Below, piece after piece: positions 1-64,000 of a stretch of DNA of 64,000 bases; the stretch's first letter is position 1; each line of letters starts with the position of its first letter. This DNA comes from Oopsacas minuta. Its lineage: Eukaryota; Animalia; Porifera. The position numbers and the translations under genes are program-made. Location of the stretch: positions 791,690 through 855,689 of the forward strand of contig JAKMXF010000354.1 in assembly GCA_024704765.1 (NCBI GenBank). Direction: 5' to 3'. The notes beneath the pieces are model-generated. The model was not told the origin of the DNA. It was given only the letters and a program-made list of their open reading frames with translations, and searched no databases.

Positions 1-3929
<3,929 letters not shown>

Positions 3930-4037
3930 AGTATCTTACCAGACAGTATATAAGCTATAAACTTTAATTCAAATACATTTGCTTAATATTCAAAAATCAG
4001 CTCAAAACCTGAATGACAAAACATAGAAATATTAAAT

Positions 4038-5413
4038 TTATAATATAATTTGATGTTTGTATGTAGCAGATAGAGATTTGTGTGGTAGGACAATACAATT
4101 GAGTAGCATCTTCTCAGGGGCGAGAGAGACACCCTGACCTAGGATGGTGCTAGAAGGGAGAAGTCTCCCCTCTGAATCAAACAGTGCATCTGCATTAGGA
4201 CGTGCATGTGGGTCATCAGCATCTGGATCGTTTGGCATACCCTCAACACGAGACCACGCTCCCACACGACAGTTCCACCCTACTACTGAGTATAGCACAC
4301 ATGAGTGACGCTCTAGACGAGCTCCGTCTAACACGATGCTCTCCCTTACCCTCACCCCCGAGGCTATAACCACATTAGCTCCTATGCTGACATTAGGACC
4401 TAGGTGAGCAGAGGTATCAACTTTCGCACTAGAGTGTATCCATACGTTTCCAGTGATACAGGGACCCATATTTGAATCAGATTGTAGTGTATCACTAGAG
4501 TTTGGAGATAGCATTTCCGGATATGACACACGATAAGTATATAGATAGAATCTACTGGCGTATATAGCACAACCAGCTGTCTTTATCTGACTCCAGAATC
4601 TGTCACGTGACAACTCCATAACATACAGACGAGCTGACCCTGCTATCTTAGCTAGGAAATCATGTTCTAAGCTAATAGACTCTACATGAGTAACTTCATC
4701 CATAGTACTATCCCCATTGTTCATATACTCTATCGTGTGCATAGCTCGTATGTTGTATACAGATCTTATGTGTGAGAAGAAATCAGCTGGGCTTAGCAGG
4801 TATATACCAGCGTTAATAAGATTAGATACAAATGTCTCTGGCTTCTCTACATAATGTCTAACCTATGATGTAATACTTATTATTACAGTACAGCATATTA
4901 GATAACACTAACCTGATGGGAGGGATCTGTCACGATACAACCGTAGTGATGTGACTGCTTTTCATTTACAGTAGTACCAAGGATGACATGAGAATTAGGT
5001 TTAGATTCATAGAATTCTATCATGTCACGTAAAGGGAAATCACAACACACATCGCAATTGAATACGAACATTCCTCTAGGATCCGTTGCTAGGATTTGGT
5101 CTCTGAAGTGGTAAAGTCCCCCTCCAGTGCCTAACCCCATTGGGTTGTACTCCTGGAGGTAGCGGACCTTGAATGGGTACTTCCCTTGGAGACTGGTTAT
5201 AAACTGGTCCAATGTGTCCCCACGATTATAACAGCCTATTAGCAGTACCTCAGTTATAGCTTGCACCTTCAAACACACCTCTATTTGATGTTGTACCAGA
5301 GGACGTCCTGCTACCGGGAAGAGAGGGGTAGGTAAATCAAGAGAGAGGGGACGGAATATACTACCATGTTGATGCTGTTGACCTCCAATAAGGATTATAG
5401 CTTTGTAAGACAT
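4038..5413 (-). CDS. GMPPA: Mannose-1-phosphate guanylyltransferase regulatory subunit alpha; 2 exons
   Basis: KAIILIGG...FRPLSLDLPTPLFPVAG N-terminus and hexapeptide-repeat C-terminus ending YKHQIIL. A 50-bp GT-AG intron at 4863-4912 joins DPSHQ to VRHYVEKPETFVSNLINAGIYLLSP. Confidence 0.93.
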
Positions 5414-5588
5414 CTTTCAGGAAGTTATATATCAATTAGGTAACATTTCTAATGTAAGATAACCTGACTAGATTGCTACTGTGAGAATTAATAACCTTCG
5501 CCCACAATCTTAACCAAACTACTTTCAATGTAAATGATATAAAAACTATATAAGATTATTTGTATCCATCACATACTTAGAAATATAA
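5414..5588. promoter_or_regulatory. Putative bidirectional promoter of GMPPA/SCAP (175 bp)
   Basis: Head-to-head start codons 175 bp apart. Positional inference only; no motif assigned. Confidence 0.5.
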
Positions 5589-8500
5589 ATGATAACCCAT
5601 ATGGGAATAAAGCAGAGCTTATCTTTGCTATACTATCAGCATGGATTAATAGTGTCACATTACCCAAAGACATTACTTTTCCTTCTGTGTGTAGCGATAG
5701 CTACCTTCACATCACCTATACTTATGTGGTCTCTGTTTGACAAACTAACTATCAGTCCTCGTTACTGGTCCTCTAACGTAGAGTATATTGGTTTAAGTCC
5801 AGCAGCAACTACTGACGAGCCATCTATTTCCGGTTCTTATTTCCAATGCATTTTACATCCAGATCAGTGTATTGAGATGCCTCCCTCCTGGTTCTATGGG
5901 CCTCCCGCTATGTCAGTTCAACAGATTGTAGTATCTCTGCCTCCGTATAGACAGCCGATAGGAAATATACTAAGAAGTGTACAGAAAATATCTGAACAAT
6001 TGCTAGAAGTTATAAATGCAAGTTTTGAGGAGTTTCAAGAGAGTAATCTACAAGATATTTGCTTACGAGTTGATTCCAGCTTTCTAGACCATGCTACTTA
6101 TTCTAACCCCAAGTGCCTAACCCTGTCTCCACTTCCACTAATACTCAATGTATTCCACGAAAAACCTAGCAAATCGTTAGAGTCATTTGCTCCTCAATCT
6201 CTGTCTAATGACAGTCAGTTAAGGAACCCGTACTCTTCAGTGAAAGAGCTGCTATTCGGTGGATTCTGGACACACTGGTCATCGCTACTAGGGTTAGGAA
6301 AGGTGGATACATCTGGTCAGTTAACATTCTCTCTCACTTTATTTCTAAACACATCTTCACAGCAGATACAAACACTACAGACTGAGTTTATTAATATATT
6401 ACATAGAAACCTAGGAAGCAATGCTAAACAGACAGAATGGTTGCAGATATTCTATCCACAAGATGAAGAACTAGTTGAACTATTTCCGCTAATATTTCTA
6501 TACTCAATTGTATTCCTATACATCTCAATATCCGTGAGTAAAATAGAAGAAGTCAAGTCCCGTGTGGGATTAGCGTTTGTTGCAGTTCTAACATTGTTCG
6601 GTTCAGTTTGCATATCAGTGGGAGTTTGTATTTTATTCGGATTGAGAGCTACGCTAGATGGCAGAGATGTTGTGCCTTTCATTATCGTAGTTATCGGGCT
6701 AGAGAATATCCTGTTGATTACGAAATCTGTAATTTCAACTCCGAGAGAGCTAGATACACCCCTAAGGATAGCAAAGGGCCTCGGACTACAGGGTGTGGCT
6801 ATCACACGATCTATGGTTACACAGATCTCGCTACTCATGGTTGCTTACCTCACTTTCAATCCTTCTATTCAGGAGTTCTGCCTAATCTCGATTCTAGGTC
6901 TTGTCAATAATTTCTTCCTTACTATGGCATTTTTTCTCCCAATACTCTCAATAGACCTTAAGAGGCTAGAATTGTCTGACATGAGACATACTACAGTTAC
7001 ACATTCTAGACACTCTATAGAAGATACGAGAACAGCTGATCCAAACTTCAATTCACTCTTTTTAAAGATAATTCATAAACTGGAAGAAATGAGAATTCTA
7101 CACACACTATTTTCAATACTTCTCTGTGTGTTCCTAGCTTGGTGGTTGATTACTAGTCATGGCTTCTTCCAAACACTCAGTAAAGCATTAGGAATTGATA
7201 ACCCAGAAAATATTAAAAATTCTATCTACTCTATAATCGGGTCAGACGATTCAGCGCCTGATAAACTTGTTAAAGATATTATTCCTCCACAGAACAACCC
7301 ATACTTCAAAGAGCTCCATGAGAATATAATATCAGACAGTCAGTACGTGTATGATAGAGACTCTTCTCTAACTCTACAGATTTCTAATGATTCTGGTATT
7401 GCTCTATGTGGTGCTTATCCTTGTTGGACAGAATTGATAAAGTATCATGTGCCTAACTTGTTCTCCTATTATGACATGAGTTTGACAGGTAAGTATATCA
7501 CTCTCCTCCCTCCCATTTACCTCAGGGCCGTAGGGAGTTTGGAAGTATCCCCAAGTGACAACGGACATCACCCTAACGATAGATATCTCAAACCCCCAGA
7601 GTTCGGAGTAGACGTTCTCCTCATGACAGTAGGAACCCTCCTCTCTATCTCATTCATACTAGTCATGAGTAATCAGTTAGTTTTCAGGCTAACATTATGT
7701 AAAGGAATGCCCAGTAATTCAGACCTACATAATGCTAATATCACTTGCCAGCTGTTGGGTACATTATATGATGGTAGTAACGTAATACAACCCATTGAAT
7801 ATGTGGTTTCTAATAATAATAACATAATAGCTACTAAACTGAGAGACACCCAGGTACAGTTATGGAGTATTTCCGCGAAACAGAATAGCTTTTCTATTAA
7901 TCAACACAAACAGATACATTTATCACGAGTTACTCCTGTGGACTCGTCAGACCTAGACCAACAGACTGAGGGTGTTAGCGATGAGTCCACTGACTCCAGT
8001 AGGAGTGAGAAGACTGCTACTATCAAGGGATACGAGTTTCCTAAACATTTCAGCTTTCTATCTCCTCATTTAGAAGCCTTGAGAGCAACACTCCCAGAGA
8101 GACCAAAGCGAGTCCAACTAGTAGATCCTAATGCGCCTATTCTATGGTGCATTCAGTGTAATGAGTCATGGTTAGCTGCTGGTTTCCATAACGGACTAGT
8201 TTCTTTGTGGGATATTTACTCGAACAGATCAACTTTCCAAATACAGCCTACATCAGCTGGTATTACCTGTATACAGATTATACTACGTCCACATAACCTT
8301 ATAATTTGTGGCACAGTAGATGGACACATCATTAAGATATCAATTGCTAATCCCTCTCTTCTACAGATGATTAAGATTAGTGATAATATGACTACACATC
8401 TGGAGTATGCACATAATAGAGTTGTAGTGTCAAATTTCGAGTGTGCTCTCCGTGTCTACAGAGTAGACAGAATGACAGAGTTATATACTCTACTGAGACA

Positions 8501-8996
8501 CCCTGGGTATATAACATGTATCTCTATTGATAATGCATGTTTACTAGCATGCACTACAGGTTGTAAGAATGGGATGGTATGCAGATGGGATCTAGAGACC
8601 GGGACGTGTGTCAGGAGTTTTCAAGAGACGAATCATAAAATAATATCAGTACTCACTAGCAAGGTTCTTATAATATCGCTATCACTAGATAGAATAGTGA
8701 GGATGAGAGATAGAGTGAATGGGGAATTAGTTAAGAAGGTTGAACCAGATACGATGCCTAGATCTATGTGCTTATTAACTGAGAACCAATTGGTAGTTGG
8801 TTGTAAGGGATGTGCTGTGTTGTACAATCTCGCATACGATATGTTAGAACCTAAGGTAATCAAGCTTAGAGATGGGAAAGAAATGGATCATGTTTCTAAG
8901 ATTCTAAGAATAACTCCGTCAGTATTCGTGTGTACTACGAGGAAATATATCTACATGCTTTCCTGGGGAATTTCTAGAAAGGAAAAGTCTGAGTGA
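5589..8996 (+). CDS. SCAP: SREBP cleavage-activating protein (sterol-sensing domain + C-terminal WD40), single-exon CDS
   Basis: N-terminus YYQHGLIVSHYP; SSD (VKSRVGLAFVAV, VVIGLENILLITKSVISTP, IQEFCL); LSIDLKRLELSDM equivalent to MELADL; WD40 repeats at the C-terminus. Confidence 0.92.
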   Translation: MITHMGIKQSLSLLYYQHGLIVSHYPKTLLFLLCVAIATFTSPILMWSLFDKLTISPRYWSSNVEYIGLSPAATTDEPSISGSYFQCILHPDQCIEMPPSWFYGPPAMSVQQIVVSLPPYRQPIGNILRSVQKISEQLLEVINASFEEFQESNLQDICLRVDSSFLDHATYSNPKCLTLSPLPLILNVFHEKPSKSLESFAPQSLSNDSQLRNPYSSVKELLFGGFWTHWSSLLGLGKVDTSGQLTFSLTLFLNTSSQQIQTLQTEFINILHRNLGSNAKQTEWLQIFYPQDEELVELFPLIFLYSIVFLYISISVSKIEEVKSRVGLAFVAVLTLFGSVCISVGVCILFGLRATLDGRDVVPFIIVVIGLENILLITKSVISTPRELDTPLRIAKGLGLQGVAITRSMVTQISLLMVAYLTFNPSIQEFCLISILGLVNNFFLTMAFFLPILSIDLKRLELSDMRHTTVTHSRHSIEDTRTADPNFNSLFLKIIHKLEEMRILHTLFSILLCVFLAWWLITSHGFFQTLSKALGIDNPENIKNSIYSIIGSDDSAPDKLVKDIIPPQNNPYFKELHENIISDSQYVYDRDSSLTLQISNDSGIALCGAYPCWTELIKYHVPNLFSYYDMSLTGKYITLLPPIYLRAVGSLEVSPSDNGHHPNDRYLKPPEFGVDVLLMTVGTLLSISFILVMSNQLVFRLTLCKGMPSNSDLHNANITCQLLGTLYDGSNVIQPIEYVVSNNNNIIATKLRDTQVQLWSISAKQNSFSINQHKQIHLSRVTPVDSSDLDQQTEGVSDESTDSSRSEKTATIKGYEFPKHFSFLSPHLEALRATLPERPKRVQLVDPNAPILWCIQCNESWLAAGFHNGLVSLWDIYSNRSTFQIQPTSAGITCIQIILRPHNLIICGTVDGHIIKISIANPSLLQMIKISDNMTTHLEYAHNRVVVSNFECALRVYRVDRMTELYTLLRHPGYITCISIDNACLLACTTGCKNGMVCRWDLETGTCVRSFQETNHKIISVLTSKVLIISLSLDRIVRMRDRVNGELVKKVEPDTMPRSMCLLTENQLVVGCKGCAVLYNLAYDMLEPKVIKLRDGKEMDHVSKILRITPSVFVCTTRKYIYMLSWGISRKEKSE

Positions 8997-9088
8997 TGGA
9001 CTGTATTTGTTTATTCGAAAGCATGATATACGTGTTTGAGTATATAATACAAATGATTATTAAGTGAATACAGATTTCTAAAAATGAA

Positions 9089-10330
9089 TTATATAGATTT
9101 TGGCTTAGTATAGTAACGACTTGGTGTGAATGGCATCTTAGTGACTGTAGCCTGATTAATATTCTTCCTTATTCGTAGTGACAATATAGTTCCTACTTTA
9201 GAAAGAGATCTAGGTATGTACGCCATGGCTATGTTCTTCCTTAATGTAGGCGACGGGCCTCCGGAGGTTACCTCCCCCGCCTCTTCACCCTCTGAATTCA
9301 GTACTTTAGTTCCCGCACGAGCAGGGGGCCCGGTGGAAATTAGGCCTACTCTTACTTTCTCTGTTTTCCCTGGAATTTGAGGGATAATTACGTCTGCACC
9401 AATAAACCCTCCTTCCTTTCTTCTTCGTTTCCCAATGCACCATGTGAGACCCGCTTCCACAGGACTGATCTCCTCCCCAATATCGTTACCATATAGACAG
9501 AGACCTGCTTCTAATCGTAACGTATCTCGCGCACCCAAACCAGCGAGTTCCATCCCTCCTCCAATTGACTGGGGTATAGGTTGGGACAATAGTCTCTCAA
9601 CTAGTTCTATCACTCTTTCAGATGGTACAGATATCTCCACGCCGTCTTCTCCCGTATAACCACATCGACTTATCCTACACCCCTGGATACCGAACAGTGA
9701 CGTATATACGCTATTCATAAAATGTAAATTTTCCAATCTATCAATTAGTCCAGCTTGCATAATGATCGGCATTTTAGGCCCTTGAAGAGCTATTAGTGAT
9801 CTTTCTGTCTGGAATTCTATATCCACTCCTTTTGGTGAAAATAATTCTAATTGTTTCATCAAATGTTTCGAGTCTTTCTCAGCATTTCCTGCATTAGAAA
9901 CCACATAGATATATCCTTCCTTAGTTTTATTGATAATACAATCGTCTATTATCCCCCCTGTCTCGTTAGTGATGAGACTCAGCGTGCTCTGACCTGGCTT
10001 TAGGCCATGGATGTCTCCAACTACAACTCGTTCCATAAAATCAGTAGCATTCGGTCCTGTCACGAGGAATTGTAACATATGAGATACGTCGAATAACGAT
10101 ACATTATTTCTGGTTTGTCGTACAGAATCAGAAATGCTTAGCTTATATTGTACTGGCATTGAGTAACCAGCGAATGGAACCATTTTTCCTCCATGGGAAA
10201 TATGGAAGTTATAAAGGGGAGTCCGTTTCAATGACTCAGTAGAAGAAGGTCTATAAGCTTGGAGACGAGTATGGAAAGAGTTTAGCTTGCAATATTTTGC
10301 TAAAGTTGTTTTCAACAACCTCGTTATCAT
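9089..10330 (-). CDS. AMT: Aminomethyltransferase (glycine cleavage T protein), mitochondrial
   Basis: LKRTPLYNFH...GKMVPFAGYSMPVQY, SLFDVSHM, RCGYTGEDGVEI, GLGARDTLRLEAGLCLYG, VTSGGPSP, KMPF; N-terminal transit-like peptide. Confidence 0.97.
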   Translation of the reverse strand: MITRLLKTTLAKYCKLNSFHTRLQAYRPSSTESLKRTPLYNFHISHGGKMVPFAGYSMPVQYKLSISDSVRQTRNNVSLFDVSHMLQFLVTGPNATDFMERVVVGDIHGLKPGQSTLSLITNETGGIIDDCIINKTKEGYIYVVSNAGNAEKDSKHLMKQLELFSPKGVDIEFQTERSLIALQGPKMPIIMQAGLIDRLENLHFMNSVYTSLFGIQGCRISRCGYTGEDGVEISVPSERVIELVERLLSQPIPQSIGGGMELAGLGARDTLRLEAGLCLYGNDIGEEISPVEAGLTWCIGKRRRKEGGFIGADVIIPQIPGKTEKVRVGLISTGPPARAGTKVLNSEGEEAGEVTSGGPSPTLRKNIAMAYIPRSLSKVGTILSLRIRKNINQATVTKMPFTPSRYYTKPKSI

Positions 10331-10670
10331 TTTCGTTGGAATTGAGATATCGTGAATCAGAGATTAGTTGTGTAGAAGTCACAGGATAGCCATTTAATAT
10401 ATACTAATCAGCTGCACTTTATAGCAGCAATCACCCAATTGAAAATTATATACAATACCTGTACTGAATAGATCTGATCGTTCGTGTTTCAATTACGGTG
10501 GTACTCCATTGAGTTTGAATTTCTAAGATTCAATTTTAACCAAATTTGATTGTCTATCCCGCACAATTATTAAAAATATCCATTACAGGCTAACCACAAC
10601 AATAGAATATTAATATATCTACGGATGATAATTAAATTAGTAATTAATTATAAAAAGTAGTTAAGGTGTC
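10331..10670. promoter_or_regulatory. Putative bidirectional promoter of AMT/DNAAF2
   Basis: Divergent start codons 340 bp apart; positional inference only. Confidence 0.4.
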
Positions 10671-12614
10671 ATGTCTGAGAAAGAAGAGTTCGAAATAACA
10701 AGTGATGAAGCTAAAAAGTTAGGTGATGCCCTCAAGAAAGAAGAATTTCGTAATCTCCTTGTAGAATATGCAAATGAGATATCAGATCCTGAAAACAGGA
10801 AACGTTACGAAGAGGAGATAACTCAGCTGGAGCGGGAGAGAGGGTATAATGTTAAATTCCTAAATCCTACTCCAGGTTTTGTTGTTAAGACTAGACTCAA
10901 AGATGGAGGAATGAAGATATTTATAAATATAGCGACAAACCCAGAAATTAAAACAGCAACCCCTGGTCCACTTGAGATCCTACCAAGTGGACAAGCAGGC
11001 AAGAAATGGTCGATCCCCTACTCACTGGTGCCAGGTAGAGAAGGCCCGCTAGACGCTAAGAAACAAAAATGTACAATATACGATTGTATATTTAATCCTG
11101 AGACATACAAACAAGCAGAGGATAATCCTAAATTCAAAGAGATAATGGTAACTACAGCACTAGATGGAATTGAGAATAAATTCAATGTTAACTTAGAGAG
11201 AAAACCTCTAAAATATCCTAAAATAACTTACAAAGGTGCACCCAGTACAAGTGTGATACGGAAATCAAATGAAAAAGCGAAAGAAGAGTTTGATAAGAAA
11301 GTCAAATCAGATCCAATTCAAAAGCTCCTCAGTACTAAACCAATAGAGCCCCCTAAACCACCTCGAGACCCTACCCTTCCCAAACACACACTGAAATACA
11401 GAGGCTACTTTGATATGCAGGATTATACAGTAGATCATCTCCAGACGAAAGGAGAACCGAAAGAGATCGTAATTACCATCATGCTTCCTAAGTTAGATAC
11501 TATCAAAGATTTAGAGTTAGACATACAAAATAAGAAAGTTATATTACTCCATAAAGATCCTAAATATTCGTTAGAAATTCAACTCTCTTATCAAATTAGT
11601 GGTAAAGACGCTAAAGCTAAGTTTATACGAGATGTGAGGGAACTTGAACTTGTCCTTCCTATCATACACAAACCTCCTATTACCCTCCCTCCTAGGGAAA
11701 TACCAGCTACAATTCCATGTGAGGACACGCCCCAGGAAGAACCTCCAGTTATAGATAACGAAGAGACCAATTCTGTCCCTCTTAAACTGAGTGAGAATGT
11801 GATGCAGAGTAAGTACGATTCTGATGACGTCATGTCTGATGATACCGATGAGTCTGAATTTAAAGTTGAACCAAAGACAGAACTTCCTAGTGACTTAATG
11901 ATCAATAAAACCCTACCACCTATTGAAGCAAGCGAAATGAAACCGACTGCTACTGAACTTCCTCCTTACGAGTATAGGCAGACATTCAAACAGTTCTATT
12001 TCAGTTTCACAGCTCCTGATTTTAGAATTGATTCTATTTCTACTTTTTTCAGATCAAACAGTGCCGAGGTGGGTTTTGAAACAAATTCGTGTATCTATCA
12101 GATAGAGATTAGATTCCCTACAGAATGTTCTATCAATGCTAGTACATCTGAGTGCAGACCTAGTGCAAATGGGATTGTTCTGAAAGTAGATAAACTGGGC
12201 GGTGGAAATAAGATGTATGACACTTTTAGGATATGTTGTGGAAGAGGTAAGTTTCTGGAGAAGAACTTCCTAACAGAGAATATTATACTGAGAGAAATAG
12301 AGCAGTTTGGAGAGCCTTGGAGCGAGGAGAACTCCTCTACTCCAGCTGATATAAGAGTTAGCAAGGATGATCAACAATTGGTAGTTGAGTTAAACATGAA
12401 GACTATGGCTAACATATCACATACAAATGAAGCGATAAATACTGATGCAATAGAACAAGAAGATATACCTCCATCATCTACAGATGATGTGAATATACAA
12501 GGAGAAAATATCCTGAAAGATGGACCAGTAACCTATAATAATGAAAGCAGTTGCTCGAAAGAAAAGAACCGACTTACACTATCAAATGACCTTATCTATG
12601 AATTAAACGACTAG
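10671..12614 (+). CDS. DNAAF2: Kintoun / dynein axonemal assembly factor 2 (PIH1 + CS domains)
   Basis: EFRNLLVEYANEISDPENRKRYEEEITQLERERG...NPTPGFVVKT...KIFINI, WSIPYSL, IEHKFNV-like PIH1 motifs (here GIENKFNV), followed by a CS-like domain. Confidence 0.9.
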   Translation: MSEKEEFEITSDEAKKLGDALKKEEFRNLLVEYANEISDPENRKRYEEEITQLERERGYNVKFLNPTPGFVVKTRLKDGGMKIFINIATNPEIKTATPGPLEILPSGQAGKKWSIPYSLVPGREGPLDAKKQKCTIYDCIFNPETYKQAEDNPKFKEIMVTTALDGIENKFNVNLERKPLKYPKITYKGAPSTSVIRKSNEKAKEEFDKKVKSDPIQKLLSTKPIEPPKPPRDPTLPKHTLKYRGYFDMQDYTVDHLQTKGEPKEIVITIMLPKLDTIKDLELDIQNKKVILLHKDPKYSLEIQLSYQISGKDAKAKFIRDVRELELVLPIIHKPPITLPPREIPATIPCEDTPQEEPPVIDNEETNSVPLKLSENVMQSKYDSDDVMSDDTDESEFKVEPKTELPSDLMINKTLPPIEASEMKPTATELPPYEYRQTFKQFYFSFTAPDFRIDSISTFFRSNSAEVGFETNSCIYQIEIRFPTECSINASTSECRPSANGIVLKVDKLGGGNKMYDTFRICCGRGKFLEKNFLTENIILREIEQFGEPWSEENSSTPADIRVSKDDQQLVVELNMKTMANISHTNEAINTDAIEQEDIPPSSTDDVNIQGENILKDGPVTYNNESSCSKEKNRLTLSNDLIYELND

Positions 12615-12812
12615 AATAATAGAATACTGTTTTACCATTATATCACAATATTAGCTCGCATATATTATATCAATTTCTCGTATTTTTCTGGGGAGTAACT
12701 AGATATCCTAGAGAGGGCCGAGAGGAGGCAGGGATTAATATTTGCTAATAGAAAGATATGGAGAGGCAATTGCCTCACCTGCCTCAATGCTAGCTAAGCT
12801 CATGTATTTATA

Positions 12813-12937
12813 CGGTGGATACCAGTTCAAAGAACCCCCTTGGGAGTAGCAATACATGTTTTTATCACCGACAAAATATCTACAGGAATACATGAGAACT
12901 GTTTTCCAGAAATCGTGATTATAACCAGCATCCACTG
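12813..12937. mobile_element. MITE, pogo/Tigger-like (Tc1/mariner superfamily), family A
   Basis: TA-flanked. Left end TACGGTGGATACCAGTTCAAA and reverse-complemented right end TACAGTGGATGCTGGTTATAA form degenerate TIRs (14/21). The interior (AAGAACCC..TTGGGAGTAGCAATACA..CAGGAAT..ATGAGAAC) recurs at 62060-62152. Confidence 0.65.
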
Positions 12938-13037
12938 TATCTATATTGGGATCCTTTATAATAGTGTACAAACAAATAATGGTAAATATACATTGGTTCC
13001 AGGCAGCTCAATAAATTAGTACAACATGAATAGAGTC

Positions 13038-13064
13038 TAATAATAATAATAATAATAATAATAA
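13038..13064. repeat. (TAA)9 microsatellite
   Basis: Read directly from the sequence. Confidence 0.95.
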
Positions 13065-13190
13065 TATTAATAATACACTATTATAGGACTTGTGTGCAAA
13101 ATACTAGCAAACTGAATTGGTAACCTTCAAAGTTTGGTATCCAGATTTACTTATACATGTTACATAGTACCTAGTGCTAACAAGCGCAAA

Positions 13191-14150
13191 CTAATAAGTT
13201 TCAGATGTTTCATCTTGCGCTAAGTTTCCTACTGGTCCATCTACGTCTTCAAGCTGGCTATCGAATCCAGGTTGAGGTTCTTCTTCTGGGGGGAGTGTAA
13301 ACCCCTCTTCAGTCTCATAGAGAATAACTTGAATACTTTCTAACACCGAGTCACCTTGTTGGTAGCTCTCTTGAACAATTACTTCGATTTTTCTGAGCTT
13401 TGAAAAGTAGAAATCTCTCTCTTTAGTGCATTGTTCTAGATCTAAAGTAGCATTCTCAGCAAATATTTCATATTCCTTTAGCTTCTGGTCTGTCTCTGCG
13501 ATAATCATCTGAGCATCTTCTAATCGCTTCTCAAGTTCAGAGTTCACGGACTCAGGACGTGAGCTAGCAGATACTCTTTCTTTTTTCGGACCTGCAGGTT
13601 CTGGGGTCTTTTTAGCTGCTATTTTCGTCGTCGGAGGTTTAGCTCTTGGTGCAGGCGATGCTTGTTGTATTGACGACTTAGGTGTTGTACTAGGGACTCT
13701 AGTGCTAACTCCTCCCTTCTTTCCTGCTGCTTCACGGACTTTGACTGGGTCATATTCATTTTGGGAGCGGTCAGGATCGTAGTTACGATTGTAGAACTCT
13801 TTAAACCACTGCAAGAATTCAAAATTATCTTGAAACTTTCCCTTTACAATCTTTTCGATTGGTATAGTTTTCTCTACTTTGAGTTGACTGAAAGATCCTT
13901 GCAGTATTTTGAAGTTGTTAATGTACTCATATTCTTGTTTTGTGGTAAACTTTATTTTCTTTAAATTTATAGCTCCTGGAAACATAATGTCAAAGAACTG
14001 ACAGTAAGCAGCTCCGGTACACATCTCTTCTACTTTTTTAAGCTGCAGGTCAAGTGAGCTGTTAATCCAACCCAGATACTCACTTCTCCCAAGCCCGCTA
14101 GCGGGAGCATTCGTCACATTAATCACGTTATAGTCCACCGTTCCGGCCAT
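13191..14150 (-). CDS. MAPRE1: Microtubule plus-end binding protein EB1 family (CH + EBH domains)
   Basis: RSEYLGWINSSLDLQLKKVEEMCTGAAYCQFFD, KGKFQDNFEFLQWFKEFY, KERDFYFSKLRKIE...ILYETEEGF, acidic tail ending in Y. Confidence 0.95.
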   Translation of the reverse strand: MAGTVDYNVINVTNAPASGLGRSEYLGWINSSLDLQLKKVEEMCTGAAYCQFFDIMFPGAINLKKIKFTTKQEYEYINNFKILQGSFSQLKVEKTIPIEKIVKGKFQDNFEFLQWFKEFYNRNYDPDRSQNEYDPVKVREAAGKKGGVSTRVPSTTPKSSIQQASPAPRAKPPTTKIAAKKTPEPAGPKKERVSASSRPESVNSELEKRLEDAQMIIAETDQKLKEYEIFAENATLDLEQCTKERDFYFSKLRKIEVIVQESYQQGDSVLESIQVILYETEEGFTLPPEEEPQPGFDSQLEDVDGPVGNLAQDETSETY

Positions 14151-14483
14151 CTTCCTAACAATTAATTCACAAAGCTATACACTAAAACTTCTGAACATAA
14201 ATGCAATTACAACTTTCTACTATTTATACAAACCAATAGGGATAGAGATATAAACAGAACTTTATGAAGTCAACTATACCTGTATTTTATGCGTGGTTCA
14301 CTGTGTGCATAATAATTGATATTTGTAGTACGCGTGTGCGAGTATTATATGACATTAGGAATAACTGTGTGGGGTAGAACCACCAATGATTGTATAACTA
14401 AGGTATATAAGTGATTTGAATAATTAACTACGATAATTGCTAGCGAGCAAGTTCTAAATTATTCAGCATTTTAAAAGTGTGAA

Positions 14484-16370
14484 TTAAGAGCAATTGAGTA
14501 TATCTGAACTTATTTCAGCGGAAGCATTTAAGCTAGTAGCTTTATCAATACAATCTACATACTCGGGAGTAGGTAGGGTTAAAAATGGTAATCGTTGATG
14601 TTGCAGTTCTTCTATAGCATAGTTCAACATTAGACAGGTAAACTGGTCGTTACTGTTATGATTCAAAACACTCTCACAAAGGAAAATTGCTTTTTCATAT
14701 TCCTCTAGTAACAAATGTACGTGAGCTATTGAGCTCATTGTTGAGGGTGTGTCTGGTTTGAGATGTAGAGCTCTCTTATAGAACTGTAATGCCTGTTCGT
14801 ATGCACCCAATTTTCTGTACGTCTGTCCTAAATTGAAGAGGATAACCTCCCACTCAGGGCTACACTGATCTCCATTCTCAAGAGGAGATCTGTTCAGAGA
14901 CATACGAAAGAACTTTTCAGCCAGTATATAGTTACCTGTAGAGCTTATTAAATATATATCTACGTATGTAGAATAACTATGTATATGACATACCTGTGTG
15001 ATAGTACAATACTCCTATCTCTTGTAATAATACAGGATCATATGGAGCTATTAGTTTAGCTTGCTCTAGAGAATTTGCTGCATAGTTATAGTTACCAGTC
15101 AGCATGTATTCCAAGCCAATGTACATCTTTGGGAGATGACAACCTTTCATTACAGTAGCTGCAATAGAGTATACTGCAATAGCGTGATCTCTCTCTCCTT
15201 CCATAGCTAGAGATTGTCCACAGGCCAGTAGTGCCTGTCCAAACTGCTTGTCCAGAGAAGTGGACTTATTGAACATTCTCCTAGCCTCCTCTTGTTTCCC
15301 CACACAGTAGTAGTAGCACCCAGCAGCGTACCATGAAAGAGGAGAGTCAGGACACGCCACTACTAGACGGTGTCCCATACGGTACAATTCTGCCTTCTTC
15401 TTCAGTTGAACTGAAGTAGCCAGATGCATGAGCAGAGCTCGAGAGTGAAAGAGATCGTCTTGTAATATTCGAGTAGTAATACGATAAGATTCTTCAAACT
15501 CGTATAGGTTAGTCAGTCGTTCTGCCTTTACTACCAGGAAATCTGCATTCTCACTCAACCCAGGGTACTTAGCGGGAGGAGTATCCGCAGTGGGGGTGTG
15601 TATTTGGCTGAGGAGGACAGTGTGCACCAAATCTCTTAGATCTTTAGTAGGTAGCTTTTGTAGATAAGGTTTGAGAGTCTTCTCTACGTCTGCCTAGGTA
15701 CAATATGATAAAGTATATAGTAAATGACCATACGCATGTACGCAGGTTAGTTAATTTAAAATGAAATACATTTACTCGCCTTCCTCTCAATGCTAGTTTC
15801 GTATCTATTCAAATTCTCCAGGGCTTCATAACATAGCGGATTGTACTGCAGAGCTTTCCTATAGTGCTCAACTGCACTATCATAATTCTCTGTCTTCTCC
15901 AGAGATATCCCATAAATGAGATGGCACTCAGAACGGAGATCTCCCAAGGGACAGCCGATCCACGGAGCAGTGTTAGGATAAACGTTAGGAGGGAATTCAT
16001 CTTCAACCGCAGGCTCAAGCAATGCGATAACCTAAAATAATTGAAAAATCATATTACATCATTTAATAACAATTCAGCTTACCTCACTCCAGTGATTACA
16101 ACTAGCATGAGCTCTAGCAGTCAGATATACAAACACAAGATGTTTCTTGCCTAGTGCACTCCATTTTCCAGTAGATAAGAGGTGTACAACTCTCTGATAC
16201 TCCCCTGAATGTAACAAACACTGAATAAAGTGATATACATCCTCTGGAGAATCTCTACTCAAACTGACAGCTTTATCTGCCCAGAAAGTAGCAGAAACAT
16301 ACATGTGTTTATAGACGTAGTCTTGTACTGCTGTCCTTAAATGGCTTAGCGTATTATCTTTATGATTCAT
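14484..16370 (-). CDS. CDC16: Anaphase-promoting complex subunit 6 (TPR protein); 4 exons
   Basis: Exons 16370-16083, 16031-15780 (or 15776), 15693 (or 15689)-14994 and 14935-14484. Motifs HMYVSATFWADKAVSLS, PLSWYAAGCYYY, KGCHLPKMYIGLEY, APYDPVLLQEIGV, WEVILFNLG. Confidence 0.93.
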
Positions 16371-16639
16371 TCCGTATTAAGCCTAACCAATCTTAACAAC
16401 TAGAAATCTTATAGAGATTATATTATACGAAATCTACAGTCATTTGACTCATTTCATAGAATCATTGATTGGTTTTCTACTGTAAACCTCGAGCAAACAA
16501 GTTAAATAGGCAAGTGTAATTGAATTAAAAGAATGAATAAAATTGAAAATCAAAGTTAGAATCAAATACAAGAAGTATAGAGAAAGAAGAATTAAATGAA
16601 TACGAAATATAAGAAAGAAAAAATTATAAATAATAATTG

Positions 16640-16687
16640 TACACGAAAGAGGTTAATTGTATACGAAAGAGGTTAATTGTATACGAA
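16640..16687. repeat. 20-bp tandem repeat TA(C/T)ACGAAAGAGGTTAATTG, about 2.4 copies (left of the satellite)
   Basis: Read directly; the same unit occurs at 19059-19100. Confidence 0.9.
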
Positions 16688-16699
16688 TACATGTATTAA

Positions 16700-18890
16700 A
16701 GTTTCCAGCCGTTTCTAGCAGTTTCCAACAGTTTCCAGCAGTTTCTAGCCGTTTCCAACAGTTTCCAGCAGTTTCCAGCAGTTTCTAGCCGTTTCCAACA
16801 GTTTCCAGCCGTTTCCAACAGTTTCCAGCAGTTTCTAGCAGTTTCCAACAGTTTCCAGCAGTTTCTAGCAGTTTCCAACAGTTTCCAGCAGTTTCTAGCC
16901 GTTTCCAACAGTTTCCAGCAGTTTCCAACAGTTTCCAGCAGTTTCTAACAGTTTCCAGCAGTTTCCACAGTTTCCAACAGTTTCCAACAGTTTCCAGCAG
17001 TTTCCAACAGTTTCCAGCAGTTTCTAGCAGTTTCCAACAGTTTCCAGCAGTTTCCAACAGTTTCCAGCAGTTTCCACAGTTTCCAGCAGTTTCCAGCAGC
17101 AGTTTCCAGCAGTTTCTAGCAGTTTCCAACAGTTTCCAGCAGTTTCTAGCAGTTTCCAACAGTTTCCAGCAGTTTCTAGCAGTTTCCAACAGTTTCCAGC
17201 AGTTTCTAGCAGTTTTCAGCAGTTTCCAACAGTTTCCAGCAGTTTCTAGCAGTTTCCAACAGTTTCTAGCCGTTTCCAACAGTTTCCAGCAGTTTCTAGC
17301 CGTTTCCAACAGTTTCCAGCAGTTTCTAGCCGTTTCCAACAGTTTCCAGCAGTTTCCAGCAGTTTCTAGCCGTTTCCAACAGTTTCTAGCAGTTTCCAAC
17401 AGTTTCCAGCAGTTTCTAGCAGTTTCCAACAGTTTCCAGCAGTTTCTAGCAGTTTCCAACAGTTTCCAGCAGTTTCTAGCCGTTTCCAACAGTTTCCAGC
17501 AGTTTCCAACAGTTTCCAGCAGTTTCTAGCAGTTTCCAGCAGTTTCCAGCAGTTTCTAGCAGTTTCCAACAGTTTCCAGCAGTTTCTAGCAGTTTCCAAC
17601 AGTTTCCAGCAGTTTCCAACAGTTTCCAGCAGTTTCTAGCAGTTTCTAGCCGTTTCCAACAGTTTCCAGCAGTTTCCAGCAGTTTCTAGCCGTTTCCAAC
17701 AGTTTCTAGCAGTTTCCAACAGTTTCCAGCAGTTTCTAGCAGTTTCCAACAGTTTCCAGCAGTTTCTAGCAGTTTCCAACAGTTTCCAGCAGTTTCTAGC
17801 CGTTTCCAACAGTTTCCAGCAGTTTCCAACAGTTTCCAGCAGTTTCTAACAGTTTCCAGCAGTTTCCAGCAGTTTCTAGCAGTTTCCAACAGTTTCCAGC
17901 AGTTTCTAGCAGTTTCCAACAGTTTCCAGCAGTTTCCAACAGTTTCCAGCAGTTTCCAGCAGTTTCCAGCAGTTTCCAACAGTTTCTAGCAGTTTCCAAC
18001 AGTTTCCAGCAGTTTCTAGCAGTTTCCAGCAGTTTCTAGCCGTTTCCAACAGTTTCCAGCAGTTTCCAACAGTTTCCAGCAGTTTCTAGCAGTTTCCAAC
18101 AGTTTCCAGCAGTTTCTAGCAGTTTCCAACAGTTTCTAGCAGTTTCCAGCAGTTTCCAGCAGTTTCTAGCAGTTTCCAACAGTTTCCAGCAGTTTCTAGC
18201 AGTTTCCAACAGTTTCCAGCAGTTTCTAGCAGTTTTCAGCAGTTTCCAACAGTTTCCAGCAGTTTCTAGCCGTTTCCAACAGTTTCCAGCAGTTTCTAGC
18301 AGTTTCCAGCAGTTTTCAACAGTTTCCAGCAGTTTCCAACAGTTTCCAGCAGTTTCCAGCAGTTTCTAGCAGTTTCTAGCAGTTTCTAGCAGTTTCCAAC
18401 AGTTTCCAGCAGTTTCCAACAGTTTCCAGCAGTTTCTAGCCGTTTCCAACAGTTTCCAGCAGTTTCCAACAGTTTCCAGCAGTTTCCAACAGTTTCCAGC
18501 AGTTTCTAGCAGTTTCTAGCAGTTTCCAACAGTTTCCAGCAGTTTCTAGCCGTTTCCAACAGTTTCTAGCAGTTTCCAGCAGTTTCCAACAGTTTCCAGC
18601 AGTTTCTAGCAGTTTCCAACAGTTTCCAGCAGTTTCTAGCAGTTTCCAGCAGTTTCTAGCAGTTTCTAGCAGTTTCCAGCAGTTTCCAACAGTTTCCAGC
18701 AGTTTCTAGCAGTTTCCAGCAGTTTCTAGCAGTTTCCAGCAGTTTCTAGCAGTTTCCAGCAGTTTCTAGCAGTTTCCAGCAGTTTCCAGCAGTTTCTAGC
18801 AGTTTCTAGCAGTTTCCAGCAGTTTCCAGCAGTTTCTAGCAGTTTCCAGCAGTTTCCAGCAGTTTCTAGCAGTTTCTAGCAGTTTCCAAC
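16700..18890. repeat. 10-bp-unit tandem satellite/minisatellite (AGTTTCCAGC / AGTTTCTAGC / AGTTTCCAAC), about 219 units
   Basis: Read directly: 2191 bp, three main unit variants with a partial 30-bp higher-order period. Confidence 0.99.
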
Positions 18891-19058
18891 AAAAACTATT
18901 TTAATAATTGTGGTAGATCGATACTTCAAGGGTTATACGGGAGAAATCGAGTGTGCTGAGTCCGAATTTGATATTGTAAATAACATATTGTGAATATTTG
19001 TTTATTTTTAGGGAAATATGTAATTATGTTTGTTAATTGCCCAAATACATTCAACCAC

Positions 19059-19100
19059 TACACGAAAGAGGTTAATTGTACACGAAAAGGGTTAGTGTAC
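19059..19100. repeat. 20-bp repeat TACACGAAAGAGGTTAATTG plus a degenerate second copy (right of the satellite)
   Basis: 19059-19078 is identical to 16640-16659, same orientation. Confidence 0.85.
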
Positions 19101-19518
19101 AGGAAGCAGGCTGATTGTGCTTTTGTGTTATGAGCTTGTTGAATTCAATTTTTCTTTATTCATGTTTCATTGCTTTAGTAACCTTCTAAACTGAAATTCT
19201 TTCATTTTCTATTGCTTTTTGTACTGAAATTCATTCAAATTTCCTTGCGTCCCTTTAACCTGTCTGAAGAGGTTTCCTAATAGAATATTGCACTAAATTC
19301 ACATTCAAGACACTCAAAACGAAATGAGCATACTCTATACTACAATGGGATCTGAGTTACTTCAATTAGATTTGAATGGTAAATATATAACTAAATAATA
19401 TTATTAATTAATAATACTTGATATTACAGACTAAGAACTAACTAAGAAGATTCATGAACTACAATATAATCTGTATCTACTGTCCCAAGCATATTAATAA
19501 CAACAAACAACAATTCTC

Positions 19519-19929
19519 CTAACTAGCTGAGTTTGAGTTAGGACCCTTAGGACGTCCACCTCGTCCAGTCACCTGCTGTTGGAACCGGCGCTTATACTGT
19601 TCACGGCGTTTAGCGCGTCCAGTCTTGGCCTTCTTCTTATCCTGCTTCTCGACCTTTGGTGTTACATTCTTTACCTTACCTGCTCGTGCTAGTGAGCCAT
19701 GGACCTTTCCACCCGGGATCCTGCCAGACACCTGGATATTGCTCTCATGAGTGATCCCATAGTCTGTCAGGGGACCGGAGACCAAAGGAGAGCCAATATA
19801 GGAGAGGGAGAGCTTGTCTTCAGGTACAGAGGTTTCCTGAGAGATTATCTCAAGAAGCTCAGAGACAAGAGTTTCCTTGCGAATATCGATTACATGTGTA
19901 CGTTCAGTTGTTTGTGCAAACACTTGCAT
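19519..19929 (-). CDS. FAU: Ubiquitin-like FUBI - 40S ribosomal protein S30 fusion
   Basis: Ubl domain ending PGG followed by [26 protein letters not shown]...GPNSNS. Confidence 0.97.
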
Positions 19930-20071
19930 TAGTATAGTATAGTCGGAAATTTGGAGAGTAACTGATGGAAAAACAAATACGATAAGACTAGTGAATGAAA
20001 GTTAAGTATAATAACTAGAACGATAACATATTATTATATAGGACACTTTTCTCCTACACAAGCTACTAGGT

Positions 20072-20122
20072 TAATTAAGAGCTATATTTAGAACTAATAG
20101 TTCTAAATATAGCTCTTAATTA
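20072..20122. other. Perfect inverted repeat, 25-bp arms with a 1-nt spacer
   Basis: TAATTAAGAGCTATATTTAGAACTA-A-TAGTTCTAAATATAGCTCTTAATTA, checked base by base. Confidence 0.95.
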
Positions 20123-20462
20123 GCTATGCTGATACCAAGAAATGAATTATTAAGAATTATTCCTTATCAATTAGCTTGCTGGAGTACTAAGTACATAAAC
20201 TTGATACTCTTGGAAATAAGTAGCTACATTCATTCAGTTCTAAAATTAGTATACCAGATGGATGCCACATATGGCATAGATAAATAGAATAATAGATAGG
20301 GTGACCAAAATTAATGTGCCCAGATTTTAATACATATGTACAGGATTCCCCGAGATTATTCTTTGAATTATATTTCTTAATATGCTGTTGATGGTTTATT
20401 GCAGATGTTATAAGTTGATTTAAGTATAAATAATATTACAAATTAAGTAATAACAAAAGTGT

Positions 20463-20981
20463 TTAGTCAGAATTATCCCAAGATTGTGGGTTGATAAAGG
20501 GAGGTTTAGGCAGGATCCTTGGTGGATGCTGAATTAGCCATTGTTCATAAGCCTCTGCAGCCTTCAGTTTAGCTAATTTCTTACTCTGTCTATCCTGGTC
20601 TAATTCCTGTTGTGTGATAGCAGCTGATTGTTGTTCAGCTCGCTTCTTTGCAGTATTCCACTCACGGAAATTCCTTCTAGCTCTCTCTTCCATTATTTTC
20701 TCTTTTCTCTTAATTTCAGTTAGAGCAACTTTCTCTGATTTCTCTTTATCAGCTGCCTTCTTGATACAACTTACCCGTTTCTTATCTAATAACCATTTTG
20801 AATAACTTTGTTTATTTCTCTCTTCTCGCCTAATGTCACTCTCAGAGCGAAGTTGTTCTTGATGTCTTAACAATTCTAATTCTCCGTCTCTCTGTATTTT
20901 AGCACTCTGTTTCTCAATCGCTTTCTTGAGAACCCATCTCTCCCACGGATCCTGAATAGAGCTAACATTTATATCACTCAT
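20463..20981 (-). CDS. CCDC34: Coiled-coil domain-containing protein 34-like
   Basis: DPWERWVLKK, repeated spaced W-x-x-x-K coiled-coil segments and C-terminal PFINPQSW resemble CCDC34 (SPWEVW..., PAFYNPIPW). Confidence 0.7.
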   Translation of the reverse strand: MSDINVSSIQDPWERWVLKKAIEKQSAKIQRDGELELLRHQEQLRSESDIRREERNKQSYSKWLLDKKRVSCIKKAADKEKSEKVALTEIKRKEKIMEERARRNFREWNTAKKRAEQQSAAITQQELDQDRQSKKLAKLKAAEAYEQWLIQHPPRILPKPPFINPQSWDNSD

Positions 20982-21250
20982 AAACTATGCAAAACTTATT
21001 ATTAACTAAATAAGCTGATACCATTAGGCCTAAAGAGAGAAGATCGGCCAATCTTACCTTACAATAAATTAGTAGAATCGTTCTTCATTAACCACTATTA
21101 CGAAAAAGATGTATGTGTATGAATAATAGAATAGAATTCGCGCATTAATAAGTGTGAAAGAAGAATATTGATAGAGATGGAATATGATCAACTTGATCGA
21201 TTTCTCTCGATTTGTTAATACAATAAATCTGTAACAAAAATAGACTTTGA

Positions 21251-22447
21251 CTAATATTTGGAATTCGGGTGAAGTGATTTGAGTAAGAGAGAATCAAAAT
21301 ATTCTTTAGGAAATTGAACATTATTTCTAAAAGGGAAATTCAGACTTGGATAGTTAGATGTATCTGATTTTCGTTCTTCAAATCTGAACTCTTTCCTTAA
21401 TAACATTAGAATCTTACCGAGATAGTTCTTCCCCCTTTCTGCCTTACCACACCCCCAGAAGATCTCTTCCTGGTTACTATACATAAGAAAGGCATTTTTG
21501 GTACCAAGGAGAGTGAGCTTTGTTTCAGGGTGATTATTAAATTTCATTTTTAGACCAGCATACATTATACTAATCTTCTCTTCCTTGAAATTTTTTCTTG
21601 TAAGACTCTTCGCTAACTTATCTTCATAAACAAACTTTCTAAGATCAGAAACGTTAGTTTGCATAATCAAGAATCTGTCTAGACATCTGAATTTCCTTGA
21701 CTGATAGAAGTGCTCTACAGACGGCCATATATACCCTCCATATGAGAACCCTTCACTACTAGAAGGTAGTAGTTTACAAAGCTTTTCATTCTCATTATTA
21801 ATGTGTATTAAATTAGCGGGGTATATCTCTCCATGTCTTATACTTGTATTGAAATCTTCATTCAAATTCTCTTCAGTCAAGTTAGGATACAATCCACTGG
21901 TTCCAGTTCCATAACTATCTTCTAACATAACTAATACCCTTAACTCACTACGAATATGTGTCAGCATTTTACCATACAAATTACTACCCAGTCCATCTCC
22001 CCCATCTGATAACAGCTGATCCATACCGCTATGATATACTATTTTCTTGTTACTGGTACGTAGAAGTGACCTGGTTAGCTCAGGCTGTGCGTTTAAGCTG
22101 AAATGAGAAGAGAGAGCATTTAGGAGAATAGCTTCTCCTTTAGCAGAAAGTTTATGATGAGGCTGTTTCAACTTATTTATCATATACAATACAGAATCAA
22201 CACTCATAAGAGAGCGTATATAGTCACTGTGTTCTGGTATAAGCAGTGAATAGTAGAAATGTATAATAGACTGCCAGAATAGACCTTCATATAGGAACAG
22301 GATTAGCTCTGACTTAGGAGAGAGGATATGTGAATCTGTTATGACGTAGTAACATGAGCTATCCAATAGGTCACTATAACTATTGTTACTATGTGATAAG
22401 GCGAATAGCTTATCAGTTGGGTATAGTCTCGTGATACTATCACTCAT
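21251..22447 (-). CDS. Tandem NADAR (YbiA/DUF1768)-domain protein, 398 aa
   Basis: C-domain: GYIWPSVEHFYQSRKF...MYAGLKMKFNNHPE...LLGT...IFWGCG...GKNYLGKILMLLRKEF. N-domain: GLFWQSIIHFY...ALSSHF...PELTRSLLRT...DQLLSDGGDGLGSNLYGKMLTHIRSEL. Both align with the YbiA consensus. Confidence 0.8.
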   Translation of the reverse strand: MSDSITRLYPTDKLFALSHSNNSYSDLLDSSCYYVITDSHILSPKSELILFLYEGLFWQSIIHFYYSLLIPEHSDYIRSLMSVDSVLYMINKLKQPHHKLSAKGEAILLNALSSHFSLNAQPELTRSLLRTSNKKIVYHSGMDQLLSDGGDGLGSNLYGKMLTHIRSELRVLVMLEDSYGTGTSGLYPNLTEENLNEDFNTSIRHGEIYPANLIHINNENEKLCKLLPSSSEGFSYGGYIWPSVEHFYQSRKFRCLDRFLIMQTNVSDLRKFVYEDKLAKSLTRKNFKEEKISIMYAGLKMKFNNHPETKLTLLGTKNAFLMYSNQEEIFWGCGKAERGKNYLGKILMLLRKEFRFEERKSDTSNYPSLNFPFRNNVQFPKEYFDSLLLKSLHPNSKY

Positions 22448-22635
22448 TATTTAATAATGCTATATACAAGTAAGAATATTAAATTACTGAATTCTTTGTT
22501 TGGAAAGGTTATAGATTCCAATAACGAGTTTCTACAAAACATACAAACAATAAAAGCTGATCCAAGCTATCTAGGCTTTAAATATAGAATACTCAAGCAA
22601 TCAGTAGCGATAATCTATAAAGGAAACATAGACTG

Positions 22636-23298
22636 CTATTGAGTGGGCTCATCAGGTACTACAGCCTCCTGTTCAGGTCTCCCGCCCTGTTGCTGTTCAG
22701 CAGTATTGCCTGGTTTAGTTAGGTTCTCGCGGAAATTGATGGTAGCACTGCGGACACGACCCCAAGCATTCTGGAGAGATTCATTTTCTTTAATAGCATC
22801 TCCAGCCTTCTTGAATGCATCAGTTGTTCTGTTGCCAGCTACTTGCATGCCGCTAGAAGCCTTCTCTCCGGATGTAGAGAGAGTATCCATGGTTTTCTTG
22901 TATGTATCACTGGTAGTGACATTCTCTCTCCATTTGGTGAGAGTCTCTCCGGTTTTCTTATAGCGTTCTGACTCCTTAACCTGCTGCCATTTATCATTCA
23001 CAGATCGCAGACTGTAGTTAAGATTATCTCTCATCTCAGTGAATGGAGTTATTCCTAGTTCTGTCTTAACACTAGTCAATTCCTTTTCCTTCAGAAACAG
23101 CCTAGTACGCAGCTCATTAACTTCATCCGTCAGCTGTAGCTGTTTCTTCTTCAAACTCTCTCTCTGTAGCTCCTCCATTGAAGGCTCAAGGTCCTGCTCG
23201 AGGGTAGGAATAGGTCTAGGCTTGGAAGGAACTTCCTTCTCATCAGCAACTACACTCTTAGCCTGTGGAGTAATCTCAGCGGCGGTAGACTCAGCCAT
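22636..23298 (-). CDS. TPD52: Tumor protein D52 family
   Basis: EVNELRTRLFLKEKELTSVKTELGITPFTEMRDNL...WQQVKESERYKKTGETL matches the D52 coiled coil and D2 motif. Confidence 0.85.
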   Translation of the reverse strand: MAESTAAEITPQAKSVVADEKEVPSKPRPIPTLEQDLEPSMEELQRESLKKKQLQLTDEVNELRTRLFLKEKELTSVKTELGITPFTEMRDNLNYSLRSVNDKWQQVKESERYKKTGETLTKWRENVTTSDTYKKTMDTLSTSGEKASSGMQVAGNRTTDAFKKAGDAIKENESLQNAWGRVRSATINFRENLTKPGNTAEQQQGGRPEQEAVVPDEPTQ

Positions 23299-23412
23299 TC
23301 TAGAATTAATATATTAATAATTATAGTGCAAACAAATCCTTACATTATATAAATAATAGATATAATCACAGAGATGTATTGAACAGATCAACATCTATTA
23401 AAAGGTTTAATC

Positions 23413-24900
23413 TCAATCGTAGTATGGTCTCCTTGGGTTGTTGAGAGGATTTGGTCTGAATTTGTATGCAAGCATCATTCTCTTCCTGTAGAGAGAGAAC
23501 TCGTCATCATCCGATTTTACGTCTCTTAACTTTTCACTTCCTACTCCTGTAGCATCAAGGCAATGTCTTCCTTTATTAACAGGGGTTACTATCCCTTGCT
23601 GCTGAGCTCCTAGTCCTTGTCCCTCTTGCCATCCAGCTCTTTGTAACATCTTATATCCGATATTATCCTGTTTGATTTCGTTATCTTTATAATCTGATAT
23701 GTCTGGTTTGTCTTCTCCCTCTCTTGCCCTCTGTACTTGTGTCATAAATCTGAGATACTCGTCTCCGGGTAGGAAGTCAGATAGATGGTGCTTGCCTTGG
23801 GCTAGTTCAGTCAGGTTCTCAGCTGTTTCTCGTGTCTTCTCCATCTCCATAGCTCTCCTCTTATGTTCCCAGGTACCAAAATCGTTCTCCTCATCACTGT
23901 CATACTCATAGCGAGTACCAGTGAACCTCTTAACACCTCTCCCTCTACTCCTCCCGTTACCTCTCATGGTAGCAGCTATTCTGTCTAGGACCTTCTGTAC
24001 TTCAAGCTGCTGCTTCTGGTCAGCTGACAGCTTAGAGCTGGGGGACTCGAGGGCAGAGAGGATAGAGGGTGGGATCTTAACACCAACGGTGTCACTCTCA
24101 TCTGACCATCTGGACTTCCGTTTGGGAGTAGAATCTGTTGGAGGAGGAATGAACTCATTTGAGGGTGTAGGTTTGTCATCATGTCTATACTCTAACAGCT
24201 TCTGACTAAAGTATATGTTAGCAGGGTGTGAAGAATCTCGGAGGAAGTAGAGGGGTCCTTCTTTGTCCTGCTCGCTCTGGAACTTTTTGACAGTTTTATC
24301 TTCAGCTAGTGCGAGCTGTCGAGCCATCCTCTCTGCTAACTCAAACTCAGAAACTTTATCCTCTCTCTTGGAGGGAATTGATTCAGTTTGATCTGTAAAG
24401 AATTTAGAGGTTGGAGCATGTAGAAGTTGGTCAGGTTGTGTGACAGGTGTCAATTTGAGTTTGACAGGGGGAGGTGGAGGACATGGCATGTCAGTATGAG
24501 AAGAGGGAGGAAGAGGGGGCTTGGACTGGGTTGGGGCTTTGAGAGGGATAATTATAGGAGGGTGCGGATCGGGAGGAGAGAATCTTGTCTCGGGGAGAGG
24601 GGATGTAGGAGGGAGGAGTTGAATAGGTTCTGGTGATGGAGGTGTTTGCATTTGTAGAAATTGCGCGAAAAAACTACCATCATTTGCAAATGGTAATTTC
24701 TCAGAAGAATCACTATGTTGTCTAGTTTTAGTAGTAGAATTTGTGTGTTGTGTAATGTTTGATGTTTTCAGTGACGGAGCTGGATGAATTAATCCAGCCT
24801 TCTTAGCTAGAAATATCTTCCTTTTCTCCTCAATTAGACGTTCTTGACGGTGATAATCCTCAGGCCCTGCACGTGTTACGAAATCTCTATTTCGTGACAT
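23413..24900 (-). CDS. SUGP1: SURP and G-patch domain protein 1 (splicing factor 4)
   Basis: PFANDGSFFAQF; one SURP-like segment (LYFLRDSSHPANIYFSQKLLEY); GTWEHKRRAMEMEKT; G-patch DNIGYKMLQRAGWQEGQGLG; terminal YRKRMMLAYKFRPNPLNNPRRPYY. Confidence 0.95.
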   Translation of the reverse strand: MSRNRDFVTRAGPEDYHRQERLIEEKRKIFLAKKAGLIHPAPSLKTSNITQHTNSTTKTRQHSDSSEKLPFANDGSFFAQFLQMQTPPSPEPIQLLPPTSPLPETRFSPPDPHPPIIIPLKAPTQSKPPLPPSSHTDMPCPPPPPVKLKLTPVTQPDQLLHAPTSKFFTDQTESIPSKREDKVSEFELAERMARQLALAEDKTVKKFQSEQDKEGPLYFLRDSSHPANIYFSQKLLEYRHDDKPTPSNEFIPPPTDSTPKRKSRWSDESDTVGVKIPPSILSALESPSSKLSADQKQQLEVQKVLDRIAATMRGNGRSRGRGVKRFTGTRYEYDSDEENDFGTWEHKRRAMEMEKTRETAENLTELAQGKHHLSDFLPGDEYLRFMTQVQRAREGEDKPDISDYKDNEIKQDNIGYKMLQRAGWQEGQGLGAQQQGIVTPVNKGRHCLDATGVGSEKLRDVKSDDDEFSLYRKRMMLAYKFRPNPLNNPRRPYYD

Positions 24901-25280
24901 AAGGACTGGTCACATCTATTCAAAACCTATCTGATAGTTATAGCTATTATTTATGAATAGTATACGTATAGTGTAACGAATACAGTTAACTCACGTCCTT
25001 TATATCGAACACTGATATATGGAAATACCCGCTTATTTCGTGTACAAATATGGTCACAAACAGTCATAGCATATATTTAATCGGTATATCGAAGTAATTA
25101 TCGCGGTCCCTTGAGCTTGATATAACAGGAGTTGACTGCATCTCAGCTAAATAGACTGCAGGTAAGGCAGAGATTGATATTGTATTGAGATACGTGTATA
25201 CGTAAGTATAAACAAAATAGTGAAAAGAGAACCAGGAGTATTTACAGGAGTTCATATTTCCCCAGCAGTATCTTATTAAA

Positions 25281-28022
25281 TTAAAATGGGTTACTTTCTT
25301 CAGTCTCATCATCTTTATTCTTTCCAATAAACAGAGTGTACATATTAGCACCAGCTAGCAAACAGCATAATATTATAGGACCGATAATAGCACCTTCTAT
25401 CCCATTAAAGTACACACCCCCAGCAACAGCTAGGCCGGTTAAATAAGGATGTGCTCCACCTTTAACCTCAGCGTAGATAGCTTGATCTACAACATAGGAC
25501 GGTAGTAGATGTAAACAGAAGAAAGTGAATGCTAGTAGTGACTGGTCGTGTGTGAACCAGAGCTCTAGCACCCCTGCAAGACAAGCCCAGTATGAACCAA
25601 CGAATGGTACAACCCCAGCCACAGCAGCGAAAGCTGCAGGGATAAACGCAATTGACACGCCGAACACAGAATGTATTAACCACGTATACACACCGTAGAA
25701 TAAAGCCATACGGAGTGAAGCGTCGAATACAGATACGATTGCTTCTGACAGAGCCTTCTCTATCTCTTTAGCTGGATTCAATCCGTTTACATTTGTTATA
25801 GGAATAAACTCTAGGATACGTCGCATTGGTATGTAATTATTCTTTGAATACAGCATTAGATAGAAAAGAGAAGTGAAGAATATGATTGAAGAAAAGAAGA
25901 AATTTAGCAGAGCACTACCTCCACCTAACAACAGAGAGAATAATTTCCCTGACATTAGGAATAAAACTCCAAAGTTTGTCACTAGCAATTCTCCGACAGA
26001 TCTGAATAGGTTGAGAATGACAGATAAGTTTGATTTTACGAGTTTAACTATATTTCCCATAGAGTTTGAATTGAAGCTTGCTGATACAATACTCATTGCT
26101 ACGTCGTATAGAGAAGCATTTGCGGTGAGAGGGCTTAATGCGAATGTATTACTAGAATTCTGAAGAGCTCTAAAAGCCGCGAACATCTGATCTAGCGTGT
26201 CGACTAACTGCTGTTCCATTTTAATTCTAGTCTCATCGTTAATCTCCTCATCATCATCACTGATTAGCTCACGTATTTCACTAGCAAGCCATCGTCTACT
26301 TGAGAAGTAAATCTGTCCTGACCAATCACTCAATTTATCGTTAATAAGCGAGCTAACATTCTGATCTTCATACACAGTAGAGTTCATTATTTGATTAATA
26401 GTATTCATTGAGTATTCAGCTGTCCTATTCCATGCGTGTGATCCCATCATCATTATTTGGAATGACTCCTGTCTGAATTGCATTATAGTGAATGCAGTGA
26501 ATAAGCAAGTGACTACACACACCATGAACATTATAAATATAGTCACTAGCTTATCAAGAGAGTATTCTAGCCATAGATAAACCTTATCATCTAACTTCAA
26601 GAATAAGTAATAAGCATGAATTAATGCGTCAGGACATAGTTTAGGTACTCTGTCTGATAGAGAGGTAATCTTACTGAAAAGATGCTTAGAGGTGTTGGTA
26701 GAGAGGAGCTTTTTGAGTCCTATCCAGGGTAGGGGTAACAAGAGAAGGGAGAGGAACCAGTAGTTGTTGTAGAGCTTGTAGAGAAAGCATGCCCAGAAGA
26801 GAAGAAAGAATATTCTGTCTCTTGAAGCTCTGTTTTCTGCAGACTTTATTGCAATCTTATCTCTATGGATATTCTGTCGAGATATTTTAGGAATAAGAAT
26901 ATTGGCATCTCTTTGTGATTGTATAAACTTCCCAATTTCTGACCAGCCCTTTGGTTTAGATTGTTTCTCAGATGTGAATACTTCTGAGGATTCCGATTCC
27001 TTGGGTCTCTTCTCAGGACTGGAGTGTGTAGTAGAAGCTGATATATAAGATATATCTCTTGGAATAGAACTCTCGCTGACATCAGATCTTGACAGCTCAG
27101 GCTCTGGCTCCAAATGGCGTCCCTCAGATACAGGATGTACAGGACTGAGTACATGCTCCATGGTCTCTCCAATGCTAACAGTACTGAGATCTGACTTATA
27201 AGTAGATATGCTTGTGTCATGATCAGAGTTAGTTATTCCTTTCCTCTTTTCTATCTGTATCATCAATGCAGCTGATACCAGGATAGTCTGAATGAATAGG
27301 AATAGAGGTAGCTGTAGGATCTGTATATACACTAGCACTAATGTAGCTACTAACATCCATACAGGGAGGAGAAGGGTAGAGAGAGCTACGGAGAGTACTT
27401 CACTCTTATACACGAAAGGCAGACATGTTGACGTCAGAAAATATATTATTATGAACCATATTAACATGCTTTGATACAGATCAGCTGTTTCGAGGATATA
27501 ATGAGATGTATCAACAACAAATATCAGTATATTTCCTACTAAGTTAGCCGTAGCAAAGCTTAGCCAGCCTAGAAGAGGCATACACATACCTGAGAGTAAG
27601 AACATAACCCAGTGGCTCTGGAATACTCGCACTATAAGATCTCCGGTATCATTTAATAACCAAAAAGGTAGGAGAGAGAGGTATAGAGTTATAGGTATAC
27701 CTACAGACAGACAGTGACTGAGTTTAGCACGCATGAACTCATTGCTTGTCTTCTTGAAAGGAAATAGAAATGTACCACATAGCACAGCCCATAGAAGAGG
27801 ACGGATAAAAGCTGTGAATATCCCAGCCACGTATAGTCCCATTACACATAGCAAAAGAAAGAAGAATATTGCAGCGGCGTTGTAGAAGGCTTGCTTCATC
27901 TCAGCTGGAGGTTCAAATGTAAGACTATCACCTTGAAAATAGCGATTCATAACAAAACTGGATAGAGAGATTCCTCGAGGTCTTCCTCGGGTTCTAGGTT
28001 GTCCATCTTCATCTTCATCCAT
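25281..28022 (-). CDS. TMEM245: Transmembrane protein 245
   Basis: KQAFYNAAA...FIRPLLWAVLCGTFLFPFK; C-terminal SLRMALFYGVYTWLIH, PFVGSYWA, GGAHPYLTGLAVAGG...GIEGAIIGPIILC. Confidence 0.93.
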   Translation of the reverse strand: MDEDEDGQPRTRGRPRGISLSSFVMNRYFQGDSLTFEPPAEMKQAFYNAAAIFFFLLLCVMGLYVAGIFTAFIRPLLWAVLCGTFLFPFKKTSNEFMRAKLSHCLSVGIPITLYLSLLPFWLLNDTGDLIVRVFQSHWVMFLLSGMCMPLLGWLSFATANLVGNILIFVVDTSHYILETADLYQSMLIWFIIIYFLTSTCLPFVYKSEVLSVALSTLLLPVWMLVATLVLVYIQILQLPLFLFIQTILVSAALMIQIEKRKGITNSDHDTSISTYKSDLSTVSIGETMEHVLSPVHPVSEGRHLEPEPELSRSDVSESSIPRDISYISASTTHSSPEKRPKESESSEVFTSEKQSKPKGWSEIGKFIQSQRDANILIPKISRQNIHRDKIAIKSAENRASRDRIFFLLFWACFLYKLYNNYWFLSLLLLPLPWIGLKKLLSTNTSKHLFSKITSLSDRVPKLCPDALIHAYYLFLKLDDKVYLWLEYSLDKLVTIFIMFMVCVVTCLFTAFTIMQFRQESFQIMMMGSHAWNRTAEYSMNTINQIMNSTVYEDQNVSSLINDKLSDWSGQIYFSSRRWLASEIRELISDDDEEINDETRIKMEQQLVDTLDQMFAAFRALQNSSNTFALSPLTANASLYDVAMSIVSASFNSNSMGNIVKLVKSNLSVILNLFRSVGELLVTNFGVLFLMSGKLFSLLLGGGSALLNFFFSSIIFFTSLFYLMLYSKNNYIPMRRILEFIPITNVNGLNPAKEIEKALSEAIVSVFDASLRMALFYGVYTWLIHSVFGVSIAFIPAAFAAVAGVVPFVGSYWACLAGVLELWFTHDQSLLAFTFFCLHLLPSYVVDQAIYAEVKGGAHPYLTGLAVAGGVYFNGIEGAIIGPIILCCLLAGANMYTLFIGKNKDDETEESNPF

Positions 28023-28416
28023 TGATACTATACCTATAAATCTGATAAGTAAGATTCATTAGTATGGCGATTCGTGTTATCAAAATGTGTTGAGGAATTC
28101 TACATAAGTGTTAAGACCCAGTACAGTGTGTACTTATGGTTGGACGAATTGTCCAGTGAAATACTTTTTCGGGGAAAGGGCACTCTGACCTATGTTTTTG
28201 AAATTTTGAGCATATAAAATAGACATATAGTTTTCAAGATATGGCCATGCAAATGATTGAGCCACAAGCAATTGTGAAGGAATAAGATGAATGCATAATC
28301 ATACTATAATATCCTTAAACAGTTAGAGATACACTACAAGTAGCTCAATTATCGTATCACGAACAACATACTAGTAATTATAATATGAATAATTTGACAG
28401 CACAAGGACAGGGCTC

Positions 28417-29121
28417 TTATACTGGAGTTGCTATTGATTTGAGGGTAGAAATGCACTGAGTAACAGTAGTTCGCTCCTGCTCGGGAGTAATAGCACTCAC
28501 TACTTGCTTATTCAGCCAATCAACTAACAAATCCTGTTCAAATCTCCTTTGGAAACGTTCTAGGTGTAACTGGTACTCTAAACGGTTTTTAACTTCCTTA
28601 TTCACTGTCTCCTGTCTCTTCAGGAATTCCACCTGTAAAGCTAGGAGATTAGTCTCCTTCTCTAGCTCGTACAGGTCATGTCGTACACTGAGAGTATCTT
28701 CTGTCTTACCCTCTGCTGTGATCTTATCTTCTAAACTAACAACTCTATCATCTCTCTCCTTGTACAGAAGATCCCTAACTTCTTTGATTTGAGCATCCAG
28801 GTAGTTAGCTATCGGAGTACCAAATTTTCGATACAGCACTACTATAATAGTAAAGTCTACAACAGCTACAATGGTCTCTGCGTGTAGGATGAGATATTCC
28901 TTAGAGATTAGGGTAGTTAAGATACCTAATCCTAGTGTCCAAGTGCCGGTTACCCCTAGTCTGGGTTCCAGGAACTTTTGTATAGATCTCTTAGGTACAG
29001 TATCAGGTTCATCTGTTATAGGGCCTGTTACAGAGGTAGTGGTGGAGCAACGAAACAGAGGTTTGTTAATAAAGGCGCGGGAGTAAGGACATATGCGTGA
29101 GAGGAATAATCGAGAAGTCAT
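28417..29121 (-). CDS. ATP5PB: Mitochondrial ATP synthase peripheral stalk subunit b
   Basis: FLEPRLGVTGTWTLGLGILTTLISKEYLILHAET, KNRLEYQLHLE, TQCISTLKSIA. Confidence 0.92.
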   Translation of the reverse strand: MTSRLFLSRICPYSRAFINKPLFRCSTTTSVTGPITDEPDTVPKRSIQKFLEPRLGVTGTWTLGLGILTTLISKEYLILHAETIVAVVDFTIIVVLYRKFGTPIANYLDAQIKEVRDLLYKERDDRVVSLEDKITAEGKTEDTLSVRHDLYELEKETNLLALQVEFLKRQETVNKEVKNRLEYQLHLERFQRRFEQDLLVDWLNKQVVSAITPEQERTTVTQCISTLKSIATPV

Positions 29122-29291
29122 CTTCTCTAATAACTATTGTACCAGATTTTTAGTGATTCAAATCACAATAATTAAAGTATAAAGATGGACAAAATACAGG
29201 ACACAATTGAAAATTCGAGGAAATCGAATGCACTGTTTGTTTTCAGGGACTTTTAGTCTATGTGTTGTATTGGAAATAATTCCTATAATAG

Positions 29292-29340
29292 CGCGTATTA
29301 GCAAGGGAAATTCGTGCAAAATACGACTTGCTAATAGGCG
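29292..29340. other. Hairpin-forming inverted repeat, 14-bp arms (13/14 complementary), 21-nt spacer
   Basis: CGCGTATTAGCAAG ... CTTGCTAATAGGCG. Confidence 0.7.
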
Positions 29341-29746
29341 AACCTCTCCGTAGTTATACAATAAAGATTTCTAATCAAAATCGGAAGATCTCATCATAGA
29401 TGACTAATAGTAAACTACCCATATAAGTACCCTTCCAGATATCATAAAAGCATCATGTACTCTGATCATATAACTCTGCATTAGTAGCACAGACAGATAG
29501 TTAATAAGACCAAGTCTGTACAATAAAATCAATAACTCTTTGTATGTTAGTACATGATACAAACAAATAGACGTTAATAGTGATTGCAGCAAGATTTCTA
29601 TTCTAAAATGCTAAACCAATGAAGCGATTTAAGACTATCATTTTAAACTCTACATACATAAGATTCGGTGTGTGGGGACTAATGAACTATTAATTGTAAT
29701 GTATACTTAATGTAATTATGCAAAGAATCAAAGAGAACTGTCACGG

Positions 29747-32700
29747 CTACCACTTGGGTCTCTGAGTTTCGAGAGGTTGTTGTAGAAGCTAAAAATAAAT
29801 GAAAATGAAAACTTTTCAGTTTCTTTTTAATGTTCAGGATATTATACCATATTTGGGGTAATGTTGGAGTACTGCGGTTGTTGCTGAGAGAGAGGAGGCA
29901 ACATCTGTGGGGTCATGTACTGAGCCATTGGATACCCGAAGCCGAAAGGAATAGCGGATTTCTGGTCATAGCCCTTAAAGATAGATTACGTCATATTTGA
30001 AATTATCAAAAAAATAAATCGCATAACTTACTTTATACATATTCTGTAAATCAGCTGCTTGATTTATCCCGGCTAATAATAAATAGATTAAAATTATGAA
30101 TGATTATGTTTGTAGTAAAAATAGTGACATATACCTTGTTTCTGCTGTACATTAGAGAAGTTAGCTTTATACTCAGTATGCTGGTCAGGGAGAGCTGGTA
30201 TATTGGGAGGCATTGGAGGCTGTGTTTGGAAGGGAGTCTGTCCGCTAGCTGTCACAGGGTTTGGATACGCATTCCCTTTAGGCATCTATAATGAATAAAT
30301 GATATCATAATATTTATTAATACGCAGTTTATAAAGCTCACCATTGGGAATATATTCGGGAAAAACCCGTATCCATGGAAGGGAAGATACACATTTTGTC
30401 CTTGTATTCCACCTACATAATAAATTGTAATCAGCCTATCAATGAATCTAGGTACAATGTAACTTACTCTGTGCGTTAGCTGGAGAAGTGGGTTCATGGA
30501 ATTTAGCATCATTATCTAGAAACACAATTAATCAATAACAAAATATACTAAATATTTGTAATTCAGTCTGAATAATTACTTGGGAATACTTGATTTGAAT
30601 TCTGGTCCTTAACCATATTAGACCCTGGGTTACTGTTCTGAGAAGCCATCTACAGAAATGTATAAATAAATAAGATTCTTAAAATAAATAATTTATCTAA
30701 GAAGTAATAACTTACTAGTCTCATCATTTCTTGTTCAAAATAATAGTTCGGCTATATAAATACAAATGTTGGTAAATAGAGAGTACAAATTCATGTAAAT
30801 TTATAGTTTCTATAACTAACCATCATGCTAAACTGTCCAGTTGGTGCGTTATAGATTACAGGAGTTTGATAATTCTTACCAGGACCTTCATATGGGAAAA
30901 ATAATTAAAATCATCCACATAATACAAAGTAGAAATGTTTGTTAACAAACCTCTGGGTAGATTAGACATAGTAGTGGGAGGGAGGGAGTTGGGCGCTCCA
31001 ACTGAACCCATTGGTGTCATCAAGAAAGGCATACCAGTTTGCTGGTCAATAGAATTTACCTATAAACAATTCCATAAGAACACGGATACATAAAATATAT
31101 TAGAATATGTCCTTACAGGAGCCATTTGAGGATGTTGCTGCATCTTAACAGGATTAACAGACATCCCTCCGTGATGATGCATCTTTCCGCTATTCTCCGG
31201 ATACTTCCTTTCGTTCTGTCTGTTCATGTGCTGATGATACTGCTGATGTGGTTGTGGGTGAGATGGTACTGTAACAGGAGAAGGGACAGCTGTTTGGTGA
31301 GAGGGAGGAGCAGGAGGAGCAGCAGAGACGGAGTGCTGCTTGTCCTGAGGGACAGGAGAGCGAGATGAGATAGGGTGATCATTCTTAGGAGGAGGGGACT
31401 TTGGAAGAACTGGACGTTCGTTACTCTTTGGAGCAGGGGGTGACGGCAGCTGTTCATTTGAAGGAGAATCAGATTCTTGAAAATTAGCATTCGAAAATTG
31501 TTTGTTCTCATCAACAGGGCTAAATAGAATAATTCAATAAATAATTATCATAAGTATCTTTATCTTTTGAGAAGTACTATACCTTGGAGATTCTGTAAAC
31601 TTGTATTCATCTTGAGCTTCTACAGTAATAGGAGCTAGCAGAGTAACTACATTACCAAACTACAGAAAAAAGTTTCGAGAAATTTTCATGAAAATATATA
31701 GATTAGTTCAGTGATGACTTACCTGTATGTCAAAAGTATCAAGATCTCCACTTGGTAGCTCGACTGGTGCATGTGGAATCTAAGTAGAATATTAATTAAT
31801 ACAATTATAAGTGATGGATGATATAATCCTACTCTAGAACGTGTCTTCTTCTTGATATTCATCTTTTCTGATCTATTGAACATGTCCCACAAAGCCTGGT
31901 GGTGAGAGGGAGGACCAGACTCTGGGATTGATGCAGAAGGTGTTGGTAAGGATGTGGTTTGGGGTGAGAAGATTGGTTGCGAGCTGTCATGGATTGGTTG
32001 TGAATGAGGGGAGGTAGATGTGCTAAATAAGAATGATATCATTAGATACATATACAATTGTGTTTCAAGATATTAGGTTTGAATGAATTTACCTAGTAGA
32101 TTCAATATTTGGTTTAGAAGGATGGCTAGCTTTCACTTCTACATCCTCTTTGTCGAAATTGGGATTACAAAACTCCCATCCTTCAGAGAGGATTGCCTAA
32201 TAATCAATTTGAATAAAATAAGATAAGCTCGTAGGTTGTAGACAATTATTAATAACTCACCTCAATACGCTTGTCTTCATCTACATCCTCATCAATTCGC
32301 TTCTTGGCATCATCAGCTCCCCAATCAGTATTAGTGAGTATAGGATTCTCCCAATCTATGCAATATAGGAATAAAGCAATAGAACATATGTATATATGAA
32401 TATAAGTAAGCTCACCAATTGCATCTACACTATGCCTAGAATTAATATAGATATCACCGTTCAGATCTGGAGTTGTTTTTGAAGCTAACAGAAAAAGAAC
32501 AAAATATTAAATTTCTACAAAAATGATAAGAATACTACAAATAACTCACATCTATTAGCAGATTCAAATATAATCCTAAATATACATACAAATATGATAA
32601 ATTGTAATATTATATATATTCTAGTAATTCAAATGAATATCTTACGGTTCCTTGTCACTTCGTTTAGTGCCTTTCCTTCCTGACAAACAAAAAGTATAGA

Positions 32701-33789
32701 AAATGTACTGATAAATTAAAGTTAGTTATAAATATATACCAAACTTCCTATCTCTTGATCTATCATCCTGTTCATGTTCCCCTGTCTCATTCCTATCACG
32801 GTTATATTTAGGCTTATCCCATTGACGATCTGTTCTATTCCCATCATCTCCATCTCTATTATAGGATTTCCTCTCTCTGTAAGGTTTATTTTTCCTTTCT
32901 TTGTTCTGATCATCTCTCATGAATCCATCGTTCCTATCTTTAGGTTCATCTTGATTATAACGCTCATTTCTTCTGTTTCTGAATACTCTGGAGCTCTGTC
33001 TATCCTGGTTACGATCTCCATCTTGCTCTCTTCTCTCATGTCTATTCTCATTGCTGTATCTCTGCCTATTACTGTAATACAAAAGATAATAGACACAAAT
33101 ATTCGTTCACTACTCTATTGAAAAGGTAACTCACGGTTTGTTAGAAAAACCATTTCTAACTGGCCTGTCTCTCTCGCTCTGAGGGAAACTTCGAACAATT
33201 GAGGTCTCTGTTATCTCTTCTCCATCCCAACTTTCCTCACTTTCCTTATGAGGATCCTTCCTATCTCTCCCGCCCCCAGAGCTGTTTCTATCCCTCTCTC
33301 TAGATTTCGCACCCCTCCTGCCCTCCACAACGGACTCACCGCTATGTCCATCTACACATAAATTCATAAATACGTACACATAATCGAGAATAGTTTCTAA
33401 CCTGTGACGTATGCTTTGATTGCGTCAGGAGACCCATTCTCAACTGAATCAGGTACCATTTTCTTTTTGTTAGTCTTTTTCTTTATGACCCATCCCTCCT
33501 GTGTTGATCCTGTATTTGAATCTAGTAGTCGTTGTATCGCTTCAGTTTCATCATTACAATCATGTAGAGTTAGGATTGCTATGTCTTGCTCACATCCGGT
33601 TACTTCCATTATGTTCTTAACCTTGTTCTTGTGTTCCTCTTCATTTGTCTGTCCAAACCCAATTATCTCGAATAACCGGACAGTCTCAGGAGCAACTGAC
33701 TAAAGTTTGCAATGATCATCAAATCTTGAATAAATATTGTACAAACATAAAGGCATTACCTTGGTCGATTTTGTTGTAGACTCAGTCAT
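29747..33789 (-). CDS. UBAP2L: UBAP2/UBAP2L/Lingerer-like protein; about 20 short exons
   Basis: Start MTESTTKSTK at 33789. UBA-like exon KVKNIMEVTGCEQDIAILTLHDCNDETEAIQRLLD...GWVIKKK. Spliced IPHAPVELPSGDLDTFDIQ|FG matches the UBAP2/Lig motif (VEMPG...LQFG). Terminal exons ...DLQNMYK|GYDQK...NITPNM|LLQQPLETQRPKW* with TAG at 29749-29747. About 21 donor sites counted by eye; some internal boundaries are approximate. Confidence 0.8.
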
Positions 33790-34280
33790 TGAAATAACTC
33801 AGAGAACTAATAAAGCGAGGCTGTAAATATACAAATAAATAATATTATTTAGTAAACAAGAAAGTTTGCATTTTAGAACAAAGCTAAAGTATCACTAAGA
33901 ATGTATATTTATAGAAGTATAGAATAAATATTACGCAACTCAAACATCATCATTATTAGCAAAAGATGAATTGATGATACACGTGTGGAATGGTGGAATG
34001 GATTACAGTATTATTGCGTATCATTATACATATGGCAAATAATTTGGACACGCCAACGGGGGCGATTGTATCTACACATAAATCCCTAGGCTTCAAGAAG
34101 CAAGAATCAAGAATCAAAGACGTATGCTATAAGGTTGAGAACACGTGCATGTAATGTAAAATAGTATCTAACATCAGCATGATCAGGTTACTATGAGAAA
34201 TAAGATACAACCAATACTCTACTATCCTTATTACAGATTTCAGTAGTCAGATGAATTATTGAAGAAGTTCATTAATTAAT
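33790..34280. promoter_or_regulatory. Putative bidirectional promoter of UBAP2L-like/LRRK
   Basis: Divergent starts 491 bp apart; positional inference only. Confidence 0.35.
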
Positions 34281-37200
34281 ATGGATGCGAGTAATGAGTA
34301 TGAACAGTTCGATACTGAAGCATTCGACGGAAGTTTCGAGCTAAAGCGGCTAGAGATTTTGGTAATTAATGCAATCTGCAACAACGAAGTAGATCAGCTG
34401 GTCAGAATACTCGAATATGGAGCAGATCCATGTTTAGAGACTAGGTTCTTGAATAATCTCAACTATCCATCTGACGAATGGAGAGCTGTGCACGTAGCGG
34501 CAGTAAAGGGAAGACTGGAGTGTCTTAAAGTACTTGTGAAGTGTGGAGCCAGGACGAATATGCTACTCAGTAACGGTACCAAAACATCTAGTCTAGCAGA
34601 GAGCAGAGGTCATACGGATTTGGTAGTATTTCTGAAGCAAGTGGAGGAGCAGGATAACAGAGATGTAGAGCAACAGATACACAGCTTAAAGGATCTGATG
34701 CAGGCTTGTTCTGATGGAGTACCAGTAAATACACTCAATATGCTACTCAATGCACTACTTAATAACTGCAATCCTCTCTTTTGGAAGTTTGAGAACGGGG
34801 ACTCCCCTATGCTGGCTGTGTGTAGAACAGGAGACCTGGAAAAGCTAGGAGCTCTGGTTAGAAGAGGTTCTCCTGCTCTATTCTGTATGAGAAGGCTAGA
34901 CAACCAACACACACCCCTTCATGCAGCTTGTGAACACGGACAGATTGAAGTTATAAGAGTACTCTTATACTTCTGGCCTCAGCTACTTAACATGAAGAGC
35001 TCTGAGGGAGCTACAGCCTTAGTCATAGCCGTGTCATGTCTCCACTTAGAAGTTATCGTAGAATTGATACAAATTGCTAAGACAAGAGAAGATTTCAAGA
35101 ACTTCACTAAAACATACAATCCCCCTATACCCGATTTAGAGAGCAAGCATGAAGATATAATTCCTATACTAGAATTCAATGCACAAGATGCTACAGGGAA
35201 CACTGCACTACATAGAGCTATCCTTCAGAAATCCCAAAAAGTAGTAAATATCCTCACTGAATTGGAACATATAGACTTAGATATTAAAAACTCAGGTGAA
35301 CAAACACCATTACATATGGCTATAGAAGGACAACTGTATGGCGTTGTAGAAAGGTTACTGACAAAGAAAGCAAACACCAAAATAAAGTCATACTTCAATA
35401 CGTGTCACTATTACCCTTTGACAGTTGCTACTCTCCTTAATGACAATGCAATGCTTAAACTCCTATTAAGCCACAATATACATTATGGATTACAAGAAGC
35501 AAGCAAATTCGCGATTGATCTCTACCCAGAGCTGTTAGTAACACTGCTTAGCTATAATGCACACATTGACGAAGAGTTGTTAGATGATACAAGTGACAGG
35601 TATGTGGATGCAAACTTAAGAAGACCAGAATTCGCGATTTTTTGCAACTTCACGAAATATTCACTACGAGATCTTCAGGTAGACACGCTGACTGAATCTC
35701 TACTCAATTTATCACAAAAATTCGTAATGACAATTCCTGGAATTGTTATCCCTCCTCAAGACCTAATTAAATACGTAACAAAGGTTGATGTATCTAATAA
35801 CTTTCTTACATCAGTTCCTGAGTGTTTTTACTCTCTAAATAATCTATTCAACTTAGATTTATCATTTAACAAAATAACTTCCTTCACTCCAGAACCAGGG
35901 AAATGGCTACAGTTAAGCTATCTCTCCCTCGCAAACAATCAACTTAAAACTCTACACCCAGAGCTATTCAAATTACCACAGCTAAGATACTGCAATGTTA
36001 ACAACAATGAATTACTAAACCTTCCTCGTCAAATGTGGATAGCACCTGTCCTTAATAAACTAATGCTAAAGAACAATAAGATCCAGAACCTACCAGAAGA
36101 TATACCTCTTAACACAAACTCTCAGTCCATGAGCTGTTTTAGGACCTCAGAGAGTATGGATTCTCCTGTCTCAGGGGAACAGAAGTTTCATTCTAGGACC
36201 ACAATCTTCACGAAAGGACTTCAATTCGACTTTACCAAAACAACTTCCTGTTTACCCAAAGCGCTAACTCATTTAAATCTTGCTGAAAATATCCTAACAG
36301 ACCTTCCAGAGGAATTACCCTGTTTGTGTCCAGATCTACAGGTGCTCAACCTATCTTGCAACAACTTGACTGGAGTATCTTTCCCGACATGTTTTCCAGC
36401 CAGTCTGCTCGACCTAAATCTTTCTAGCAACAAGATTACGTCTATTAACTGCACACAAGATATTAAATTAAAGCATAAATGTGCTAGACAACCTATCGAC
36501 TATTCAGCATCAACTGATCTTGAAGATTTTACTTGTAATCATAGAAATCATACTGGATTACAGAGGTTGAGTAGATTGGATCTCAGTAAGAATAAACTCA
36601 ATACTCTTAATCTACATCCACCAGAGAAAGGGGACAAGCATACGGAACAACAACAGGGGAGGAGGGAGACACACGAGAACAAAAAGAAGAAAGATAAGAA
36701 CCTAATATGTCCATTACTAACTTGTTTATATTTAAGTCACAATGAGCTAGAACAAGTTCCAGAGAGTGTATGTGATACGAGAACCTTAACGGCTCTGCAC
36801 ATCGATGAGAATCCTATATTAGAATTACCACCAAAACTCGGCCAGCTATTGAATCTATTCCAGCTAGATCGTACAGGTTTACAGCTTGTCTTTCCTCCTC
36901 AGAATATTCTCGATAAAAATGTCAAAGATATAATCGGTTTCCTATGGTCCCTTCAAAAAGAGGCGAAACCTTACCACAGGATCAGACTGATGCTTGTGGG
37001 AATGCAGAAACGTGGAAAGAGTACTCTATTAGGCAAACTCTCTGACAGAGGAACATATAGAACCACCAAGAGTACCTGGCAACTACAGAGACGGCCTAAA
37101 TCTAACCAAAGTTTAGCAACCCCTGGGATATCAATAAGCGAATGGACGTATATGCCTAAAATGAGAAAAATGTTCCTAGGAGCAAAGAACAGTCAGCTGG

Positions 37201-40200
37201 ACCTTCAAGCAATCACTTTCATGGTATGGGACTTTGGTGGACAAGATGAATTTCAACCAACACATCAGTGCTTCCTTTCCAAACGCTCAATTTATCTAGT
37301 TCTCTGGAACCTGACTAACAAAGAGGAAGGAATAGACGAGTTAAAGGGATGGCTACTCAACATACAAGCAAGAGCCCCTAATGCCCCAGTACTGATAGTC
37401 GGCACACATCTTGATCTATTAACTAAAACGGAGAGACAGCAAATCCCACAGATGAGAAAGAGTATTATGCAAAAGTACGGACATATTGACTTCAAACAAA
37501 AACCTGGCCTCCCTAACATAATTAACATTACAGAAGTCAGTACGGTAACTAACGAGAATGTTGATGACCTCAGAGATACTATCTACAACTCAGCTAGTCA
37601 TTTAACAGTAAATGGAACACTCTATAACGAAAATGATAAGATGAATCAGTCTAGACAGAAGCTACTCATGGATCAGCTGATCCCCTCTGCATATCTACAG
37701 ATGGAAGAGTGTATTAGAAAAATGGCGGTTAGATGTGCTCGTGAAGAATTGCCTAGGATAATGGAGGAGAGTGCATTCTTTGAAAACTTAAGTCAGATCG
37801 TAAAACAGATCCTAAACTATGATGACGTAACAAGAGAGATGGAACATGCCCTCAAGTTCCTTCATGACAACGGGTTCCTCCTGCACTATGAAGACGCACA
37901 ACTCAAAGATCTCTACTTCATAGACCCCCAGTGGCTCTGTGACCTGCTAGCACAAGTTGTCACAGTCCGAGAAATCAATCCGTATATCAAAGATGATGGG
38001 TTAATGCCGATAAACAGTATGTACCATCTTTTCAACAAACAAAAAGATTTCCCAGCTAAATATATTGACAAGTACATACAGTTATTGATCAAGTTTGAAG
38101 TTGTCTTGAAGCTAAATGAAGAGACTCTATTAATCCCATCCTTCCTCCAACCTAACAGACCACAGATAGAATATTTCTTTTATCCTGAAACAGATTATTT
38201 GCCTCCCATCAAGATACACATCATGGTAGATTATATACCAGGTGGGTTCTGGGCTAGATTAATAACTCGGATACTATCTGACGAAGCTATAAAAGACGCA
38301 ATTCTTTCTGGATGTGCTCCAGTACTAGTGGCAGATAAGTTGAACTGGGTAAAGTGGAGGAATGGACTGGAACTGAGTTGTTGTCTAGACGTAGGAGAAA
38401 TTTGTCTAGCAAAACTTTATGAGAAACAGGAGGATCAGCTGGGATTCAAAAGAAAAGAGAGAAAGGCTTGGATTAAATACGAAGCAGAGTTTGAAGAATA
38501 TACAGCTAGAGAATTTGAGACATACGCACTGATGCTAGAAATCCCTGATAACTTCCCTACACTACTCAAGTATAATAAAGAACAAGGACAAGTACTGGAG
38601 AAGATGCAAGATAAGATGAGAGCTACCATTCTTACAAAACTTACATACCATACAAAAGTTCTGATTGACGATTGGTATCAAGGTATGTCACCTGCAAAGA
38701 TCTTAATCAGCTGTCCATTCTGTTTATCACAAGGGAAGACAGATTTCAGTCGATACAGAGGAGTTGGGGAGATTGAAAAAATGGGTGACCCAATGGAAGT
38801 ATTAGAGAAATCTGGAATGATAAAATCGATGGAAGATGAAATGCAAAAACTAGACACAAATCTAGAAAACGTTTACTTCTTTTCACACGAGCACATTCTA
38901 GTTGAAACACAAAAATCAGTATTCCTGGAGTGTCCTAACCATGGTAAACTGCCTCTCAGTATCGTAGCTCCAGATGCGATATTCACTCATTTGGGAACAG
39001 AATTACTCGTGCATCCTACAAAACTAGCTGTATGTAAGCTACTGGGTAAGGGAGCATATGGACACGTGTACAAGGCCAGGATATGCTCAGATGATGGACC
39101 AGTGAGGGGATGTGCACATGGAGAGGGAGTAGCTGTGAAAATGATGGTAAAGTACAATGAACAACGAATAGAAGAAGCTATCACACAACTACAAGATTTG
39201 TGTCCAAAACTCAACAACTTTGGACTTCAAAACGAAAGGAAAATTAACTACAAAGTTTATGAAGAGGTTATGAACGCTCATGACGTAGTGTTCAAGGAAG
39301 CTTCGTATCTCTTATCACTAAAGAATCCATATGTGGTCAGCTTGATAGGAATCTGTCTCTTCCCAATTTCTCTAATTCTGGAACTAGCACCCATGAGTAG
39401 CCTCGAGAACCTGCTTTATGAGTACGACAAGAGGGGACTCAGACTCTCTCAAATGACTTGTCACCAAACAATACTACTTATCACTAAAGGACTCAAATTT
39501 ATACACAGAAAGAATGTAATTTATAGAGACTTAAAGGCCAGTAACGTTTTAGTTTGGAAGTTTCCTTTACCGACAGATGCAGAAGGTGCTTCTACGGATG
39601 TCAGTTTGAAGATATCTGACTATGGAGTAAGTCAATTCGCGAATTTCGGTGGATTGGGCTGGGCAGGAACACCTGGATATATGGCACCTGAGATTGTTAG
39701 TCATGTGGGGTCACAGCTTTACACAACAAAGGTTGATATATTCTCGCTGGGAATGACTATTTACGAGGTGATTACACTCCACCCACCTTTCTCAAACCTT
39801 CAAGACATAGCTGCTAACCAGGAGGTAGTCAACAATAACCGTCCCCTCCTCACAACCAAGGACACCTCCAGCTCTATTCTGATGCGTGAACTCATGGTAT
39901 GGTGCTGGCAACAAGACCCAGCCAAAAGACCCTCTGCTGAGGAGGTACATGAAGTTCTCAACTCGTGGGAATTTCTAGCACTACAAGGAGGGATAAAGCT
40001 TTTCAATAAAGGAGTAATATCATGTGCATCTGTGTTTTGTATTAACGAAATGCAGGTACCTGAATCTCCAATACAATCCTTAACATACAGAGACGTAGTG
40101 CCGGATATCGCGAGACAGAAGAGCAGCAGTTCAGAGTATGATACAGCTAATTTTGTGAATATAAAAATAGATACAAATGATGTTCAGTTGGAAGGCATTA

Positions 40201-41360
40201 ATGATCCCGTGGTGAATAAACCAGTGAGATCAGCTCTAAAGAAGAAAAATCTGAACCCTACTATTCGTCTCAGTGATTGTTTAATAAGAACAGAATCGAT
40301 ACAAGAGTCTATCCTACTAGAAACGCCTAATAAACAGATATGGGAAATATGGGTGTGTGGAGGAGGAAAGTACACCAGTCAGTTGTCTGTACTCAAATAC
40401 AAAGACAAATTTACATCAATTGAGGACATTTATCTGGGCTCAGCAGCTTGTACTTGCCTACGGAAAGTGAATGACCATATGTGGGTTGGTTTTGAAGAAG
40501 GATTTATTCAAATATTCGATGCTCGCAGTCGTAAGCTGAAAAAGAAGATCTGGATTGAGCCTGGTATTCCTGTTATCTGTATTGAATGGTGTAGTAAGCA
40601 ATTTATGGTACTTATTGTTGTAGCTAATGGAAATATATTCGAGCACTATGACAATATAGATCTGTTTGAATCGATTCACTATGAAGCTAGTTTATTTCCA
40701 TTCATTAACCAGCGGCCTTCAATTAGTCTAGCTATTACCATTTACAGTGCTGTATCAGTGTATTCTGAAAATGTAGGTAACTTTCTATGGCTAGGCATTG
40801 AACAGGGAAATATTCTTGTTGTGAATACGGACAATTGGAAGGTAGAAGAAATCGGGTTAAATATCGTAACAAGAAAATCAGTTCTCCCATGTGTGCATCT
40901 AGTAACAATGCCGAGTAAATCGCTAGTTTTTGGATCACTCTCCTACACGACCAATATCATAAAATGGAATGCAGAAACAATGCTATTCGAGAGTATGTGT
41001 GATGTGTCTTCATACAAAAATATTGGAAAGCGAGTAGAGGATGCTAGAGTCATAACTAATCTCCATACAGACAGTAGTAAAGTGTATGTAGGATTGAATG
41101 TTGGTACTATGTTGATTCTGAACACAGATCTTGCTGTATTAGCCTCCTATTACGGACATGAGGGCAGTATATCTCAGGTGCTGACACTAGAACACGAAGA
41201 GAGAGACGATAACATCCCAGAAGATAAGAAAAAGGTTCTTACATTTGGGCTTAACTACCACCGCTATTTTAACCGTAAGAAACAGATGGAAGACGGATCT
41301 CCTCAGAATCTACTGGTGTGGGAACTTGAAGATAATATATATACAAACTGTAAAATATAA
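34281..41360 (+). CDS. LRRK1: ROCO kinase, LRRK1-like (ankyrin - LRR - Roc - COR - kinase - WD40-like), single exon, 2359 aa
   Basis: Ankyrin repeats (TPLHAACEHG, TALHRA); LRRs; Roc P-loop GMQKRGKSTLL and WDFGGQDEF; COR (YFIDPQWLCDLLAQVV, PGGFWARLI); kinase GKGAYG, VAVK, YRDLKASN, DYG (ROCO hallmark), GTPGYMAPE. Confidence 0.9.
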   Translation: MDASNEYEQFDTEAFDGSFELKRLEILVINAICNNEVDQLVRILEYGADPCLETRFLNNLNYPSDEWRAVHVAAVKGRLECLKVLVKCGARTNMLLSNGTKTSSLAESRGHTDLVVFLKQVEEQDNRDVEQQIHSLKDLMQACSDGVPVNTLNMLLNALLNNCNPLFWKFENGDSPMLAVCRTGDLEKLGALVRRGSPALFCMRRLDNQHTPLHAACEHGQIEVIRVLLYFWPQLLNMKSSEGATALVIAVSCLHLEVIVELIQIAKTREDFKNFTKTYNPPIPDLESKHEDIIPILEFNAQDATGNTALHRAILQKSQKVVNILTELEHIDLDIKNSGEQTPLHMAIEGQLYGVVERLLTKKANTKIKSYFNTCHYYPLTVATLLNDNAMLKLLLSHNIHYGLQEASKFAIDLYPELLVTLLSYNAHIDEELLDDTSDRYVDANLRRPEFAIFCNFTKYSLRDLQVDTLTESLLNLSQKFVMTIPGIVIPPQDLIKYVTKVDVSNNFLTSVPECFYSLNNLFNLDLSFNKITSFTPEPGKWLQLSYLSLANNQLKTLHPELFKLPQLRYCNVNNNELLNLPRQMWIAPVLNKLMLKNNKIQNLPEDIPLNTNSQSMSCFRTSESMDSPVSGEQKFHSRTTIFTKGLQFDFTKTTSCLPKALTHLNLAENILTDLPEELPCLCPDLQVLNLSCNNLTGVSFPTCFPASLLDLNLSSNKITSINCTQDIKLKHKCARQPIDYSASTDLEDFTCNHRNHTGLQRLSRLDLSKNKLNTLNLHPPEKGDKHTEQQQGRRETHENKKKKDKNLICPLLTCLYLSHNELEQVPESVCDTRTLTALHIDENPILELPPKLGQLLNLFQLDRTGLQLVFPPQNILDKNVKDIIGFLWSLQKEAKPYHRIRLMLVGMQKRGKSTLLGKLSDRGTYRTTKSTWQLQRRPKSNQSLATPGISISEWTYMPKMRKMFLGAKNSQLDLQAITFMVWDFGGQDEFQPTHQCFLSKRSIYLVLWNLTNKEEGIDELKGWLLNIQARAPNAPVLIVGTHLDLLTKTERQQIPQMRKSIMQKYGHIDFKQKPGLPNIINITEVSTVTNENVDDLRDTIYNSASHLTVNGTLYNENDKMNQSRQKLLMDQLIPSAYLQMEECIRKMAVRCAREELPRIMEESAFFENLSQIVKQILNYDDVTREMEHALKFLHDNGFLLHYEDAQLKDLYFIDPQWLCDLLAQVVTVREINPYIKDDGLMPINSMYHLFNKQKDFPAKYIDKYIQLLIKFEVVLKLNEETLLIPSFLQPNRPQIEYFFYPETDYLPPIKIHIMVDYIPGGFWARLITRILSDEAIKDAILSGCAPVLVADKLNWVKWRNGLELSCCLDVGEICLAKLYEKQEDQLGFKRKERKAWIKYEAEFEEYTAREFETYALMLEIPDNFPTLLKYNKEQGQVLEKMQDKMRATILTKLTYHTKVLIDDWYQGMSPAKILISCPFCLSQGKTDFSRYRGVGEIEKMGDPMEVLEKSGMIKSMEDEMQKLDTNLENVYFFSHEHILVETQKSVFLECPNHGKLPLSIVAPDAIFTHLGTELLVHPTKLAVCKLLGKGAYGHVYKARICSDDGPVRGCAHGEGVAVKMMVKYNEQRIEEAITQLQDLCPKLNNFGLQNERKINYKVYEEVMNAHDVVFKEASYLLSLKNPYVVSLIGICLFPISLILELAPMSSLENLLYEYDKRGLRLSQMTCHQTILLITKGLKFIHRKNVIYRDLKASNVLVWKFPLPTDAEGASTDVSLKISDYGVSQFANFGGLGWAGTPGYMAPEIVSHVGSQLYTTKVDIFSLGMTIYEVITLHPPFSNLQDIAANQEVVNNNRPLLTTKDTSSSILMRELMVWCWQQDPAKRPSAEEVHEVLNSWEFLALQGGIKLFNKGVISCASVFCINEMQVPESPIQSLTYRDVVPDIARQKSSSSEYDTANFVNIKIDTNDVQLEGINDPVVNKPVRSALKKKNLNPTIRLSDCLIRTESIQESILLETPNKQIWEIWVCGGGKYTSQLSVLKYKDKFTSIEDIYLGSAACTCLRKVNDHMWVGFEEGFIQIFDARSRKLKKKIWIEPGIPVICIEWCSKQFMVLIVVANGNIFEHYDNIDLFESIHYEASLFPFINQRPSISLAITIYSAVSVYSENVGNFLWLGIEQGNILVVNTDNWKVEEIGLNIVTRKSVLPCVHLVTMPSKSLVFGSLSYTTNIIKWNAETMLFESMCDVSSYKNIGKRVEDARVITNLHTDSSKVYVGLNVGTMLILNTDLAVLASYYGHEGSISQVLTLEHEERDDNIPEDKKKVLTFGLNYHRYFNRKKQMEDGSPQNLLVWELEDNIYTNCKI

Positions 41361-41859
41361 ATATAGTATTTGGTATCTGTTTGTTGTCAATAATAATAAT
41401 TAGCTGCGATAGAACTCACGTTTTAGATCTTTGAATGCGTTTGTTTGAAATATCTTTTCTCTAAGCTAATAATTATGAAAGAAAGAAATATTATGATCTA
41501 TAAAGAGATTAATATTGAGTAAATAAATAGAAATAATAGAATAAAACGAGCCTAGTATGACCTTATACAATTGTAGGGTGAAGGAAACATCTCACAATTG
41601 AAAGCACTTAGACCTAATGAGGAAATGGAATGTATAGAATGTGTAAGTACATACACCAGGCTATACGTGGCACTATGATTATATACATATTTGAACAAGA
41701 GGTGAATATAATATATAAGGTATAACTTATTGAGTCGAGGAGAGCTTGAAAGGATTCTAGAATTGTTAGGAAAACAAACTAGTTAATCCGATAAAGAATT
41801 CGAAAAACTATGCAAATTGTCGCTAGGAGATTTGTTGCCAATGTTTAATGACGGAATAT

Positions 41860-43857
41860 TTAAGTATGTGTGAGTCCTAGTAACCAAGGTTGCGGATTGA
41901 AATGTGTTCCAAACGAGAAACAATTCCCACCTCCCCCTATTACTAACAGCTGTCGTCCCTTATCCACTAGCTCTGCACTGAAGTTGTAAGGCAAAAAACT
42001 TCTAAGAGGGGAATAGAGTGAACAAAGGTTTGTATCTGTCCAAGAACGATTATCTAAGTTGATTACAAGAAGGTGATAATAACAAGGTGAGTGTAGCTCC
42101 ACACCTCCTAATGAGTAGATTATGGAACCCTTTATAACAGCAGAATGCGAGTATCGAGCAGGGAGAGGGGGATCGAATTGTACACAATTCCACACAGGAG
42201 ATATCTCCTTATAAGGTAGCATAAGCAGGTGAGATGAAGGTGTTAACATTCGCGTTAATCCTCCATACACAATCAATAAATCATTCCAAATAACTGCAGT
42301 ATGAGAATGAACCTGAGCTAAATAACCTGAATCCTTTGATAGCATTAATCTCCATGAGTGTGTACTCATATCTAATAACCATGTATCACTATGTACCAAG
42401 CCTCCTAAACTAACACCACCATGAATAAGTAGAGATACACTACTCTCTGATACCACTGTGTTGGCAGAATGTCTCCATCTGGGTTCTGGAGTTACGTCAC
42501 CAAGACTGAGCTTATTCCAAAAATACTGTTTCTCTTCGCTAACACAGTCTAGGGACAGGAGATAAGTGTGAATATTTGGAGCTTTAGGAGATTTCCTCCC
42601 ACCCACAAGCACTATAGACCCATCCGGTAGAGTACTAAGGGTGCAGTGCATTAGACCACCAGGGCCCTCTCCTCTGATTTCAACTGGGACACATTTACAG
42701 TCAATGCTTTTGCCACTAAATGATAACCTGACTTCTGCGGAGCTATTCACCCTCCCATGAATCCCACCACTCCCATATCCTCCAAATAAGAACACAGACT
42801 CTGTTACAGGGTTATAACATGAGGCGTGACTGTGTCGTAACAGCAGTGCTGAGTGTGGGAGGGATTGATATGTGAGATAAGAAGGAGATAGAGTAGAGAG
42901 GGTAGAGTGAGAGGATACGGGATCACTGGGAGGGGATAGTGAAGCAATAAACTCTGTACCCTTCGCCCTCCCTGCTAGCAGTACCGTGTAGTGATTACAC
43001 TTCTGATGCCATTCTTCATACTCGTCAAACGGCTCTAAGCTCTGTATTCTGATAACCTCATCCTCTAGAAGAGAGGTGTGGTTGTAGAAGAATGAATTCA
43101 TATCCACTGATCTCACGTGCTCATAAGCTAGATGTAGGAATCGAGTTTCTTGCTCCAGAGGGGTCTCATAATCAGCTGCAGTGTAGAGAAGAGATCCTAT
43201 ACTCTGATAGTGATGCATCATAACTAGTCCGAATGGATCATGTGTATACACCTGCTCATATATAAAGAAACATAGGTTTGGGAAGTTTAGTGCAGCCCAT
43301 TTTATGAGACGAGAGGATTGAGAGGGTCGCATATATGTGAGCACTACTTCTGAGACGAATAAGGTTGGGAGCAATAAGTCGAAGTCTGGGATAGCTCGCA
43401 ATTTAGAGAGGAGAGCTTTTGTGTCTCTTAAATCCTGTCCTAATAAATAACATCCATCTCCATCATACCCTGAAGCAGTTAGCAGCCTCTTCTTGTTCTC
43501 CATAACGAGTGGGAAATCAACCTCCACAAACGTTACACCTTCTACCAACCCCTCACTCCTCAGACGGAGATAAGCAGTATCAAATCCAGCTCCTAGCACG
43601 ACTATCTGTGTTCTCACCCCACTACTCCTTCCCCATCTACAGAACGAGGTCAGCACGTGTTGAATAGCTCTGTTACGGATATAGTAGCCCCAGTGGATAA
43701 TTGGAGCACGACGACTCAACTTAGACACGAAGTGCTTGACAAACGGGTCAGCAAAATAGCCAGCTTGACAAGTAGAGCATTTGCTAACCATACTGTAGTC
43801 ATTAGTACCTTGTACAGCGTTTGGTTTGAGAAGAGAGAGAGGTGGAATGGAAGACAT
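41860..43857 (-). CDS. LCMT2: Leucine carboxyl methyltransferase 2 / tRNA wybutosine-synthesizing protein 4 (LCM + Kelch)
   Basis: AVQGTNDYSMVSK...GYFADPF...RRAPIIHWGYYIR, QIVVLGAGFDTAYLRL, EPFDEYEEWHQKCNHY, then Kelch-like repeats (GGRKSP, PRWRHSA, ARYSHSA), GGGGNCFSFGTHFN. Confidence 0.95.
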   Translation of the reverse strand: MSSIPPLSLLKPNAVQGTNDYSMVSKCSTCQAGYFADPFVKHFVSKLSRRAPIIHWGYYIRNRAIQHVLTSFCRWGRSSGVRTQIVVLGAGFDTAYLRLRSEGLVEGVTFVEVDFPLVMENKKRLLTASGYDGDGCYLLGQDLRDTKALLSKLRAIPDFDLLLPTLFVSEVVLTYMRPSQSSRLIKWAALNFPNLCFFIYEQVYTHDPFGLVMMHHYQSIGSLLYTAADYETPLEQETRFLHLAYEHVRSVDMNSFFYNHTSLLEDEVIRIQSLEPFDEYEEWHQKCNHYTVLLAGRAKGTEFIASLSPPSDPVSSHSTLSTLSPSYLTYQSLPHSALLLRHSHASCYNPVTESVFLFGGYGSGGIHGRVNSSAEVRLSFSGKSIDCKCVPVEIRGEGPGGLMHCTLSTLPDGSIVLVGGRKSPKAPNIHTYLLSLDCVSEEKQYFWNKLSLGDVTPEPRWRHSANTVVSESSVSLLIHGGVSLGGLVHSDTWLLDMSTHSWRLMLSKDSGYLAQVHSHTAVIWNDLLIVYGGLTRMLTPSSHLLMLPYKEISPVWNCVQFDPPLPARYSHSAVIKGSIIYSLGGVELHSPCYYHLLVINLDNRSWTDTNLCSLYSPLRSFLPYNFSAELVDKGRQLLVIGGGGNCFSFGTHFNPQPWLLGLTHT

Positions 43858-44821
43858 GAGATAGATAGCGGGAGAGATTACTACAAGTTAGCATATAATG
43901 CGAAAATATTGGGTCAATGGATGGAATTACGATAGCCAATATTGTTCACAAATATTCCTATAAATATAGTAGTAGAATTTTGTGCTAATTACAAAGAAAT
44001 GTACTGAAGAATCCTTATAAGAATTGCTATCGCCGGGAACAAATACCGTCAAAATCTCAAATGGTGTATGGACAATACAGAGCAAAACAAACATTTCCAA
44101 ATTGAATAGTAACTTATCTACTGAGCTGAACACAATGCAATCATTAGCAAAAATATATAATAATAAGCCATATGAAGTAATATACTTGTTTCCAATCCCC
44201 ACCCGCCCAAATTTTGTCCCCTGTCCGGAAGGATTGCATTTATATTTTTCCAAATTTATAGCTTATTCTTTGGTTAAAACATTATGCAATCCACATTTTA
44301 CTACTAGTATATTAAAAAATTCAATTATTTTATACCCAGAAAGAATGTGATGAGACAATTGAAGGGTCATCTTATTAACATATTAACTGGCGATAAAAAA
44401 TAAAAATAAAAAAAGTCCGCCGTCCCAGTTTCCGAAGAAATTCCGGATGAGAAACAAGTAAATTATCTCACATGGCCTAATCCTACTTTATATTTAGCTG
44501 GAGTATTTATAAATCAAGGAATGTCACTTCACAACATAACACGGGTGACGATATCCTTAGCTGAAATATGGGCAGTAAAGAAAAAGAACGATGCCATACT
44601 TCAAAGGGAAACATGTAAATTGAGTCTGTATAATGTAATAATATCTGTATTTAAATAATTAGATCACTCAAGGGTCACATCAAAGTTTAGTTTTGTACAG
44701 AAATAAATTATGAAAACAGTTAAAAGGTGTAAAGTCGTAGTTTACGGTAAAGTATATTACGCGACATATTCCATAAACTATAATAAATAACAATTTCCAA
44801 TCTCCAAATAATGCACAGTAA

Positions 44822-46162
44822 TTATCCAAAATATACAATTCCTGATGTAAAGTCTAACCAAGCACCAAGTGAATTGAAAATGTACAGATCTGCTAAAGTG
44901 AATGTGAGGTTAGTGAGAAGGATCAGGAAATAGTTTCCAGTGTTATGTTCACAAGGGATCGGACAGGGACGAGACTTCACGCAAATGCTAAGTGTATCAG
45001 CCAAGTAATTGCGAATCGTATTCTCACACATTGCTAATAGCAAGATTGTGAAGATGATAAAATATACAATTTTTAGTGATGCCATAAATTCTAACTCTAA
45101 ATTGTAGATGTAGAGAGAAGCCTTGAGCTCGGTAGTTACAATTATTCCAGCCAGAATGTAGGAAATTACAGCAGCAATTGGGCGGCCGAATATGTGAAAA
45201 GGAAAGTAGATATAGGTCCTGATAAAGTTTAGGCAGGGGATGTTCCAGTTGAATAGGATGTCTAGAAACGAGTGAGGTAGCTCTGTATGTATAGGTTTGG
45301 AAACAGAGAAGGATACTTTGTTTGGATTGAATAAAAGTAGTGTAGATATCTGCTGGGTCCCTGAAGATACAAGAGTCAGCTGTTGTAGCGAGTTTAGCGA
45401 ATATTTAAGGGAGCGGATTCCGAAGAAGACACAAAGAGTTGGAATTGGGAGAAGGTCACTTACTTTTACAAGAGCTATCCCTACAGCCATAAATAGCACT
45501 GATAATATGGCAGATGACGTCAACGTCAAGATACGCTTAGAGTTTGTATTCTTGAGTAAAGTGATCGTTTGATGTTCTTTGAGTGTGATGAATGGACCTA
45601 GGAGTATATTAGCAGGCGAAAAGAGATAGCCAAGATATTCAATAAATGTTGGTATAAGTTTGAAATCTACATCTGAAACCAAAATGGAGGATCGAGATCT
45701 CTTGGATAAAGAAATTTTTTGTTTTCGAATGTCCTGAGGTAAAGAATATATTTTCATGAATAACGTTAGGAATGTTATTTGAGATAAAAATGGCTGTGTA
45801 GATAAATATCCGATGAAAGGCCATGTTTCTACATGATATCCGGTAGAATGTAATGATACTAGGAAGTATGCAGTTACAGGTAAGAACAGGGAGAGTATGA
45901 TCCGTGCTCCTCTTAGAAACAGAATTAAGTAGGAAAGAGTTGCAATGAGGAGGTAGGAATAGATAATATGGTTCACAGCTCCGAATGCAAGAAACAGTGT
46001 AATTACACCGGATATAGTGAGTAGGATGTTACATTTATTGGGCGATATTTTGAGAATATTGATGATATGGAAAATACAGATTGGGATGATTATAAATGGT
46101 AGAAGAGTGGATAAATGTCCAATAATTCTAAGGAATGTCATTAATGTTAATTCTTTTAGCAT
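44822..46162 (-). CDS. PORCN: Porcupine-like MBOAT membrane protein, catalytic His absent (candidate pseudoenzyme)
   Basis: EYLGYLFSPANILLGPFI, VSKPIHTELPHSFLDILFNWNIP and LADTLSICVKSRPCPIPCEH align with PORCN ([43 protein letters not shown]). Hydrophobic, multi-pass. Confidence 0.75.
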   Translation of the reverse strand: MLKELTLMTFLRIIGHLSTLLPFIIIPICIFHIINILKISPNKCNILLTISGVITLFLAFGAVNHIIYSYLLIATLSYLILFLRGARIILSLFLPVTAYFLVSLHSTGYHVETWPFIGYLSTQPFLSQITFLTLFMKIYSLPQDIRKQKISLSKRSRSSILVSDVDFKLIPTFIEYLGYLFSPANILLGPFITLKEHQTITLLKNTNSKRILTLTSSAILSVLFMAVGIALVKVSDLLPIPTLCVFFGIRSLKYSLNSLQQLTLVSSGTQQISTLLLFNPNKVSFSVSKPIHTELPHSFLDILFNWNIPCLNFIRTYIYFPFHIFGRPIAAVISYILAGIIVTTELKASLYIYNLELEFMASLKIVYFIIFTILLLAMCENTIRNYLADTLSICVKSRPCPIPCEHNTGNYFLILLTNLTFTLADLYIFNSLGAWLDFTSGIVYFG

Positions 46163-47813
46163 TCTGACAGATGTATCTAGCTGAAATAATCAACATTGAA
46201 TTAGGTGTACAATTAACACAGAGCCTAGAAAAGATTGCCTTACCCACTCCAGTTCCTATAACCCTGCAATTACAATTATTGAGGGGGAGCTGGATAGGGT
46301 GTCTATATAAGGACACATGATTTTAAATTATATATCAAGTATATATAATCGGGATTCATTCTTTACAAATGCATTCAATTTAGACTGGACACTTCCATAT
46401 GGACGCAGATTGCCAAAGAATATCTAATTGCCTCCAAATAACGTCAACTGTCAAGTGAGTTATTAATATATTGGCTATATTTGTGGCGTTCCTTTCTATA
46501 CATAATCTAATAAAATCAAAACTGAATTGTGTTAGACATAATGTTAGTGGTTAACATTCGAGTACTATCTCTATCTAATCGTCTTCTTGTCGAATCGATT
46601 CACTTACTACAATATATGTCTCGTGTTTTGGAGATAGAGCAACAAATACTATAGGACTCTGTGATACCTTGTCAGTTAGTACTATTCGCTGTCTGAAAGT
46701 CCTATAACTCTGCATTCCATTCTTCCACTTATGTATTTCATCGTTCCGCCATATAATGTAATGGTTTCGCCATAGATTGTATAACAATACAAGAACTTTG
46801 TGTTTTAGAGTTTCTTATAACAATTCAGACCTTTGTGAATTTAATTAGTTTCTTGTGAAAATGACTGATCATCATTTCTTATTCTTTATACTTTCCCTCA
46901 CACAACTTACCAATAATCTCATTATTTTATCCTATTTTTGGAAGCATCATCATCTTCTTGTGATTGGTTATCATTCAGCAGACGAAATTGTATTACTATA
47001 TACTGTATAGACTGTCTATACTGAGTGACCCTTGTGTAGTTGACACATGAGCCATAAGATTGATCGAAACCTAACCAACGGGACCCTCTCCTACACCCAC
47101 GAAATGAAATGATGTTCATTTTATTTCTCTGATTTCTTTTCTAATTATGTGTAATTTTCCTTAATTACTTATAAAGATAGAGCAATATACACTCAGTCAC
47201 TTACTATAATAAGCTACATACAAACACGTTGTCTTGTCTTGTGTATGATTGCCCTCCAGACTAGATTGTAATCATTTTACAGTCTTATTTGTTAATCAAT
47301 ATCCTTAAAATCCACGAAGGGAATCTATAGTTTTTCAAACAAAACAGCTGTTAATATGACTATCTCATTAATTTATAGAAATCTTAGATATTAATTGGCG
47401 ATAATCGTTATTTTCATATCACGATGATAGACACTCGGTGAAATATTTCTTATATCAGGACAGAGTTCGATGGTAAAAGGTTTGTACTTATTTACATCGA
47501 CTTCCTTTTATATATTAACATGATCTGTATATTGTTAATATAAGAATTCAGTATACAAAATTTCGCGTGAAGTACCATGTTTCTACACTTTCAAACTGAG
47601 TCCCTTTCTTTTGTTATTATGAATACTTTCAGCATCACACTATGAAGAGCAAGCCGTATAACATGGGAATCCGGTTCTTCACTTTGCGATTAACTATTCT
47701 ATTATTAATCAAATGAACTCTTCTATGTTCAATAGGTAATACTTGTCAATATAAATATCTGCTAACTGCGGACTAAATAATGGTTGGATATTTGGCTTTA
47801 AGTAAACTACAAG

Positions 47814-49214
47814 ATGTATCTGTTGACGTACTACCTTCTTCTCCTATCTCTCTTTCTTGCTGGAGTTTCATGTGGGGATCTTCAATCTGAAGATGAGACT
47901 GACTCTATTTGCAATGGAGATTTTGACTTTTATTTCTTACTCGATAAGTCGGGTAGTATAGGAGATGATTTTCCAGTTTATATCGTACCGTTTGTGGAGA
48001 AAGTAGTGGATAGTCTGATTAGCGATAAGATTCGTATCTCTTATATAGTCTATTCGTATGATGCTGTGGTAATCCTAGAAATTACAAATGATGAAGAGAA
48101 GATACTCAATGGATTGGAAGATCTCAGGAATGTGTATGCTGATGGAGGTACGGTTATCAGTACTGGGCTAGATGAGATTAGATATGCTATGAAGTATAAT
48201 GGAACAAATCGTGCGGCTGTAATTCTCGCGGTTACTGACGGTCAAGATAACGATATGACATCTGCGTTAAAAGCAGCCAATTTGGTGAGAAGTTTAGGAG
48301 CTAGTATTTTCGCGATTGGAGTTGGACAGGAAGTATCTTATGAGCAGCTAACCTACATTGCTGATAGTCCCTCTTCTACACATGTAATCATGATAGATGA
48401 CTTTGGAGGATTAGATGACATCATAAATACAGTAGTCAATAGAACTTGTATAGAGATTATAAGTGCTGATCCTCTGGAGGAGTGTGTCATGGCTGAAGGG
48501 AATATAACATTAATTGGTCGGGGGTTTCAGAACGGAGATAACGCATCTAACATATTCTGTATCTATCATGTTAACACTACATTTCATTATTACACTAATG
48601 CATTTCCTGGATCAACTAATCAAGTTATCAAATGTCCTCTCCCTTATGTAGAGGAACCCTCCCAGGTCTTAATACAGGTATCTCTCAATGGACTATCCTA
48701 TGTATCCAGTAATGTTACACTTACGTTTCGATACTGTGTGCCTATTGACTGGACTCTAATCTTTTCCATCCTCGGCTCTCTGCTTTTGTTTCTACTAGCG
48801 CTCTTACTTTGTTTCCTCTGGTTCTTATGGCCTGTTATAACTGGCGTGACGTATAAAATGCCTGCTAAGTATGTGGACCCTGCGCCCCTTCCCCCGCCCC
48901 CCGAGCCTAGAAAGTGGCCTGTGGTTAACGCCTCACTCTACGGGAGACCAGGTGCTGGGGGTATGATGCCTACACGAGTGGGGTGGGGCAATACAGGAGC
49001 CACAGAGATGGGGGCTAAACTGATGAAAGCTAAAGATGGAGTTATTTTGAGAGAGGAATCTTCCCCACTCGTAGAATTGGATCAACCTGAAATCGAGAAG
49101 AGATCCTTTTGTAATAAATGTTGTGAGCCTTTTTCCAGATGCTATCATTGTATCCAGTCTGTTAGACCGATCCGTGGTGATGATGGGAAATGGTTCTCAT
49201 GGAAAAAACTTTAG
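47814..49214 (+). CDS. ANTXR1: Anthrax toxin receptor-like type I membrane protein (signal peptide, vWA, Ig-like, TM, cytoplasmic)
   Basis: CNGDFDFYFLLDKSGSI (MIDAS DxSxS), VTDG, TM, then PPPPEPRKWPVVNASLYG...RVGWGNTGATEMGAKLMKAK matching the ANTXR cytoplasmic motif. ANTXR1 versus ANTXR2 cannot be resolved. Confidence 0.88.
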   Translation: MYLLTYYLLLLSLFLAGVSCGDLQSEDETDSICNGDFDFYFLLDKSGSIGDDFPVYIVPFVEKVVDSLISDKIRISYIVYSYDAVVILEITNDEEKILNGLEDLRNVYADGGTVISTGLDEIRYAMKYNGTNRAAVILAVTDGQDNDMTSALKAANLVRSLGASIFAIGVGQEVSYEQLTYIADSPSSTHVIMIDDFGGLDDIINTVVNRTCIEIISADPLEECVMAEGNITLIGRGFQNGDNASNIFCIYHVNTTFHYYTNAFPGSTNQVIKCPLPYVEEPSQVLIQVSLNGLSYVSSNVTLTFRYCVPIDWTLIFSILGSLLLFLLALLLCFLWFLWPVITGVTYKMPAKYVDPAPLPPPPEPRKWPVVNASLYGRPGAGGMMPTRVGWGNTGATEMGAKLMKAKDGVILREESSPLVELDQPEIEKRSFCNKCCEPFSRCYHCIQSVRPIRGDDGKWFSWKKL

Positions 49215-49662
49215 CGAAACTCTACCTAGTTAACATTGTTAGCATTTGTACTATTTTCATGGATGTGTACTTTAGTATACTTTTATTGCTCTGTATTTCT
49301 ACAAAAAAACTGAAGGTCACTTCCCCTTTCTGTATATTTGTGTTATCATTGCATTCTATTTAAGAAGTGTGCTAACTATACTTGTACAAGTATTTCTTTG
49401 ATAACTTCATAATTTGAAGTTAGGATTCGATATCTAAATTCTACTCAGAATTCTATTATTCTTTATCTTCCTAGATCTTATTTTGTTAGTTTCACAATTA
49501 TCTTTTCATGAATTCTCAAGTTAGCTCGATATTCTCCACTCAACACAACTGGACATTTCTTATCTGAAGCTTTTCAATTAAATTACTTTACTGAGTCTTC
49601 CCATATGCTAGTTCTCTGTTACACAAGTTCAATCAGTTAGAATTACAAAATACTATCATGTA

Positions 49663-49686
49663 TCTCTCTCTCTCTCTCTCTCTCTC
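49663..49686. repeat. (TC)12 microsatellite
   Basis: Read directly from the sequence. Confidence 0.95.
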
Positions 49687-50233
49687 TTCTCGAAGCAACT
49701 ATAGCATAATCCTGATTTATTTATTTATTTAAATTTGACATGTACAGAGACATCTAGCAGTCATCTCAGGTATTCATTAAATAATTATTTAAGTACTATA
49801 TTATACTTTACAAACTATGCATTATACAAGAGACTTATCGTCTAATACATAACGGTACACTGATCCATCTGTTTATTGCTAACAATACTGATTTAGTGTA
49901 TTTTAACTGATCATAATACTTGTGTGTGAGAAGCCCGGGAACCCTTGGGATGACATTCTTTTGCACTTTTTTATTTAATATATATGTTTATTGCGTTAGC
50001 TAATTGATTTCAGAATTGTGTTTACGGAAAATTCCTCTTAATTTGCATTGAAATAGCGAGACATCATACAAAGTATTGTCAGCTGGCTTACAAGATATTA
50101 TATTATAATAAATTCGACAGCCAAACTAGAAATATTGAAGTTGTATGAATTTTTATTTACTGATTCTAGCTCTAGTTAACAAGCAATTGATAGTTTTTGC
50201 GATAACAATTTTCGCAATATTTCTATACAATGA

Positions 50234-50332
50234 TATTGGAATCTCGTTAATACGAACACAGTAACACATACCTCAAGATGTGGACTAGAAATTTCGACCG
50301 GCCCAATCTGTATTTACTAACGAGGCCTACTG
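50234..50332. mobile_element. Degenerate MITE, family B
   Basis: TCTCGTTAATACGAACAC (50242-50259) is identical to 51774-51791. The right end TACTAACGAGGCCTACTG resembles the family-B TIR. Confidence 0.55.
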
Positions 50333-50744
50333 GATTAATCATTGTTGTATTAATGAGAATTTCTGAGCTGTAGGAAGAGTTGTGCTAAATCAGTGTTTCT
50401 ACATGTAAATATTACTTTAACTTTTGTTTACGCATATATTGAATTCTTCATAGTCTAGCTTCTACTATACAATAACCTACTTTTGAGTATCGTCATAAAC
50501 TTGTGTGTATTAATATGAATATACCGTGTGTTATATTTATATTATTAGTGTTTGTGCTTACGTTACTCACAATGTGAGTATACATTCTTAAACTTTATGC
50601 TACAACAGGATACTATACTTATATGGTAATATGTATCATATTCATTCAGTTGGAAGAAATACTCAATCATAGTCTCATTAGCAAAATCCATAGTTTACAA
50701 ACTTTAAAGACTATGAAACATGACACGCACACACTCAATATATA

Positions 50745-51569
50745 TCAAAACAGATTAAACTCAATACGTTGTTCTCCTTCAAATAACTTCCCCTCTTTCT
50801 CTTCAAACTCACCAACATCCATTGTACAATCGTTTGGAGAGTCACGAGACCTCAAATCATCTATCCCACAATTTATTCCGAACTTGAACCATTCATCCTT
50901 GAGCACTTCAATAAAGCTCCAATCCATTTTAATATAACGTCTGGCCAATTCCCTCCTCCCTATTTTAACTAGGATGATATAATTTCTCTCCTTCCTCCAC
51001 GAGATTTTTTGCTCTGAAACAAGAGATTCTATCACGCTTACAAAGTCTAAACTTTTTTTCGGTTTGGTGTCTAGGTAAACAGATAATTTGCAGACATCCG
51101 CCATGGTAAGCTCTTGCTTGAGAAAGAACAATAGTTTTGTTGCTGCAGCTTTAGCGTATTGACTTTTCCGCGCAATATCTTCTCGGTTTTTGTACTCATC
51201 CAAAATGTCTAAGTAGTATCCCGCAACTTTATTCCCTGCGTACGCTAATGCTTGTCGAAATCGATCAATTCTCAGCAAACGGTGTCGTGTGAGGTAGATT
51301 AAGAGATGGATAGAACTCTCCATATCTTTATAATCTTCTTCCTTGATGCTATACCAATGAATCATTTTCTCAGTTTCTTCCCAGCTAATTCTTTGTGCTA
51401 ATGGCAGCAGACAGTCTCTTTCCATCGATGAAGGTGGTGTTGCTTGAGGTCTTCTTTGCCCAACCTCTTTGACCTTAGTTTCCCCCTCACCGGTAACATC
51501 ACCGGAATCTTCTGTCGGTTTTTGTTTCACTTCCTCCTTTTGTATTATAACAGGCTCATTCGTTGCCAT
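50745..51569 (-). CDS. Tandem death-effector-domain-like protein (FLIP-short-like), no caspase domain
   Basis: First ATG at 51569 (the ORF track uses an upstream GTG). Two death-fold-like segments: CLLPLAQRISWEETEKM...SSIHLLIYLTRHRLL and LLFFLKQELTMADVCKLSVYL...SLDFVSVIESLVSEQKIS...LVKIGRRELARRY (RxDL-like). Confidence 0.55.
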   Translation of the reverse strand: MATNEPVIIQKEEVKQKPTEDSGDVTGEGETKVKEVGQRRPQATPPSSMERDCLLPLAQRISWEETEKMIHWYSIKEEDYKDMESSIHLLIYLTRHRLLRIDRFRQALAYAGNKVAGYYLDILDEYKNREDIARKSQYAKAAATKLLFFLKQELTMADVCKLSVYLDTKPKKSLDFVSVIESLVSEQKISWRKERNYIILVKIGRRELARRYIKMDWSFIEVLKDEWFKFGINCGIDDLRSRDSPNDCTMDVGEFEEKEGKLFEGEQRIEFNLF

Positions 51570-51765
51570 TTTTTCGCTCACAAATGTATATATATACTCT
51601 CCAAATATTAACGTGTATATCTATATATCGAACATTCCAGTACACACAGTTTTATAGTGCTATTCTCTTGGGGTATCATGTTCATTATTAGTAATTATCA
51701 CTGAGCAATAATTACTTTAAATATTACTTTTTTTGAAAGTTATGATCAACATTTTATTTGTACTA

Positions 51766-51949
51766 CAGTAGAGTCTCGTTAATACGAACACGGTTAAGAA
51801 GTAACTCCGTATGAGGAGTACAAATTTGTCCACTTTATCAGTCCCCTTCGATACCTTTTCAATGTAAATTAGTTCGGACAATACGTACTCCGGATTTGAA
51901 GTACGAATTTTGGCAGTCCCCTAGTGTACCTATTAACGAGAGTATACTG
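51766..51949. mobile_element. MITE, pogo/Tigger-like, family B, 184 bp
   Basis: TA at 51764-51765 and 51950-51951. TACAGTAGAGTCTCGTTAATA versus reverse-complemented right end TACAGTATACTCTCGTTAATA: 19/21 identical. Confidence 0.85.
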
Positions 51950-52065
51950 TATTTCTATACACTCAGCCATGAAGCCCATGATTCATTACATTACAAATTA
52001 AATGAGATACGGAGAGACCATTATATCCAACGATCATCAGTGGATATTTTTATCGCTTAAAAGAA

Positions 52066-52190
52066 CAGTGGAACACCCTTGTGAGTAACAAAATATGTTC
52101 TTATAACCGGGATAAATTATACAATATTATATGAGAACAGAGGATGATTCTTATATCCGATGTTCATATAAGGTATTTATATAACCACTG
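52066..52190. mobile_element. Degenerate MITE related to family A
   Basis: CAGTGG...CCACTG-TA ends. Internal GTTCTTATAACCGG (52097-52110) is the exact reverse complement of 62068-62081, with degenerate subterminal copies nearby. Confidence 0.5.
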
Positions 52191-52593
52191 TACTATATCT
52201 CATGATACTCATCTAGATTCTACCTATCATCAGATTCTATGAGATTCACGAGAATCACATCACCTCCTATATCTCATCCATAGACGAATCTATTATCTGA
52301 AATTCTGAATACGTGTATCGTTATTTATTGAACTTGACTATATTATCCCAGCTGTTAGGTAAGAGAAATTCTTAACACTAATTATTGTTACATTTAATAA
52401 TCTACTACCAACCAATTGTAGCCAATTGTTTAACCCAAAAGTTATATCATTTAACTGGAACTAAAAATATTACGAATCCTTGGTAGACGTGGTTCAGTTT
52501 CCCAAATACAGATTTGATAAGTTTAACTTTACTTTATTGTGTATGGAATATTGTACTGTTCCACTTTACTCGTGATGTAACTGATAGGCTAAG

Positions 52594-55500
52594 CTATACC
52601 ATTGTTTCTGTATTGCCTGTGACCTTGTTGATATTTGTAATGGGAACTGCCCTGACCTTTGAGTTAGGAGGGGTCTTGGGAGGAGCTGGTGCGGGTCTTG
52701 AAGGTTTATAAGGTTTTGTTTTCAAAGAATGTGACTGATAATATTCCCCTGAATAAGCAGAATATGCTCTACTCCTTAACTCGTTGATATTAGGGTCAGT
52801 AGAATAGCTGGTGAAGGGAGGTGGAGATGTGTAGTAAGGGATCGCGCTGTTGTACCCAACAAATGGAGCATTATACTGTTCAGGATATTCATAACTCGGA
52901 GTATGGCTATGATTGTACTCTGCTATTTCTCTTGGTAAAGATTCGTTCATTAGATTATCAAATGAAGTTGGCATCATTGACATTGATGGGATATGAACTG
53001 AGCTAGGGTAGTAAAATGGGGCTGGTACCATTACCTGTCTGAAGTGAGGATCAGAGGGGAAATGGCCATGTTGAGGTAAGCTCCCATAAGGCACTGAGAA
53101 CTCTACATAACTGTTAAAACCTTGATAGCTTGCGTTATTGCTATTAGGATACCCGTATGTGTAATTATTGGAGTCTGGTCGCTTCTTAGCGTTTGTATTT
53201 GGAGTAATTGGTATTTCTGTTGTACCACCGAAATTCACCTTCAGGCCTCGAGGCCGGCTCGAACAGTTAGAATCTAAATCTTGTGAATCCTTGCTTGTAC
53301 TGAGACCATTACTACTAGCTGTTGAGGATATTGAATTGTAGAACTGAGGCTGTTTCAAGTTACTTTTGAGTGTACTCTTATTGGGTGATTTTGGTGGGAG
53401 AGTAGGTGGCTTGGCTGGTCTAGGAGGCAGCTGTTTGTCTGTTTGTTTCAGATTTATGTTAATCTTAACACTTTGCGGACTATCGGTGTGTGAAGATATT
53501 TCTGGTGGATTTACTTGCGTATTATCTGAACTAACACTCTCAGTAGCTTCTCTGAATTTAGTTCTTCCTCCGTTAGGTAGTACTTCACTAGTTCTCACAA
53601 GTTGTGGGAGATTAACGTATGGTTGTTTTGACTTATTTACTCCTGATACCTTCTTTGTTACTACTTTAGGTAATGCTTGTGGATATGGTGGGACAGGTGG
53701 TGGTTTCTTCTGCTCTGATTGTTTGATAGGTAGACTAGTTGTTAGTGTGTCTTTATCTGAGAATAGGAATGAGGTTTCTAAGTCTCTAGCAGAAGAGGGA
53801 GGTGAGCTAACACTGAGGCGTTTTTTTGGATGTACCAAGGTGACATCATCTCTGGTAGGAGGAGATGTCATTTCATCTGTCTCAGACCCAGAGCTGCTAT
53901 TTGTTTTCAGCTTTATTGTAGTTATTTCGTGCTCAGGCAGTAGAATGCTGTTATCAATTGACGTTTGAAACTCAAACTGTGGATTATTGACAATGCTCGG
54001 AGACTGTTTAGTGAATGTATTGCGAGGTTTAACCTTTGGAGAGGTTAGAGTAAGGTGCATTGGAGACGCTTTTATTCTAGGACTCATTTCACTAAGGTCA
54101 GATGGAGAGCGAGAGGGAGGAGGAGGGAAGAGGAATACAGGGTGAGGACCTGTGAGTTCTGTAGGAGTGGTAATACTGAGCTTTTTTGGAATTTGTGGAA
54201 CAGGTTTGCTTTCATCTTCTGATGAGGACTCGTCTGGTTGGCTCCTCCTTCCTGAACCTCTTTCTGACCTAGTTTTCAGTCGCTTCGTTTTCCCTCTCAA
54301 TGCAATTCCTCCATCCACACTATTGAAGTGATATGTTGGATCTGAATGACACATATAAGGTTTAACTTCAAACCGATTTTCAGGATCAGGCGAATCTATT
54401 CTCATCTCGAATTGAAGGGATTTTCTTAGTTTAGTTTTCCTATTAATTTTGCTATACAACTCCTCAAGATTTGGTGGGCTCGGATTTCGTAATTCTGTAT
54501 CAGAACATGCTTTCTCTTCACCTTTGCCTTTGTCTTTTTTGTTGTTCTTTTTGTATTTGAAAATACTTTTGAATTTGTCTGCAGCATTTGACGACTTTCT
54601 TCTAGCCTTCAAATGTTTGGGGGAGTTGGAGGTAGGCGTTGAGTTCTTAGATTCTTCTCCGTTAAAGAGAGTGAAATCTGGATTTATTTCAATATCATTT
54701 ATACTACAGTATTGAGTCTGATGGGGGATATTATAATTGCTAGGTCGGATGTTGGCGTGAATAGCTGTAATCCACTCATGAAGTGATCCTCTATAGGAAA
54801 TAGAATAGTACACATAAACACTTACAAAGAGTTAATATTACGACACGATTACAGCATGATTGTTCAATAAATTAGAGTAATTAATAACATAATTATGCTA
54901 TATTTAGTATTATATTCCTATTTTAGAATATTTACAATATTTGCTTACCCATCCTCTGTAGCCAGGGTATAAGTAATACCCTCAGTCTTAATCTGGAAAG
55001 AGTTTGCTTGATTTTTGTAGTTACCCATCACTTGTATTGCTTTGTAAGTGCAAGACTTAAATGAGATAAATAAAATTCTGTTTATTGGGTTTATTGTGTC
55101 GCTTTGAGTGGGGTATATCTCCAGTGAGCTTACCATCAGTATTTCTGCCAGCTGCACCCAATACTGGTACCATTTCTAGACAATAAACACATTATCAAAT
55201 CTACTAATTACATTTAACTGTATCAATTACATGAATTAACTTGTGTCCTATCCCAGTAGCATAGTACGTAATTAATAGCTATTCTAATATGTTGATAAGT
55301 AGTTAGATAGGATGCAGGGCACCTTGTACGCTGCTAGAGACGACGTAAGAACTTTCAAAGTTCAGATAGCTGCTAACTATTCTGGAAAGGCTATCACAGT
55401 TCTTTCAGACCCTCCTCAGTTTATTCTGGGAGAGACTAACGTGGGTGTAGAGTTTCTATCCAAGTTTCCACTCGGGAAAGTGCCTGCCTTCGAGACAACC

Positions 55501-58500
55501 AACGGTGATACTCTGGTACACTCTGATGCAATCGCTAGCTACCTTTCCAATGCTGAATTACGAGGTGCTACAGAATTCGATCAAGCAAAGGTACAACAAT
55601 TCGTTAGTATTGCAGAGTCAGAGGTCATGCCTGCTTGCTGTAACTGGGTATATCCCACACTGGGGATAATCCAGCCTAACAAATTGAATGTGGATAAGGC
55701 AAAACAAACAATCACAGATGTTCTATGCTTTTTAAATCAGCATCTATCTACACGAACCTTCTTAGTAGGAGAGAGAGTCTCTCTGGCAGATATCAGTATG
55801 ACTTGCTCATTTCTACTGCTATACAAACAAGTATTGGAGCCATCTCTTAGGGATTCTTTTGAGAACACAAATCGCTGGTTTATCACTTGTATTAACCAGC
55901 CTCACTTCAAAGCTGTTATAGGAGAAGTAGCTCTATGCGAGAAGATGGCTCAGTTCGATTCTAAGCGGTACAACGAGCTGAACAAGAAAGAGGGAGGAGG
56001 CAAGAAAGCTAAAGTGCCAGCTGCTACTAAAGCAGAGTCTAAGAAAGAGGCTCCGGCCAAGGAAGCCAAGGAGGAGATTCCAGCACTAGATGACGATGAA
56101 GATGACGATATCTTAATTCGCAGAGCTGAGCCTAAATCAGTTGACCCCTACAAGGACCTACCACCTGCATCTCTGAATATGGACGAGTTCAAAGGCGTAT
56201 ACTCTAACAAAGATATTGAAACTGTAGCTCTACCGTTTTTCTTTGAAAATATTAAGTTGGAGGAGCACAGCATTTGGCACTGTGTGTATGAATATGTTGA
56301 TGAACTTAATCAACCATTCATGGCATGTAATTTAGTTTCTGGGTTTTACCAACGTATCGATAAGCTGAGAAAAACCGCATTTGGTGTCATGGCTGTATTC
56401 ACACAGGGTGTAAAGGCAATTGGGATTGAGGGAATATGGGTTTTCAGAGGTCAGGAGAAAGCTTTCGATCTCTGTGAAGATTGGAATATTGACGCTCCTT
56501 CTTATACATTCAGGAAGCTCAATCTAGAACAGCAGGATGACAAACAAAAAGTATGTGACTTCTTCCTTAGGAAAGACAACATTGGTGGGGTTGTAGTTCA
56601 CGATGCTAAAGTTTTCAAGTAACTCTCCTCTCTCATTGACATTAGGTTAGTAATGGTATAGTAAAAATATATTAGGAGTATTAGTTTCTGAACAAGAGTG
56701 TAGAGAAATTTTCAACTAGTTTATATGTTGTTTCTTTGAATTCCTATTCATTAAACAAATCTTATCTATCCCTAGCTAAAATCTGTCCAACATTGGACGT
56801 ATGTTATCTGTACTGTTTGATATACAGTAGATATATGTGTAAATTGTAATCAGTAGTTTGAATGAGCTTGGTTAATGTTATCTAATTAGTAAGATAACTC
56901 GTGGTGTAGATTAGACTTAACTATTACAGTATTATATTCATTAAGTAGACATTAATGTTGCCTCAATGTCTCAAAGTCTAGAGATATAATACTAACATAA
57001 TATTTCTATGATGAAAGCACGTATCAATATCCAAGTTAATTTGCCTTAGTATCAAACACAATCACCAATAGCTAAACATGGTTTCATTTCATTAAGTTGG
57101 AAGTAATAGTATTTACCAAATTATATATTAATTTTCTTCTATATTCAATGGTCTATGGGTCATATTAGCATTTAGAACTCATTCTATTAGAAAAGTATTG
57201 AATTTAGCCAAGTTGTGAGATGGAAGAGAATACAGGAAATGTTCCTACATTTGACGCGTGTTGGAAAGGAGAGTATGAACAGAACATGTTTATTGAGACA
57301 GACCTCAGGGCAGACGAAAGCTTAGGAGATCCAATCCATATATCAGGCAGAGCCCCAGAAGAGGGATGCTTACCGAAATGGGCGCGTAAAAACAGGATGC
57401 GGTATCTACAGAACGCGGGAGCCTGGCAGGAACAAGAACTTCTCGAGATCTATCGTGAGGGACTCCTCCGTCTGAAGGAGCTATATAAAGCACAGAGAAG
57501 ACACTTATGGTTAGAAATGAAAGAGAAACGAAGAAAATATTTATTCCAAGTTCTAGAAGCTTCCAATCAGAAGACCCTCACTCCCAGCTTAATGGAGAGT
57601 CTCAGTGCTCCTTCGACACAGCAGGAATCTGTAATAGAAAAATATAGTACATTCCATGGGGAAGAGGGTTTGGTTGCTAGGAAGAGTTTCATTACAATGG
57701 CAGAGTTATCAATCGAGAAACTGAGTGAAGAGAAACAATCTCGTCTGGTTATTGGTAAGCCTAAACCAGCTCCAGGCGCTAATCTAGACTATCAAGAGTA
57801 CAGCAAATTTCTAGGTCGTATACAGAGTGCACTAGCTTCTCAGCCTTCTAATGCTGATCGTTGCAGAGTTAAGAATTGTATTAGACAACATCTACCTCGT
57901 AGCAACTACTGTATATCTCATATCATGAGAGACACAGAGCAGTGTTTGTTTGTTAAGTGCTCACATGAAGGAGCTGAGTCTTGTGAGAATATTGTTAGCA
58001 GAACTGAGGCTCAGACTCTCTGTATTCTCCATAGAACAATTCCTGAGTGCAACAACTCACCACCAATTCAATAAATACAAAAATTGTTCCGTCATTATTA
58101 GTTATTTTGTTAAGAGACTTATGAGTGGAAAATGATTGAATATTTAAACGATTTTTAAGTAATATAGCAATTATCTGTGTAAGTAAATGTTAATAATTAT
58201 TACATAAGGTGTAGTTGTTAGTATTTTATGCAGAGTAACAGTCAAGAGCGATTGGAATCTTACAAAAACGGAGGTAAGCATTATGATTGGAAATGTAAGT
58301 ATCGTCAGAAGTGCTTAGACAGACTTAAGACAGGCCGGAGGAAAGTACAAGATCAATTCAGACATCTGTCAGTTACATCCACGAGTGAAGCTTATGTGCT
58401 AGCTAAGGAGATAAGTTCTAATCTAGTGGAAGAAGTGCTGACAGATACAAATACTTATATAGAAACAGATAAACACGAATCGTTGGTGGATGAATTATCA

Positions 58501-58975
58501 GAAGAATTAAAAGAGATTGTAATAGAGTGGGCACTCTCACAGGAAATGTGGGAGACAGCCATGGAACAGCTGGAGAATAAGAACCTTATTTGTCCTATTT
58601 GCAGACAGAATTATCTTTATGAAGGGGGGACTATGATAACATGTAGTTGTGGACTACAGCTAGACAACGAAGTCTTAAATTTGAAGCAATTAGAGAAGAA
58701 ATTAGAAGAGGCAACCAGTAGACACTGTAATAGTATTTGTGAAGGGAAACTAGAATTTAGAGTGGTAGAAATGGAAGATATCAGTCTGTCTGTACTTAAC
58801 ATGCAATGCAATCTCTGTGGAGTAAACGAACTTATTGTGTAATTTTATCACTTATTTTGAACTTAATCACTTATATTTTGCGAATTATGTGAGTAGAACG
58901 ATGATTAAAGTAAGTTCTTACCTTTTTCTGAGTATTGTAAAAGTGGAGTTGACCTTCCTTAATGATCTTGTTCAT
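52594..58975 (-). CDS. N-terminal PH-domain adaptor with a long Pro/Ser-rich, Tyr-motif tail (DOK/GAB-like); 3 exons
   Basis: E1 58975-58922 (MNKIIKEGQLHFYNTQKK), intron 58921-55176 (GTAAGA...TCTAG, phase 0). E2 55175-54949 (KWYQYWVQL...FQIKTEGITYTLATEDG), intron 54948-54791 (phase 2). E3 54790-52594 (GSLHEWITAIHANI...). The joined exons give a complete PH domain. Confidence 0.8.
55312..56622 (+). CDS. EEF1G: Elongation factor 1-gamma (nested in intron 1 of the PH adaptor)
   Basis: GST-like N-terminus (FLSKFPLGKVPAFE, RTFLVGERVSLADI, NTNRWFITCINQPHF) and C-terminal EF1G domain (MDEFKGVYSN, FMACNLVSGFYQRIDKLRK). Confidence 0.97.
   Translation: MQGTLYAARDDVRTFKVQIAANYSGKAITVLSDPPQFILGETNVGVEFLSKFPLGKVPAFETTNGDTLVHSDAIASYLSNAELRGATEFDQAKVQQFVSIAESEVMPACCNWVYPTLGIIQPNKLNVDKAKQTITDVLCFLNQHLSTRTFLVGERVSLADISMTCSFLLLYKQVLEPSLRDSFENTNRWFITCINQPHFKAVIGEVALCEKMAQFDSKRYNELNKKEGGGKKAKVPAATKAESKKEAPAKEAKEEIPALDDDEDDDILIRRAEPKSVDPYKDLPPASLNMDEFKGVYSNKDIETVALPFFFENIKLEEHSIWHCVYEYVDELNQPFMACNLVSGFYQRIDKLRKTAFGVMAVFTQGVKAIGIEGIWVFRGQEKAFDLCEDWNIDAPSYTFRKLNLEQQDDKQKVCDFFLRKDNIGGVVVHDAKVFK
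57220..58074 (+). CDS. KANSL2: KAT8 regulatory NSL complex subunit 2-like (nested)
   Basis: YLQNAGAWQEQELLEIYREGLLRLKELYKAQRRHLWLEMKEKRRKYL matches KANSL2 (LKHAGVYTAEEV...EKLIRLQSLY...LKEKKRRYL). C-terminal Cys/His finger pair C..C...LPRSNYCISHI...LFVKC...C...LCILH. Confidence 0.8.
   Translation: MEENTGNVPTFDACWKGEYEQNMFIETDLRADESLGDPIHISGRAPEEGCLPKWARKNRMRYLQNAGAWQEQELLEIYREGLLRLKELYKAQRRHLWLEMKEKRRKYLFQVLEASNQKTLTPSLMESLSAPSTQQESVIEKYSTFHGEEGLVARKSFITMAELSIEKLSEEKQSRLVIGKPKPAPGANLDYQEYSKFLGRIQSALASQPSNADRCRVKNCIRQHLPRSNYCISHIMRDTEQCLFVKCSHEGAESCENIVSRTEAQTLCILHRTIPECNNSPPIQ
58228..58842 (+). CDS. RPAIN: RPA-interacting protein (nested)
   Basis: WKCKYRQKCLDRLKTGRRKVQDQFR N-terminal motif, acidic middle, C-terminal LICPICRQNYL...CSCGL...HC...C...C..C zinc region. 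Confidence 0.85.
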   Translation: MQSNSQERLESYKNGGKHYDWKCKYRQKCLDRLKTGRRKVQDQFRHLSVTSTSEAYVLAKEISSNLVEEVLTDTNTYIETDKHESLVDELSEELKEIVIEWALSQEMWETAMEQLENKNLICPICRQNYLYEGGTMITCSCGLQLDNEVLNLKQLEKKLEEATSRHCNSICEGKLEFRVVEMEDISLSVLNMQCNLCGVNELIV

Positions 58976-59329
58976 CTTGAAAGAGGTTTCAATTTCTTAA
59001 TATATTATCTGCTTTGTAGAGAACTGACGAATCACGATTGCAATACTGCTAGCTAGAAATTATATGAGAAACACTATAAATGAAATGATACTAGTCAGTA
59101 TTTTCTTAAGTATATCAGTTTAGCTGACCATTGACTCAACCCTGCTCCTATTTGCTGACTTATGTTGGAGCTACCTACTATCTCCACTTTACCAAGGATC
59201 AAATTCAAAGATAATTGTTGCTGTTTCTATTCATAATATAATTTACATTATTTATACAAAGCATTGCACGCATGGTGTTTAAGCCAAACTTTCCATATGG
59301 AGATACGTTTGGCCTAATTAGCTGGGATT

Positions 59330-59830
59330 AAGTTTCATTTAATTATCCTCGGTAAGGACAGATGCAGAGATATAACCAAGGAAAATATTTCTAACAAACC
59401 GGCAGCTGAAATATGTACCATTATTTTGACTCTTACTCCAGATGGACAGCTGCAAATATTTAATGTATTTCTTGGATAAGTAATTCACATATGAACTCTA
59501 TACTCGATTACTAAAACATAATGACCAAGGCTAGCTTCCCCATGGCTTGTCATAAGACTAGAGAGAGTATTTTGTCTGCGACAATTTAGTTGTCTTTGGT
59601 AGGAGTCCACAACAGATTCATGGCTGAATTAATTGTTTATAAGAGTTGGGCACGATTCACACAAGTCTCTGTACTTACTTGCTTTAGCTGTTTGGATTTC
59701 CTTAGAACTGAAATATATGGAGGTAGAATTGTTCGATTGTTTTACTTTGTCATCTATCTTCCCTGTCTCATTTTATAGAAGAATAAGTCCTATATTGTGT
59801 CCATGGAATATGAAAACCAATTCTTAATTA
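59330..59830 (+). mobile_element. Possible highly decayed pogo-type DDE transposase fragment
   Basis: Interrupted frames give QTGS / EICTIILTLTPDGQLQIFNVFLG*, loosely resembling the pogo DDE_1 segment (TG.EK.R.TV.L...A.G.KL....IFKG), and later LLALAVWIS...IFP. Multiple stops and frameshifts. Confidence 0.25.
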
Positions 59831-60546
59831 TCTTCTTCCTAATTAATTATTGGCTATATTGATACACCGCTACTTTATTCCTAACAATAATTACAGGGAA
59901 ACTAACCCATTCTCAATTAATTTTCATTTGATTGAAATTGCTTTTCCAATCCAAATTTTTCAAATTTGATTACATTATCAAAGTTGTCGCGTTGGATGGT
60001 TTACTCATCATTCTATATTTTTTCATTCTGCGGTTATTCAATCTGCTACACTACTTAATTAACCCAATCATAGCATCTGTGACCGAGAGATACGCCTGTG
60101 GTTAATTATTTTCTAGAATATTAATCAGTTACTATCTTATTTATTTTAATTTTCTATAGAAAATGGTTGCAATTGTGTTGTGACGAAGATTCATTGCTAA
60201 TTTATCAACATTTTATTATCTAAGTTAGTGGCCAAATATATTTCCTGTATCTCGTAAGTCATAACGTTGTTGTGTGTAATATTTACAAAGCAGTTTACTT
60301 TACCTTTCTTGATAGGCAATCAAATACATTTCTTGACTACAACTTTCGTAATATGACGTCCTTAATTTCATAATTATATTTCTATGTGAGCTAATGTCTA
60401 CCTATATGATTACTTCACATGTTTATTGGACTATATCCCCTGTTAGAAACCGCTGTATAGATTGATATAAAAGTGAATTCCTAAGTCTCTCTCTACGATC
60501 TAAATATTTATTTTTTCAGTTATTTTAACCAAACTAGTCTGTACTA

Positions 60547-63500
60547 ATGTCAGCTACACACAGTCCAATCATACCAAACAACCGAAATTCTCCGCCATTA
60601 CCCTACCCCCCTAAAACAAATGGATCTTGTTCCTCTCCACTTCTACCCACTCACTTGAATACCAACAAGAAGACACCCCCTATTCCCACCAAACCCAAGC
60701 CCCCTCTCTCCCTGAGACGATCTCACGTCAGCCAACGTTTGTCAGGAGAGAAACGATTCCCCGCCACAGATTCTAGTCCCGAAAGCTCCCCTCAACCTGT
60801 CCTTAAGCCTATCCCCATAACAAAGAAATACTCCCTCGATTCAATCACTATTCCAAAAACAGATCTCCCTTCTATGATGCACACCCCTCTCTCCCCCACT
60901 CGTTCAGCATACAATCTGAATACAGCCCCGAATACTACAGTCTTACCGCCAGCTCTCAAGCCTAAGCCTACTTCACTAACTCCTAGCTCTTCTCCTATTT
61001 CTTTCAGGAAAATCAATTCAGAAGCTGCTCTGGCGACTCATAAGGCTAGACTAGACTCTCCTGTAATAGCTCCCAAACCTCTATTCCCTAACTCACACAA
61101 ATACTCTACAAGCAACTCACCGGGACCTTATACCACATCAAATGACACTAATTCAGAAGATTCTGGAATATTCATCAGTCCTGACAAGACACTGCCGGAA
61201 CTCCCACCAAAGCTTCCTGTCAGGCCAATCAAGAATACTATACAAAAGCCTACACCAGGTTGGTGATCAATTTATCCTTTATTATTAATATTATTTATTT
61301 ATTTATTGTATTTTAGTGACTAGCATTATTTTGGTACCAAAAATTGAGAGGAGGGAACAACGCTGGACTACCAACACCTCAGATATCCCCATGCCTCCTC
61401 CTCTCCCAGATAAACACACCCCTGTAGAGGATAAAACCAGGAGTTCTTCAGAAGCAGACACGCTAGACACCGAGAGAACTAAATTATTCAGAACTATGCC
61501 TTCTCGTGGAACTAAAAAGAAGCGACCTAATCTCAAGCACCACACAGATGTGTACACTAAGGTTTGTATTTGTTTATTAAATGACAATATTTCTAAATAA
61601 TATATGGAATATGTTAGCGCATTGTGTTTGAGATAGTACTCTATCCCATCCTGTCGGTCTTCTAATAGATAATACATGCATGAACTGTGTGGTGAATTAA
61701 TTATATTTCGTGAATAGAGAGTAACTAATCGCTAGAATTATGTTGAATTGTATTCGGTCGAATTATTCCCAGGAATCTTATTAATCCTGGTTTATATAAA
61801 CTTGTGTCATTCTCGAAAAGAAGTCTTACACTTCATATCGTACTTCTAATTAAATTGACAGATAATACATACAACTGTCACTCGTGTGTAACCCAATCAG
61901 AGCTTGTAGGAAAGAATCGTTATTCTATAAATGGAGATACAATACTTATCCCGTGTTTCACTCATTAATTATATTAATGTTGATGTGCTAATACAGTAAT
62001 TTTATAGGATTTCTATTACTGGGATAGCAATTGTGAATTACAATTTGTTAACGATAATACAGTGTATGCCGGTTATAAGAACCCTTTTTTGGGAGTAGCA
62101 ATACAGTCCGGATTACTTGCATAAATATGCAGGAATTTATGAGAACCGTCTTACAATCTTTTAGCCAGGGACACCTCCTCCAGTAAGTAAATCTACAGAT
62201 GAGAGCCTGCATTGCAATCAATTACAAATACATCCTCGTGCTGATTTGAACCTCTCTCATAGCTTTGACTCTCTGGATAGTGAAGAGCATCATTCTGTAG
62301 ACACACTTGGCCGCAAATCTGATTCTACCAGTAATATCCCTAAGAAAATATCTAGTGGCTCTAATGAGTGAGTTCATTTATTTCAGTCATTACACCATCG
62401 CATTCTTATTTCTTAGTTCATATATTGTCGGTGGAATATATTTCTGTGTAGAGGTATTTGGGTGTAACGACCTATTGAATTCTAACCAATAATTACTGAC
62501 TAATTTCCTAAATATGATTATCTCATAAATAACCTCGGTGTACGTGGTGGTGACGGGTTATCCCTCCAAAAGTACTGAGAAATTTTGCTGTTTAATACTT
62601 ATGCTAAAACAAGGCACATAAAGCTTAAGGATGCGTCCGCCCGTTGCGCAGTGACCTAGCAAGAAGCGCGCTAGTACTAAATATATCTGAATAACTGTAG
62701 TATAATTGGAAATGGAAAAATTGATCTCTTAATTGTAAGCTGATTTTATTATTAATTCTGTTTGAATTCTTTAATATTCAAACAGTTTAATAATTCCCCC
62801 TCATTCACTCAAACATCATAATCCTTTGTATGGCAGTGATATGCATTGGAGTCATGAATCTGCTTAACTCATAGAGTACAGATAATACCCCCAACTTATT
62901 GACAATAGTTATGCAATTAAGTTATAGAATGAGGTAATTGTTGATCAGTTGAAGGACTTTTTCCTGCTTGAAAATGCTATTTTCATAATGATCTTTATGT
63001 TATGCAAACATCATGCTGTTTATCACCTTTTATGACTCTTCAATGGGAAATCTTATAAATAGTACACAGACTTGAATAAATATTTAATATTTTTTATCGT
63101 CACTAATCTTATATACAATGTTATCATGTGTTTCATTCAGAATGTCCAGGAGGAGGTAACAATACATTCAAATTTATTCTATAATTATTTTATTTTTACT
63201 TAACCTTTTTACTTAACCTTTTTCCAAAGGGTGAAGTCAGGAAAAATGAAAAGAGCCTTGCTCAAAGCCTTGGGGGTTGGGAAGAAAGAGAGAAATTCAG
63301 AATTAGACATATCCACTAGTCTTTCAAGCAGTATCAGCAGTCCAGCTTTATCAAATGAGATTCCTAATCTTAGCTCAACACAGTCTGTACCAGCTAGAGT
63401 ATCCCGCGCTCTTAACATGAAAAGCTCAGTGGATGATTCGTGTGTATTTGAGAATGTTAGCGACACAGAGGCTGATCCGGACCCAGGATTGCTTCCTAAG

Positions 63501-64000
63501 AGCAGCTATGATCCCTCTCTTCAGGTCTCCACTGAGCTCACATCTTCTCCTGTCAGACATAGGTCTCCCAAATCTCCGAAAAAGAGATCCTTCAACAGCA
63601 ATTTCCCCGTTCCACCCCATTTCCAAAACACAGACTTTCAGTATGTATTTGAGAATGAAGATTCAGACACAGACTCTCTCTCTGACGTAGAAGCTTTCGA
63701 TGATTTTGATGAAATCTTAAACGATTCTGATAACGAAATGACAGAGGAGGATGTGGATAAGGCAAAGATGCGGACAATAGCCCGAGCAGCCTCTGGGATA
63801 ACATACAGTAAGTGCTATTACGTTGCTAAGGAGATCCTCTCCACTGAGGAGACTTATGTCAGGAAGCTAAGGTTGTTGCATATCGATTTCTCTGAGGCTC
63901 TTGAAGAGGCCAGCAAGAGAAATGGGAAGGTAAGTCATATCCCATTAATAGAATGACATAGCTTATACACACTGCATCATCTCTCTATATTATTCTAGCC
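60547..64000 (+). CDS. FGD6: FGD5/FGD6-like RhoGEF (long Pro-rich N-terminus, start of DH domain); 3' part outside the window
   Basis: In-phase exons 60547-61258, 61317-61561, 62165-62367 and 63230-63929. The last encodes SKCYYVAKEILSTEETYVRKLRLLHIDFSEALEEASKRNGK, matching the FGD6 DH start (SKVHHIAKEIMSSEKVFVDVLKLLHIDF). Confidence 0.8.
62060..62152. mobile_element. Truncated MITE, family A, in FGD intron 2
   Basis: TA-CAGTGTATGCCGGTTATAAGAACCC..TTGGGAGTAGCAATACA..CAGGAATTTATGAGAACCGT aligns with 12811-12903; the right TIR is missing. Confidence 0.65.
62630..62675 (+). mobile_element. Possible Helitron 3' terminus relic
   Basis: A GC/CpG-rich patch in AT-rich intron ending GAAGCGCG-CTAG-T (CTAG at 62671-62674). 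The hairpin is imperfect. Confidence 0.2.

Follow-up and report, generated by a model that had tools for sequence, protein, structure and literature searches.

The glass sponge Oopsacas minuta carries an orthologue of porcupine (PORCN) in which the catalytic histidine and the final transmembrane helix of the enzyme are missing, and the six further full-length orthologues that we found share these losses. PORCN is an O-acyltransferase of the ER membrane that attaches palmitoleate to Wnt and is regarded as a dedicated Wnt enzyme. Since its catalytic histidine and its last helix have been lost in a Wnt-less animal, the job of the sponge protein (Om_Porc) is most likely unrelated to Wnt. On balance we favor the interpretation that Om_Porc is a PORCN-derived pseudo-MBOAT, which acts independently of Wnt and probably fulfils a non-catalytic role in the ER membrane.

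To our knowledge, the only hints of a non-Wnt role of PORCN come from human cancer cells, whose growth was rescued by a catalytically dead mutant. In the sponges the separation experiment was performed by evolution: animals reported to lack Wnt, Wntless and Dishevelled keep a His-less and helix-less PORCN intact, syntenic and under purifying selection, and they do so across deeply diverged genomes. This provides a concrete handle on Wnt-independent PORCN function, and ten conserved-but-different positions mark where to look. In addition, a natural pseudo-MBOAT, or a His-independent MBOAT, would be added to a family of drug-target enzymes.

The porcupine gene of O. minuta and its genomic neighborhood

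The window analyzed here is the whole stretch of 64,000 nucleotides, in which the gene occupies the following positions:

44822–46162, minus strand: Om_Porc, intronless open reading frame of 446 amino acids, PORCN orthologue according to its translation, profile searches and the published record

The reading frame starts with ATG and its 446 codons involve no internal stop, which confirms the intact frame described in the initial annotation of this DNA. The exact 446-amino-acid protein is located on contig JAKMXF010000354.1 of assembly GCA_024704765.1, and JAKMXF is the WGS project for O. minuta, a glass sponge (PMC10280926). The protein (KU316203) had been recovered from the O. minuta transcriptome by Schenkelaars et al. 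(2017; PMC5684314), who described Porc only as having a "regular domain composition," a description that our data refine. In the transcriptome of Aphrocallistes vastus the same authors found no porc. KU316203 corresponds to gene LOD99_12796 at 100% identity (Santini et al., 2023; PMC10280926), and wnt, wntless and dishevelled were reported absent from the O. minuta genome in the latter study. Absence of the Wnt substrate and of the Wntless carrier in this sponge was also reported in PMC5684314. The initial annotation had made its reading depend on a genome of this kind, and according to the published genome analysis the contig comes from one.

According to the published transcriptome record Om_Porc is transcribed, and lack of expression, which would have spoken against the initial reading, is not indicated. 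The contigs that we obtained from four read runs also span the intergenic DNA around the gene and thus look like DNA. The catalytic histidine is mentioned for Om_Porc neither by Schenkelaars et al. (2017) nor by Santini et al. (2023), and our literature search for hexactinellid PORCN or porcupine yielded nothing beyond these two papers. The initial annotation has to be corrected in that the PORCN gene of O. minuta is already known, having been reported in 2017. By contrast, we saw no mention in the searched papers of the histidine loss and its clade-wide extent, of the insert and the truncation, of the pattern of selection and rate, of the synteny or of a disrupted allele.

Two neighboring genes served as reference points:

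41860–43857, minus strand: LCMT2/TYW4 gene (LCM and Kelch domains), downstream neighbor, synteny anchor and rate control

47880–49211, plus strand: VWA/Anth_Ig gene, upstream neighbor, synteny anchor

In ENA assemblies we found six full-length orthologues (P0002–P0007), which are 50–60% identical, and one broken copy (P0008). The gene order VWA/Anth_Ig – cyclin – PORCN – LCMT2/TYW4 – ROCO/LRRK kinase is syntenic in 7 assemblies; the cyclin gene is found nowhere in the 64,000-nucleotide O. minuta window, and the other neighbors are the same as in the relatives. Synteny and an LCMT2 identity of 67–75% suggest that the source organisms of P0002–P0008 are glass sponges as well. PORCN follows a pattern of one copy per genome, and Om_Porc was the sole PORCN copy found.

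Descent from PORCN and predicted fold

When we compared Om_Porc with the PDB sequences (phmmer), human PORCN (7ura) was matched at E 8.6e-8. With the clade profile PORCN was the sole match (E 1.4e-18) at E up to 1, although the bank searched also holds HHAT, MBOAT7, LPCAT3, DGAT1, ACAT and DltB chains. An exhaustive profile search of 1.84 billion representative proteins yielded 194 matches, the best of which outside the clade and one N-terminal fragment of 101 amino acids reached E 6.6e-23. The named top matches are all porcupine (Oscarella lobularis, Sycon ciliatum, Ephydatia muelleri, scallop, bugs, alligator, Saccoglossus, Priapulus). Conversely, a profile of 77 other PORCNs retrieved the seven clade members near full length (E 1e-45 to 1e-50). 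Word-indexed protein searches with Om_Porc and with the clade alignment returned the clade and one nematode PORCN only. No Pfam family matched the Om_Porc reading frame, even with a cutoff of E 1; the MBOAT model misses the protein because it is too diverged.

In a tree of 84 sequences the seven sponge proteins are monophyletic (support 100), and their clade attaches beside the rows of Oscarella, Sycon, an anemone and Ephydatia, in a tree made of PORCNs only and lacking an outgroup. Judged by these sequence comparisons, Om_Porc and its clade are PORCN by descent, and Om_Porc is a PORCN orthologue.

When the 84-sequence PORCN alignment was used as input, AF2 predicted the Om_Porc structure with a pLDDT of 87.2 and a pTM of 0.88; a model built from a 7-sequence alignment (pLDDT 38.7) was discarded. 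The predicted fold superimposes on human PORCN (7ura) with Z 35.8 and an rmsd of 2.9 Å over 389 residues. The next structural match was MBOAT7 (Z 25.8), with LPCAT3, DltB and HHAT at or below this value, and Foldseek gave TM scores of 0.70–0.73 for PORCN versus about 0.5 for other MBOATs; that PORCN is the closest fold has to be read with the PORCN-derived input alignment in mind.

It is very improbable that Om_Porc is a different MBOAT, for instance of the lysophospholipid acyltransferase type, which converged on PORCN-like motifs. Such an origin would be compatible with an identity to PORCNs of only 17–25%, with a tree that contained no non-PORCN outgroup and with a model biased towards PORCN by its input, but it is contradicted by the clade profile, which matched PORCN alone among the MBOAT chains of the PDB, by the named top matches, every one of which is porcupine, and by the retention of the PORCN-specific motifs VSKP..ELPRS..WNxP and C-x5-C-x3-C-x-H. 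Clustering outside PORCN, which would have spoken against the initial annotation, was thus not seen: the sole PDB match, the named top matches and the Z of 35.8 all point to PORCN.

The catalytic histidine column

The catalytic histidine is H341 in isoform D of human PORCN and H335 or H336 in structure numbering. For its counterpart in Om_Porc three residues had to be considered:

45137–45139, minus strand: Val342 (codon GTA), catalytic-His column according to MAFFT and the profile of 77 other PORCNs

45104–45106, minus strand: Tyr353 (codon TAC), alternative His column according to clade-profile alignments (HMMER, hhalign)

45194–45196, minus strand: His323, invariant in the clade, with Arg at the aligned site in most other PORCNs

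Among the other PORCNs 74 of 77 carry His in the catalytic column of the MAFFT alignment. In the canonical Val342 column no clade member does so (0/7); I, V, T, L, L and F stand there in the six relatives. The initial annotation had considered a single genome, but the loss is clade-wide. MAFFT and the profile of the other PORCNs keep G326...S334-Y335 in register with the human G...T-Y and thereby place the histidine on Val342, the residue initially named. The clade profiles choose Tyr353 instead, so that this assignment holds for one set of alignments only, but neither residue is a histidine. In the Tyr353 column the residues of the seven clade members are Y, Y, H, Y, H, H and H, with His in four relatives. 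The identity of the His-equivalent residue hinges on the placement of an 18-residue insert specific to the clade.

In the AF2 model a helix of 26 residues (327–352) passes straight through position 342 and is followed by a loop (353–358) and a helix of 33 residues (359–391). Because the predicted helix runs through 342, Val342 is more likely than Tyr353 to be the structural equivalent of the catalytic histidine, in a model that was built from a Val342-type alignment. The prediction fits a TM9-TM10 hairpin that is extended beyond the old catalytic position.

Irrespective of the column, histidine is absent from residues 324–405 of Om_Porc, between H323 (FHIFG) and the zinc-site H406 (CEH), and therefore TM9-TM10, however aligned, can offer none for the catalytic position. 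This agrees with the initial annotation, which had noted the same gap; another histidine in the catalytic place, which would have contradicted its conclusion, was not found. P0002 and P0004 are also without any His in the catalytic region. On this sequence basis O. minuta, P0002 and P0004 lack a candidate histidine under either column. The conserved Ser four residues upstream of the histidine (human S337) is replaced in the clade as well (A, T, T, T, I, A, T).

His323 was considered as a relocated catalytic histidine and set aside as less likely. By helix register it would lie about three turns from the catalytic centre, and Arg occupies this site in most PORCNs; for these reasons it is more likely located at the CoA entrance. 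A further residue of the initial annotation, the YVEH histidine that is Asn (MCEN) in Om_Porc, turned out to be uninformative. We dropped it as evidence because PORCNs do not conserve this histidine; E-N is likewise present in Oscarella, Sycon and a nematode.

Insert, truncation and retained motifs

Five further features define the C-terminal half of the protein:

45080–45133, minus strand: clade-specific insert of 18 amino acids (about residues 344–361) in the TM9-TM10 hairpin, which in the alignments immediately follows the His column

45128–45130, minus strand: Glu345 within the insert, invariant in 7/7 clade members

44822–44824, minus strand: stop codon just past the TM10 equivalent, with no counterpart of PORCN's TM10-TM11 loop and TM11

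45242–45244, minus strand: Asn307 of W-N-x-P, which is the MBOAT Asn and corresponds to N306 of human isoform D, kept in 7/7 clade members

44945–44983, minus strand: C-x5-C-x3-C-x-H motif (C394, C400, C404, H406), aligned with conserved Cys and His of PORCN

The insertion recognized at the outset is real, but comprises 18 rather than about 17 residues. The missing C-terminal helix was also correctly recognized and is shared by the whole clade: all seven members end at profile position 413–415 of 455, which corresponds to the end of TM10 (the human TM10-TM11 loop comprises residues 415–424). The set of 11 transmembrane helices is therefore incomplete in Om_Porc. We considered a missed 3' exon encoding TM11 and rejected it, since the distance from the stop to the neighboring gene is only 180–965 bp and a profile search of this interval found nothing TM11-like. 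The Om_Porc truncation falls before the equivalent of human W439.

Mutants of the mammalian enzyme indicate what such losses may mean. H341A is completely inactive (PMC3324524, PMC3464525), and H341Y, W439X and W448X are focal dermal hypoplasia alleles, which are expressed but have low activity (Proffitt & Virshup, 2012; PMC3464525). N306A and S337A are tolerated by mammalian PORCN, and since N306A is dispensable there, retention of Asn307 carries little weight. By analogy with H341A/Y/L and W439X, we infer that loss of the histidine and of TM11 would impair Wnt acylation in the sponge protein too. The sponge protein naturally carries Val or Tyr in place of the histidine and ends before the W439 equivalent, and in this respect resembles the H341Y, W439X and W448X alleles; these are deleterious loss-of-function alleles in man, whereas the equivalent states are fixed and conserved in the sponge clade.

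Other parts of the active site have been retained. Most residues lining the acyl-CoA pocket are present, with W306 and Y335 kept and Y319 and I249 standing for human F312 and F245. C394, C400, C404 and H406 likely form a zinc site, as judged from the motif, which is conserved in 6/7 clade members; P0005 has Pro at the zinc-site His. In addition to Glu345, T343 and H323 are invariant in 7/7 members.

These retained elements have to be weighed in favor of a different possibility, namely that Om_Porc is still an active acyltransferase, in which a rewired site (with E345, H323 or the His353 of the relatives as base) acts on a non-Wnt luminal substrate or a lipid. Purifying selection on the gene, preservation of Asn307, of the pocket equivalents (W306, Y335, Y319, I249) and of the Cys3-His motif, the invariance of E345, T343 and H323, and ten conserved-but-different positions, which suggest a new specificity, are all compatible with it. 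We nevertheless consider a rewired enzyme rather unlikely. Hydrophobic residues that vary from member to member (V, I, V, T, L, L, F) fill the canonical His column, the column of the upstream Ser also varies, and the truncation precedes the W439 equivalent, where a human truncation gives low activity. Moreover, column 353 toggles between His and Tyr, and therefore His353 is not required. We know of no candidate substrate for such an enzyme. In its most specific form, E345 of the insert, one helical turn past the former histidine in the luminal tunnel, would serve a rewired acylation of a non-Wnt acceptor; this form is unlikely, but if true, it would provide the first natural non-Wnt PORCN substrate and the first MBOAT working without the catalytic His of the family.

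Selection and evolutionary rate

Clade PORCN is under purifying selection. By the method of Nei and Gojobori (NG86), we determined dN/dS ratios of 0.27–0.36 for unsaturated pairs within two subclades and of 0.24–0.25 for O. minuta versus P0002 and P0004 (dS about 1.2). The bootstrap 95% upper limits were all 0.53 or less. Neutral evolution, which the initial annotation had named as a reason to give up its interpretation, does not apply at these values. In matching pairs LCMT2 gave lower ratios (0.15–0.23 within subclades, 0.13 for the O. minuta pairs), and PORCN is therefore constrained but about 1.5–2 times more relaxed than its neighbor. The reading frames have remained intact across 7 assemblies with saturated synonymous divergence (dS 1.1 to >3). 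When O. minuta was compared with a relative that is about 96% identical, the reading frame differed at 52 of 1437 sites versus 58 of 909 in the flanking intergenic DNA (Fisher p = 0.0025); LCMT2 differed at 83 of 2229 sites. The difference between reading frame and intergenic DNA suggests that constraint acts in the O. minuta lineage itself.

From the PORCN tree it can be seen that the stem branch of the clade comprises 2.7 substitutions per site, compared with a median tip branch of 0.72. Branches within the clade are short (0.04–0.27), and O. minuta has evolved no faster than its relatives. At 60 positions the other PORCNs reach a conservation of 80% or more; the clade keeps 28 of these, keeps 8 in part and has lost 24, and at 10 of the lost positions the clade members agree on a different residue. 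Rapid change that gave way to conservation, together with these conserved-but-different positions, argues for a functional shift and not for decay.

A contig of the P0007 sample (about 2% diverged) carries a copy that is broken by a deletion of 1 bp near codon 333 and by a 2.27-kb insertion with a THAP9-like reading frame near codon 442. This copy represents one haplotype or a close relative. The disrupted allele, the loss of the zinc-site His in P0005 and the absence of porc from the A. vastus transcriptome imply that the protein may be dispensable in some lineages.

The latter observations raise the question of whether the gene might be a slowly decaying relic that outlived the loss of Wnt, its conservation reflecting recent or weak constraint or an overlapping non-coding function. 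This would be in line with the very long stem branch and the loss of half of the family-conserved positions, with a dN/dS above that of the neighboring gene, with the broken allele, with the lack of porc in the A. vastus transcriptome and with the failure of the Pfam MBOAT model to detect the O. minuta protein. Intact reading frames in 7 assemblies at the synonymous divergence given above, upper dN/dS limits of 0.53 or less, many positions that are invariant across the clade, a confidently predicted AF2 fold and a transcript on record, however, make decay improbable.

Discussion

The most plausible scenario is that of a pseudo-MBOAT. In the stem lineage of the sponge clade the catalytic histidine was replaced by a variable hydrophobic residue, the TM9-TM10 hairpin grew by an insert of 18 residues at the catalytic centre, and TM11 and its luminal loop were lost. 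Afterwards, purifying selection kept the MBOAT fold, the Asn of W-N-x-P, the Cys3-His motif and most acyl-CoA pocket residues. The canonical His mechanism of acylation (transfer to Wnt) would no longer be used, and the protein, which would pass the ER membrane several times, would have adopted a new role there, which may be structural, lipid-binding, acyl-CoA-binding or partner-binding. Orthology, the losses, their conservation across the clade and the selection are observed; that the protein is catalytically inactive and which type of role it has taken on are inferred, the former from the mammalian mutants. The features of a pseudoenzyme come together in this protein: the fold is retained according to the model, the catalytic residue is lost and purifying selection persists (omega 0.24–0.36). 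Because the catalytic histidine and TM11 are missing and the substrate is reported absent, we did not file Om_Porc as a functional Wnt acyltransferase. The initial annotation had proposed a pseudoenzyme or a repurposed protein; our data support this proposal, and none of the refutation checks that were run spoke against it.

Some MBOATs tolerate loss of the histidine, and HHAT H379A keeps partial activity. Further observations speak against a pseudo-MBOAT. The His-equivalent column is ambiguous (V342 versus Y353), with His353 in four relatives. The invariant E345, one helical turn after position 342, or H323 might substitute for the histidine. Finally, there are the dN/dS of about 1.5–2 times that of LCMT2, the disrupted copy and the absence of porc from the transcriptome of A. 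vastus.

Compared with human PORCN (7URA, 9OO6), Om_Porc shares the predicted MBOAT fold, the VSKP-ELPRS-WNxP block, Asn307, the Cys3-His motif and most acyl-CoA pocket residues. As for PORCN there is one copy per genome, and in sequence it is closest to the PORCNs of sponges and other animals. Unlike PORCN, it lacks the catalytic His, the preceding Ser, the TM10-TM11 loop and TM11, carries the 18-residue insert at the TM9-TM10 hairpin, sits on a stem of 2.7 substitutions per site and resides in a host reported to lack Wnt, Wntless and Dishevelled.

There is a functional precedent for a His-less PORCN. In human cancer cells a growth phenotype that does not depend on Wnt is rescued by the catalytically dead H341A mutant (Covey et al., 2012; PMC3324524). 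A Wnt-independent role of a His-less PORCN can thus exist, if the human mutant is taken as a guide. Like this "moonlighting" H341A protein (PMC3324524), Om_Porc would combine absence of the histidine with a Wnt-independent, possibly structural ER role, but the likeness is one by analogy only, as H341A was engineered into an enzyme that is canonical in all other respects and acts in transformed cells.

Related proteins without the histidine exist in other settings. Porcupine-like proteins of beetles (the Nicrophorus P0050 cluster and Onthophagus P0103) carry Leu or Asn in the His column; unlike Om_Porc, they have no 18-residue insert and occur in animals that have Wnt signalling. Among mammals HHATL is a His-less paralogue of HHAT that has been retained as a non-catalytic MBOAT. 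In contrast to Om_Porc, it belongs to another MBOAT subfamily and is a paralogue beside an active enzyme.

Genes adjacent to PORCN

In all six relatives with a full-length syntenic PORCN orthologue, a cyclin gene (Cyclin_N and Cyclin_C domains) is located between the VWA gene and PORCN. When the relatives' cyclin gene was searched for by tblastn, no match was obtained across the whole 64-kb O. minuta window. The corresponding O. minuta interval and the LCMT2/TYW4-type neighbour of PORCN have the following window positions:

41860-43857, gene of an LCMT2/TYW4-type protein (665 aa, intronless), neighbour of PORCN
46163-47879, interval between PORCN and the VWA gene, matching the place of the relatives' cyclin gene

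The LCMT2/TYW4-type protein combines a leucine carboxyl methyltransferase domain with a Kelch propeller, and the O. minuta sequence shares 67-75% identity with its counterparts in the six relatives. In the assembly that contains the orthologue P0004, this gene was called as two pieces (contig L005:7781-11128), with an antisense Tc1/mariner-type transposase ORF (HTH_Tnp_Tc3_2 and DDE_3 domains) between them.

The spacer between PORCN and LCMT2 involves a dispersed repeat (window 44200-44460). Here, the contig depth reached values of up to about 1500 compared with about 100 nearby, and alternative joints and loose ends were abundant in every run. One run of 2024 (X5), whose label names another organism ('organism B'), contained DNA that is about 96% identical to window 41600-47500. 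This DNA probably comes from a close relative or from a population that has diverged.

PORCN copies and PORCN-like proteins in other genomes

A broken copy of PORCN (L008:6001-9631) is located on a second contig of the P0007 sample, which shows a divergence of about 2%. This copy involves a 1-bp deletion near codon 333 (GGTATTG to GGT-TTG) and a 2.27-kb insertion near codon 442, which carries a THAP9_C-like ORF.

Among the PORCN sequences of other animals, the catalytic His is replaced by Leu in a 'porcupine-like' protein cluster of Nicrophorus vespilloides (P0050) and by Asn in a 'porcupine-like' protein of Onthophagus taurus (P0103, XP_022915188). In the PORCN tree, both belong to a beetle clade with long branches, next to the PORCNs of Tenebrio and Diabrotica, which, unlike their two neighbours, have kept this His. 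P0050 and P0103 may represent His-less PORCN paralogues in Wnt-possessing animals.

Follow-up and report, generated by a model that had tools for sequence, protein, structure and literature searches.

Nested genes make up ∼10% of genes in Drosophila and ∼1% in human, and the human NF1 gene holds three antisense protein-coding genes (OMG, EVI2A and EVI2B) in a single intron (PMC4394429). In the glass sponge Aphrocallistes vastus the genome paper reports 2432 nested genes (12.4%), many of them conserved, and notes that the annotation of Oopsacas minuta under-calls such genes, with only 83 called (PMC10282587). The locus described here, found in a 64 000 nt window of O. minuta DNA, is a further example of the nested architecture that has been reported as characteristic of glass-sponge genomes. 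It shares with the glass-sponge nests single-exon guests in introns, a layout conserved between glass sponges and under-calling in O. minuta, and it differs in having three guests in one intron that cuts the PH domain of the host after its first strand. Like NF1, it has three protein-coding guests, all antisense, in one intron. However, NF1 has an intron of tens of kilobases and tissue-restricted guests, whereas the sponge intron measures 3.7 kb, with spacers of 79–600 nt, and one of its guests is a translation factor expressed at a very high level. Nests in Drosophila and human likewise have guests mostly on the opposite strand and unrelated in function to the host, and there is no difference in kind. 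The initial annotation had held nests to be usually single and the present one therefore to be unusual; this view does not survive the 12.4% of nested genes given in the glass-sponge paper (PMC10282587) or the multi-gene nest of NF1 (PMC4394429).

We regard it as very probable that the host is a four-exon gene with its coding start at 58975 and that three independent, single-exon, plus-strand guest genes lie within its intron. The start ATG at 58975 on the minus strand has an in-frame TAA eight codons upstream. The coding part of the start exon (58975–58922, MNKIIKEGQLHFYNTQKK) comprises 54 nt or 18 codons and ends in phase 0, with the donor GTAAGA beginning at 58921. Exon 2 opens with AAA TGG at 55175, immediately 3′ of …TGTCTAG, the TAG being the acceptor and an in-frame stop at once. 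No in-frame ATG reading into exon 2 exists in 55176–55311, and a local start for this exon was dropped since each ATG there either lies in another frame or opens a reading frame that meets a stop. When the sequence was re-read, everything that the initial annotation had said of the ATG, stops, donor, acceptor, phases and spacings was found to hold.

All parts of the host are on the minus strand. A non-coding leader exon, or contiguous transcribed DNA, covers 59129–59900, and the RNA contig that defines it continues for ∼643 nt past 59900, to ∼60543 by extrapolation. It is followed by a 76 nt intron in the 5′ UTR (59053–59128; GT..AG, or CT..AC on the plus strand) and by the start exon (58922–59052), in which 59052–58976 is 5′ UTR and the coding part would supply the first PH strand. 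The 3746 nt phase 0 intron containing the guests (55176–58921, CT..AC) lies between this exon and exon 2 (54949–55175; 227 nt, 75 codons plus 2 nt), assigned to PH strands 2 to 7. A second coding intron of 158 nt (54791–54948, phase 2, CT..AC) precedes the last coding exon (52594–54790), which is assigned the C-terminal helix of the PH domain (SLHEWITAIH) and then encodes a tail of ∼715 amino acids ending in ETMV; here the GenBank model LOD99_12799 is 100% identical.

RNA evidence for this structure came from X4, a run from the same study as the genome that was treated as RNA-seq and used in the form of contigs (Logan), not raw reads. X4 is RNA-like, with a summed word depth of ∼1e5 over the EF1G gene against ∼85 in the spacer 56758–57151, TruSeq adapter ends and three GT..AG joints. 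Runs X1 and X2 from the same sample are flat DNA. A single contig of 1573 nt (record 16) joins 59129 to 59052 (side of 131 letters) and 58922 to 55175, both at exactly the predicted bases and with minus-strand GT..AG ends; the third joint, 54790/54949, has a side of 30 letters. The predicted splice over the guest genes is thus present in X4, in one contig whose exon 2 side is 27 letters plus 2 ambiguous ones, less than the 31 letters set as the rule for a bridging record. Record 16 may also merge the transcript of a plus-strand neighbour with the host leader. Position 58859 is left uncovered by all X4 contigs, and the RNA thus lacks the 5′ end of the intron. The joint and this gap in coverage together indicate that the intron is removed from host RNA. 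A further contig, record 12 (55149–55326), crosses the acceptor unspliced and is strandless. It could be a host transcript starting in the intron, an upstream EF1G start overlapping exon 2 or a retained intron, and it leaves room for a second, shorter transcript. Contig depths give no ranking of the spliced and acceptor-crossing forms; the spliced one is inferred to be the principal coding form.

All three guest coding sequences lie on the plus strand within 55176–58921. The first, at 55312–56622, encodes elongation factor 1-gamma (EEF1G, 436 amino acids), with GST_N (1.9e-09), GST_C (2.7e-14) and the C-terminal EF1G domain (1e-35) in the canonical order in Pfam. It is wholly covered by X4 contigs, and its summed word depth far exceeds any other in the stretch. 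The second, at 57220–58074, encodes a KANSL2-like protein of 284 amino acids with one zf-C3Hc3H domain (PF13891, 1.5e-10, residues 215–271), and in the atlas it falls closest to clusters bearing the name KAT8 regulatory NSL complex subunit 2 (0.92; 209 shared features). Human KANSL2 has two zf-C3Hc3H domains. The third, at 58228–58842, encodes the RPA-interacting protein RPAIN (204 amino acids), recognised by RPA_interact_N (29.1 bits, cut-off 28.8; 7.6e-07) and RPA_interact_C (57.8 bits, cut-off 25; 1.6e-15). At their outer ends the guests come within 136 nt of the host acceptor (EF1G ATG) and 79 nt of the host donor (RPAIN stop). The X4 contigs covering each guest contain no splice joint inside any of the three, in agreement with the initial annotation of three complete genes with intronless coding sequences. 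Full Pfam architectures, contigs free of joints and orthologues intact in six assemblies show the guests to be independent, intact and expressed. Their placement inside the intron stands for all three coding sequences, but the EF1G transcript may reach host exon 2 and so not be strictly intronic, because the contig 55149–55326, possibly the 5′ end of EF1G RNA, crosses the acceptor. Retroposition as the origin of the intronless guests was dropped as uninformative, the glass-sponge paper giving 9872 of 16 340 O. minuta transcripts as single-exon (PMC10282587).

A check for conservation of the arrangement in related genomes had been proposed, and the same nest was found in six of the seven other glass-sponge assemblies. 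In these six, RPAIN, the KANSL2-like gene and EF1G lie antisense in this order upstream of the large exon of the host, whose protein is 45–68% identical. The start exon is kept just past RPAIN, 82–260 nt beyond its stop, as M-N-T-K-I-I-K-E-G-Q-L-Q-F-Y…K with GTAAG or GTAAC after it, and its IIKEGxL pattern does not vary. Its identity is 81%, against 35–44% in the flanks on either side, and its differences fall mostly at third codon positions (21/44/138 by position). Exon 2 opens right after an in-frame TAG acceptor in all six. The orthologous introns are 3773–4737 nt long, and the distance from the EF1G ATG to the host acceptor is 123–217 nt in all species. Over eight species the exon 2 reading frame opens exactly at the acceptor, and the mean column identity of this exon is 86%, including the 13 codons before the GenBank start (alignment A1). 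The layout is more than chance, given that the RNA-like run X4 contains the junction and that six other assemblies have kept the start exon.

The call of a PH domain in the host was borne out by Pfam in part. Residues 1–100 of the truncated GenBank protein (P0001, LOD99_12799) matched PF00169 with 26.2 bits (cut-off 25.1; E 1.2e-05), over profile positions 48–105 of 105 only, and the whole protein gave 22.9 bits, below the cut-off. The match appeared only when the exon 2 part and the exon 3 helix were taken together in residues 1–100; neither exon 2 nor the large exon matched Pfam by itself. A match limited to positions 48–105 is what a domain without its first strands would show. Ahead of the matched part the full host has 23 + 13 + 18 residues, set beside 47 unmatched profile positions. 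The N-terminal half is a putative PH half, recognised by its residue pattern only. The atlas model of residues 1–95 matched ten PH clusters at TM 0.65–0.69. AlphaFold2 models of residues 1–100 (pLDDT 38.9) and of A1 (pLDDT 52.6) were both too poor for a fold search. PDB sequence searches with residues 1–100 and with the exon 2 profile A1 gave chance matches only (E above 0.2). A word search with exon 2 returned two genomic exon 2 ORFs and no transcript-derived protein with the joined N-terminus. A search of a large HMMER library with A1 gave no PH match; it returned one exon 2 ORF (P0009, also matched in the word search) and three repeat proteins (FG-GAP, immunoglobulin and one unnamed), which were taken as spurious multi-stretch matches.

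The remaining ∼715 amino acids of the host are disordered and proline/serine-rich, with conserved YVN, RxxK proline and PxxP motifs (alignment A5) and a PDZ-ligand-like ET[MS]V end. In docking proteins of the GAB/DOS type a long disordered tail comes after a PH domain at the N-terminus, and YVN is a motif of the Grb2-SH2 type. The host resembles them in layout and in its YVN, RxxK and PxxP motifs, a likeness of motifs only. In contrast to GAB/DOS proteins, its tail ends in ET[MS]V and word and profile searches found no relatives outside glass-sponge assemblies. With a PH domain at its N-terminus and docking motifs in its tail, the host protein would be adaptor-like and may be recruited to membranes as a docking scaffold.

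The first codon of LOD99_12799 is an internal Met of exon 2. This Met is Leu in L002 and L006 and the 13 codons before it are conserved, therefore translation cannot generally start there. As LOD99_12799 matches only PH profile positions 48–105 of 105, its annotation missed the start exon, as the initial annotation had suspected. The main gain of the present work is the corrected gene model: the public one lacks 31 N-terminal residues, corresponding to the first two PH strands. The accessible part of the A. vastus genome paper contained no discussion of the present locus or of this truncation (PMC10282587).

Could most host mRNA instead start within the ‘intron’, at a bidirectional promoter in 55176–55311, giving a truncated protein and leaving the distal exon as a minor or regulatory alternative? 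Record 12 crosses the acceptor unspliced, a plain retained intron explains it poorly because RNA coverage is lacking at 58859, in the 5′ end of the intron, and the GenBank model begins at the exon 2 Met. However, the replacement of this Met by Leu in L002 and L006, the conservation as coding sequence of the 13 preceding codons and of the 18-codon start exon in all assemblies, and the opening of the exon 2 frame exactly at the acceptor in eight species speak for a start further upstream. A PH domain deprived of strands 1 and 2 would not be expected to fold, and record 12, being strandless, could equally derive from a minor upstream EF1G start. We therefore consider a predominant start in the intron distinctly unlikely. 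That the junction contig is an assembly chimera, with a distal ATG exon foreign to the gene and resembling a PH strand by chance, would fit with a single contig, 27 letters on its short side and the use of contigs in place of raw reads. Against this, the joint lies at precisely the bases that the sequence alone had predicted and has GT..AG ends, a second clean GT..AG intron occurs in the same contig, and six assemblies keep the exon, its donor and its position, with substitutions of a coding pattern, so that a chimera is extremely improbable.

It is also unlikely, though a more serious prospect, that EF1G is not strictly nested and that its transcription unit starts in or beyond host exon 2, making the two genes an exon-overlapping antisense pair. 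Record 12 spans host exon 2 into the EF1G coding sequence, and there are only 123–217 nt between the EF1G ATG and the host acceptor in all species. The mean word depth of record 12 is nevertheless 465 against ∼1e5 for the EF1G body, which therefore makes it a very minor EF1G start, if it is EF1G RNA at all, and the contig break at 55326 puts the bulk 5′ end at or after ∼55297.

Under the preferred reading of a host spliced from 58922 to 55175, making the full-length protein would require polymerase to cross the three guests against their direction, the spliceosome then removing them with the intron. From the geometry, host and guest polymerases may interfere head-on. The nest could be a conserved regulatory device, in which strong antisense transcription of EF1G limits the distal polymerase reaching exon 2 and so switches between full-length and N-truncated forms; we think this very unlikely. 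If true, it would let cells alternate between a full-length PH adaptor and a form that starts near the EF1G promoter, lacks its N-terminus and is blind to the membrane, and would account for both the unspliced acceptor contig and the long conservation of the layout. The locus opens no new question; as a compact case (3.7 kb, spacers of 79–600 nt) in which the host has to be transcribed head-on through one of the most active genes of the cell, it could be used to test transcriptional interference. As a well-supported and conserved nest of three guests, it is further evidence that nested genes are under-called in the annotation of O. minuta.

The start exon of the host gene was located on the minus strand by inspection of the sequence. 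An ATG at 58975, with an in-frame TAA eight codons upstream, begins an 18-codon coding stretch (MNKIIKEGQLHFYNTQKK) reaching to 58922, with GTAAGA directly after it. The exon 2 frame opens with AAA TGG at 55175, immediately past ...TGTCTAG, the TAG doubling as acceptor and in-frame stop, and none of the ATGs in 55176-55311 leads into the exon 2 frame. Both exon ends were found as described in the initial annotation, and its spacings of 136 nt from the acceptor to the EF1-gamma (EEF1G, EF1G) ATG and of 79 nt from the RPAIN stop to the donor were correct on remeasurement. The intron between contains three plus-strand open reading frames. The one at 55312-56622 matched Pfam EF1G (1e-35), with GST_N and GST_C, the one at 57220-58074 had one zf-C3Hc3H domain (1.5e-10) and the one at 58228-58842 matched RPA_interact_C (1.6e-15) and RPA_interact_N (7.6e-07). 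These Pfam domains bear out the proposed identities EEF1G and RPAIN; the middle gene is KANSL2-like, its closest ESM Atlas clusters bearing the name KANSL2 (0.92).

Four sequencing runs, all from one sample, contain the stretch; none is recorded as RNA and their type was judged from their behaviour. X1, with the stretch in a single 13-kb piece, and X2, with Nextera adapter ends, are DNA since their depth is flat. X4 has TruSeq adapter ends, and its summed word depth, about 1e5 across EF1G and in the thousands for the remaining genes, drops to about 85 between EF1G and KANSL2 and to zero at 58859. Three joints were observed in X4, each with minus-strand ends GT..AG (CT..AC when read along the plus strand): 54790/54949 (158-nt intron), 55175/58922 (3746-nt intron) and 59052/59129 (76-nt intron in the leader). 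X4 is consistent with the RNA-seq library of the O. minuta genome paper, this run and the genome assembly being from one study. The second joint is exactly the junction predicted for the host, and it was seen at the exact bases in X4 record 16 (1573 nt), which also carries the leader joint and extends upstream beyond 59900. This evidence consists of contigs, not reads, and strand, ends and level cannot be derived from a contig. On its exon 2 side the key joint has 27 letters plus 2 ambiguous, fewer than the 31 required by the tool for a bridging record; a contig halting at a fork of the assembly graph, with two paths parting, would end about there. No splice joint was found among the X4 contigs within any of the three guest genes.

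One X4 contig, record 12 (55149-55326), is unspliced across the acceptor and extends 14 nt into the EF1G coding sequence. Retention of the whole intron explains it poorly, because 58859 lacks RNA coverage. Record 12 may instead derive from a minor EF1G start situated in host exon 2, or from a host transcript beginning near the EF1G promoter.

Several other features of the contigs were observed. Position 58859 is without any X4 contig although RPAIN (stop 58842) is well covered, so that either the RPAIN 3' UTR seems to be shorter than about 17 nt or the RPAIN end is missing from the contigs. A TAG/AG motif run (…AAGTAGTTAGATAGG ATG) lies at 55285-55330, directly 5' of the EF1G ATG, and TAGnTAGnTAG-like runs precede EF1G in five of six other assemblies (alignment A4, from which L002 is absent). 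A low-depth X4 contig stops at 55326, indicating that another sequence path joins near 55297. The motif run could be a spliced-leader acceptor, or else these signals could be noise caused by the very high depth; spliced leaders are reported for Aphrocallistes vastus (PMC10282587). The leader-bearing contig reaches about 1.4 kb upstream (59129 to about 60543), its extrapolated end falling a few bases before the ATG at 60547 of a plus-strand proline-rich ORF, part of a RhoGEF-containing gene in related loci. Either the host leader is very long, or this contig fuses two divergent transcripts.

Seven glass-sponge relatives, at 45-68% identity to the large exon (52594-54790), were found in ENA assemblies by word search. 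The guest order RPAIN, KANSL2-like, EF1G, antisense to and upstream of the large exon, is the same in six; for the seventh, the contig includes no more than 150 nt of DNA upstream of exon 2. The check on related genomes proposed in the initial annotation found the nest kept in these six. A pattern scan found the start exon in all six, 82-260 nt past the RPAIN stop, as M-N-T-(K/R/T)-I-I-K-E-G-(Q/H)-L-Q-F-Y-…-K with GTAAG directly after it, or GTAAC in one assembly. In all seven, exon 2 opens directly past a TAG that is in frame and accompanied by a run of pyrimidines, and the relatives' host introns are 3773-4737 nt. In the DNA alignment the start exon with its CAAGATG context and donor forms an island of 81-85% identity between flanks of 35-44%, and the leader acceptor about 77 nt 5' of the ATG seems to be retained. 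Differences among the seven start exons number 21, 44 and 138 at codon positions 1, 2 and 3, which is the pattern of translated sequence.

The outer neighbours (VWA/Anth_Ig, cyclin, MBOAT, LCM-Kelch and RhoGEF genes) are also common to the relatives. All assemblies (L001-L007; window about 44000-64000) share the order RhoGEF, nest, host, VWA/Anth_Ig, cyclin, MBOAT (Porcupine-like), LCM-Kelch over more than 20 kb. In one, a Tc1/mariner-type DDE_3 transposase gene (L005:12643-12752) adjoins the conserved block. A 2024 run labelled organism B, X5, carries the locus (window 54098-59832) at about 93-97% identity, with exon 2, EF1G to KANSL2 and RPAIN end to start exon included, and with a 155-letter replacement at 59618-59653; the layout is that of the window, in what is either a divergent population or a very close relative.

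The database entry 'hypothetical protein LOD99_12799 [Oopsacas minuta]' (P0001) matches the large exon at 100% identity, which places the window in the published genome of this glass sponge (PMC10280926). The N-terminus of P0001, MVSSLEIYP, is an internal Met of exon 2, so that the start exon and another 13 codons are missing from the public model; the initial annotation had expected the nest to be probably missed by ORF-based annotation. Given that these 13 codons are conserved, with K-W-x-x-Y-W-V-Q-L invariant, and that the Met is Leu in two assemblies, the internal start is not the conserved one.

Exon 2 alone gave no match in Pfam, PDB or a library of 1.8 billion proteins, and two AlphaFold runs gave models too poor for use. 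P0001:1-100, comprising its exon 2 part and the exon 3 helix, matched PF00169 at 26.2 bits (cut-off 25.1, E 1.2e-05), covering profile positions 48-105 of 105 only. The 47 unmatched positions are comparable to the 23 + 13 + 18 residues upstream when the start exon is counted, and so a PH domain split by the intron after its first strand would fit. Ten PH-bearing clusters could be aligned to the Atlas model covering residues 1-95 (TM 0.65-0.69), and UniRef labels P0001 PH domain-containing. The host tail is disordered, but alignment A5 shows in it the invariant islands QPYVN(L/V)PQL, PPRPxKPP, SRPAPAPP and HPKKRLSV and an invariant C-terminal ET(M/S)V. We take these to resemble, respectively, a Grb2-SH2 site (QPYVN(L/V)PQL), an RxxK SH3 ligand (PPRPxKPP), a PxxP ligand (SRPAPAPP) and a PDZ ligand (ET(M/S)V). 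Our best guess is that the host is a putative GAB/DOS-like docking scaffold recruited to the membrane, the likeness observed being one of motifs.

The observation is thus confirmed and its reading supported. The nest itself is well documented and nesting of this type is already known: NF1, the textbook case, likewise has three antisense coding genes within one intron (PMC4394429). Glass-sponge genomes are rich in nested genes, many conserved, with 2432 (12.4% of genes) in A. vastus; the O. minuta annotation has only 83, such low counts being ascribed to annotation method (PMC10282587). Intronless guests are nothing special, since O. minuta has 9872 single-exon transcripts (16340 genes; PMC10282587). 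The practical gain is a corrected gene model, and the locus offers a compact test case for putative antisense interference.
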